The notes under the pieces: generated by a model
What the model was told of the DNA's origin: nothing
What the model saw: the letters and a program-made list of their open reading frames with translations, nothing else
The model's database searches: none
Shown here: piece by piece, positions 1 to 32,000 of the stretch
How the letters are laid out: every line of letters starts with the position of its first letter
Numbering within the stretch: the first letter of the stretch is position 1
Assembly (NCBI RefSeq): GCF_000011125.1
Contig: NC_000854.2
Location: forward strand, 780,001-812,000
Source: Aeropyrum pernix K1
GTDB lineage: Archaea; Thermoproteota; Thermoprotei_A; Sulfolobales; Acidilobaceae
Direction: 5' to 3'
DNA length: 32,000 nt
Translations under genes and position numbers: made by a program

Positions 1-457
1 GGTAGACTCTGGAGGCGGCGAAACCGTAGAAGTACGTGTCCGGCGTGGTCACGGTGATGGGAGCAGTATATAGGAAAGTAGGCTGTACCGTCTCACCATG
101 ATCTTCAGAAACTCCCAAAGTCTCTATAGAGGTCTTAAGCCTGTCAACCATGGCTTTTATTAGGGAGTGCATAGGCTCAACAAGGAACCCCCGGGCCGCA
201 ATAGGCCTTTTACTGGCAAAGCTAGCCAGTAAGGGTGCCATGAACACCTCTGTTTTCCCGGCCCCAGTAGGGGCCCCAAGAAAGACAACACCTCCTGGAC
301 TTTCATATGCTATCCTGCAAATCTCCTCGGCGGCCTTAGCCTGGCTGTTTAGTAGAGCTTCGTTAACAGCCTTCTTAGCACCTTCCACATGGATCCGTCT
401 CTTCACCATCTTCAAGATTGTCTTTTTGAGGACGTTAGGCTGGCATCCATATTCCAT
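1..457 (-). CDS. cas3: Cas3' helicase subunit (type I-A), N-terminal part; the gene runs off the left edge of the window
   Basis: It is absent from the ORF track because it is edge-truncated. My translation of the minus strand from the ATG at 457..455 gives MEYGCQPNVLKKTILKMVKRRIHVEG...ESPGGVVFLGAPTGAGKTEVFMAPLL...APITVTTPDTYFYGF, with no stop down to nt 1. GAPTGAGKTE is an SF2 helicase Walker A (motif I). The gene sits directly after cas5 in a csa5-cas7-cas5 cassette. The plus-strand track ORF 150..569 is its antisense shadow. An alternative start is the ATG at 409. Confidence 0.85.
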   Translation of the reverse strand, partial: MEYGCQPNVLKKTILKMVKRRIHVEGAKKAVNEALLNSQAKAAEEICRIAYESPGGVVFLGAPTGAGKTEVFMAPLLASFASKRPIAARGFLVEPMHSLIKAMVDRLKTSIETLGVSEDHGETVQPTFLYTAPITVTTPDTYFYGFAASRVY

Positions 458-1349
458 AGCCGGACACCTCGTGGAAGCTCTCGTGCACAGCTACATTAAT
501 CCTCCCGTCGATCCCCTCAACGCTGCATCCGTATACCGAGCCTTCAACTTCTATCTCCGAATAGACTAGAACGTAGCCGCGTTCTACAGCCTCTTTTTTC
601 ACTGGCATTGCTATAGCAATGGCCTCGCTTCTCCGAGTTCTGCCAGTACGTCCTGCACGAGCTGGGGCATATACGACGGTGAAGCTCCCTCCAACAGCAC
701 TGTCTAAAGCTACGGGAGTATTGACCGACTTAGACCTAAACTCGGCCAGCTGGCATCTCCCAACAGGGCGTGCGGATACTAGTGATTCGCTGTCTCCTAG
801 ACGATCTATGTACCATAGGGCCTTCTCAATTCTGTTAGCATTATCTCTGCCCCGAGCGACAAATACAGCATACACTGGATTATAAGGTGTTATATAGCCT
901 CGTAATAAGGCATCACTTATTCTACTTAACTCGTCTAAAACTCTATTACCCCTATTCTCCCTTGTCGAGCCCTCTTCTGAATCCGGTTCTAAAACTTTCC
1001 GGAGCCTCCGGAGCACAACCTCCCACTCTACCCCCAGTATTTGGCCTGGCTTTGATAGTGGTGCAGCCGCCTTGACAATCCTGCCAGTCTTCTTTATACA
1101 CGACTGGCTCGCTATCCCGCCGGTGCATGAGCCCAGTAGTGATGCACCCCTCATGAGACCCCCTAGAAGTGTTGAAGGCAGTGGAAGGGGTAGGGGTGAT
1201 GCCACCTGATAAGACTCAGGATTTTTTACAGAAAAAGCTGGGGTGGCTAGCTCGGCCACTACCACCCAGTCTCCAGGCCTCACGGTATCCGATAAGGATC
1301 CGTTGCCGTCAGTTATTGACATACTAGCTCTACGCTTCCTTCCCACCAT
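435..1349 (-). CDS. cas5: Cas5 (type I-A, Cas5a)
   Basis: 304-aa ORF. The N-terminal segment ...YQVASPLPLPLPSTLLGGLMRGASL resembles the Cas5 P-x-PPS-T-hydrophobic-G-hydrophobic motif, and a later YIDRLGDSESLV is Cas5-like. Synteny is between cas7 and cas3'. A start at the ATG at 1322 (MSITDG), 7 nt after the cas7 stop, is equally plausible. Confidence 0.75.
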   Translation of the reverse strand: MVGRKRRASMSITDGNGSLSDTVRPGDWVVVAELATPAFSVKNPESYQVASPLPLPLPSTLLGGLMRGASLLGSCTGGIASQSCIKKTGRIVKAAAPLSKPGQILGVEWEVVLRRLRKVLEPDSEEGSTRENRGNRVLDELSRISDALLRGYITPYNPVYAVFVARGRDNANRIEKALWYIDRLGDSESLVSARPVGRCQLAEFRSKSVNTPVALDSAVGGSFTVVYAPARAGRTGRTRRSEAIAIAMPVKKEAVERGYVLVYSEIEVEGSVYGCSVEGIDGRINVAVHESFHEVSGYGIWMPA

Positions 1350-2373
1350 AACCTCCCACCAGCTCGGAGGCGTGATCTGCAGCTTCCTTGAGTAGGGTTC
1401 CCAGGTCCCTATACTCCTTAATCTTCAGCTTGTCGGACCCATATCCACCACAGATGCCCTCAGGATAGCAGTGTAGAATACAGCTAGCACCGTCACCGAG
1501 AGACTCGGTTACACTCTTGAGTAGACTAGCTGTCTTCTCAACATAGTTCTCATACGAACCGTGGACAGCGTTGGGAACTGGTTTGTTACACACAGCCACA
1601 ACAAGCTCTTCGACCATAGCTATGGGAAGGGCTCTGGCTTGTTTACTAGCCGCTCCTCCTAGGAGGTAGGCAAGGGCTAATAGAGAGGCTCTCGCTCTCC
1701 TCATCCTCTCCTCTTCATCGCAAGCACTTCCACCCTCTTCGGATTCGTAGAGTGGCCTGCACAGGTATTCAAGGTCGAAAGAGGCTGAAATACCGTAGAG
1801 TCCGGAGGAGTACTCCTGCTTGAACACCATCATTTCTGTTGCGCCAGTCTCCTGGCTATTTGACTCTTCCCCAGCTCTGCGGCGCTGTAACGGGTCTACC
1901 CTATTATGGGTTACCGAGAACTTCTCTATGTTCTCCAATACCTCGTTGTTAAGAACTGGTATTGCGAAGCTAAACCTGGCAAGGCTATCCCTTTTCAACT
2001 GCCTTCCCCTTTCTGCTATAAGGAAGCCATGCAGGTCGTTACAGAAGTCCTTTATAGCTTCAGACTCTCTTGTCGCCAGCCTCCTCTCACCTTCTAGATT
2101 TGTATCAACATTGTAACCCCGCAGTCCTATACCTCTCTTGCACAGCTCGTTCAACATTGATCCTCCTAGAGCCTGATATACCTGAGCCGCATAGTACGCG
2201 TGCCAGTGCTTCAGGGAGTTCCCTGTTAGAACAGGAACTTCGTAAACTTTTGAAGAATCGCCGCAGCAGTAGACTCTAGCTCGGGCGTGCATACTGTAGT
2301 TCCCAGCTGTCCCGTGTCCTGTGAGGACTGCCACGTTGACTCTGACCCTGCCCGCAACCCTAACATACGCCAT
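1330..2373 (-). CDS. cas7: Cas7 / Csa2 (type I-A Cascade backbone subunit)
   Basis: 347-aa ORF. The N-terminus MAYVRVAGRVRVNVAVLTGHGTAGNY...VPVLTGNSLKHWH matches the Csa2/DevR family pattern (isgrv..n.aal.g.g..gN and isGeSlKH). Size and position between csa5 and cas5 fit. Confidence 0.85.
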   Translation of the reverse strand: MAYVRVAGRVRVNVAVLTGHGTAGNYSMHARARVYCCGDSSKVYEVPVLTGNSLKHWHAYYAAQVYQALGGSMLNELCKRGIGLRGYNVDTNLEGERRLATRESEAIKDFCNDLHGFLIAERGRQLKRDSLARFSFAIPVLNNEVLENIEKFSVTHNRVDPLQRRRAGEESNSQETGATEMMVFKQEYSSGLYGISASFDLEYLCRPLYESEEGGSACDEEERMRRARASLLALAYLLGGAASKQARALPIAMVEELVVAVCNKPVPNAVHGSYENYVEKTASLLKSVTESLGDGASCILHCYPEGICGGYGSDKLKIKEYRDLGTLLKEAADHASELVGGYGGKEA

Positions 2374-2380
2374 GCCTATG

Positions 2381-2776
2381 TCACCCCCATAGAATCTCCC
2401 TAACGCTGAGGGCGTGATAGTCAGGAGCTAGTGATAAGGCTGCAAGCCGCCTGACTTCCCGGTTCAGTAGCTTCTCGCCTCCTTCCGCCTCAACACACCT
2501 AAGATATCGGAATAACTTCTCGAGGTTGGCTGCCATATACTTTAGTCTTTTTAACGCCTCTTCCACTCTTTCCCCTTCTCCCTTGTTATAGAAAGACTCG
2601 AGATCCTTGTAGACCTTGACAGCAAGTCTAGCTAACAACGCTAGCTGTTCCTCGTAGGAAGAGGGCCTAGACGCTAGAGTGTCGGTTATATCGTATGCCT
2701 CCTCCGCTAAGATAACTATCCTAGCAGCCCTCGCAAGATCTTCCACAGGATCCCGCTGTCCATCCACTCTCTCCAT
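2381..2776 (-). CDS. csa5: Csa5 (type I-A small subunit, Cas11-like), called mainly on synteny
   Basis: The maximal ORF is 2381..2932 (183 aa, GTG start). Its first ~50 codons are AT-rich and contain a T5 tract hairpin (2916..2930) and TATA-like boxes (2847..2855, 2871..2877). The first in-frame ATG after these is at 2776 (MERVDGQRDP..., 131 aa), a typical Csa5 size. The protein is predicted helical, and the slot between csa3 and cas7 is where I-A loci carry csa5. I recognise no diagnostic motif by eye. Confidence 0.55.
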   Translation of the reverse strand: MERVDGQRDPVEDLARAARIVILAEEAYDITDTLASRPSSYEEQLALLARLAVKVYKDLESFYNKGEGERVEEALKRLKYMAANLEKLFRYLRCVEAEGGEKLLNREVRRLAALSLAPDYHALSVREILWG

Positions 2777-2943
2777 ACATCTTTCTAGAACCCCAATGCT
2801 GCTTACGCTCTGATAGCTGGGGGAAGCCAAAGCATGCCAGCCTCCAGTATAAATAATGCTGATTAATACCATATAAACCCTTAATGTGTCACTAATACTA
2901 TTCCATGTTTTATGGGAAAAAGAATTTTTCACTTGCTTTAGTG

Positions 2944-3639
2944 TTATATGCCTACTAACATGTAGCCTAAATCGGTGAGACTATAGAGCTTCCCTCTCCC
3001 CCTCACTTCTGAAGATATTAACTTCTTCGACTCAAGCTTTCGGAGAAGCCTGTCAGCAAGAGTTCTAGAGACCTGTAAAGATCTCGCAATAGACTTTACT
3101 CTAGCCCTCCCTAGGCCTGCCAAGGTTTCCACTACCAAGAGTTCCTTATAATCTATTGTAGCTAGGGGCGGCACGCTCTCGAGTTGTAAGGGCTGCAGCA
3201 TCTCAGGACGTATGTTAAGGTCTATACCCTCAGCCTCGGACTCTAAATCAACTCTTAGCATCTCCACTTTTATTCCGCGGAACACACCCACTGTTTGGAG
3301 CGCCATTGCTGTTAGAAGGGCAGAGACTACTAGCCATCTTAACCCTCCAGAGGCTAGAATGTATGCGCTGGCAGGCGCAGCCTCCTCGACAACCCTCCTC
3401 ATCTTGGCAACTCCTCTGGGTATACCATTAGAGGGGTCTAGCCATACGTCTCTCGTTTCCACATGAAGATCTCCATAAGCGTCTATAATCATGTTCTTGA
3501 GCTTCTCTACGGCGTCAACTGCCTCCCTTGTTCTGGGCTCGCTGTTAACTATTATAACGAGGCTCCCAGGCTCCAGGCCGATAGATGCTACTGCACGCCA
3601 GGGCCTGGAGTAGTTAAACCCCACTGTTGCCAGTATCAC
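2944..3639 (-). CDS. csa3: Csa3, CARF-domain plus winged-HTH CRISPR-associated transcriptional regulator
   Basis: The N-terminus VILATVGFNYSRP...VIIVNSEP and ...ILASGGLRWLV resemble a CARF Rossmann-like fold with the GG(M/L)R motif. The C-terminus LLVVETLAGLGRARVKSIARSLQVSRTLADRLLRKLESKKLISSEVRGRGKLYSLTDLG is a winged HTH. The GTG at 3639..3637 overlaps the cas4 TGA (3638..3636) as GTGA, which suggests translational coupling. The track ORF extends upstream to 3702. Confidence 0.85.
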   Translation of the reverse strand: MILATVGFNYSRPWRAVASIGLEPGSLVIIVNSEPRTREAVDAVEKLKNMIIDAYGDLHVETRDVWLDPSNGIPRGVAKMRRVVEEAAPASAYILASGGLRWLVVSALLTAMALQTVGVFRGIKVEMLRVDLESEAEGIDLNIRPEMLQPLQLESVPPLATIDYKELLVVETLAGLGRARVKSIARSLQVSRTLADRLLRKLESKKLISSEVRGRGKLYSLTDLGYMLVGI

Positions 3640-4220
3640 CTTTCTGAACCTCTCTCTGCTACCCAAGGCTGGCACACCCTCCTGAACCTGCATGCCACAC
3701 ACTTTCTACCTGGCTTGGGAGGAGGTTCTAGACCATCGTCCAGGGTTTTGTTCATATCGTCAGCTAGCCTGATCACATCACGTCTCAGGCTAGGGGACAT
3801 TTTAACAACGTAAGTTTTAGAATCCTCCAGCGAAACGATAGCTAGGTAGTCAACAGAATATCCTCTGGTCTCTTCGAGGGCTAGTGCATAGGCAGCGGCC
3901 TGAAAGATAACATGGCGACCCCTAGTGTGAAGCCATCTATTAGACCTTACACTTAGCTTCGCCTCGACGACTATAATGCCCAAACTCCCCTCGACAACTA
4001 CCCCGTCTGCAACACCCTGCAGCCCTAGACGCTTGCTCCTCAAGGGTACAGCCCATTCCTCCTTCACAATTCTGAAGCCAGAGGATCTTAGGATCCCCCT
4101 AACATGGTCCACGCTATAAATCTCGCGAGAGAGATTCATAGGCTCTGTAGGCCTGTATGAAGGCCTAAGAACCTCCATATAATAAGCGACACGCGGACAG
4201 TACGCATACTCCTTCAGCAT
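3636..4220 (-). CDS. cas4: Cas4 (RecB-like nuclease with 4Fe-4S cysteines)
   Basis: Motifs seen are YAYCPRVAYY (N-terminal Cys), GVADGVVVE...IVVEAKLS (D..E.K RecB motif), QAAAYALAL (QhxxY) and the C-terminal CVACRFRRVC. The track ORF runs to 4301 but overlaps cas2 by 65 nt. The ATG at 4220 lies 16 nt after the cas2 stop and precedes the conserved Cys, so I prefer it. Confidence 0.9.
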   Translation of the reverse strand: MLKEYAYCPRVAYYMEVLRPSYRPTEPMNLSREIYSVDHVRGILRSSGFRIVKEEWAVPLRSKRLGLQGVADGVVVEGSLGIIVVEAKLSVRSNRWLHTRGRHVIFQAAAYALALEETRGYSVDYLAIVSLEDSKTYVVKMSPSLRRDVIRLADDMNKTLDDGLEPPPKPGRKCVACRFRRVCQPWVAERGSER

Positions 4221-4236
4221 AGACACCGGCCTCAAA

Positions 4237-4515
4237 CTACACCACCACAACTCTCTTCCCATCCTCAAGACTACCCCCAAGACCGTAGGCATCCCTAACA
4301 CTGTCGCCCGGAATAACCATCACCATGATCTTGTCTTTCCCACTGTCCGCTAGCCTCTGGAGAGCTCGGTACGCCTCCTTGGCAAGACTCCGTCCTCCCT
4401 TCGCGATGTACACGCTCTTCTGTACCCTAGCGAATCCCATCTGCAGAAGTTTCTGTGCGGCCTTGAGGCGTTTAGAATCATTGCTTATATCGTAGGCTAT
4501 TAAAACGTACACCAA
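4237..4515 (-). CDS. cas2: Cas2
   Basis: 92 aa. MVYVLIAYDISNDSKRLKAAQKLLQMGFARVQKSVYI is the classic Cas2 beta1-alpha1 start with the catalytic Asp in YDI. It lies between cas1 and cas4. Confidence 0.92.
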   Translation of the reverse strand: MVYVLIAYDISNDSKRLKAAQKLLQMGFARVQKSVYIAKGGRSLAKEAYRALQRLADSGKDKIMVMVIPGDSVRDAYGLGGSLEDGKRVVVV

Positions 4516-4518
4516 GGA

Positions 4519-5499
4519 TCACAGCCCCAGCCTAACAGCTGAGAACCCTCCGGAGCCTCGGAAAGCCTCTGCAAGCCATCGAGCCTGAACCATTATGGCG
4601 TCTTCGAGCCTAATCCTTCTACCTAACCCTCTGACAGCAGCTTTCATAGAAAGCGAGCTGGCAACTGCCTTCGCAACCTCTTTTCTAGACTTATAGTCTA
4701 GCCTTCCAGCTTCTAGCTTGAGATACATCCTCCCAGCCTTCAGAGCAAGAATCCTGTCGACAATGGGGGCTCGGAAGGGTTCTATAGCGTCCAGAGTTAG
4801 GCTAGGCTTCCCACTCTTCTCGGAGTGGAAGACGCCGAGGTATGGATCAAGGCCGACGAGAAGGAGGCTCTTCTCGACAATGCTATAGAGCATGCCGTAG
4901 CCGTAGTTGAGGGCGGCGTTGAAGGGGTCAAGGGCACCTCGGTCACGGCCGCTGAACCCGAGTCTGCCGGGAAGTATCTCGGCTATGCACTGCCAGTATC
5001 TCCTCGACGCTCTCGCCTCAATTGATAGGAGCTTGTCTCTAAACCCGGGCCCATCCTCGTCTGCTATGCGCAATGGCTCTCCAGATAGTAGCTCAACCTC
5101 GTATCCGGCCTCCCTTAGCCTCTCATCTGCTCTCTGTCTTGCAATATACTTTAGAGTCTGGCCCTGGTTGTAGATCTTCGCCGATACCAGCTCTGCTGCT
5201 ATGAGCCTTCTAAGCCTCTCGTTGGCTGAAAACTGTCCAATCCTAGTTGCCACGGTCTTATTAATAATGGGTGGGTAGAGCCTCGCCACGGGGCTGCCAT
5301 CCCAGTCTAGAAAGACGAGATCTATACCCATTTTTGCAGCCGCTCGTACGGCCGCGCTAGAAATAGAGACCCTGCTACTGGATATTATTACACGTTCCAC
5401 GCTACTCTCCACTACAACCTTTTTTCCTGCTTTAGTCTCCACAACCAACGCACCTCTAGCAACCCTTATCCTCGAACCGGGCTCTGCAACCACCATCAT
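4519..5499 (-). CDS. cas1: Cas1 integrase
   Basis: Motifs seen are ALNYGYGMLYS, DPYLGVFHS and PSLTLDAIEPFRAPIVDR (Cas1 metal-binding region). The track ORF extends to 5541. The ATG at 5499..5497 (MMVVAEPGSRIRV) overlaps the csa1 TGA by 1 nt (TGATG), so it is the likelier start. Confidence 0.93.
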   Translation of the reverse strand: MMVVAEPGSRIRVARGALVVETKAGKKVVVESSVERVIISSSRVSISSAAVRAAAKMGIDLVFLDWDGSPVARLYPPIINKTVATRIGQFSANERLRRLIAAELVSAKIYNQGQTLKYIARQRADERLREAGYEVELLSGEPLRIADEDGPGFRDKLLSIEARASRRYWQCIAEILPGRLGFSGRDRGALDPFNAALNYGYGMLYSIVEKSLLLVGLDPYLGVFHSEKSGKPSLTLDAIEPFRAPIVDRILALKAGRMYLKLEAGRLDYKSRKEVAKAVASSLSMKAAVRGLGRRIRLEDAIMVQARWLAEAFRGSGGFSAVRLGL

Positions 5500-6317
5500 C
5501 AAACACCGCACACCTCCCGGAATACACATCCTGGAGGACATGCCTCCGGCAATCCCGGATCGCTCCTGTACTCTATAATTCTCGCTACCGCGTCACGCCT
5601 CTCAAGGAACCTTGTCCTGAGATGATCATCGACCCTCACTAGCCTCCAAACAATCTTCAACCCATCGTTAACCCTAAGGCCGACAACAACTCCGTAGTCC
5701 ACGGGGTTTCCAGTCCATGCCTCGACAGCAAGAGCATATCCAGCTATAGCTAGCTCCTTCCTTGCAACCCATCTATCACCATGTCCAGCGAGCACAAGGT
5801 CAACCGGCATGATGCCAACAAGTAGATCCGGCCTAACATAGTCGCTGAGACCCACAGGGCCTCCTGGCACGTTTGGCTCGACAGCAACGGGAATTCCATC
5901 AACCCTTGCAGCCGCCGAAAACTCCACGGCCTTCTCAAAAACAGCATTCATAACGCGGATCTCGTTACCTCGTGCTCTAACCCTTCTCAACAAGTAATTA
6001 AACATCCTGTAAGCATCGCCAACTCTGTGAGCCTTGAAGGGGAGCAGGAAAGCCTCGTGCACTAGAGCCCCAAGCCTGAGAAGCCCCCCATTAACCCTCG
6101 TATTTAGGACCCTCCTCAGATAAGTATCCCTGCCAACGGGGCAAACCCCTGTAACATCGCTGAGGGTAGGCCTGGCCGCGTACCTAGGACCTACGACATT
6201 CCACTTCCACCCCCTTAACTCGGCGTATACCCCATCACCAGCAGAGGATCTCACCAAGTCCCACAAGCCTCGGGGGAACAAACACAACACCTCAAAGTTA
6301 TTATACAAGCAGTACAT
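5499..6317 (-). CDS. csa1: Csa1 (Cas4-like, type I-A adaptation-associated RecB-family protein)
   Basis: 272 aa. Features seen are ELRGWKWN, CPVGRDTYLRR and the C-terminal cysteine cluster ACPPGCVFREVCGV. It is the first gene of a csa1-cas1-cas2-cas4 cassette next to the leader, as in Sulfolobales I-A loci. Confidence 0.75.
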   Translation of the reverse strand: MYCLYNNFEVLCLFPRGLWDLVRSSAGDGVYAELRGWKWNVVGPRYAARPTLSDVTGVCPVGRDTYLRRVLNTRVNGGLLRLGALVHEAFLLPFKAHRVGDAYRMFNYLLRRVRARGNEIRVMNAVFEKAVEFSAAARVDGIPVAVEPNVPGGPVGLSDYVRPDLLVGIMPVDLVLAGHGDRWVARKELAIAGYALAVEAWTGNPVDYGVVVGLRVNDGLKIVWRLVRVDDHLRTRFLERRDAVARIIEYRSDPGLPEACPPGCVFREVCGV

Positions 6318-6657
6318 CTATTTATCCGAATGATGTATCTATTGACACATAAGATGTGAAAAATGACACATTAACCACTTATAAGCTAAAATATGAATGG
6401 CAAGACCTTGATAATAAACTCAAGACCAGCAATCTAAACAGATGGAAAAAGTACCTATGTAAAATAGTCCATCAAAAATAAAAGCACACATAATAACGCT
6501 TAATGCGAGCAAACTACATATAAATATAAATATCCGGTAGCCTCTCTGAAGAAGAACAAAGCCGAACCGAGGGTAAAATCTATTGGATGATCGGAAAAGG
6601 AAAAATTTATATAAGAACCTAACACTAAATAAACTAAACATTGAATCGATTAAACAG
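6318..6657 (+). promoter_or_regulatory. CRISPR leader (AT-rich) with a putative pre-crRNA promoter; also the divergent upstream region of csa1
   Basis: This 340-nt strongly AT-rich stretch lies between csa1 and the first repeat. The TATA-like box TTTATATAA at 6606..6614 sits about 45 nt upstream of repeat 1. The repeat 3' end ATAGAAAG resembles the archaeal 8-nt crRNA 5' handle (ATTGAAAG type), which supports plus-strand transcription away from this leader. Confidence 0.7.
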
Positions 6658-9355
6658 CATATCCCTAAAGGGAATAGAAAGGTAGACGCCTGCACGGTTC
6701 AGCAAATACACGGCATCCTGGCATATCCCTAAAGGGAATAGAAAGAACTGGAAGAGGGGGAGTAAGAGAGCGTTCTGGGGCTAGCATATCCCTAAAGGGA
6801 ATAGAAAGGTAGACCTGGCCGTCGAGGTGTATCTCCATGCAGCCCGCATATCCCTAAAGGGAATAGAAAGTTAGAAGCCTATTAGAGCAGGGCGTGGACG
6901 ATGGCTCGATGCATATCCCTAAAGGGAATAGAAAGATAACCTCGGTGCCAACGCGTTCGCCGTGAATGCTGGCGCATATCCCTAAAGGGAATAGAAAGGA
7001 GAACCTGTAGCGCTCGAGCCTCGCAGCCGCCCTAACGGCGCATATCCCTAAAGGGAATAGAAAGAAGAGAATTTGCGCCGATGAGGCGGGCGAGGGGTGA
7101 CGGTGCATATCCCTAAAGGGAATAGAAAGCTTCAGGTCTGCAATCGCCGCCCTGAGGTTCTGAATATCGCATATCCCTAAAGGGAATAGAAAGACCCGCC
7201 GGCGGCCTCCTCGGCGGCATAGGCTGCACAACCGGCATATCCCTAAAGGGAATAGAAAGGGGAGACTGCTAATCCGGAGGAGGCCCCGTGTGCAAAAGCA
7301 TATCCCTAAAGGGAATAGAAAGTCCTAACCGGCGGCCTCCGTATTATCCGGGGCGGCGGGCATATCCCTAAAGGGAATAGAAAGCTGGTTATAGTGAGGC
7401 CCTCCGGAGTCTCTATCACAACCGCATATCCCTAAAGGGAATAGAAAGCTTTACGCTGCCTTTCTGGCGGGGGTCCTGAGCCAGGGCATATCCCTAAAGG
7501 GAATAGAAAGTTACGGCATAGGGCTAGACCCTGCTATGAGCGGGGCACCGACGCATATCCCTAAAGGGAATAGAAAGCTTACCACCACCATTGGAGCCAC
7601 CCCAGAGCTGCCTGGGCATATCCCTAAAGGGAATAGAAAGGATTGCATAGGCGATATACCCGAATCCCAGGTCGGTAAGCATATCCCTAAAGGGAATAGA
7701 AAGAGGAGGCGGAAGTACGAGATAGTTGTTGGGCCCGGAGATGCCGGCTAGCATATCCCTAAAGGGAATAGAAAGTCCTGGACCTCCGCCTACCCCGCGT
7801 CCTAGTCTCCCGGGGCATATCCCTAAAGGGAATAGAAAGTGGACCCACAAGAAGCTGGTGAAGAGCATTATGGAGTCAAGCATATCCCTAAAGGGAATAG
7901 AAAGCCACCGCCTGAGCTCCCTCTCCAGCTCGGGGTCCACCTGGGCATATCCCTAAAGGGAATAGAAAGACCACGACGGTCTCCTCGCCCACGCCGCAGT
8001 AGTAGTCCGTGGCATATCCCTAAAGGGAATAGAAAGTGAAGAAGCAGCCTAGGCCTATACTAGTCTATGAGCTCTCGAGGGCATATCCCTAAAGGGAATA
8101 GAAAGTTATGAGGTGTGGGAGCGTGGATGGTGAGGTTGTTATAAAGTGCATATCCCTAAAGGGAATAGAAAGAGTGGGCAAGCGGATAACATCTCTATAG
8201 AGAGGTCTACGGCATATCCCTAAAGGGAATAGAAAGCCACCTGGCGAGCCGCCCACCACCCTGCGGCATACGCAGCGCCTGGGCATATCCCTAAAGGGAA
8301 TAGAAAGTCGAGCACTTCCAGGCGGCTGGCCTTGCTAGGCTTGAGAACGGCAGGCATATCCCTAAAGGGAATAGAAAGGCGGTGGTTGTGCTAGCCTTCG
8401 CATTCGCCCTCTCGGGCCCCGCATATCCCTAAAGGGAATAGAAAGCTCTTTCTCGAGCACCAGCCTGCCTTCGGAGTCCATAGCGCATATCCCTAAAGGG
8501 AATAGAAAGTTCACAGTCCACGCCTCGCAGGTCTACCATCTAGTCGATATTGCATATCCCTAAAGGGAATAGAAAGGCCGCGCTGAACGCCTACTTGCCG
8601 CCTGGCTTCGAGGCAGCATATCCCTAAAGGGAATAGAAAGATCACAAAAACGTGAACGCGCCCGCCCGGCTACAGCTTCTGCATATCCCTAAAGGGAATA
8701 GAAAGCCTCACGTACAGCCACATGGTCCCCAGGCCAGCCAGGACGGCATATCCCTAAAGGGAATAGAAAGTTACGGGTGGTGTAACTAGAAATAACTATG
8801 AAGATAGCATATCCCTAAAGGGAATAGAAAGGAAGCAACTCAGAAGAGCTTCCCTCTTGACTCTAAAGCCCTTGCATATCCCTAAAGGGAATAGAAAGAT
8901 GTGCATGGAGTGGGCATCAGAATTAATGAGATAATCAAGGCATATCCCTAAAGGGAATAGAAAGCTCGGTTACGGCGTTAGCCCCGCCGTTTGCATTGAC
9001 AAACGCATATCCCTAAAGGGAATAGAAAGGTTGCCCTAGCACCCCTGCTGGCCCTGCTCCTAGTACTGCATATCCCTAAAGGGAATAGAAAGTACAACTT
9101 CCTGAGGTGGCTCGCCGCCTACGGCCCCGTGCATATCCCTAAAGGGAATAGAAAGTGCAGCCAGCTTTACAACGCTGATCCTCTTCTCACTCCTAAGCAT
9201 ATCCCTAAAGGGAATAGAAAGGTATATAATGTCGGGGGCTATCCCGCTGCTCATATCCACGGCATATCCCTAAAGGGAATAGAAAGCTGGAGCGCCGGGA
9301 GCTCAAGAGGGACGGCAGGCGCAGGGCGAGGCATATCCCTAAAGGGAATAGAAAG
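6658..9355 (+). CRISPR. CRISPR array, 42 x 25-nt repeat GCATATCCCTAAAGGGAATAGAAAG, 41 unique spacers
   Basis: I located every repeat by hand. The first is at 6658..6682 and the last at 9331..9355. All 42 copies are identical, with no degenerate terminal repeat. Spacer lengths run 36-47 nt (for example 6683..6720 is 38 nt and 7704..7750 is 47 nt). The array is adjacent to type I-A cas genes and the AT-rich leader. Confidence 0.99.
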
Positions 9356-9429
9356 ACGGTGGGGCTTCTATTCTGAGGAGACCAGGGCTAGGTCACCCAC
9401 TCAAGCCCACCGCTGTGGCGGGGAAGAGT

Positions 9430-9472
9430 AAAACACACCAGGGGCTCCGGGGGCCCCTGGGGGCTGTGTTTA
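9430..9472. terminator. Imperfect GC-rich hairpin flanked by T-runs; putative bidirectional terminator between the array trailer and the convergent small ORF
   Basis: CCAGGGG (9438..9444) pairs with CCCCTGG (9454..9460), and ACACA (9433..9437) pairs with TGTGT (9465..9469). On the plus strand GTGTTT and GGTTTT follow. On the minus strand the hairpin is followed by GTGTGTTTTA. Confidence 0.35.
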
Positions 9473-9490
9473 CATGGTTTTCGTCGTTGT

Positions 9491-9757
9491 TCATGGTGGG
9501 CTGCCGTATACGGGGTCTAAGTCTCCATCGTCATCGTCTAGTTTTGTGTAGCATAGGCGTCTTTCCCCCTCGGCCGTGACGTTTAGGTGCTGGGCGTTGT
9601 GTTCTTCGAGGATTGGCATGAGCTGTAGCATGATCTGTGGCAGGCGGTAGGGGTTTGTTCTTATCGTGAACTCTATTTTAACCGTCATAGTCCAGTCTTG
9701 GCTTCCGTTTGGGCCTTCCCGGCCCTCGGGCATCTCACCCTGCTCCCCAGCCCCCAC
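9491..9757 (-). CDS. Hypothetical small protein with an acidic C-terminus
   Basis: 88-aa ORF. An AATAAAA TATA-like element (revcomp of 9776..9785) lies about 25 nt upstream of the ATG at 9757, consistent with a leaderless mRNA. The core reads MTVKIEFTIRTNPYRLPQIMLQLMPILEEHNAQHLNVTAEGERRLCYTKLDDDDGDLDPVYG. I recognise no family. Confidence 0.45.
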   Translation of the reverse strand: MGAGEQGEMPEGREGPNGSQDWTMTVKIEFTIRTNPYRLPQIMLQLMPILEEHNAQHLNVTAEGERRLCYTKLDDDDGDLDPVYGSPP

Positions 9758-9799
9758 AGGCGCGGGGGCTGGCGTGTTTTATTGTACTGTGGTTGTACC

Positions 9800-11551
9800 T
9801 TATATGGCTTGCGCCTCCCCTCCCTCCCTCCTGCCTGAGATCCTCTTGGCGGCTGCAGCTGCTGCTAGTATGAGTATGTAGGCTATCTCCACGGGTACTA
9901 TGGCTGCTGGTATGGGCTGTAGGGCGTTCTCTGCGACGAGGCTGAGCACGAGCCTCATAACTATGTACGGCGGCAGTGCCATGACCAGGTATAGGGCTGC
10001 GGCAGCTACAGAGACCCCCCTGCCGGCGGCTAGCAGGTACGCGGCGGCCAGCAGGGGTGAGAGGGCTGCCGAGAGGGTCATAAGCTCTAGCGTGGGGAGC
10101 CCTAGGGTTAGGGAGGGGGTTACCGCGGACCTCTCCATCAGGCTCAGCATGCCCAGGCTGAACCGGCCGGGCCAGCTCCAGAAGGCTATGGTGTAGGCGG
10201 CCGCCGTTGCATAGGCCGCGGCGAGGGCGGCTGGCCAGCGGGGTAGGCGGCTCCTATGCGCTTGGAGGCCAGCCAGCACCGTGGCGGCTAGGAGTATGAT
10301 GGCCGGGAGTATCCTGGGCGGGCTCCAGGGGAGGCTGGTGGCGAGGACCTCGCCCGGAGCTCTGGATACAACCTCTCCACTGAGCACGAGGGGTATGAGG
10401 GGTATGCCGGGCAGGTAGGCTAGGCCGTCGCTTGAGGGCCTCCACTCCGCCCCCCCGGCTAGGAGGTCGGGCCACCCAGCCTCCTCCCCGGCGGCGGGTG
10501 CGAGGAGAGTCCTAACGGCCTCAACACCACCGTCTCTAAACTCCTCGAGCACCAGGAGGGCGGAGTCCATCCAGCCCGGCGCCGGCTTGTAGTGGTTGTT
10601 GTTGCCGCTGTATGCAACCGCGGCCACGGCCCCCGCACTCCTCAGTGCATCTACGGTGGCCGCGAGCCCCTCTGTTGGGAAGTACTCGTCGTGGCCTGAG
10701 AAGAGTATGTAGAAAGCCTTCCCCGCGAGCCAGCCCCTCTCCCCGGCCATCCTGATGTATGAGAGGGGGTCCGCGGGGGATAGCATGGCCACAGTCTCAA
10801 TATCAACGGGGGCGTCGGGGGGGCCTACGAGGTTTGCGAGGCCCCCGGACTGTATCATGCAGGGGAGGCAGCCCGACGCCACTATCGGCACCGCCAGGGC
10901 TACGGCGGGGTGTAGTGAGGCCACTGTGTAGCTTGTGAGGCCGCCCATAGACACGCCCATAACCGCGATACCCCCGGGCTCGGCACCGAGCTCCAGCGCC
11001 GCCTCCACCGCCCTCACCCCGCTCAGGTAGACGTGGTAGAGGAAGAACTCCCCGGGCTCCAGGGTGAGGGCCTTGTCACGCCAAGACTCTCCCCCCGGGA
11101 TGCAGGACTCCCCGTGGCCCGCGGCGTCGATGGCGAGGACCTTGAAGCCTCTCAATGCGAGGTCGTACGCCACCCTATAGCCGCCTAGGGGCTCCTCGAA
11201 GAACGTGTGGTCTCCCCCGAGGCCGTGGACCAGCAGTACCCAGGCCCGGCCCGGGGTGGGGGAGCTGTAGATCCAGCCGTATACCCTGCAGTCGGGCGCG
11301 CCGGGGAGGAGGCTGAACGATATCTTTGTCACCTCTACAGCGGAGCCCCCGTAGCTCTCGGCCCATGTGTCCTCCATCCTAAGGTCCAGGTCCTCGGACC
11401 AGTCGAAGCCCCAAAGCATCCTGTAGAGGTCCTCAGCTAGGGGCGGGGTGGTTGTGTAGCTGTCCTGGGAGGGGTCTAGGAGGGTGTAGAGGTTAACGTA
11501 TCCTATGAACACTAGGATGAGGAACAAGGCAGCCGCTATCCGGCGAGACAA
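9800..11551 (-). CDS. Membrane-anchored alpha/beta-hydrolase fold protein (esterase/peptidase-like) with a C-terminal polytopic membrane domain
   Basis: 583 aa with a TTG start. It has an N-terminal signal anchor RRIAAALFLILVFIGYV. LLVHGLGGDH is oxyanion-hole-like and GVSMGG is the GxSxG nucleophile elbow. The last ~190 aa form about 5 hydrophobic segments. Confidence 0.75.
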   Translation of the reverse strand: MSRRIAAALFLILVFIGYVNLYTLLDPSQDSYTTTPPLAEDLYRMLWGFDWSEDLDLRMEDTWAESYGGSAVEVTKISFSLLPGAPDCRVYGWIYSSPTPGRAWVLLVHGLGGDHTFFEEPLGGYRVAYDLALRGFKVLAIDAAGHGESCIPGGESWRDKALTLEPGEFFLYHVYLSGVRAVEAALELGAEPGGIAVMGVSMGGLTSYTVASLHPAVALAVPIVASGCLPCMIQSGGLANLVGPPDAPVDIETVAMLSPADPLSYIRMAGERGWLAGKAFYILFSGHDEYFPTEGLAATVDALRSAGAVAAVAYSGNNNHYKPAPGWMDSALLVLEEFRDGGVEAVRTLLAPAAGEEAGWPDLLAGGAEWRPSSDGLAYLPGIPLIPLVLSGEVVSRAPGEVLATSLPWSPPRILPAIILLAATVLAGLQAHRSRLPRWPAALAAAYATAAAYTIAFWSWPGRFSLGMLSLMERSAVTPSLTLGLPTLELMTLSAALSPLLAAAYLLAAGRGVSVAAAALYLVMALPPYIVMRLVLSLVAENALQPIPAAIVPVEIAYILILAAAAAAKRISGRREGGEAQAI

Positions 11552-11569
11552 AGGTCAACCACCCTCCAC

Positions 11570-11595
11570 AAAAACCCGGCCGCCAAGAGGCCGGG
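11570..11595 (-). terminator. Hairpin plus T5 tract downstream of the alcohol dehydrogenase gene
   Basis: The minus strand reads CCCGGCC-tcttggc-GGCCGGG followed by TTTTT. An outer pairing ACCCTCCAC / GTGGAGGGT encloses it. Confidence 0.3.
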
Positions 11596-11719
11596 CGTGT
11601 ATTGTTTTATACTGGTGGAGGGTTTTCAGCGTGGAACATCAGTTTTGTACATATAATCTGCCGGTCGAAGACGAGTAGCGATGAGGCAGTGGTAACCGAA
11701 TCCCCCCGGATACAGACGT

Positions 11720-12718
11720 CTATATGGTGACTACAATCTTCATGCTCTCCCTGTCCAGCGATGCTTCGAAGGCCTCTGGAGCCTCCTCCAGGCTTCTGAA
11801 CTTTGTTACCTGGGGCTCAACTTCTCCAGACTCGAGTAGGCGGAGGGCCTCCTTGAACTCCCTGTGGCTGCCGCAGCGTGTGCCGATGAGCCTGATCTCC
11901 TTCACCACGGCTAGGGTCTGGCTGAAGACCGCCTCCCCTCCTGGGGTACTCTTCACGTGCACTACGCCCCGGGGTCTGGCGAGGGCTGTGGCTATGCTCA
12001 GCCCCTGGTTGCTGCCTGTGGTCTCGAACACCATGTGGAACCCTAGGCCGCCTGGAGTCTCTGAGGCCGCCTTCACAGCCTCCTCCGGCGTGAGGACCTC
12101 AAGCCCGAGCCTCCTGAAGAACACGGCTTTGGGGCTGTCTGGCCTGGCGACTATGGCGGGTTTGAAGCCGTAGGCGGTGAGTGTCTGGGCGGTGAGGTGG
12201 GCCATGAAGCCCGTGCCCAGCACCGCCACCGCCCAGCCGGGCCTGGGGGGCGCTTGTTGGAGCGCGTTTAGCACAGCGGCGAGGGGCTCGGCGGCGAACG
12301 CCTTCTCGTGGGGCATGTTGTGGGGGTGGAGGGCCCATGGGGGTGCGGTGAAGTACTCCGCCATGCCCCCGTCGAAGTCTATTCCTAGGGTCTTCTTGCG
12401 GGGGCAGTGGGTGTAGAGCCCCTCCCTGCATACCTCGCAGCGGAGGCAGGCGAAGTTAATCTCGCTCACGACCCTAGAGCCAACGAGGTCCTCAGGCCCC
12501 TCCACAACCTCACCCGAAACCTCATGCCCGGGCACCAGGGGCTTCTTGAACAGCGGGTAGGTGCCCCTGTAGAAGGCCTTATCCGTACCGCATATCCCCA
12601 CGGCCCTGCTCCTAACCAGCGCCCAGCCCTCAGGCTGCTCGGGGGGCGGGAGGTCCTCAACCCTTACATCACCCGGCCCATATAGGACGGCAGCCCTCAA
12701 CGCGTCTTCCCCTGCCAT
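11720..12718 (-). CDS. Zinc-dependent alcohol/threonine dehydrogenase family protein (MDR superfamily)
   Basis: Motifs seen are GICGTDKAFYRG, PGHEVSGEVVE (catalytic Zn ligands) and CLRCEVCREGLYTHC (structural Zn cysteines). VAVLGTGFMAHL is the Rossmann glycine motif. Confidence 0.9.
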   Translation of the reverse strand: MAGEDALRAAVLYGPGDVRVEDLPPPEQPEGWALVRSRAVGICGTDKAFYRGTYPLFKKPLVPGHEVSGEVVEGPEDLVGSRVVSEINFACLRCEVCREGLYTHCPRKKTLGIDFDGGMAEYFTAPPWALHPHNMPHEKAFAAEPLAAVLNALQQAPPRPGWAVAVLGTGFMAHLTAQTLTAYGFKPAIVARPDSPKAVFFRRLGLEVLTPEEAVKAASETPGGLGFHMVFETTGSNQGLSIATALARPRGVVHVKSTPGGEAVFSQTLAVVKEIRLIGTRCGSHREFKEALRLLESGEVEPQVTKFRSLEEAPEAFEASLDRESMKIVVTI

Positions 12719-12890
12719 CCAAATAGTTGCCTGAAAGCCCTCTATTAACGTGGCCTCCCAGCCGGCAGCCCGGTGGTTTTTGAGTGACGGTTAACTCTCA
12801 GGCAGTCAGCTGTGTGATTTTGACGTGGATGCTATTCCGTAGTAATATTATAAACGGTCTCTAGGAGCGGAGTATACTATTTATAATATT

Positions 12891-15506
12891 GTGCCTCTAT
12901 ATACTAGTATAGTCACAGATATATTCGGCTGGGCTCTGGCTGGGGGCGGTTACGGCTTGGGCTTGCACGGCGTTTTTCTGACTGCGAAAATGTTTCTCGG
13001 CCGTAGGCGGGTTGTGGCCGTTCTGGCGGTCACCATCATGCTCCTCGCCAGCATACCCTACATGGCAGGGGCGGTTTCGAGGATAGGCTCGGCAATAATG
13101 GTTGAGACATTCCTTGACCAGTCCAGACCCCACATGGCCCTACACCTGTGGTTCCCCGGTACTGTGGAGAGCGAGGTCCTCGGCGGAGCATGGTCAAGCG
13201 TGTCCACGGTGTTGGAAGACCTCGGGTTCAAGGCCTCGTCGAGGGTGTACGTGGTTGAGGCTGGATTGCTGGCTGTTGAGGCCGGCACCTCCCCATCACA
13301 GCCGGGCTTGCCAGAGGCCGGGGCTCCCGGCGTGGCGGGTGAGACTCTAGTTGTTGGTGGAAGGGTTTTCACGCTTGCTCCAGTCTACCTGGTCATAGCG
13401 CCTGAGGACCTAGAGCCCAAAGCCCTAGGTCTGGGCAGTGGAGTGGTGCTGCCGTCATCACCCCCCGCTGGGGGTCCGGTTGAGGTCCTCGCCGCCATGG
13501 TGAACCCGGCCTCAGCATCTCTAGCCGAGCGGGGGTTTTTCGAGGTCCTCGGGGTTCAGTACAGGATCATCGGCTCCGCCGCCCCGGCTGCAGGTATAGT
13601 GGGGTTTTCAATAGTCTCCTATGTGATGGGCGAGGAGGGGTTCGGCTACTCCATGGCCTGGGGCTATGCCCTCTTCCTATACACCACCAGCCCCGATCCG
13701 GAGGCTCTAGCCCTTTGGATAGCTTCGAGATACGGCGAGGCCGTCTCGCAGGGAGGACTGGCGATGGGGGATATCCTTGAGGAGCTGGAGAGCTCCCCTC
13801 CAGGAGAGCCCGTGATTCTGCCCCCACGGCCTGTTATAAACGCACTAGATGGGGGCTGGGCCTCTAAGGCTGTTGGCGGGCTAGTGTCTATGGTTGTTCT
13901 AGCCGACTATAAGGCTGAAGAGCTGGCCAGCTATATCTTTCGAGGCGACATAGAGGCTCTCATTAACAATGTAAGAGCTAGGCTGGGGCAGGCCCTATTT
14001 GAGGATGCCGGGGCGTGCCTGATTGGCGTAGAAGTTATCGGCCAGGACATACGCATCGGCGGATCCTATTCAGCCTGCAGCCCCATAGAGGATGGGGCCC
14101 GCTATACAGCCCTGGCCCACGCAGCCCTGTACGCCCCGCCAGTTGAGGGGGGCCTCTTCCTCCTCTCCAATATAGCCGCCCTCGCGGCCGTCTCAGCCAT
14201 CCTAGTAGCCCTCCTCGTTTCAGCCCTGCAGGCGGGGACGGCAGTGGTAGAGTGGTTGCTGGGCGATATGAGGCCCTGGCTCGCCATGCTCATAGCCCGT
14301 GGAGGGGGCAACACTCCGAGGGCTGGACTGGCCCTGGCTGTGCTCATTGTCGCCGGGTTTTCCATACTCATCGGGGGGATTGTGTCCTCCGCTGCCATAC
14401 CCCTCCTCACCTCCCTCATGCTGGATTACCCGGGCGTGGTGGAGGGGAGGGAGCTTCTAGTCAGCCGGGGATTGTGGATAGCCTCAGGCTCGGTAGCGTT
14501 GCTGGGTGTTGGGGCTGCTCTAGTCTCCAGGCTGGGGAGGCTGGGGGAGATTAGCCCTGTGGAGGCCGTGAGGAGGGTTGAGGCGCTGGAGAGGGGGCAC
14601 AAGGGGAGGGGGCGGAGGGCGGTGACGGTCTTTGTAGCACTCTCTATAGTCTCCGTCCTGCTGGGGTTGCACGGCGACCCCGAGGGGGTTTTGGAATGGT
14701 TTTTCGACATGGTCGGCGAGATGGTGGCGATACCTATAGCATTTATCATATTCGTGGCTTTCTTCCTGTCGCCCCTTGCCCCCGCGATACTCCTGTCATT
14801 CGCCTCCTCAACCCTCGCGGGAGGCTCCAAGCCTTACATACTGCTGGCGAGGATCTCCTCCAGGCTCATGCCCGAGGAGGTGTCGGGCTTTACCGTATCC
14901 TCGGCGCTTAGGATGAAGGAGAGGATGGCGGCGTCCTCCAGAGTAGTTACCATGGCTTTCGCAGCCCTAGCCTCATTCACCATAGCCGATGGCTTCGCCG
15001 TATCCCTTGAGGAGACGCTGGCTGGCTTATCCGGGAGGCCCTACGACATAGTCTCCCTGATAGCCGCCTCCAGGGCCATGGCGGCCGCGTCACTCCTAGC
15101 AGCCGCAGCCGCATCCGTGGTCTACCTCGCCACAGCATACGCGGGTGTAGCTGGGACTATCGAGGTTCTGGAGAGGGAGGCTGTCGTCCTCAGGGCGAGG
15201 GGCGCTAGCCGGGGGGTGGTCCTCGCCTTCATCTATGGCAGCCTCCTCCCACTCATGCTATACTCCGCGGCCGCGGGTCTCGCAGCGGGCGTGATCGGCG
15301 GCCTCTCCATTCTAGCCACGTTCAAGGCGGCAAGCATGACCGTCTCACCCGATATACCGGGGGAGATAGGCCTCCCCCTCCCGACCCCCACCGCTCAGGC
15401 CATGGCCCTCCTCATACTCCCCCTGGCGGCCGCCCTCCTACTCCCCGCTGCTACCTCGGCGGCCACCGCCCGTGAGGCCGATATTGCTAGGGCGTTGAGG
15501 TCGTAG
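12891..15506 (+). CDS. ABC transporter permease with two FtsX-like (MacB-type) domains
   Basis: 871-aa polytopic protein. FtsX-like signatures occur around ...[26 protein letters not shown]... and ...[22 protein letters not shown].... A MacB/LolD-type ATPase gene follows directly. The track start is the GTG at 12891. The ATG at 12990 ([14 protein letters not shown]...) lies downstream of the TATA-like TTTATAATATT (about 12880) and may be the true start. Confidence 0.75.
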
Positions 15507-15517
15507 GGTGGTGTGGC

Positions 15518-16438
15518 GTGGCGGGTATTGGTGGTGAGGACCTCGCGGTTGTTGTTGAGGGTGTTGTGAAGATATACGAGTCTAGGGGCGAGAGGATTGT
15601 AGCCCTCAGGGAGGTCAGCCTCTCCGTGGCGAGGGGCGAGGTCCTCGCTATAATGGGGCCGTCAGGCTCTGGCAAGACTACCCTGCTGAACATAATAGCC
15701 GGTGTAGACAGGCCGAACGCGGGAAGGGTTATTGTGGATGGTTTTGAAGTCTCCAGCGCCGGCGGGGAGGAGCTTAGGAGGTTCCGGCTCGAGAGGGTGG
15801 GCTACGTTTTCCAGCAGCACAACCTTATACCAACCCTCACGGCGCTGGAGAACATACTCCTCCCCATGGCCCTGGCCGGGAAGGCCAACAGGCTCCGCGG
15901 CCAGGAGCTGCTCAGGAGAGTCGGGCTAGGGGGGAAGGAGCGCAGGTACCCGGAGGAGCTGAGCGGGGGCGAGCAGCAGAGGCTTGCCGTTGCCGTGGCG
16001 CTCGCCAACGACCCTCCCATAATAGTGGCTGACGAGCCTACGGGCGAGCTTGACATCGCGACAGGCGAGAGGATAGTTAGGATACTCCTGGAGGAGGCGC
16101 ACAGCCGGGGGAAGACAGTGGTACTGACCACCCACGACCCCCGGGTGGCGAGGATGGCGGACAGGGTGGCGGTGATCGAGGACGGCAGGCTACGGGGGGT
16201 CTACAGCCCCTCAAGGATAGCCGGGGCCACAGGCTTCGGAGAGGTTGAGGCGGAGAAGGCTGTTGAGGCTGTGATGAGGAGGATCCTGGATGACGCGGAA
16301 CGCCGTCTAAGGGAGGCTGAAGACAGGTTCAGGAGGGGGGAGGTCGGCATAGACGCTCTAGTGGAGACATACACTCGGGTGAAAGCGCTGAGGGAGGCGG
16401 TGCGGGAAGAGCTATCAAGACTAGGAATCACGGGCTAG
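15518..16438 (+). CDS. ABC transporter ATP-binding protein (MacB/LolD-like) with a C-terminal coiled-coil-like extension
   Basis: Motifs seen are Walker [11 protein letters not shown]-loop, signature [15 protein letters not shown], Walker [13 protein letters not shown] and H-loop TTHD. An extra ~80 aa at the C-terminus is rich in E/R/A ([22 protein letters not shown]...). Confidence 0.93.
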
Positions 16439-16449
16439 ACGCGGATGGG

Positions 16450-17211
16450 GTGGAATGCGGTTTGGGCGGTGCAGGCCAGCCGGCGGTGGAGGCGGAGGGG
16501 GTTTGGAAGCGCCTGGGGGGCAGGTGGGTTTTGAAGGATGTCAGCCTCACAGTCCCCCGGGGCTCGGTATACGGGGTAGTGGGGCCTAACGGGGCCGGGA
16601 AGACCACTCTCTTCAGAACTCTCCTAGGCCTCTACAGGGCTGACAGGGGTAGGGTGGCGCTTCTGGGCGAGCCTGTCGAGAGGGCGGGCGGCAGCCTGTT
16701 CCGGAGGGTCGCCTACCTCCCCGAGGATGGCGAGCCCTACAGGAACATGACGGGCCATGAGTTCCTGAGGCTCTACGCATCCATCTACGGCGTTGAGGAC
16801 CTCGAGGGGTACCTCGAGGAGGCCTCCCGCCTCTCAGGCCTCGGAGGTAGACTGGGGGAGAGGGTGAGGTCCTACAGCAAGGGGATGAGGAGGAGGCTTC
16901 TCGTGGCCGCGATGCTCGCCCTCAAACCATCCCTCGCAGTGCTGGACGAGCCCACTGCAGGGCTAGACCCGGTCTATAGCGTGGGGATTAGGAGGCTCCT
17001 GAAGGAGTATAGCGAGAGGCACGGCGTGACGGTGCTCCTGTCCAGCCATAACATGTACGAGGTGGAGAGCGTGTGCAGCGAGATAACAATGATATCCAGT
17101 GGGAGGATAGTCTACTCCGGCAGCCCTGGAGAAGCTGTCAGGAGGACGGGCGCCTCTAGCCTCGAGGAGGCCTACGTAGCCCTCGTGACAGGAGGGGGTG
17201 GTGAATCGTGA
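16450..17211 (+). CDS. ABC transporter ATP-binding protein (ABC-2/NatA-like)
   Basis: Motifs seen are Walker A GPNGAGKTT, signature YSKGMRRRLLVAAML, Walker B LAVLDEPTAGLDP and H-loop SSHNM. The gene overlaps the downstream permease by 4 nt. Confidence 0.93.
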   Translation: MECGLGGAGQPAVEAEGVWKRLGGRWVLKDVSLTVPRGSVYGVVGPNGAGKTTLFRTLLGLYRADRGRVALLGEPVERAGGSLFRRVAYLPEDGEPYRNMTGHEFLRLYASIYGVEDLEGYLEEASRLSGLGGRLGERVRSYSKGMRRRLLVAAMLALKPSLAVLDEPTAGLDPVYSVGIRRLLKEYSERHGVTVLLSSHNMYEVESVCSEITMISSGRIVYSGSPGEAVRRTGASSLEEAYVALVTGGGGES

Positions 17212-18527
17212 GCCTCAGGAGGGTTCTCCCCCTGTTCGTAGTGAAGGAGCTGAAGGAGGTCCTCAGAGACCGCACACTACTCTTCAACCTAGTCATATCC
17301 CCGATGCTGGGCGTGGTTGTGTGGATAGTCGTTGTCGAGGCCATATTCGCAGGATCCATAACACCGCAGACGGGCAGCGGGGGGATCCCAGGTCTCGAGG
17401 GCCTTGCTGTGGTGGACCTGGACGGCACACCCCTCTCACAGGCAGTAGCAACGGCCCTCGGAGCAGCTGCAGCGGGGAGCGTTGAAGAGGCTCTACAGGC
17501 CGGGTATAAGATGGTCCTGGTCATACCCGAGGGCTTCGCCTCCACCCTACAAAAGGGTGGGCAGGCGAGGCTTGAGCTCTACATTCAGGCTGGGGAGGTC
17601 CTCAGGAGCCAGGGCCTCCTAGGGTTCTTCAGCTACAGCGGGCTCTCCGGGGCTCTGGAGGGTGCCGTGGACTTGCTTGCCAAGCAGGCCCTCGGCATAC
17701 CCACGGCCGAGGACCTCGTGAGGGTGGAGGAGAAGCCGCTGGGCATTCTCGAGGGCAACCCGGCATCCCACCTGCTAGTCCTGTTCATGCTGCTTATGGC
17801 CTCATTCATAACGGGCTCCTTCCTACTCCAGGTCTCCGCGATAACTGTGGGCTATGACAGGGAGCAGAGGACCCTTGAGCTCCTCCTGGCAACCCCCCTG
17901 AGGACCCGGGGGTACGTGGCTGTAAGGCTGGCCGGGGCAGCGTCTATGGCTTCCGTCGGCCTCCTATCCCTCGCGGCAAGCCTCCTCATAATGATGGTGT
18001 ACGCCGCGGTCAGGATACCGCAGGAGGTGGGAGGAGGTGTAACCTCGGGGGAGCTAGCCTCTCTTCTGGGCGAGGCCGCCGAGAGGCTGGCTCCAACTCC
18101 TGGCCAGGTGCTCGTCGCCCTCGCCAGCATAGCAGTCACCGCCCTATACACGCTGACCCTCGGCCTTATACTAGGCTTCGTAGGCGCTGGCGACGTCAAG
18201 TCGGCTCAGACGGCCTCGGGCATGTCGGTGTTCATACTCTTCATACTACTCCTCCCCCTAGCCGCAATACCCTTCAGGCTGCCACACGCCATACCCCTGG
18301 CCCTCCACCCCATAACAGCCGCCCCCGCAGCCTACCTAGCCTACGCCAACGGAGACTATGCTATGGCCATAGGGATGCTAGCCTCCACACTAGCGGGCTC
18401 GGCACTCGCGGTAGCCGCAGCAGCGAGGCTCTCAAGGCCCGAGAGGCTCCTAGCACTGGGCTCCGGCGGGGGAGGCTTGATAAGCTCCCTAGGTCTCAGG
18501 GGCTGGAGGGCTAGACCACGGGAGTGA
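17208..18527 (+). CDS. ABC-2 type transporter permease (NatB-like)
   Basis: 439 aa. The N-terminus FVVKELKEVLRDRTLLFNLVISPML is typical of ABC-2 permeases. It has a large extracytoplasmic loop followed by about 5 TM segments, and it is translationally coupled to the preceding ATPase. Confidence 0.8.
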   Translation: MSLRRVLPLFVVKELKEVLRDRTLLFNLVISPMLGVVVWIVVVEAIFAGSITPQTGSGGIPGLEGLAVVDLDGTPLSQAVATALGAAAAGSVEEALQAGYKMVLVIPEGFASTLQKGGQARLELYIQAGEVLRSQGLLGFFSYSGLSGALEGAVDLLAKQALGIPTAEDLVRVEEKPLGILEGNPASHLLVLFMLLMASFITGSFLLQVSAITVGYDREQRTLELLLATPLRTRGYVAVRLAGAASMASVGLLSLAASLLIMMVYAAVRIPQEVGGGVTSGELASLLGEAAERLAPTPGQVLVALASIAVTALYTLTLGLILGFVGAGDVKSAQTASGMSVFILFILLLPLAAIPFRLPHAIPLALHPITAAPAAYLAYANGDYAMAIGMLASTLAGSALAVAAAARLSRPERLLALGSGGGGLISSLGLRGWRARPRE

Positions 18528-18943
18528 GGGGAGCTATACCCAATGAGTTTCCTTCCCTCTGTGACACTCTCCGCTTCTGATATGGCGGCGGGCCCGTACA
18601 CATCTGTACACCTCGTGAGCAGTCTTCTAGCAATAAGGTAGAAACTCAGGCTCTATAGGGCGAGCCCCACGGGGTTAGCAACGTCTTTTGCGGCAAAGGC
18701 TGCAATGCTTCTAAAGTTCTGGGTGTTGTTATCAGCCTGATCCATATCACATACCCACGTATTCTATTTCTATTTTTCAATATATAAAATATAAACCTAA
18801 ATAATGACATAGATAAAACAAAAATACAATCACTACTTATATAGCCATCTCCATCTAACTTAATTGTAGAACACAGACTTTAAACCATAGCTACAACCTC
18901 CGTCAACCGAGTGTCGATGGCAATTTAAACGTTCCTCCGGTAA

Positions 18944-19516
18944 ATGAGGCTATGGGGCTTTGTGTTGGAAGGCTTTGAAGCCCACCTTGTGGACAGCCTT
19001 GTGGACGACCACCGCTATATCCTCCAGGCCCTGGACCTCCTCGAGGAGGCTGTCGACCTAATGGCCAGGGGGAGGCTCCCCCCATCTACCGTGGGGAGGC
19101 TAGCCAGGTTCCTCGAAGAGTTCGCGGACGGGTGCCACCATGCCAAGGAGGAGGCTGCACTCTTCCCGTGCATGGAGGCCAGGGGTCACCCTTTCAGGGA
19201 GGGGGGTATTGAGAGGCTTACCTGCGAGCACGGGGTGGCCAGGTACCTCCTGCGGGGCCTCCAGCGGGAGCTCGAGAGGCTTGAGCGGGGCGAAGGCTCT
19301 GTCGAGAAGGCGAGGGATTATGCCGCCAGGTATGTGGAGCTCATAAGGAGGCATATAGATGTGGAGGACCTGGAGCTGTTCGAGAGGGCCAGGAGGGTTG
19401 TTGGTCACGGCGAGATGCTTGAGGAGGCCAGGAGGATAGACGTGGAGACGGGTAGGGAGAGGCTGATAGAGGAGTTCTACAGAATCAAGGAGGAGGTGTG
19501 GGAGGCCGGCGGCTAG
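18944..19516 (+). CDS. Hemerythrin-like (HHE cation-binding) domain protein
   Basis: Motifs seen are CHHAKEEAALFPCME, CEHG and IRRHIDVEDLELF, which match the H..KEE..LFP and H...E metal-ligand patterns of hemerythrin-like domains. Confidence 0.75.
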   Translation: MRLWGFVLEGFEAHLVDSLVDDHRYILQALDLLEEAVDLMARGRLPPSTVGRLARFLEEFADGCHHAKEEAALFPCMEARGHPFREGGIERLTCEHGVARYLLRGLQRELERLERGEGSVEKARDYAARYVELIRRHIDVEDLELFERARRVVGHGEMLEEARRIDVETGRERLIEEFYRIKEEVWEAGG

Positions 19517-19540
19517 AACTGGCGGCACCGGTGGGTCCTT

Positions 19541-20170
19541 ATGGAGATCCTCGAGAGGCTTTCCCTGGGGGTGCTCCAGGTAAACACGTACGTCGCCGCC
19601 GCTGGCGGGGAGTGCCTCGTGGTAGACCCGGGCGGGCCCGAGGTCCTAGAGGCCCTGGAGAGGCTGGGATGCCGGGACATAGTTGTAGCCCTGACCCACG
19701 GCCACTTCGACCACGTAGCCGGGGTTGAGCATCTCGCCGCCCGTGGTGCCGTGGTCGCGGCTCACCCGCAGACACCGAGGGTTGCGGAGGCCTACGCAGA
19801 CCTCGGCGTGAAGATGGGGTACCTGAAGGGGGTCCCGAGGATTAGTGTAGACGTCGAGCTTGTCGACGGCTCCACCCTGAGGGCGGCCGGCCTCAGCCTA
19901 AAAGCTATACACACTCCAGGCCACAGCCCCGACCACATTGTCCTCTACGACCAGGCCCGGGGCCTGGCCTTCACCGGCGACCTCATATTCAGGGGGTCTA
20001 TAGGAAGGGTGGACATAGCCCTGGGGGACGGGGAGGCTATGGCGAGGAGCCTGGCCAGGATCGTGAGGGAGCTACCCCGCGGCACGAGACTCCTACCGGG
20101 CCATGGCCCCGAGACCACGCTGGAATACGAGATCCTCCACAACCCCTTCCTCCAGGGCTTTAACCGTTAG
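19541..20170 (+). CDS. MBL-fold metallo-hydrolase (glyoxalase II-like)
   Basis: LTHGHFDHVAG is the HxHxDH motif. Later IHTPGHSPDH and LLPGHGP supply the further His ligands. At 209 aa the size is typical. Confidence 0.9.
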   Translation: MEILERLSLGVLQVNTYVAAAGGECLVVDPGGPEVLEALERLGCRDIVVALTHGHFDHVAGVEHLAARGAVVAAHPQTPRVAEAYADLGVKMGYLKGVPRISVDVELVDGSTLRAAGLSLKAIHTPGHSPDHIVLYDQARGLAFTGDLIFRGSIGRVDIALGDGEAMARSLARIVRELPRGTRLLPGHGPETTLEYEILHNPFLQGFNR

Positions 20171-20282
20171 CCCCCTCGGCCCATGCCCGGGTGCCCCCCG
20201 AGATTGTGAAGCCGGGTCTGGCCTGACAGATGCTTGTAGTATTACTCCCCGCTCTATATAACAGTATGGCCTGGGTGGTTGT

Positions 20283-21143
20283 GTGGTCGACGCTGCCTTC
20301 AAGCTAGGCCTGCTTCTGAGCGTCGCTGGCGCCGCGGTAAAGATAGCTGGCAGTCTTGTATACGGCTCTAAAGCCCTCCTGGTGGACGGGGCCACCTGTG
20401 TCGCGGGCATAGCCGCGGGGCTCGCCGCCCTTTACTGGCTCCGCGCCTCCAAGGCGCCTCCCGACGCCGACCACCCGTTCGGGCATGGAAGGCTGGCGTT
20501 CGGCGGCGTCTCGTTCACTCTTGTCGCGTATGGGGTTGCGGCCGGCTTCGGCCTAGCCTACCTCGCGAGGCCGGAGCCCTATAGCGTAGGCCTTGGAGCC
20601 GCGGTCCTGGGGGTGCTGGGCCTTATACTCTACAGCGGGGCCGTGGCCGCCTTCAGGAGGAGCCCCATAGTCGGAGGGGCTATGGCGGCCTTCACGGCCT
20701 CGGAGGTTTTCGAGAGTATAGTCTCCACACTCGCGGCGGTAGGGGGCTTCGGCTTCGGATACCTGGTAGACTATCTTGGGGCGTGGGCTATAGAGGCCTA
20801 TCTCCTCTACGAGCTGGTGTTGCACGCCAGGAGCATGGTTCACCAGCTCTCTGATATGGCCTCCGCGGAGGCGGTTGGCCATGTTAGGAGGGAGCTGGAG
20901 GCTAGGGGTTTCAGGGTTGCCAGTGTGAGGGTCAGGACGCTGGTCCCGGGGAGGTACCACGGCGACGCCATCGTGCTACCGCCCCGGGGCATGGACCCCC
21001 TGGCCGCAGATATGCTGGCGGACGAGGCGGTATACGCGCTTAGACGTTCGGGCGTAGATTTAACCGTCCACGTAGACTTCAGCGGCCAGCTTGCAGAGGA
21101 TGAAGAACGTGGCCCGCGAAACAGGGGCGGGCGAGACCGTTAA
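20283..21143 (+). CDS. Cation diffusion facilitator (CDF) family metal efflux transporter
   Basis: Motifs seen are KIAGSLVYGSKALLVDGATCV (TM2 metal site region) and DADHPFGHGR (CDF signature). There are about 6 TM segments and a C-terminal cytoplasmic domain. The start is a GTG with a TATA-like CTATATAAC about 25 nt upstream. Confidence 0.85.
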   Translation: MVDAAFKLGLLLSVAGAAVKIAGSLVYGSKALLVDGATCVAGIAAGLAALYWLRASKAPPDADHPFGHGRLAFGGVSFTLVAYGVAAGFGLAYLARPEPYSVGLGAAVLGVLGLILYSGAVAAFRRSPIVGGAMAAFTASEVFESIVSTLAAVGGFGFGYLVDYLGAWAIEAYLLYELVLHARSMVHQLSDMASAEAVGHVRRELEARGFRVASVRVRTLVPGRYHGDAIVLPPRGMDPLAADMLADEAVYALRRSGVDLTVHVDFSGQLAEDEERGPRNRGGRDR

Positions 21144-21191
21144 ACTGAAGCGCCAATCCACACCCCGCATTCTACTGGGTGAGTGTAGGGG

Positions 21192-22235
21192 TTGGCTGAT
21201 TGCAGATTTGACGTGGCTCTCAACTTTCCGGTGGATGAGGGTGTCGGAGAGGTCCTCTCGGGCCTTAGAGTATACTCTCCCCGGGAGAGGTCCTCTGCGG
21301 CTGACATATGGGAGTATGTCCGGGCTTCCCGCGTCTTCATAAACGCCTTCACACCTGTTGACGCCGGCCTACTCAGGGACAAGGGCTGCCTTGAGCTCAT
21401 AGTCCTCACGAGCACGGGCTTCGACCATGTGGATGTTGAGGCTGCGGCGGGTGTTGGCGTCTGCGTGGCTAACCAGCCTGAGGTGATAACCGAGGCTGTG
21501 GCTGAGTACGTCGTCGCAGCTGTGCTGGCGGCCCTGAGGGGTGTGGTGGCGGGCCACATGTACACGCCCAGGTGGGCCAGGGAGGGGTGGCCCTCCCATC
21601 TAGCCGGTTTCCTCGTAAGGGGCAGGAGCGTGGGCCTGCTTGGGGCTGGTAGGATAGGTCAGAGCGTCGCCTTCAAGCTCGCCGCCCTCGGCGCCGGGCC
21701 TTTCTACTACTACAGCAGGAGCAGGAAGCCGGGGCTGGAGGCGGTGCTGGGTGCTAAGAGGCTGGAGCCCAGGGAACTCTTCTCCAGGTCCATGATACTC
21801 GTAAACAGCCTCCCCCTCACGGGGGAGACCAGGGGTCTCGTCACAGCAGGCCTCCTCCGCCTCCTACCCCGTGGGGCTGTTTACGTTAACGTGGGGAGGG
21901 GCGGTACGGAGGAGCCTGGGGCTGTGGAGGCTGTGGCCTCTGAGAGGGAGGACCTCTACTTCGTCCTTGACGTGCACCCGGAGGAGCCTCTGCCGCCCTC
22001 CAGCGGGAGGATGAGGCTCCACGGCAACCCCAGGGTGGTGATGACACCCCACATAGCCGGGTCATCGAGGGAGAGCATGACGGCCACCAGGCTACTGGCG
22101 GCTATGCAGGCGAGGGACTACCTGGAGAGGGGGTGCGTCTGGAACCCCGTCAACGGGGCGTGCAGGGAGTGCCCCTCCCAGAGGGTGGGGTTGGACGAGG
22201 CTATAGCCATGGCCCGCAGGCTCCTCGGCGTCTAG
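21192..22235 (+). CDS. D-isomer-specific 2-hydroxyacid dehydrogenase family protein (glyoxylate/hydroxypyruvate reductase-like)
   Basis: GLLGAGRIGQSVAFKL is the NAD-binding GxGxxG. NVGRGG, LDVHPEEPLP and TPHIAGSS carry the catalytic R/E/H context. The start is a TTG. Confidence 0.88.
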   Translation: MADCRFDVALNFPVDEGVGEVLSGLRVYSPRERSSAADIWEYVRASRVFINAFTPVDAGLLRDKGCLELIVLTSTGFDHVDVEAAAGVGVCVANQPEVITEAVAEYVVAAVLAALRGVVAGHMYTPRWAREGWPSHLAGFLVRGRSVGLLGAGRIGQSVAFKLAALGAGPFYYYSRSRKPGLEAVLGAKRLEPRELFSRSMILVNSLPLTGETRGLVTAGLLRLLPRGAVYVNVGRGGTEEPGAVEAVASEREDLYFVLDVHPEEPLPPSSGRMRLHGNPRVVMTPHIAGSSRESMTATRLLAAMQARDYLERGCVWNPVNGACRECPSQRVGLDEAIAMARRLLGV

Positions 22236-23575
22236 AGGACTAGCCTCTCCTGCTCGTACCTCCTCCCCTCCAGCCCCATCCACTTCACCGGCATCTCTAC
22301 GCCGCCGTAGAGCTCCACGGACTCCATGCCCAATGCCACCGCAGCCGCGACGCGGCCTATGCTGTCGCTCTTCATTATCCCGCTCCCGCTCGTCCCCGCG
22401 GCCACCACTATCCCGCTCTCCCAGGGCTCGAAGACCACCGGGTTGGCGTCGAAGCTTATGTCGTAGTGGCCCGCCCACCCCCCGCTGGGGTAGGCGTCCT
22501 GGAACTGGGGTAGGTAGAGGGATAGTATGGGGAGGATGGCGAGGCTGTAGTAGTGCTCCTCAGGCTGGGGGTCCTCCTCCAGGGCGAAAGGCCTGCCCAG
22601 GTTGTCGCTCAGCTGAACCCAGAAGCTCCCCTCCCTGGGGGCGGGCCTCACCAGAACCCTTTTTGGGAGTATTATGAGGGGCGGGGCGCCGGCCCCGGCG
22701 AGGTCGCCCTCCCTCATGATCCTCCGGAGGCCCTCTGTGGATGCCGACACCCTGAAGACCATCCTCTTCTTCGGCCTGCTGAACGTGTCTATCCCTAGGG
22801 GGTTCAGGAGCCTGTTGCTCCACACCCCCGCAGCGACCACCAGCTTCTCCCCCACCTCCACCCTCGTGCCATCGCTCAGGACGGCTGCGGAGGCCCTGGC
22901 CTCCTGCCAGGGGAGTGGCTCGCCCTCTATACCCAGCTCTACCCGGGGCTTAAGCTCCACCCCCACGACCCTCCGCCCGAATATGAACTCCACGCCAGCC
23001 CCCGAGGCGCGGCGGTAGTAGTAGTCCACAACCTTCTCGGCGTCGAGGAACCCGGCGCTCCTTATGAGGACTGCGCCCTCGACATCCCCCACGCCCAGGA
23101 CCTCAGCCTCCTCACCGTCCGAGACCCGGGTGTTCATTCCCAGCCTCCTCTCAAGCTCCTCCGGAGGTATGATAAGGTAGTCCCTCCCCTCCTCCCCGGC
23201 CTCTCTAAGCGGCTCCTCAACCTCCCTCCACCTCTCCCTGTCGTAGACGAAGAGGTAGCCCGACTTGACCAGCCCCAGGTCCTCGCCACCCCTCTGGGCG
23301 TCCTCGAAAAGCCTCACGGTCGAGCCCGCCACCAGCCTGTTCATGGTGCTCGAGAAGAATGTCCTGAAGGCCGCCATGCTCCTCCCGCTGTCCCCCGAGC
23401 CGGGTGCGTGGCCGGCGTCAACGACGAGGACGCTCCCCCCGCTCCAGACCTTGAGGTAGTAGGCGGCCGCCAGGCCGACTACCCCCGCTCCGACGACAAC
23501 ATAGTCGAAACGCGGCAATAACACGAGCACCCCCTGCCGTGCCACCAAGGGACTAGTGTTTAGGCGGAAGGGCAA
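22232..23575 (-). CDS. FAD-dependent oxidoreductase (DAO / sarcosine oxidase beta-like family)
   Basis: The N-terminal dinucleotide fold is DYVVVGAGVVGLAAAYYL. At 447 aa it is convergent with the 2-hydroxyacid dehydrogenase and overlaps it by 4 nt. Confidence 0.8.
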   Translation of the reverse strand: MPFRLNTSPLVARQGVLVLLPRFDYVVVGAGVVGLAAAYYLKVWSGGSVLVVDAGHAPGSGDSGRSMAAFRTFFSSTMNRLVAGSTVRLFEDAQRGGEDLGLVKSGYLFVYDRERWREVEEPLREAGEEGRDYLIIPPEELERRLGMNTRVSDGEEAEVLGVGDVEGAVLIRSAGFLDAEKVVDYYYRRASGAGVEFIFGRRVVGVELKPRVELGIEGEPLPWQEARASAAVLSDGTRVEVGEKLVVAAGVWSNRLLNPLGIDTFSRPKKRMVFRVSASTEGLRRIMREGDLAGAGAPPLIILPKRVLVRPAPREGSFWVQLSDNLGRPFALEEDPQPEEHYYSLAILPILSLYLPQFQDAYPSGGWAGHYDISFDANPVVFEPWESGIVVAAGTSGSGIMKSDSIGRVAAAVALGMESVELYGGVEMPVKWMGLEGRRYEQERLVL

Positions 23576-23616
23576 TATTCTGGATAGGGGGCAGCGTGGG
23601 TAGCGGCTCCCTCCCT

Positions 23617-24114
23617 TTAGCCCTGGGTTGCCCTTGTCCTGGCAAGCCGCCTAACCATCGCCTCGAGGTCCTCCAGGCTTGGCGGCCTGCGGCCTAGAGC
23701 CTCTTCAACCTCTCTAGCGAGGCCGAGCCGGTCGACCACTATGGCTGAGGACCTGGCCAGGGCATGCCCCCACACAGGCTTCCTCAGCGCCTCCCTGAAC
23801 TCCTCGGGAGTCATGAGTATCGCCTCGACACCCTCCTCAACAGCCCCAGACACCATGTCGTACCTGTCAAGTATCCTGACGCCCCGGAATCTCGGGGATA
23901 CTACTATAATGTCTATATCGCTCCACCTGTTGAAATCGCCGCGGGCGTAGCTGCCGAACAGTATCACTGTCACGTCTCCGAGGCGCTCAAGAAGCTTGGA
24001 GGCGGAGGACTTCGCTTTCACCAGGGCCTCCAGCCAAGCCGAGAGCCTCTCCCTAGGAATCCTCACACTCTTCACCCAGACACTCCTCAACCGCCCTATA
24101 AACCCTGCTGGCAC
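23617..24114 (-). CDS. Minimal nucleotidyltransferase (MNT) domain protein, antitoxin-type partner of HEPN
   Basis: ILFGSYARGDFNRWSDIDIIVV is the GSxxRGD...DxD polymerase-beta-like NTase motif. The GTG start at 24114 overlaps the HEPN gene. Alternative GTG starts are at 24075 and 24066. Confidence 0.88.
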   Translation of the reverse strand: MPAGFIGRLRSVWVKSVRIPRERLSAWLEALVKAKSSASKLLERLGDVTVILFGSYARGDFNRWSDIDIIVVSPRFRGVRILDRYDMVSGAVEEGVEAILMTPEEFREALRKPVWGHALARSSAIVVDRLGLAREVEEALGRRPPSLEDLEAMVRRLARTRATQG

Positions 24115-24481
24115 ACTCTAGGGCCTCCTCGGCGTCCCTGCGGGTGTAGTTCTCGAACGGCGCAGCCCCTCCGGGCCACGCGTCAGGATACCTGGGTGGA
24201 AGGTACAGCTTGTTAAGCACGGCTATACACTCCTCCATCTCCTGGAGAGGCTGGCAGAGGCTCCTGGCCCTACGCCAGAGAGCCATAAGGTCGTGGCCGA
24301 AGGACTCCAGCCCCGCAGCCCTCAGAACAGCCTTTATAGAGTACTCGGCGGCCTGGTTAGCTTTGAAGCACGCCCAACTGTAAAAGCCCCCCTCATAGTC
24401 AACCCTTATAGACTCTAACGTGTGCTTCGCCTGCCTAAGCCACCTAACAGCCTCCTCACAGTCAAAAACCACCCGCCACAC
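24053..24481 (-). CDS. HEPN domain protein (toxin-type partner of MNT)
   Basis: 142 aa and all-helical. KANQAAEYSIKAVLRAAGLESFGHDL and the C-terminal LNKLYLPPRYPDAWPG match the Y..(A/P)RYP motif of PF05168-type HEPN proteins. It overlaps the downstream MNT gene. Confidence 0.82.
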   Translation of the reverse strand: MWRVVFDCEEAVRWLRQAKHTLESIRVDYEGGFYSWACFKANQAAEYSIKAVLRAAGLESFGHDLMALWRRARSLCQPLQEMEECIAVLNKLYLPPRYPDAWPGGAAPFENYTRRDAEEALECASRVYRAVEECLGEECEDS

Positions 24482-24585
24482 ACCCCTAGCCTAGCAGGGG
24501 GGCTCGGCACAGTACGCGCTCCTCACGCCCCCCCGGGTTGCCGGGGGGTTTGGCTCCCGGATTCCTCCTCACCGCCCTTAGTATG

Positions 24586-25758
24586 TTATTGGAGGCCTAG
24601 GTTTTCAAGCTGTTTGAGGACGTAGCTCCTGATCTCATCGAGGCTCGGCAGGCTCTGGGCTAGGCGGCCTTCCTCGAGGTATTTGCGGGTCAGAGGCTCG
24701 CAGCCCTCAGGCTCCTCCCCGAGCCTTACGATCCTCTTCTCGCCCCGGCAGAGGACGATGGATCTCGCCCCGGGTAGCTTGCCCCTCTTGGTCCTCGGCC
24801 TCCACTCGCCGTCTTCATGGACCTCCACCACGTCCATGCTTATGTCGATGTTGGGGGCGGCTGCTATGGTGGTGCCCACTCCGAAGCCGTCGGCCACGTC
24901 CCTGAGCTCCGCGACCCTCTCCTCGTCTAGCCCGCCGCTGACGAATATCTTGACGTGCTTGTAGCCGTGGATGTCCAGGGCCCACCTAACCTCCTCCACG
25001 ATATCCCTCATCCTCCCCCTCCTGCTGCTCGGCGTGTCGAGCCTCACGCCAGCGAGGACCTCGCCGAGCTCCCTGGCGGCCATGAGGGCCTCCTCCCTCT
25101 CGTCCCAGAACGTGTCGACAAGAGCTATGACCGGCGTCTCCTCCTTGAAGGTCTCGGCGAACGCCCTCCAAGCCTCCACCTGGCTGCCGAAGACTATTAT
25201 TAGGGCGTGGGGCATGGTACCGCGGGGCTCGACGCCGAGGTACTCCCTGCTTAGGACCCCGCTCACCCCGTCCAGCCCGCCCACCAGCGCTGCCCTATCC
25301 GCGGCGGGCTGTACGGCGGGGTGGAGGGCCCTGAGGCCGAAGAACAGGACTGTCTTCCCCCTGCCCGCCGCAAGCCTTACTCTGGCCGCCTTCGTCGCTA
25401 TGCTCGTGGAGAACCTGAGTAGCCCTAGGAGGGCGGTCTCAAAGAGTATTATATCCTGGAATCTACCCTCCACAACCATCAGGGGGTCCTTCCTCTCGAA
25501 GACCGTCCCCTCAGGCAGGCTGTAGACGGTGACGGGCTTGCCCTGGAGGAGCGCGAGCGCCTCCTCAAGCCCAGCATAGACAGCCCACTCATAACCACGG
25601 GGGAGGCTGTAGGCGTGAACCTCCATCCTAACCCTCTTACCCCCCACTCCATACTTCTCCGCAACCCTCCGGGTCCTTACGAAGTAGATGTCGGTGGCCC
25701 TGCCCTCCAGTATCTCGCCCAGGCTCGCCATGTATATCCTGGGCTGCCCCCCGCTCAA
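24586..25758 (-). CDS. Nicotinate phosphoribosyltransferase (type II PRTase family)
   Basis: 390 aa. Motifs seen are ATDIYFVRT at the N-terminus, GTMPHALIIVFG, VRLDTPSSRRG and IFVSGGLDEE. These are typical of archaeal ~390-aa NAPRTase/quinolinate PRTase-fold enzymes. Confidence 0.8.
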   Translation of the reverse strand: MSGGQPRIYMASLGEILEGRATDIYFVRTRRVAEKYGVGGKRVRMEVHAYSLPRGYEWAVYAGLEEALALLQGKPVTVYSLPEGTVFERKDPLMVVEGRFQDIILFETALLGLLRFSTSIATKAARVRLAAGRGKTVLFFGLRALHPAVQPAADRAALVGGLDGVSGVLSREYLGVEPRGTMPHALIIVFGSQVEAWRAFAETFKEETPVIALVDTFWDEREEALMAARELGEVLAGVRLDTPSSRRGRMRDIVEEVRWALDIHGYKHVKIFVSGGLDEERVAELRDVADGFGVGTTIAAAPNIDISMDVVEVHEDGEWRPRTKRGKLPGARSIVLCRGEKRIVRLGEEPEGCEPLTRKYLEEGRLAQSLPSLDEIRSYVLKQLENLGLQ

Positions 25759-26005
25759 CAGCTAACACCTAAGCAAACTAGTGGCCCAGCCGGGGATATA
25801 TAGGAGGGAAAGAGCCTGTTCGGCGGCATACCTATGCCAGATCCCAACCCGGACCCCTTCCTAAACCCCCTAACGGGATGCGGGCAATACGCTATGAAAA
25901 ACAATCTTAGATAGAGTTTCTAGACCCGGCTTCTCGCTCTCCCATAGCATCCCCAACCTGCTAACACAAATTATTATCGTTAAGACAACGGATCCTATAC
26001 TCGGG

Positions 26006-27409
26006 GTGCCTATACTGCCTAGCCCTAATCCTCCAGTAGAGCCTTACAAGATCCGGATGGTTGAGCCTATCAGGCTTCTACCCCGGGAGGAAAGACTGAG
26101 GCGCCTGCGAGAGGCTGGATGGAACGTTTTCCGGCTTCGCAGCATCGATATTTTCATAGACTTGCTTACCGATAGTGGGACCGGCTCGATGAGCATATAC
26201 CAGTGGGCAGCTCTTATGACTGGTGATGAAGCCTACGCTGGGGCAAGGAGCTGGTTCCGTTTTAGGGATGCGGTTAGAGATGTCCTAGGCCTAGACCTCG
26301 TGTTACCTGTTCACCAGGGGAGAGCCGCGGAGAGGATACTCTATGGTGAGCTTCTCAGGCGCAGGAACGCTAGGATAGTGCCGGCCAACACTCACTTCGA
26401 CACCGGCAGGGCTGTAATCCTCAACCAGGGTGGAGTGCCTCTCGACCTCCCATCGCCCCAGGCCAGCAGGAGGGAGGCCTACCCGTTTAAGGGTGATATA
26501 GACGTTGCCAGGTTGGAGAGGCTGCTGAAGGAGAGATCCCGGGACGTTGCCTTCATACTCCTAGTTATCACTAACAATACGGCTGGAGGCCAGCCTGTAT
26601 CCATGGATAACGTGAAGACCGTCAGAGAGCTGGCCGACGCCTACGGCCTCCCCCTGGTCATGGATATATGCAGGTTTGCTGAGAACGCGTACCTGGTTAA
26701 AGAGAGGGATCCACGGTATAGAGGCTGGAGCGTCCGAGATATAGCACGCGAGATGATCAGTTATGGGGATCACTTCGTTATGAGCGCTAAGAAGGATGGG
26801 CTCGCAAACATAGGCGGCTTCATAGCCACAAGGGATCCCAGCCTCTACGAGGATCTGGCTGCACGTGTAGTCCTCGAGGAGGGCTATGTAACCTACGGGG
26901 GGCTAGCGGGCCGCGACCTGGAGGCTATAGCCCAGGGGCTTCGTGAGGTTGTAGAGGAGGACTATCTACGACATAGGGTAGAGCAGGTTAGATACCTAGG
27001 AGAGCTCCTGTCAAGCCAAGGAGTCCCTATAGTAGAACCGGTGGGCGGCCACGCGGTATACGTAGACGTGCTCGAGGCCCTACCTGAAATGCCACGCAGC
27101 CACTATCCGGCTGACGCGCTAGCGGCAGCACTCTACCTGGAGTCTGGAGTCAGGGCAGTAGGCCTAGGGGCTCTAGCGTTCGCTAGGGAAGAGAACGGCG
27201 AGATAGTGTACCCGGAGTTCGAGCTGCTCAGGCTAGCAGTACCCAGGAGAACATACACTAACTCCCATATGGAGTACGTTGCCGCCAGCCTAGCAAGACT
27301 GCTCAGAGAGGGGAGACGCAAGGTCAAAGGGCTACGAGTTGTGAAGGAGCCCAGGATTAAGGGTATAAGGCACTTCCTAGCAGAGCTCGAACCCATAGAA
27401 CCTGTGTGA
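26006..27409 (+). CDS. tnaA: Tryptophanase / tyrosine phenol-lyase family beta-eliminating lyase (PLP-dependent)
   Basis: 467 aa. Motifs seen are EPYKIRMVEPIRL, FIDLLTDSGTGSMS, TNNTAGGQPVS and SAKKDGLANIGGF (PLP lysine motif SxKKD). The start is a GTG. Confidence 0.9.
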   Translation: MPILPSPNPPVEPYKIRMVEPIRLLPREERLRRLREAGWNVFRLRSIDIFIDLLTDSGTGSMSIYQWAALMTGDEAYAGARSWFRFRDAVRDVLGLDLVLPVHQGRAAERILYGELLRRRNARIVPANTHFDTGRAVILNQGGVPLDLPSPQASRREAYPFKGDIDVARLERLLKERSRDVAFILLVITNNTAGGQPVSMDNVKTVRELADAYGLPLVMDICRFAENAYLVKERDPRYRGWSVRDIAREMISYGDHFVMSAKKDGLANIGGFIATRDPSLYEDLAARVVLEEGYVTYGGLAGRDLEAIAQGLREVVEEDYLRHRVEQVRYLGELLSSQGVPIVEPVGGHAVYVDVLEALPEMPRSHYPADALAAALYLESGVRAVGLGALAFAREENGEIVYPEFELLRLAVPRRTYTNSHMEYVAASLARLLREGRRKVKGLRVVKEPRIKGIRHFLAELEPIEPV

Positions 27410-27491
27410 CACGTCCACTCCAAACCCGTACTACTGGCAGGACGCTGCCAGCCCCGTAAACTGGAGGTCTTGGATAGATGCCTCTAGAGGG

Positions 27492-27713
27492 GTGGGGAGC
27501 CTATTGATCGGGGAGAACGCGGTCTACGCTATACTGTCTGGGGCTATAGCGCTGATACTGTCTCTCAAGCTTGTATCATGGTGGATAGAGACTGCCAGTA
27601 GGAGAAGGCTTGTCGGCAGAGACATGAACAAGTATGATAAGCCCGAGGTTGCAGAGGCTGGCGGGATATGGGCCGTCGTGGCGGGCGCTTTTGGCCTGCT
27701 GATGCTGGAGGCG
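27492..27713 (+). pseudogene. N-terminal ~74-codon fragment of a GT4-family UDP-GlcNAc-1-P transferase (AglH/WecA-like) gene
   Basis: The segment ...ILSLKLVSWWIETASRRRLVGRDMNKYDKPEVAEAGGIWAVVAGAFGLLMLEA matches the conserved N-terminal G-x-D-x-N-K...(V)PE-x-GG region of archaeal AglH-type enzymes, which are normally about 300+ aa. Recognisable similarity ends near 27713, and the frame closes at 27785 after unrelated residues. Confidence 0.6.
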
Positions 27714-27964
27714 CTATTGTGGTTAACCCGGGTAGCGTGGGGCAGCCACGGGACGGGGATCCCAGGGCGTCATACACCGTCATAGACGCCGAGAAGAGCT
27801 CTATAGAGCTGTATAGGGTCAAATATGACGTTGACAAGATCATAGGGAAGCTACGTGCTCTAGGGATCTCAAGCCCCCATATAATGGAGCCTCAGACAGC
27901 GGGGGAGACCCGTTACTCCCGCGCTCCCACGCCACCCGAGGCTGCCAGTATGGAGCCAGCATAG
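27707..27964 (+). pseudogene. C-terminal fragment of a metallophosphoesterase (YfcE/MJ0936-like, PF12850-type) gene
   Basis: In a different frame from the preceding fragment, the sequence reads GGAIVVNPGSVGQPRDGDPRASYTVIDAEKSSIELYRVKYDVDKIIGKL. This is the characteristic C-terminal NPGSVGQPRDGDPRA.Y...YD block of these phosphoesterases. All N-terminal metal-binding motifs (DxH, GDxxDR, GNHD) are absent upstream. Confidence 0.6.
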
Positions 27965-28098
27965 AACGCCAGGGCCACAGCGGACACTAGGTTGGAGGCT
28001 GCGGAGGTCAGGGGGATCAGACGCCGTTCACCCAACCGTGCCTTCATGTAACAAATTATAGCAGGTTGTGTCGGGCACGGCTGGGTTCATCACGGTCT

Positions 28099-28150
28099 CC
28101 CCGGGGCCGCCTACGGAAGCCCCTGGGGGCTTCCCTCGGGAACCCCGGGG
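28099..28150. repeat. GC-rich nested palindrome immediately upstream of the low-GC island
   Basis: CCCCGGGG (28099..28106) and CCCCGGGG (28143..28150) are mutually complementary. They enclose a perfect 9-bp hairpin, GGAAGCCCC-tg-GGGGCTTCC (28115..28134). Confidence 0.6.
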
Positions 28151-28207
28151 TCACCGGGTTAGGTTTATAAACTTAAAGCCTTAAAGTTTTGTTGGGGATT
28201 CCCCAAT

Positions 28208-29323
28208 ATGAGCTACATAACGCTTACACTACCATTTAATGTTGGAGGTAGCGTAGCTGGGGACTTGTTCAGTACTGCATGGTTGTTTAAGACTGCTACT
28301 CATAGAATGCTCAGTTTAGCCAAGCAAACACCCATACTACCTGCTACTGACATTGGCTGGAAAAACACCTTTAGGAAGGCAATCTATGAGGTGATACCTA
28401 ATCGTAGGTATGTTGATGGAGTTATCACGCTTGTACGTGGAATTTACGAGTCTTGCAGACAACTGGGAGTTGGCTTCAAAGAGGTAGAGCTTGGAGATTG
28501 GCTGATGTTTCAGCAGGCTGAGAAGGAATATCCAGTAAGGAACATTACCCTAAAGGATGACTACAGCTTCTACATAACAACTATAGGCTACAATGGAGAA
28601 AAGGATAGAATAGTTGTTAAGCCCACAATACCCAAGAACTACAAGGTTTTGCTCGACAAGATTCTCGAAGAGAGACAGAAACATACAGCTAGAATAGTTA
28701 TCAAGGATTATGGTGTTAGGAAAAACAGGCTGTGGGTTCATGGAGAGATACAGCTTACAATACCCATAGACTTCTACTACAAGCATATGACTAGATATAG
28801 GAGAAACTATGGGAAACTCTACGGCGGTGTAGATGTTAACGTTGATAGAGCCAACCTAGCAGTAGTTGATAGGTATGGTAGGCTAAGGCATGTAAAGACT
28901 TTCTGGTTTGAGGAAGCATCAAGAAAGGGATGTAGAAGTAGGAGGGCAAGAAGCATTATAGGGATGACTGTTCACGATATGCTTAAATACGCCTATCATC
29001 ATGGAGTCAAAACATTATTCCTAGAGAACCCAGATGTACTCGGGAAACTAAAACTGCTTTGGATAAGAAATGGTAAGAGACTACATAGGAACTACAACTG
29101 GAGAGTCTCTGTATTCAGGAGTAGAATAATAGAAATGATAACTATGAAAACACCACTATATGCTATTAGGGTAGAATATGTAGACCCAAGGAGGACGACG
29201 CATTCTGAAGAACACGATAAGATAATGAAGAGATACGGCTTAGATAGGCATTCAACATCAGCCTACCTAATAGCCCTACGCGGTATAGAAAGATACAGTT
29301 CGATACAGAAAGTTACAGCTTAG
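28208..29323 (+). CDS. TnpB/OrfB-like RuvC-fold protein lacking the zinc-finger cysteines (candidate RNA-guided nuclease family member)
   Basis: 371 aa. The motifs, in order, are YGGVD(209)VNVDRANLAVVDRYG (RuvC-I-like G-x-D-hydrophobic-G/N), KTLFLE(273)NPDVLGKL (RuvC-II-like hydrophobic-E-x-L), NYNWRVSVFRSRIIEMITMKTPLYAIRVEYVDPRRTTH (like the w.f..l...l.YKa...G..v..VdP.yTSq block) and GLD(346)RHSTSAYLIALRG (RuvC-III-like DRD.NAA.NIa). Only SEEHDKIMKRYG lies between the last two blocks, with no Cys, where TnpB carries CxxC...CxxC. A TATA-like GGTTTATAAAC sits at about 28162..28172. Confidence 0.6.
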   Translation: MSYITLTLPFNVGGSVAGDLFSTAWLFKTATHRMLSLAKQTPILPATDIGWKNTFRKAIYEVIPNRRYVDGVITLVRGIYESCRQLGVGFKEVELGDWLMFQQAEKEYPVRNITLKDDYSFYITTIGYNGEKDRIVVKPTIPKNYKVLLDKILEERQKHTARIVIKDYGVRKNRLWVHGEIQLTIPIDFYYKHMTRYRRNYGKLYGGVDVNVDRANLAVVDRYGRLRHVKTFWFEEASRKGCRSRRARSIIGMTVHDMLKYAYHHGVKTLFLENPDVLGKLKLLWIRNGKRLHRNYNWRVSVFRSRIIEMITMKTPLYAIRVEYVDPRRTTHSEEHDKIMKRYGLDRHSTSAYLIALRGIERYSSIQKVTA

Positions 29324-29886
29324 TGTTTCTGACCCATCGACTCGGCGGGGAGGAGGCGGGGTGTTAGGCCTAACACTATCGACAGTATTAGGAGTGCCGT
29401 GCCCGCGGCCCACAGCCACCATGAAATCGGGGAGCCAGAGCTGCGGGCTAGGATCAAAACCCCCGAGATAAGGAAGAGCATGCTGAGAAGGAAGACCAGG
29501 ACAGCCACCAGGCTAAGGCTACTGGCCCCCAGCCGTGCTCCCCCCGCAAAGGTGGCAGAGAAGACGAGGTAGGCTATAGCTGCGGTTCTTACGGCTCTCG
29601 CGAGGAAGAAGCCGGAGAGGAGGGCGAACCCGAGGGACGCGCCCGAGCCCCTAGCTATAACCCCTACGCTAGAGCCGGCTAGGGATACCATAAACGCGAA
29701 GAAAAGTATAGCTAAGCTGGCGAGGTTAAAGAGCTTGGAGCTCAGGAGCCCGAACTCGGAGGATGCTACAATAACCACGGCGTACACGACGCCGACAGCA
29801 GCTAGGGCCACTAGGCACAATGCTGCCGTTAAAGAGGCCAGCCACACCCTCTCCACAACACTACACCCGGCGCAGCCTCCAAACAT
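29320..29886 (-). CDS. Hypothetical polytopic membrane protein
   Basis: 188 aa with about 5-6 hydrophobic segments rich in A/L/V/G/S. I recognise no family. It is convergent with the TnpB-like ORF and overlaps it by 4 nt. Confidence 0.5.
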   Translation of the reverse strand: MFGGCAGCSVVERVWLASLTAALCLVALAAVGVVYAVVIVASSEFGLLSSKLFNLASLAILFFAFMVSLAGSSVGVIARGSGASLGFALLSGFFLARAVRTAAIAYLVFSATFAGGARLGASSLSLVAVLVFLLSMLFLISGVLILARSSGSPISWWLWAAGTALLILSIVLGLTPRLLPAESMGQKH

Positions 29887-30268
29887 AGTATAGGGTGAGG
29901 GCTACGAGGAAAACCAGTAGGAGGCCTGCAGCCGCTGCAGCCCCTGTGTCGCCACTCCTCAAGGAACCCATGGCGTTAGCACCTGCTATAAAAGCCCACA
30001 GCAGGTTGACAGCTATCACAGGGGGCGTCAATACTCGCGAAACCCTTCCGCCCCTGAAGGAAGACAGGAAGAACAGGATGTTACCTACTACCAGCATACC
30101 CACCATTAGAGCCAGATAGATTGCCAGGACTATAACCCCCACGAGGGTGCCCGCCCCGCTAGCGCGGGTGTAGACGTAGCCGAGGAGCAGGAGGCTGCCC
30201 AGGGCTAGGAGAAAGCCGAGTACACCGGCTAGAGCGGATATGTATGACAGTGCCCCTCGAGAGGCCAC
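29861..30268 (-). CDS. Hypothetical membrane protein
   Basis: 135 aa with about 4 hydrophobic segments. It overlaps the downstream membrane-protein ORF by 26 nt, suggesting an operon. I recognise no family. Confidence 0.5.
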   Translation of the reverse strand: MASRGALSYISALAGVLGFLLALGSLLLLGYVYTRASGAGTLVGVIVLAIYLALMVGMLVVGNILFFLSSFRGGRVSRVLTPPVIAVNLLWAFIAGANAMGSLRSGDTGAAAAAGLLLVFLVALTLYYVWRLRRV

Positions 30269-30303
30269 TAAACCCCCAGTCCGCGATTTTAGTGGCTAAA
30301 GTT

Positions 30304-30966
30304 TTAATAGAGAGGCTTCCTCGGCCTGAGGACAGTGTAGGTGGCGTGGACCCAGCCCCCGCAGAGTATCCTCGTGTGTTGAAGCGCTAGCTCTACCCTC
30401 CTATCCCTCCCGTCGAAAACCCCGGGGCACTCGGCGAGGCCAACGCCCCCTCCGAATATGTACGGCGCTATAGTGGCCCTCACCTCATCAACAAGACCCT
30501 TCTCAAGCATAGCGCAGTTCAGCCCTCCCCCACCCTCCACCATCAAAACCCTTACACCCAGCCTCTCCCTAAGCACCGCCACAGCCCTCTCCAGATCCAC
30601 CTTCCCCCGGCCAGCCTCGACAACCTCCACTCCCCTCTCGAGATAGGGCTTCAGCCTCTCCCGGCTGTGGCCCTCGGCTGTGACAAGAACGCTCCCCCGC
30701 CGCAGCCCCGCGACGTCCGGGGGCACTTTCAGGCCCGAGTCGACTACGACCCTTAGAGGGCTCCTACCACGGGCCAGCCTCACGGTGAGCCTCGGCCTGT
30801 CTAGCACCGCGGTCCTGCTACCCACCATAACCGCGTCGGCTGACGCCCTATACTTGTGCTGCAGCTCGAAGTCCTCCCTGCAGCTGAGGAGGCTGTAGCC
30901 GGTGATGCTGGCGATCCTGCCGTCAAGGGTTGCTGTGCTGAAAATAAAGGTGTAGGGCCTGGCCAA
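30304..30966 (-). CDS. RibD C-terminal-domain reductase (2,5-diamino-6-ribosylamino-4(3H)-pyrimidinone 5'-phosphate reductase-like, riboflavin pathway)
   Basis: 220 aa. FIFSTATLDGRIASITGYS...HKYRASADAVMVGSRTAVLDRPRLTVR matches the a.SlDGkia...lRa..DAilvG..Tv..D.P.Lt.r pattern of RibD_C/DHFR-like reductases. VEGGGGLNCAML is the late GGG motif. Confidence 0.8.
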   Translation of the reverse strand: MARPYTFIFSTATLDGRIASITGYSLLSCREDFELQHKYRASADAVMVGSRTAVLDRPRLTVRLARGRSPLRVVVDSGLKVPPDVAGLRRGSVLVTAEGHSRERLKPYLERGVEVVEAGRGKVDLERAVAVLRERLGVRVLMVEGGGGLNCAMLEKGLVDEVRATIAPYIFGGGVGLAECPGVFDGRDRRVELALQHTRILCGGWVHATYTVLRPRKPLY

Positions 30967-30981
30967 GCACTGGCACCCGTG

Positions 30982-31275
30982 TCACCCTGGTGAGGGGGAT
31001 AGGGTTTTAGAGAGTATGCCCGCTATATGCTCCGCCGCCTCCCGGAGGCTGGGGTGGAGGCTTTTCCTCTCGAGCACCAGCCTACCCCCACTGTCCAGCC
31101 TCGCAAGGCCTGCTATGAGGAAGTGCTCCACGGCCTTCTCAACATCCTCCGGGGAGAATAGTGCTGGGCCTCTGCCGCTGTACACCTTGGCGAGCTCCAC
31201 CACCTCGCCCGCCGTGCGGGGTCCTAGCCAGAGCACCCCTAGGAGGAATTCCCGCCTGGTCAGTGGGGGGGTCAA
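30982..31275 (-). CDS. Small hypothetical protein, possibly winged-helix DNA-binding
   Basis: 97 aa. REFLLGVLWLGPRTAGEVVELAKV followed by AGLARLDSGGRLVLERK resembles a PadR/MarR-like wHTH pattern. This is judged by eye only. Confidence 0.4.
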   Translation of the reverse strand: MTPPLTRREFLLGVLWLGPRTAGEVVELAKVYSGRGPALFSPEDVEKAVEHFLIAGLARLDSGGRLVLERKSLHPSLREAAEHIAGILSKTLSPSPG

Positions 31276-31404
31276 CGCATGCTCACCCTGTTCACATTTG
31301 AAAATGCCGGGACAAACGGGGGTCTCCGGGAGTGTTTTCCTTCACCAGGGCCTGTGGGGTTGGAGCCCCCGGGATACCCGTGTAATACGCGATGTAGCCG
31401 GTAT

Positions 31405-31430
31405 TACTCTGGGCTCCCTACTCTGGGCTC
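31405..31430. repeat. Tandem 12-nt direct repeat TACTCTGGGCTC x2 (2-nt spacer) in a divergent intergenic region
   Basis: The copies lie at 31405..31416 and 31419..31430. The first copy overlaps the right arm of the 7-bp inverted repeat GTAATAC-n12-GTATTAC (31382..31407). Confidence 0.6.
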
Positions 31431-31530
31431 TAAACCTACGTCATTGAGGTAATACTCAAATTAGCCTTGCGGCCCAGCAGTAGTTCTATGGGTTTAAAGG
31501 CTTAGCCCGGGATTGTGTGGTGCTGTTTTA

Positions 31531-32000
31531 ATGCCTCGAGGGGGCGCCGGGAGGGTTAAGTCTAAGATTGTCAAGGACGTGGTCCATCAGTTTATAGAGC
31601 TACCCTCGGACCTTGTCGCCACCATTGTAGACAGGCCCCTCTTCCAGAGGCTCCGGAGGGTGAGGCAGCTGAGCCTGGCGGACTACGTCTACCCGGGCGC
31701 GGTGCATACGAGGTTTGAGCATAGCCTGGGAGTGGCCTACACTATGAGGAGGGCTCTCCACCACATTGTGAAGAATGTTGAGGAGATAGTGCTGCCCTCC
31801 GTCGCCGAGTATATAGAGGATGAGTACCCCCTGAAGGGGGGCCTCCAGAAGAGGCTCCAGGGCATTGCCACCCACCTCATAAGGGATGTTACAAATGCCC
31901 TCCGGAATATGGAGGGGGAGGCCGTTGTGGCCGCTCTCCTCCACGACTCGGGCCATATTATGGCGAGCCATATAGCAGAGCAGGCTCTCCACGACCCACT
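31531..32000 (+). CDS. HD-domain phosphohydrolase (dGTPase/SAMHD1-like dNTP triphosphohydrolase family), N-terminal part; runs off the right edge
   Basis: It is absent from the track because it is edge-truncated. My translation from the ATG at 31531 gives MPRGGAGRVKSKIVKDVVHQFIELPSDLVATIVDRPLFQRLRRVRQLSLADYVYPGAVHTRFEHSLGVAY...AALLHDSGHIMASH, with no stop to nt 32000. K.i.D.vhg.i.l, FQRLR.i.Qlg, HtRfeHSlGV and LLHD.GH are the family signatures. The minus-strand track ORF 31600..31992 is its shadow. Confidence 0.85.
   Translation, partial: MPRGGAGRVKSKIVKDVVHQFIELPSDLVATIVDRPLFQRLRRVRQLSLADYVYPGAVHTRFEHSLGVAYTMRRALHHIVKNVEEIVLPSVAEYIEDEYPLKGGLQKRLQGIATHLIRDVTNALRNMEGEAVVAALLHDSGHIMASHIAEQALHDP

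Follow-up and report, generated by a model that had tools for sequence, protein, structure and literature searches.

What is an intact, low-G+C gene for a RuvC-like protein doing in the Aeropyrum pernix K1 genome with no transposase gene beside it and, if it encodes an RNA-guided nuclease, where is the RNA? The gene, APE_1276, lies in the 32-kb stretch of DNA analysed here (the window) as an intact 371-aa ORF with an ATG start on the plus strand (28208-29323). G+C across 28200-29400 is 0.40-0.43, against 0.55-0.60 in both flanks; the ORF alone is at 0.41 and the remainder of the window at 0.58. The low-GC island proposed in an initial annotation of this DNA is real (41% in the ORF, about 58% around it), and the end assigned to it, 29323, is correct, although the start, 28161, falls inside the promoter/TATA region and out of frame with the ORF. 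As was also noted then, the stop codon runs into the end of a convergent ORF (29320-29886, minus strand). The gene has a beta-eliminating lyase, QRPTase, RibD_C and unannotated membrane-like ORFs as neighbors. Neither tnpA nor a gene for a serine recombinase turned up in the window or at the homologous loci examined, in agreement with the earlier reading of the neighborhood. The window holds a single copy of the element, whose main parts are as follows.

28023-29335, the entire mobile unit of 1313 bp, made up of the RNA gene, a divergent promoter region, the nuclease ORF and a short right end.
28023-28163, minus strand, structured noncoding RNA of about 140 nt, a candidate omega-RNA-like scaffold, divergent from the ORF, with a predicted 3′ end at the element boundary.
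28164-28207, divergent promoter region with TATA-like TTTATAAA (28164-28171), conserved in 20/20 aligned loci.
28180-28189, second box CTTAAAGTTT, palindromic CTTATAAG at most loci.
28194-28204, palindrome GGGGATTCCCC, 3 nt ahead of the ATG.
28208-29323, plus strand, APE_1276, 371-aa zinc-finger-less TnpB/Cas12f-like RuvC nuclease (predicted); Pfam PF27229, SSO2105_N family.
29324-29335, plus strand, right end TGTTTCTGACCC, with a terminal GCCC-type motif, a possible transposon-adjacent motif (TAM).

The motifs and residue numbers first quoted for the protein were exact on re-examination, with D209 in GGVDVNVDR, E273 in TLFLENPD, P327 in YVDPRRTTH and D346 in GLDRHSTSAY. E273 is invariant in the family and D209 is at least 90% conserved. 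Position 346 is Asp in 27 of 31 divergent members and Asn in 3, and the Asn counts against the RNA-guided nuclease reading favored below. APE_1276 has only two Cys residues (83 and 242). The stretch from P327 to D346 contains none, and a helix of about 12 residues stands in there for the zinc ribbon. The same linker is 18-20 residues long in 31/31 divergent members, with 0-1 Cys and no zinc ribbon, bearing out the proposal that a Cys-free stretch replaces the CxxC...CxxC motif. Pfam searches were expected to return PF01385 (OrfB_IS605) and not PF07282 (TNB domain). The second half of this expectation held, PF07282 giving only weak, sub-threshold matches in 5 of the 31 divergent members. The first half failed: PF01385 did not match APE_1276 at E ≤ 10 and was absent from the families listed for all 31 divergent members at E ≤ 1. 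TIGR01766 matched APE_1276 weakly (13.8 bits, cut-off 32, E = 0.061). The profile of the family itself scored E = 6e-4 with Cas12j/X and about 2e-3 with Cas12f, placing vvlEdl against VAMENI and glDrHtaSAYlIA against riDaDvNAAiNIA; in the profile, E273 and D346 align with Cas12 catalytic residues.

The AF2 model of APE_1276 (pLDDT 90.5, pTM 0.81) puts D209 where beta-1 ends, E273 where beta-4 ends and D346 ahead of the last helix. In a Foldseek search of the PDB with this model, the top matches were Cas12f or Cas12k in 22 of 22 cases (E 1e-10 to 2e-7), and the best of these had a probability of 1.0 and covered the whole length of the protein. TMq values were 0.28-0.61 (0.5-0.6 for the best chains) over 335-513 aligned columns (440-490 at TMq 0.5-0.61). 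Matches in BFVD included ISCaje1 and IS607-family TnpB-type proteins, and the model displays the WED-REC-RuvC architecture common to TnpB and Cas12f. As modeled, the protein appears to contain a split RuvC domain with a D-E-D triad in RuvC-I, II, III order, and the comparisons support a TnpB/Cas12f-type fold and candidacy as a miniature RNA-guided nuclease. The original call of a zinc-finger-less TnpB/Cas12-like RuvC protein is thus upheld by Cas12f/Cas12k matches at E 1e-10 and probability 1.0 and by motifs conserved in the family. The structural comparison proposed at that time returned Cas12f/Cas12k and, from BFVD, TnpB-type proteins, and the triad, whose failure to align would have overturned the call, is in place (E273 and D346 by alignment, D209 by its position in the model).

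How far does the kinship extend? Like the TnpB proteins of IS200/IS605 and IS1341-type elements (e.g., ISDra2 TnpB), members of the family have about 360-400 aa, WED/REC plus split RuvC domains and D-E-D residues, and they share the motifs E-D/N-L, N-R/W-K, V-N/D-P-x-x-TS and D-x-H/D-x-A/S-A-x-x-IA. Unlike canonical TnpB, the A. pernix protein has neither an OrfB_IS605 match nor a zinc ribbon. Cas12f (Cas14) and Cas12k provide the best structural match overall and the best profile match from RuvC-II to RuvC-III, but they are larger (400-530 aa or more, against 363-371 aa), whereas the family lacks a zinc-finger/TNB domain and resides on a mobile element. In contrast to type V CRISPR systems, no array or adaptation genes adjoin the gene here or its homologs at the loci examined, and the sole array in the window is of type I-A. 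In the TnpB clade RIIIr-4, the C4 zinc finger between RuvC-II and RuvC-III has been lost (Altae-Tran et al. 2023, PMC10691335). This loss is common to both groups, but the RuvC-III site is rearranged in RIIIr-4 and has its canonical position in the APE_1276 family.

Copies in related genomes had been suggested as a means of defining the element ends, and they served this purpose across 20-24 loci. Inter-locus conservation begins abruptly at (R)CCGTTCACC and ends at C(T/A)GCC(C), 12-45 nt past the stop codon. Only 12 nt of the element lie past the stop in A. pernix, confirming that there is little room for a canonical right end, and TTTCTG (29326-29331) within them is the inverted copy of CAGAAA (29306-29311) in the ORF, a repeat of 6 bp. 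Neither terminal inverted repeats (TIRs) nor target-site duplications (TSDs) were found in the element, and the flanks of the loci are unrelated. ORF-less mini-elements of about 250-300 bp keep both termini and the RNA gene, and orphan mini-elements begin with the right end, reverse-complemented. The lack of TIRs and TSDs and the RNA-bearing miniature derivatives are points of likeness to IS200/IS605; the 12-45 nt after the stop and the absence of tnpA at the loci examined are points of difference from canonical TnpB elements. The flank at the putative TAM end shows a weak preference for A and no more.

Empty sites were sought by way of the genes adjoining the element in A. pernix, and none was recovered: the 135-aa neighbor yielded short Logan contigs only, 5 of 6 of which break at window position 29302, inside the element, and no record was found for the 467-aa neighbor. 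The shared breakpoint hints that A. pernix may have additional copies of the right end. The element ends rest on inter-locus similarity, and the TAM is putative. One copy, in Vulcanisaeta, lies between two fragments of an amidohydrolase gene. It was considered as a source of exact ends and set aside: the rejoined frame is open, but about 190 residues are missing between GWIVG and RHRIEH, so the event was an insertion plus a deletion and is uninformative on TSD or TAM. We also considered identity with ISC1217 (ISNCY), a group with a DDE transposase and target-site duplications; we rejected this on the Cas12f-like fold and the absence of a TSD, the element being set apart from ISC1217 by description. 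ISC1217 has been grouped with the IS4/Tn5 DDE transposases (Majorek et al. 2014).

These data bear on the choice, left undecided at first, between a decaying relic and a compact, previously uncharacterised TnpB-derived lineage that may have been domesticated. A single copy in the 32-kb window, the missing transposase gene and the low copy number elsewhere (few per genome, usually one) are what a domesticated host gene or an inactive IS relic might present. However, dN/dS of the ORF is 0.07-0.14, and the best 120 of 749 homologs (E ≤ 1e-3) are mostly intact and 361-371 aa in length, which refutes decay. ORF G+C stays at 36-46% although host G+C spans 34% to 58%, and the homologs listed show 66-82% identity in protein sequence across Desulfurococcales, Vulcanisaeta and Njordarchaeia. 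Domestication is unsupported, given that gene neighborhoods differ between hosts, that one copy sits in a broken gene, that one MAG has two gene copies plus one orphan RNA copy, and that mini-derivatives exist. We therefore regard a domesticated gene or a dead relic as very improbable and favor the compact TnpB-derived lineage over both. A horizontally acquired, intact, TnpA-less element related to IS200/IS605 forms part of the best explanation, and the need for it to move without a transposase gene is counted against that reading.

If APE_1276 is RNA guided, an omega-RNA would have been expected at the 3′ end of the ORF. With only 12 nt of element there, no canonical same-strand RNA is present. 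A second interval put forward for the search, 28080-28210, did contain an RNA, on the strand opposite to the ORF. Its parts, listed from its 5′ to its 3′ end, are these.

28099-28150, minus strand, P2, a long hairpin with conserved internal loop CGAG / GUAGG (GAGA / GAG, K-turn-like, in other clades).
28087-28098, minus strand, single-stranded linker GGAG-ACCGU-GAUGA, with invariant or near-invariant columns and a box-C-like GUGAUGA.
28030-28086, minus strand, P1, a hairpin whose stem has 10-13 bp and whose loop is variable and dispensable; compensatory changes in 8/10 pairs.
28023-28031, minus strand, 3′-terminal GUGA-ACGGC, a box-D-like UGA and the bases that make up the 3′ side of the closing helix; unrelated flank (putative guide) follows.

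A covariance model of this RNA (R1) scored 122 bits at the window locus and 89-135 bits at the matching position beside every gene copy, with the same position and strand in 27 of the 27 gene copies examined. Paired cells amounted to 94.7% (38-47% in slid controls), compensatory double changes were found in 19 of 29 pairs, and the observed covariation score was matched by 0 of 500 shuffles. The minimum free energy is -76.6 kcal/mol, with z = -5.9 for the minus strand and -3.3 for the plus strand, and the minus strand gave the better fold in 20/20 loci tested. The alignment contains about 126 G.U cells and about 9 A.C cells, and RNA G+C exceeds ORF G+C in 20/20 loci. RNA type follows protein clade, and one locus with a protein of just 28% identity has a weak homologous match in the corresponding place. 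In the linker, ACCGU pairs with the 3′-terminal ACGGY in 99% of cells, with one compensatory change (ACCGC/GCGGU). The closing helix is short (4-5 bp) and almost invariant, and it competes with an alternative 5′ pairing for ACCGU that reaches about 92% of cells; this too is counted against the main reading.

Compensatory changes support 10 of the 15 pairs of the P2 helix, and P2 fits the full 73-nt model of Rfam RF02814, Sso133 (Sulfolobus sRNA133), on the minus strand only (37.3 bits, E = 4e-5; gathering score 44). The likeness includes the CGA...GGGAG / CUCCCGUAG internal-loop signature, and matches were repeated, also below gathering score, at L025 (34.4 bits) and L007 (33.7 bits). Although below the gathering score, the P2 domain is likely a homolog of Sso133, judged by sequence and pairing. 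The Rfam model represents P2 only, or about half of the conserved A. pernix RNA, and the Rfam data examined give no function or protein partner for it. Archaeal box C/D sRNAs, about 50-70 nt long, have C (RUGAUGA), D (CUGA) and C′/D′ boxes with 10-12-nt guides. Here, the ACCGU/ACGGY helix closes off GUGAUGA and (G)UGA motifs that have a long hairpin between them, C′/D′ boxes are absent, and no Rfam C/D family matched the A. pernix RNA. The K-turn-like and box C/D-like motifs also distinguish it from canonical omega-RNA.

Where might specificity reside? The P1 loop was considered as an internal guide of the bridge-RNA type and rejected, because it is conserved within clades whose members occupy differing insertion sites and because L012 and L023 have lost most of it, which excludes the loop as a site-specific guide. 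At the 3′ end, the last paired scaffold base lies 0-1 nt from the point at which inter-locus similarity ends, and the flanks beyond show no similarity across 24 loci and 1 orphan. With the predicted RNA 3′ end falling on the boundary and unconserved flanks beyond it, a guide could come from the flank. In its size (about 130-170 nt), its structure, its predicted 3′ end at one transposon end and the possibility of a flank guide, the RNA resembles the omega-RNAs of TnpB. We consider that it probably serves as an omega-RNA-like scaffold and that read-through past the boundary would supply a flank-derived guide, a view drawn from comparative sequence data.

The same hairpins could instead be cis-acting single-stranded DNA ends for a Y1 TnpA supplied in trans, or belong to an sRNA that regulates the nuclease gene, with no guide in a flank-derived 3′ tail. 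Subterminal hairpins at an end without TIR or TSD are an IS200/IS605-like trait, the mini-elements keep exactly the ends, and the strand asymmetry of G.T-tolerant hairpins would be equally expected of hairpins in top-strand DNA. Moreover, Sso133 corresponds to P2 alone, and cells might contain a stable RNA that falls short of the scaffold's full length. Regulation of the nuclease gene would accord with a promoter region common to RNA and ORF and with the conserved palindrome ahead of the ATG. Against DNA ends, however, the 140 nt with at least 29 covarying pairs, invariant linkers and K-turn-like loops go well beyond known TnpA-binding hairpins, a suitably spaced TATA box lies upstream on the minus strand at all loci, G+C is raised as in the structural RNAs of thermophiles, and no tnpA adjoins any copy examined. 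End hairpins and omega-RNA coexist in canonical elements, so hairpins acting as DNA ends would be compatible with the scaffold model. We judge these alternatives unlikely, though they carry more weight than domestication or decay. The assignment of promoter elements to strands within 28164-28207 is presumptive, its basis being spacing; scans for bacterial promoters and terminators gave nothing over shuffled background, the models being bacterial and inapplicable to archaea.

Under the scaffold model, two genes are arranged back to back off a shared AT-rich promoter region, the nuclease on the plus strand and the RNA of about 140 nt on the minus strand, the latter built from the covarying hairpins P2 and P1, linkers that do not vary and a closing helix of a few base pairs, its last base being the last base of the element. 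APE_1276 would bind this RNA, and transcription past the element boundary would endow the RNA of each copy with a 3′ extension from its own flank. Guided by the extension, the ribonucleoprotein might then cleave its own site where this is unoccupied or the element has been excised from it, beside the motif of the other end, C(T/A)GCC(C), or (G)GGC(A/T)G on the RNA-sense strand. Canonical TnpB has been shown to favor the retention or spread of its element, and cutting by APE_1276 may act likewise. Compared with canonical elements, where tnpB and the omega-RNA are read from one strand and overlap at the 3′ end of the gene, the A. pernix RNA lies upstream on the opposite strand with a TATA-like box of its own. 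Relative to IS605/IS1341 elements, the position and polarity of the RNA at one end are kept, but the gene for the nuclease points the other way and is separate from it. An RNA gene upstream of the nuclease ORF, in a non-coding element end, recalls IscB/IsrB; the RNA of IscB, however, is on the same strand with a 5′ guide, whereas here the strand is opposite and a guide is possible only 3′, and the predicted fold is that of TnpB/Cas12 rather than IscB/Cas9.

The protein-RNA pair may instead have a function other than DNA cleavage, with the flank or another segment giving specificity: RNA targeting, for example, or repression of transcription as in TldR proteins, which are TnpB derived. The TnpB/Cas12 fold with a co-evolving RNA would suit such a role, Asn replaces D346 in 3/31 members, and exapted TnpBs are on record (PMC10691335). 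We find this improbable, as most members retain the triad, E273 is invariant, the behavior is clearly that of a mobile element, and neighborhoods vary, whereas exapted TnpBs have fixed partner genes.

Should the RNA guide the protein, the arrangement would represent a new architecture among transposon-encoded RNA-guided nucleases, with an inverted ORF, a separate RNA promoter, no RNA/ORF overlap, no zinc finger and archaeal K-turn-like motifs. A wider proposal, which we advance more tentatively, is that the SSO2105_N family (about 750 homologs in hyperthermophilic Thermoproteota and Njordarchaeia) may constitute an undescribed OMEGA-type system, in which the guide RNA contains K-turns, has its own promoter, diverges from the ORF and gains its guide by transcription out of the transposon end. 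L7Ae may join through the K-turns as a third component, mini-elements with the RNA alone may be mobilised or protected in trans by the nuclease, and the non-overlapping RNA and ORF could form a thermostable, modular two-gene nuclease. Searches of the accessible literature for a description of the SSO2105_N family or of a divergent omega-RNA found none. Hosts of the family grow at 80-100°C, and 361-371 aa is at the lower size limit of the superfamily, making these proteins attractive for thermostable or delivery-limited genome editing; a separate RNA gene, if confirmed, would allow RNA and protein to be engineered independently. The orphan family Sso133 would gain a probable protein partner and role. 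Since Pfam OrfB_IS605 does not match here, profile-based censuses of TnpB can miss entire branches. The element also offers a way to examine how elements that lack TnpA, and derivatives reduced to the RNA, are maintained and pass from one archaeal order to another.

Beyond cellular genomes, no relatives emerged when viral contigs were scanned with a protein pattern. Searching metagenome and viral contigs for the 14-nt linker GGAGACCGTGATGA gave, among the matches listed, chance hits in unrelated environments; a stricter filter left one locus, which failed the covariance model. Finally, the type I-A CRISPR locus reported 19 kb from the gene is indeed present about that distance upstream of APE_1276, with 42 repeats (6656 to about 9170) and csa1, cas1, cas4, csa3 and csa2 at 435-6317. 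Its nearness to APE_1276 appears incidental.

APE_1276, an ORF of Aeropyrum pernix K1 (28208–29323, plus strand; 371 aa) annotated as a hypothetical protein, lies beside a structured RNA that is read from the minus strand and is predicted to end at the boundary of a mobile element; this RNA is our main new result. Searches with the protein gave no match among PDB sequences or Pfam profiles, OrfB_IS605 included, one of the profiles suggested as a check by the initial annotation, and only a sub-threshold NCBIfam match (TIGR01766 "TnpB-related", 13.8 bits). At E ≤ 1e-3 there are 749 homologs; the best 120 of these, with APE_1276 itself among them, show 66–82% identity, are mostly 361–371 aa long, and have sources that include Desulfurococcales, Vulcanisaeta and Njordarchaeia. 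Homologs carry the precomputed Pfam label PF27229 "SSO2105_N", and a few distant members are already named "IS605 OrfB family transposase" in IMG. When 1.8 billion cluster representatives were searched exhaustively, just 202 clusters at 50% identity emerged, and the SSO2105_N family is therefore a compact clade.

The initial annotation described a zinc-finger-less TnpB/Cas12-like RuvC protein. Every motif and residue number it quoted is exact, while its start coordinate, 28161, falls in the TATA-box region, outside the ORF and in another reading frame. In an alignment of 31 divergent full-length family members, with identity down to about 20%, the motifs keep the order seen in TnpB.

Motifs kept in the 31-member alignment (APE_1276 numbering)
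G-x-D209-x-N-x-D-R-x-N, RuvC-I
E273, invariant
N297-(R/W)-K
V-N-P327-x-x-T-S
G-L-D346-(R/K)-H-x-A-S-A-Y-x-I-A-x-R-G, motif with D346

The D346 column holds Asp in 27/31 members and Asn in three; P0135, a divergent member, has no aligned Asp. A linker of 18–20 residues with 0–1 Cys occupies the zinc-ribbon position in all 31, and the two Cys of APE_1276 both lie outside the P327–D346 interval. Some TnpB branches have been reported to lack the zinc finger (PMC10691335), so its absence is not unprecedented by itself. A confident AlphaFold2 model built from the alignment (pLDDT 90.5, pTM 0.81) predicts the order beta1-beta2-beta3-alpha-beta4-alpha...beta5-alpha, resembling an RNase H/RuvC fold, with D209, E273 and D346 at the expected ends of secondary-structure elements. 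The top 22 Foldseek matches to the PDB are exclusively Cas12f or Cas12k (E 1e-10 to 2e-7, probability 1.0; TMq ≤ 0.61) and span the whole protein, with 335–513 aligned columns (440–490 for the best chains); bacterial RuvC is also matched, at E 2e-4. Structure matches in BFVD are TnpB-type proteins, including an ISCaje1 "transposase", an IS607-family protein and a Cas fragment. The family profile also matches Cas12 sequences, with E 6e-4 for Cas12j/Cas12X and 2e-3 to 3e-2 for Cas12f; in the alignment, E273 coincides with the RuvC-II Glu, and D346 with the RuvC-III Asp. The modeled fold and the Cys-poor linker thus agree with the protein class first proposed. When the A. pernix gene was paired with nine homologs, dN/dS was 0.07–0.14 with dS saturated, contradicting the suggestion of a decaying relic. 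APE_1276 is a nuclease of the TnpB/Cas12f fold whose catalytic triad is conserved and whose gene is under purifying selection.

The left limit of the element was drawn from an alignment of 20 loci (330 nt upstream of the ORF), in which about 185 nt of non-coding sequence are conserved. This block has a sharp outer edge at (R)CCGTTCACC, corresponding to 28023/28024. Downstream of the ORF, similarity stops at C(T/A)GCC(C), 12–45 nt past the stop codon (29335 in A. pernix). These limits define a unit at 28023–29335, 1313 bp in A. pernix and 1.28–1.35 kb elsewhere. Terminal inverted repeats and a target-site duplication were sought at its ends and neither was found; no empty site was recovered, and the ends are thus set by similarity limits. 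G+C is 0.40–0.43 across the ORF versus 0.55–0.60 on either side, as the initial annotation had noticed. The ORF stays at 36–46% G+C in each host, against 34–58% in the host flanks; the A. pernix "island" is the element's own composition inside an unusually GC-rich host. Genomic neighbourhoods differ wholly from host to host, the Vulcanisaeta copy sits between two fragments of an Amidohydro_3 gene (a disruption that also involves a deletion of ~190 aa), and one MAG holds two gene copies (L010, L011) and an orphan RNA copy, all of which speaks against domestication. As first reported, the neighbours of APE_1276, ordinary metabolic genes, include no tnpA, and a convergent ORF has its 3′ end overlapping the APE_1276 stop codon. 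This membrane-like host ORF (29320–29886, minus strand) extends 16 nt into the right end of the element; its final few codons and stop are element sequence, so the insertion appears to have replaced its native C-terminus. Directly left of the element, plus-strand ORFs at 27492–27785 and 27668–27964 overlap in different frames, and the second ends in a metallophosphoesterase-like GSVGQPRDGDPRASY segment with no Pfam match at 1e-3; the pair may be a frameshifted or truncated gene.

The conserved upstream block contains two hairpins, P1 and P2, whose stems vary by clade with complementarity kept. The minus strand folds 7–32 kcal/mol better than the plus strand in 20/20 loci, and for A. pernix the minus-strand MFE is −76.6 kcal/mol (z = −5.9, versus −3.3 on the plus strand). 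About 126 G.U cells occur in the pair table against about 9 A.C cells, which argues for a minus-strand reading, since G.U pairs are A.C mismatches on the other strand. From A4, an alignment of 24 minus-strand sequences, RNAalifold predicted 29 pairs, 19 of them with compensatory double changes. Paired cells amount to 94.7%, compared with 38–47% when partners are slid by 1–3 columns; the covariation score is 0.533, compared with 0.08–0.13 in the slid controls, and was reached by 0/500 shuffles. Independent support comes from Rfam: a full-length match to RF02814 Sso133 (Sulfolobus sRNA133) covers P2, on the minus strand only (37.3 bits against a gathering score of 44; E 4e-5), and recurs at the same place in two further loci, L007 and L025. 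A covariance model derived from A4 places the RNA beside 27/27 gene copies examined, at the same relative position and strand, with 89–135 bits. RNA subtypes follow protein clades, and RNA G+C exceeds ORF G+C in 20/20 loci; elevated G+C is expected of structural RNA in thermophiles. The layout of RNA and nuclease extends to distant family members: next to a protein of 28% identity, the covariance model still scores significantly (23.8 bits, E 1e-5) in upstream sequence that follows a TATA box, on the strand opposite the ORF, and beside a 33%-identical member the corresponding position has hairpins with GAUGA/UGA motifs behind a TATA box. In every copy examined, the nuclease is accompanied by a structured RNA that co-evolves with it and whose predicted 3′ end coincides with the element end, in a mobile unit without terminal inverted repeats or target-site duplications. 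An omega-RNA had been anticipated near the ORF; the covariance model does locate a structured RNA, upstream, but neither at the 3′ end nor on the ORF strand.

Order of RNA segments along the minus strand, from 5′ to 3′
5′ end: about 8 nt, then GGUGACC
P2: long hairpin with a conserved internal loop having K-turn-like G.A potential
Linker: GGAG-ACCGU-GAUGA-A
P1: hairpin with a variable, dispensable loop
3′ end: (G)UGA-ACGGY, then unrelated flank

The terminal helix ACCGU/ACGGY is paired in 99% of cells, with one compensatory change (ACCGC/GCGGU in the Vulcanisaeta locus L001). ACCG could instead pair with the 5′ YGGU, which is complementary in about 92% of cells but shows no compensatory change, and the terminal helix is therefore favoured but not proven. 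Judged from its sequence, the GUGAUGA...UGA segment closed by this helix resembles a box C/D K-turn. Two TATA-like boxes lie between RNA and ORF, the second being a palindrome, CTTATAAG, in most loci. Between TATA-like box and start codon, 3 nt ahead of the ATG, is the perfect palindrome GGGGATTCCCC (28194–28204), which is kept in essentially every aligned copy and may serve as operator, 5′ hairpin or nuclease binding site. The spacing would fit a leaderless mRNA and an RNA starting just upstream of GGUGACC. At the right end, a 6-bp inverted repeat, CAGAAA...TTTCTG (29306–29331), straddles the stop codon; it is kept in clade 1, has short analogs in other clades, and may be a subterminal hairpin of a putative TAM-side end.

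By analogy with TnpB OMEGA elements, we consider it somewhat probable that the RNA would act as an omega-RNA-like scaffold for the nuclease, that transcription past the element end into the flank would supply a 3′ guide, and that the RNP would target an unoccupied site beside a motif at the opposite element end. The flank is proposed as guide because it is the sole copy-specific sequence, the P1 loop being conserved within clades and deletable. The main rival holds that the hairpins are chiefly DNA end structures or a regulatory sRNA. Much of the data would fit it, but it gives a poor account of how large and GC-enriched the RNA is, of its unvarying linkers, and of the TATA box and the Rfam match; both readings could be true at once.

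The covariance-model search also detected two RNA copies with no adjoining nuclease ORF, at L023 ~5017–5312 (plus strand) and from L010 ~5937 to the end of that locus (plus strand), 1.5–2.5 kb from a full copy. Both open with the right end typical of their clade, in reverse complement: GGGCTGTTTC in L023 and, with the last ORF codons included, GGGCAGAAATGTTAGATTATAGC... in L010. The L023 copy continues through a promoter-like stretch and a complete RNA to ...ACGGT; the L010 copy is seen up to the end of the locus sequence, where its RNA gene is incomplete. These ORF-less units of about 250–300 bp, in which the RNA gene and the two termini are kept, are comparable to non-autonomous derivatives of IS200/IS605. 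Of six Logan contigs from A. pernix sequencing runs, five independent short ones (L027–L031) stop at one and the same base, 29302, about 35 nt inside the right end, which hints either at further copies of the terminal ~35 nt in the A. pernix genome (a mini-element could hold one) or at a polymorphic site.

Viewed from its GCCC end to its RNA end, the element shares the RNA position of IS605/IS1341, but the nuclease gene runs the other way, from a putative promoter of its own. The element would work like a TnpB OMEGA element, yet it differs from these in lacking an OrfB_IS605 match, a zinc ribbon and TnpA, and in an RNA that is neither 3′-terminal nor on the same strand. It is not a Cas12 system, because no array is adjacent. 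ISC1217 was rejected as the element's identity. In the literature outside subscription journals we found no description of the SSO2105_N family, of SSO2105 or Sso133 in such a role, or of a divergently encoded omega-RNA; an earlier description is possible. A metagenome scan with a 14-mer query was too unspecific to be informative.

The type I-A CRISPR-Cas locus noted ~19 kb upstream of APE_1276 is present, and we found no connection between it and the element.

Type I-A CRISPR-Cas locus
435–9170, whole locus, genes on the minus strand
1330–2373, minus, csa2/cas7
2944–3702, minus, csa3
3636–4301, minus, cas4
4519–5541, minus, cas1
5499–6317, minus, csa1
6656–~9170, CRISPR array, 42 repeats (GCATATCCCTAAAGGGAATAGAAAG)

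In L007, from a Desulfurococcus MAG, two tRNA genes (1466–1759) lie about 560–850 bp upstream of the element's RNA end, and a tRNA lies near the Vulcanisaeta copy (L001 7887–7960). At L273 4808–5467 (minus strand), 1.2 kb downstream of an SSO2105-family gene, a 219-aa fragment with a weak PF07282 (Cas12f1-like TNB) match is a remnant of a conventional TnpB sharing the neighbourhood. In L274 and L276, which carry the 33%-identical P0144, a LAGLIDADG_3-domain gene lies about 1.5 kb downstream of the nuclease gene, and a same-strand ORF of 55 aa extends over the nuclease start codon; its product may be an additional component of the system in this clade.
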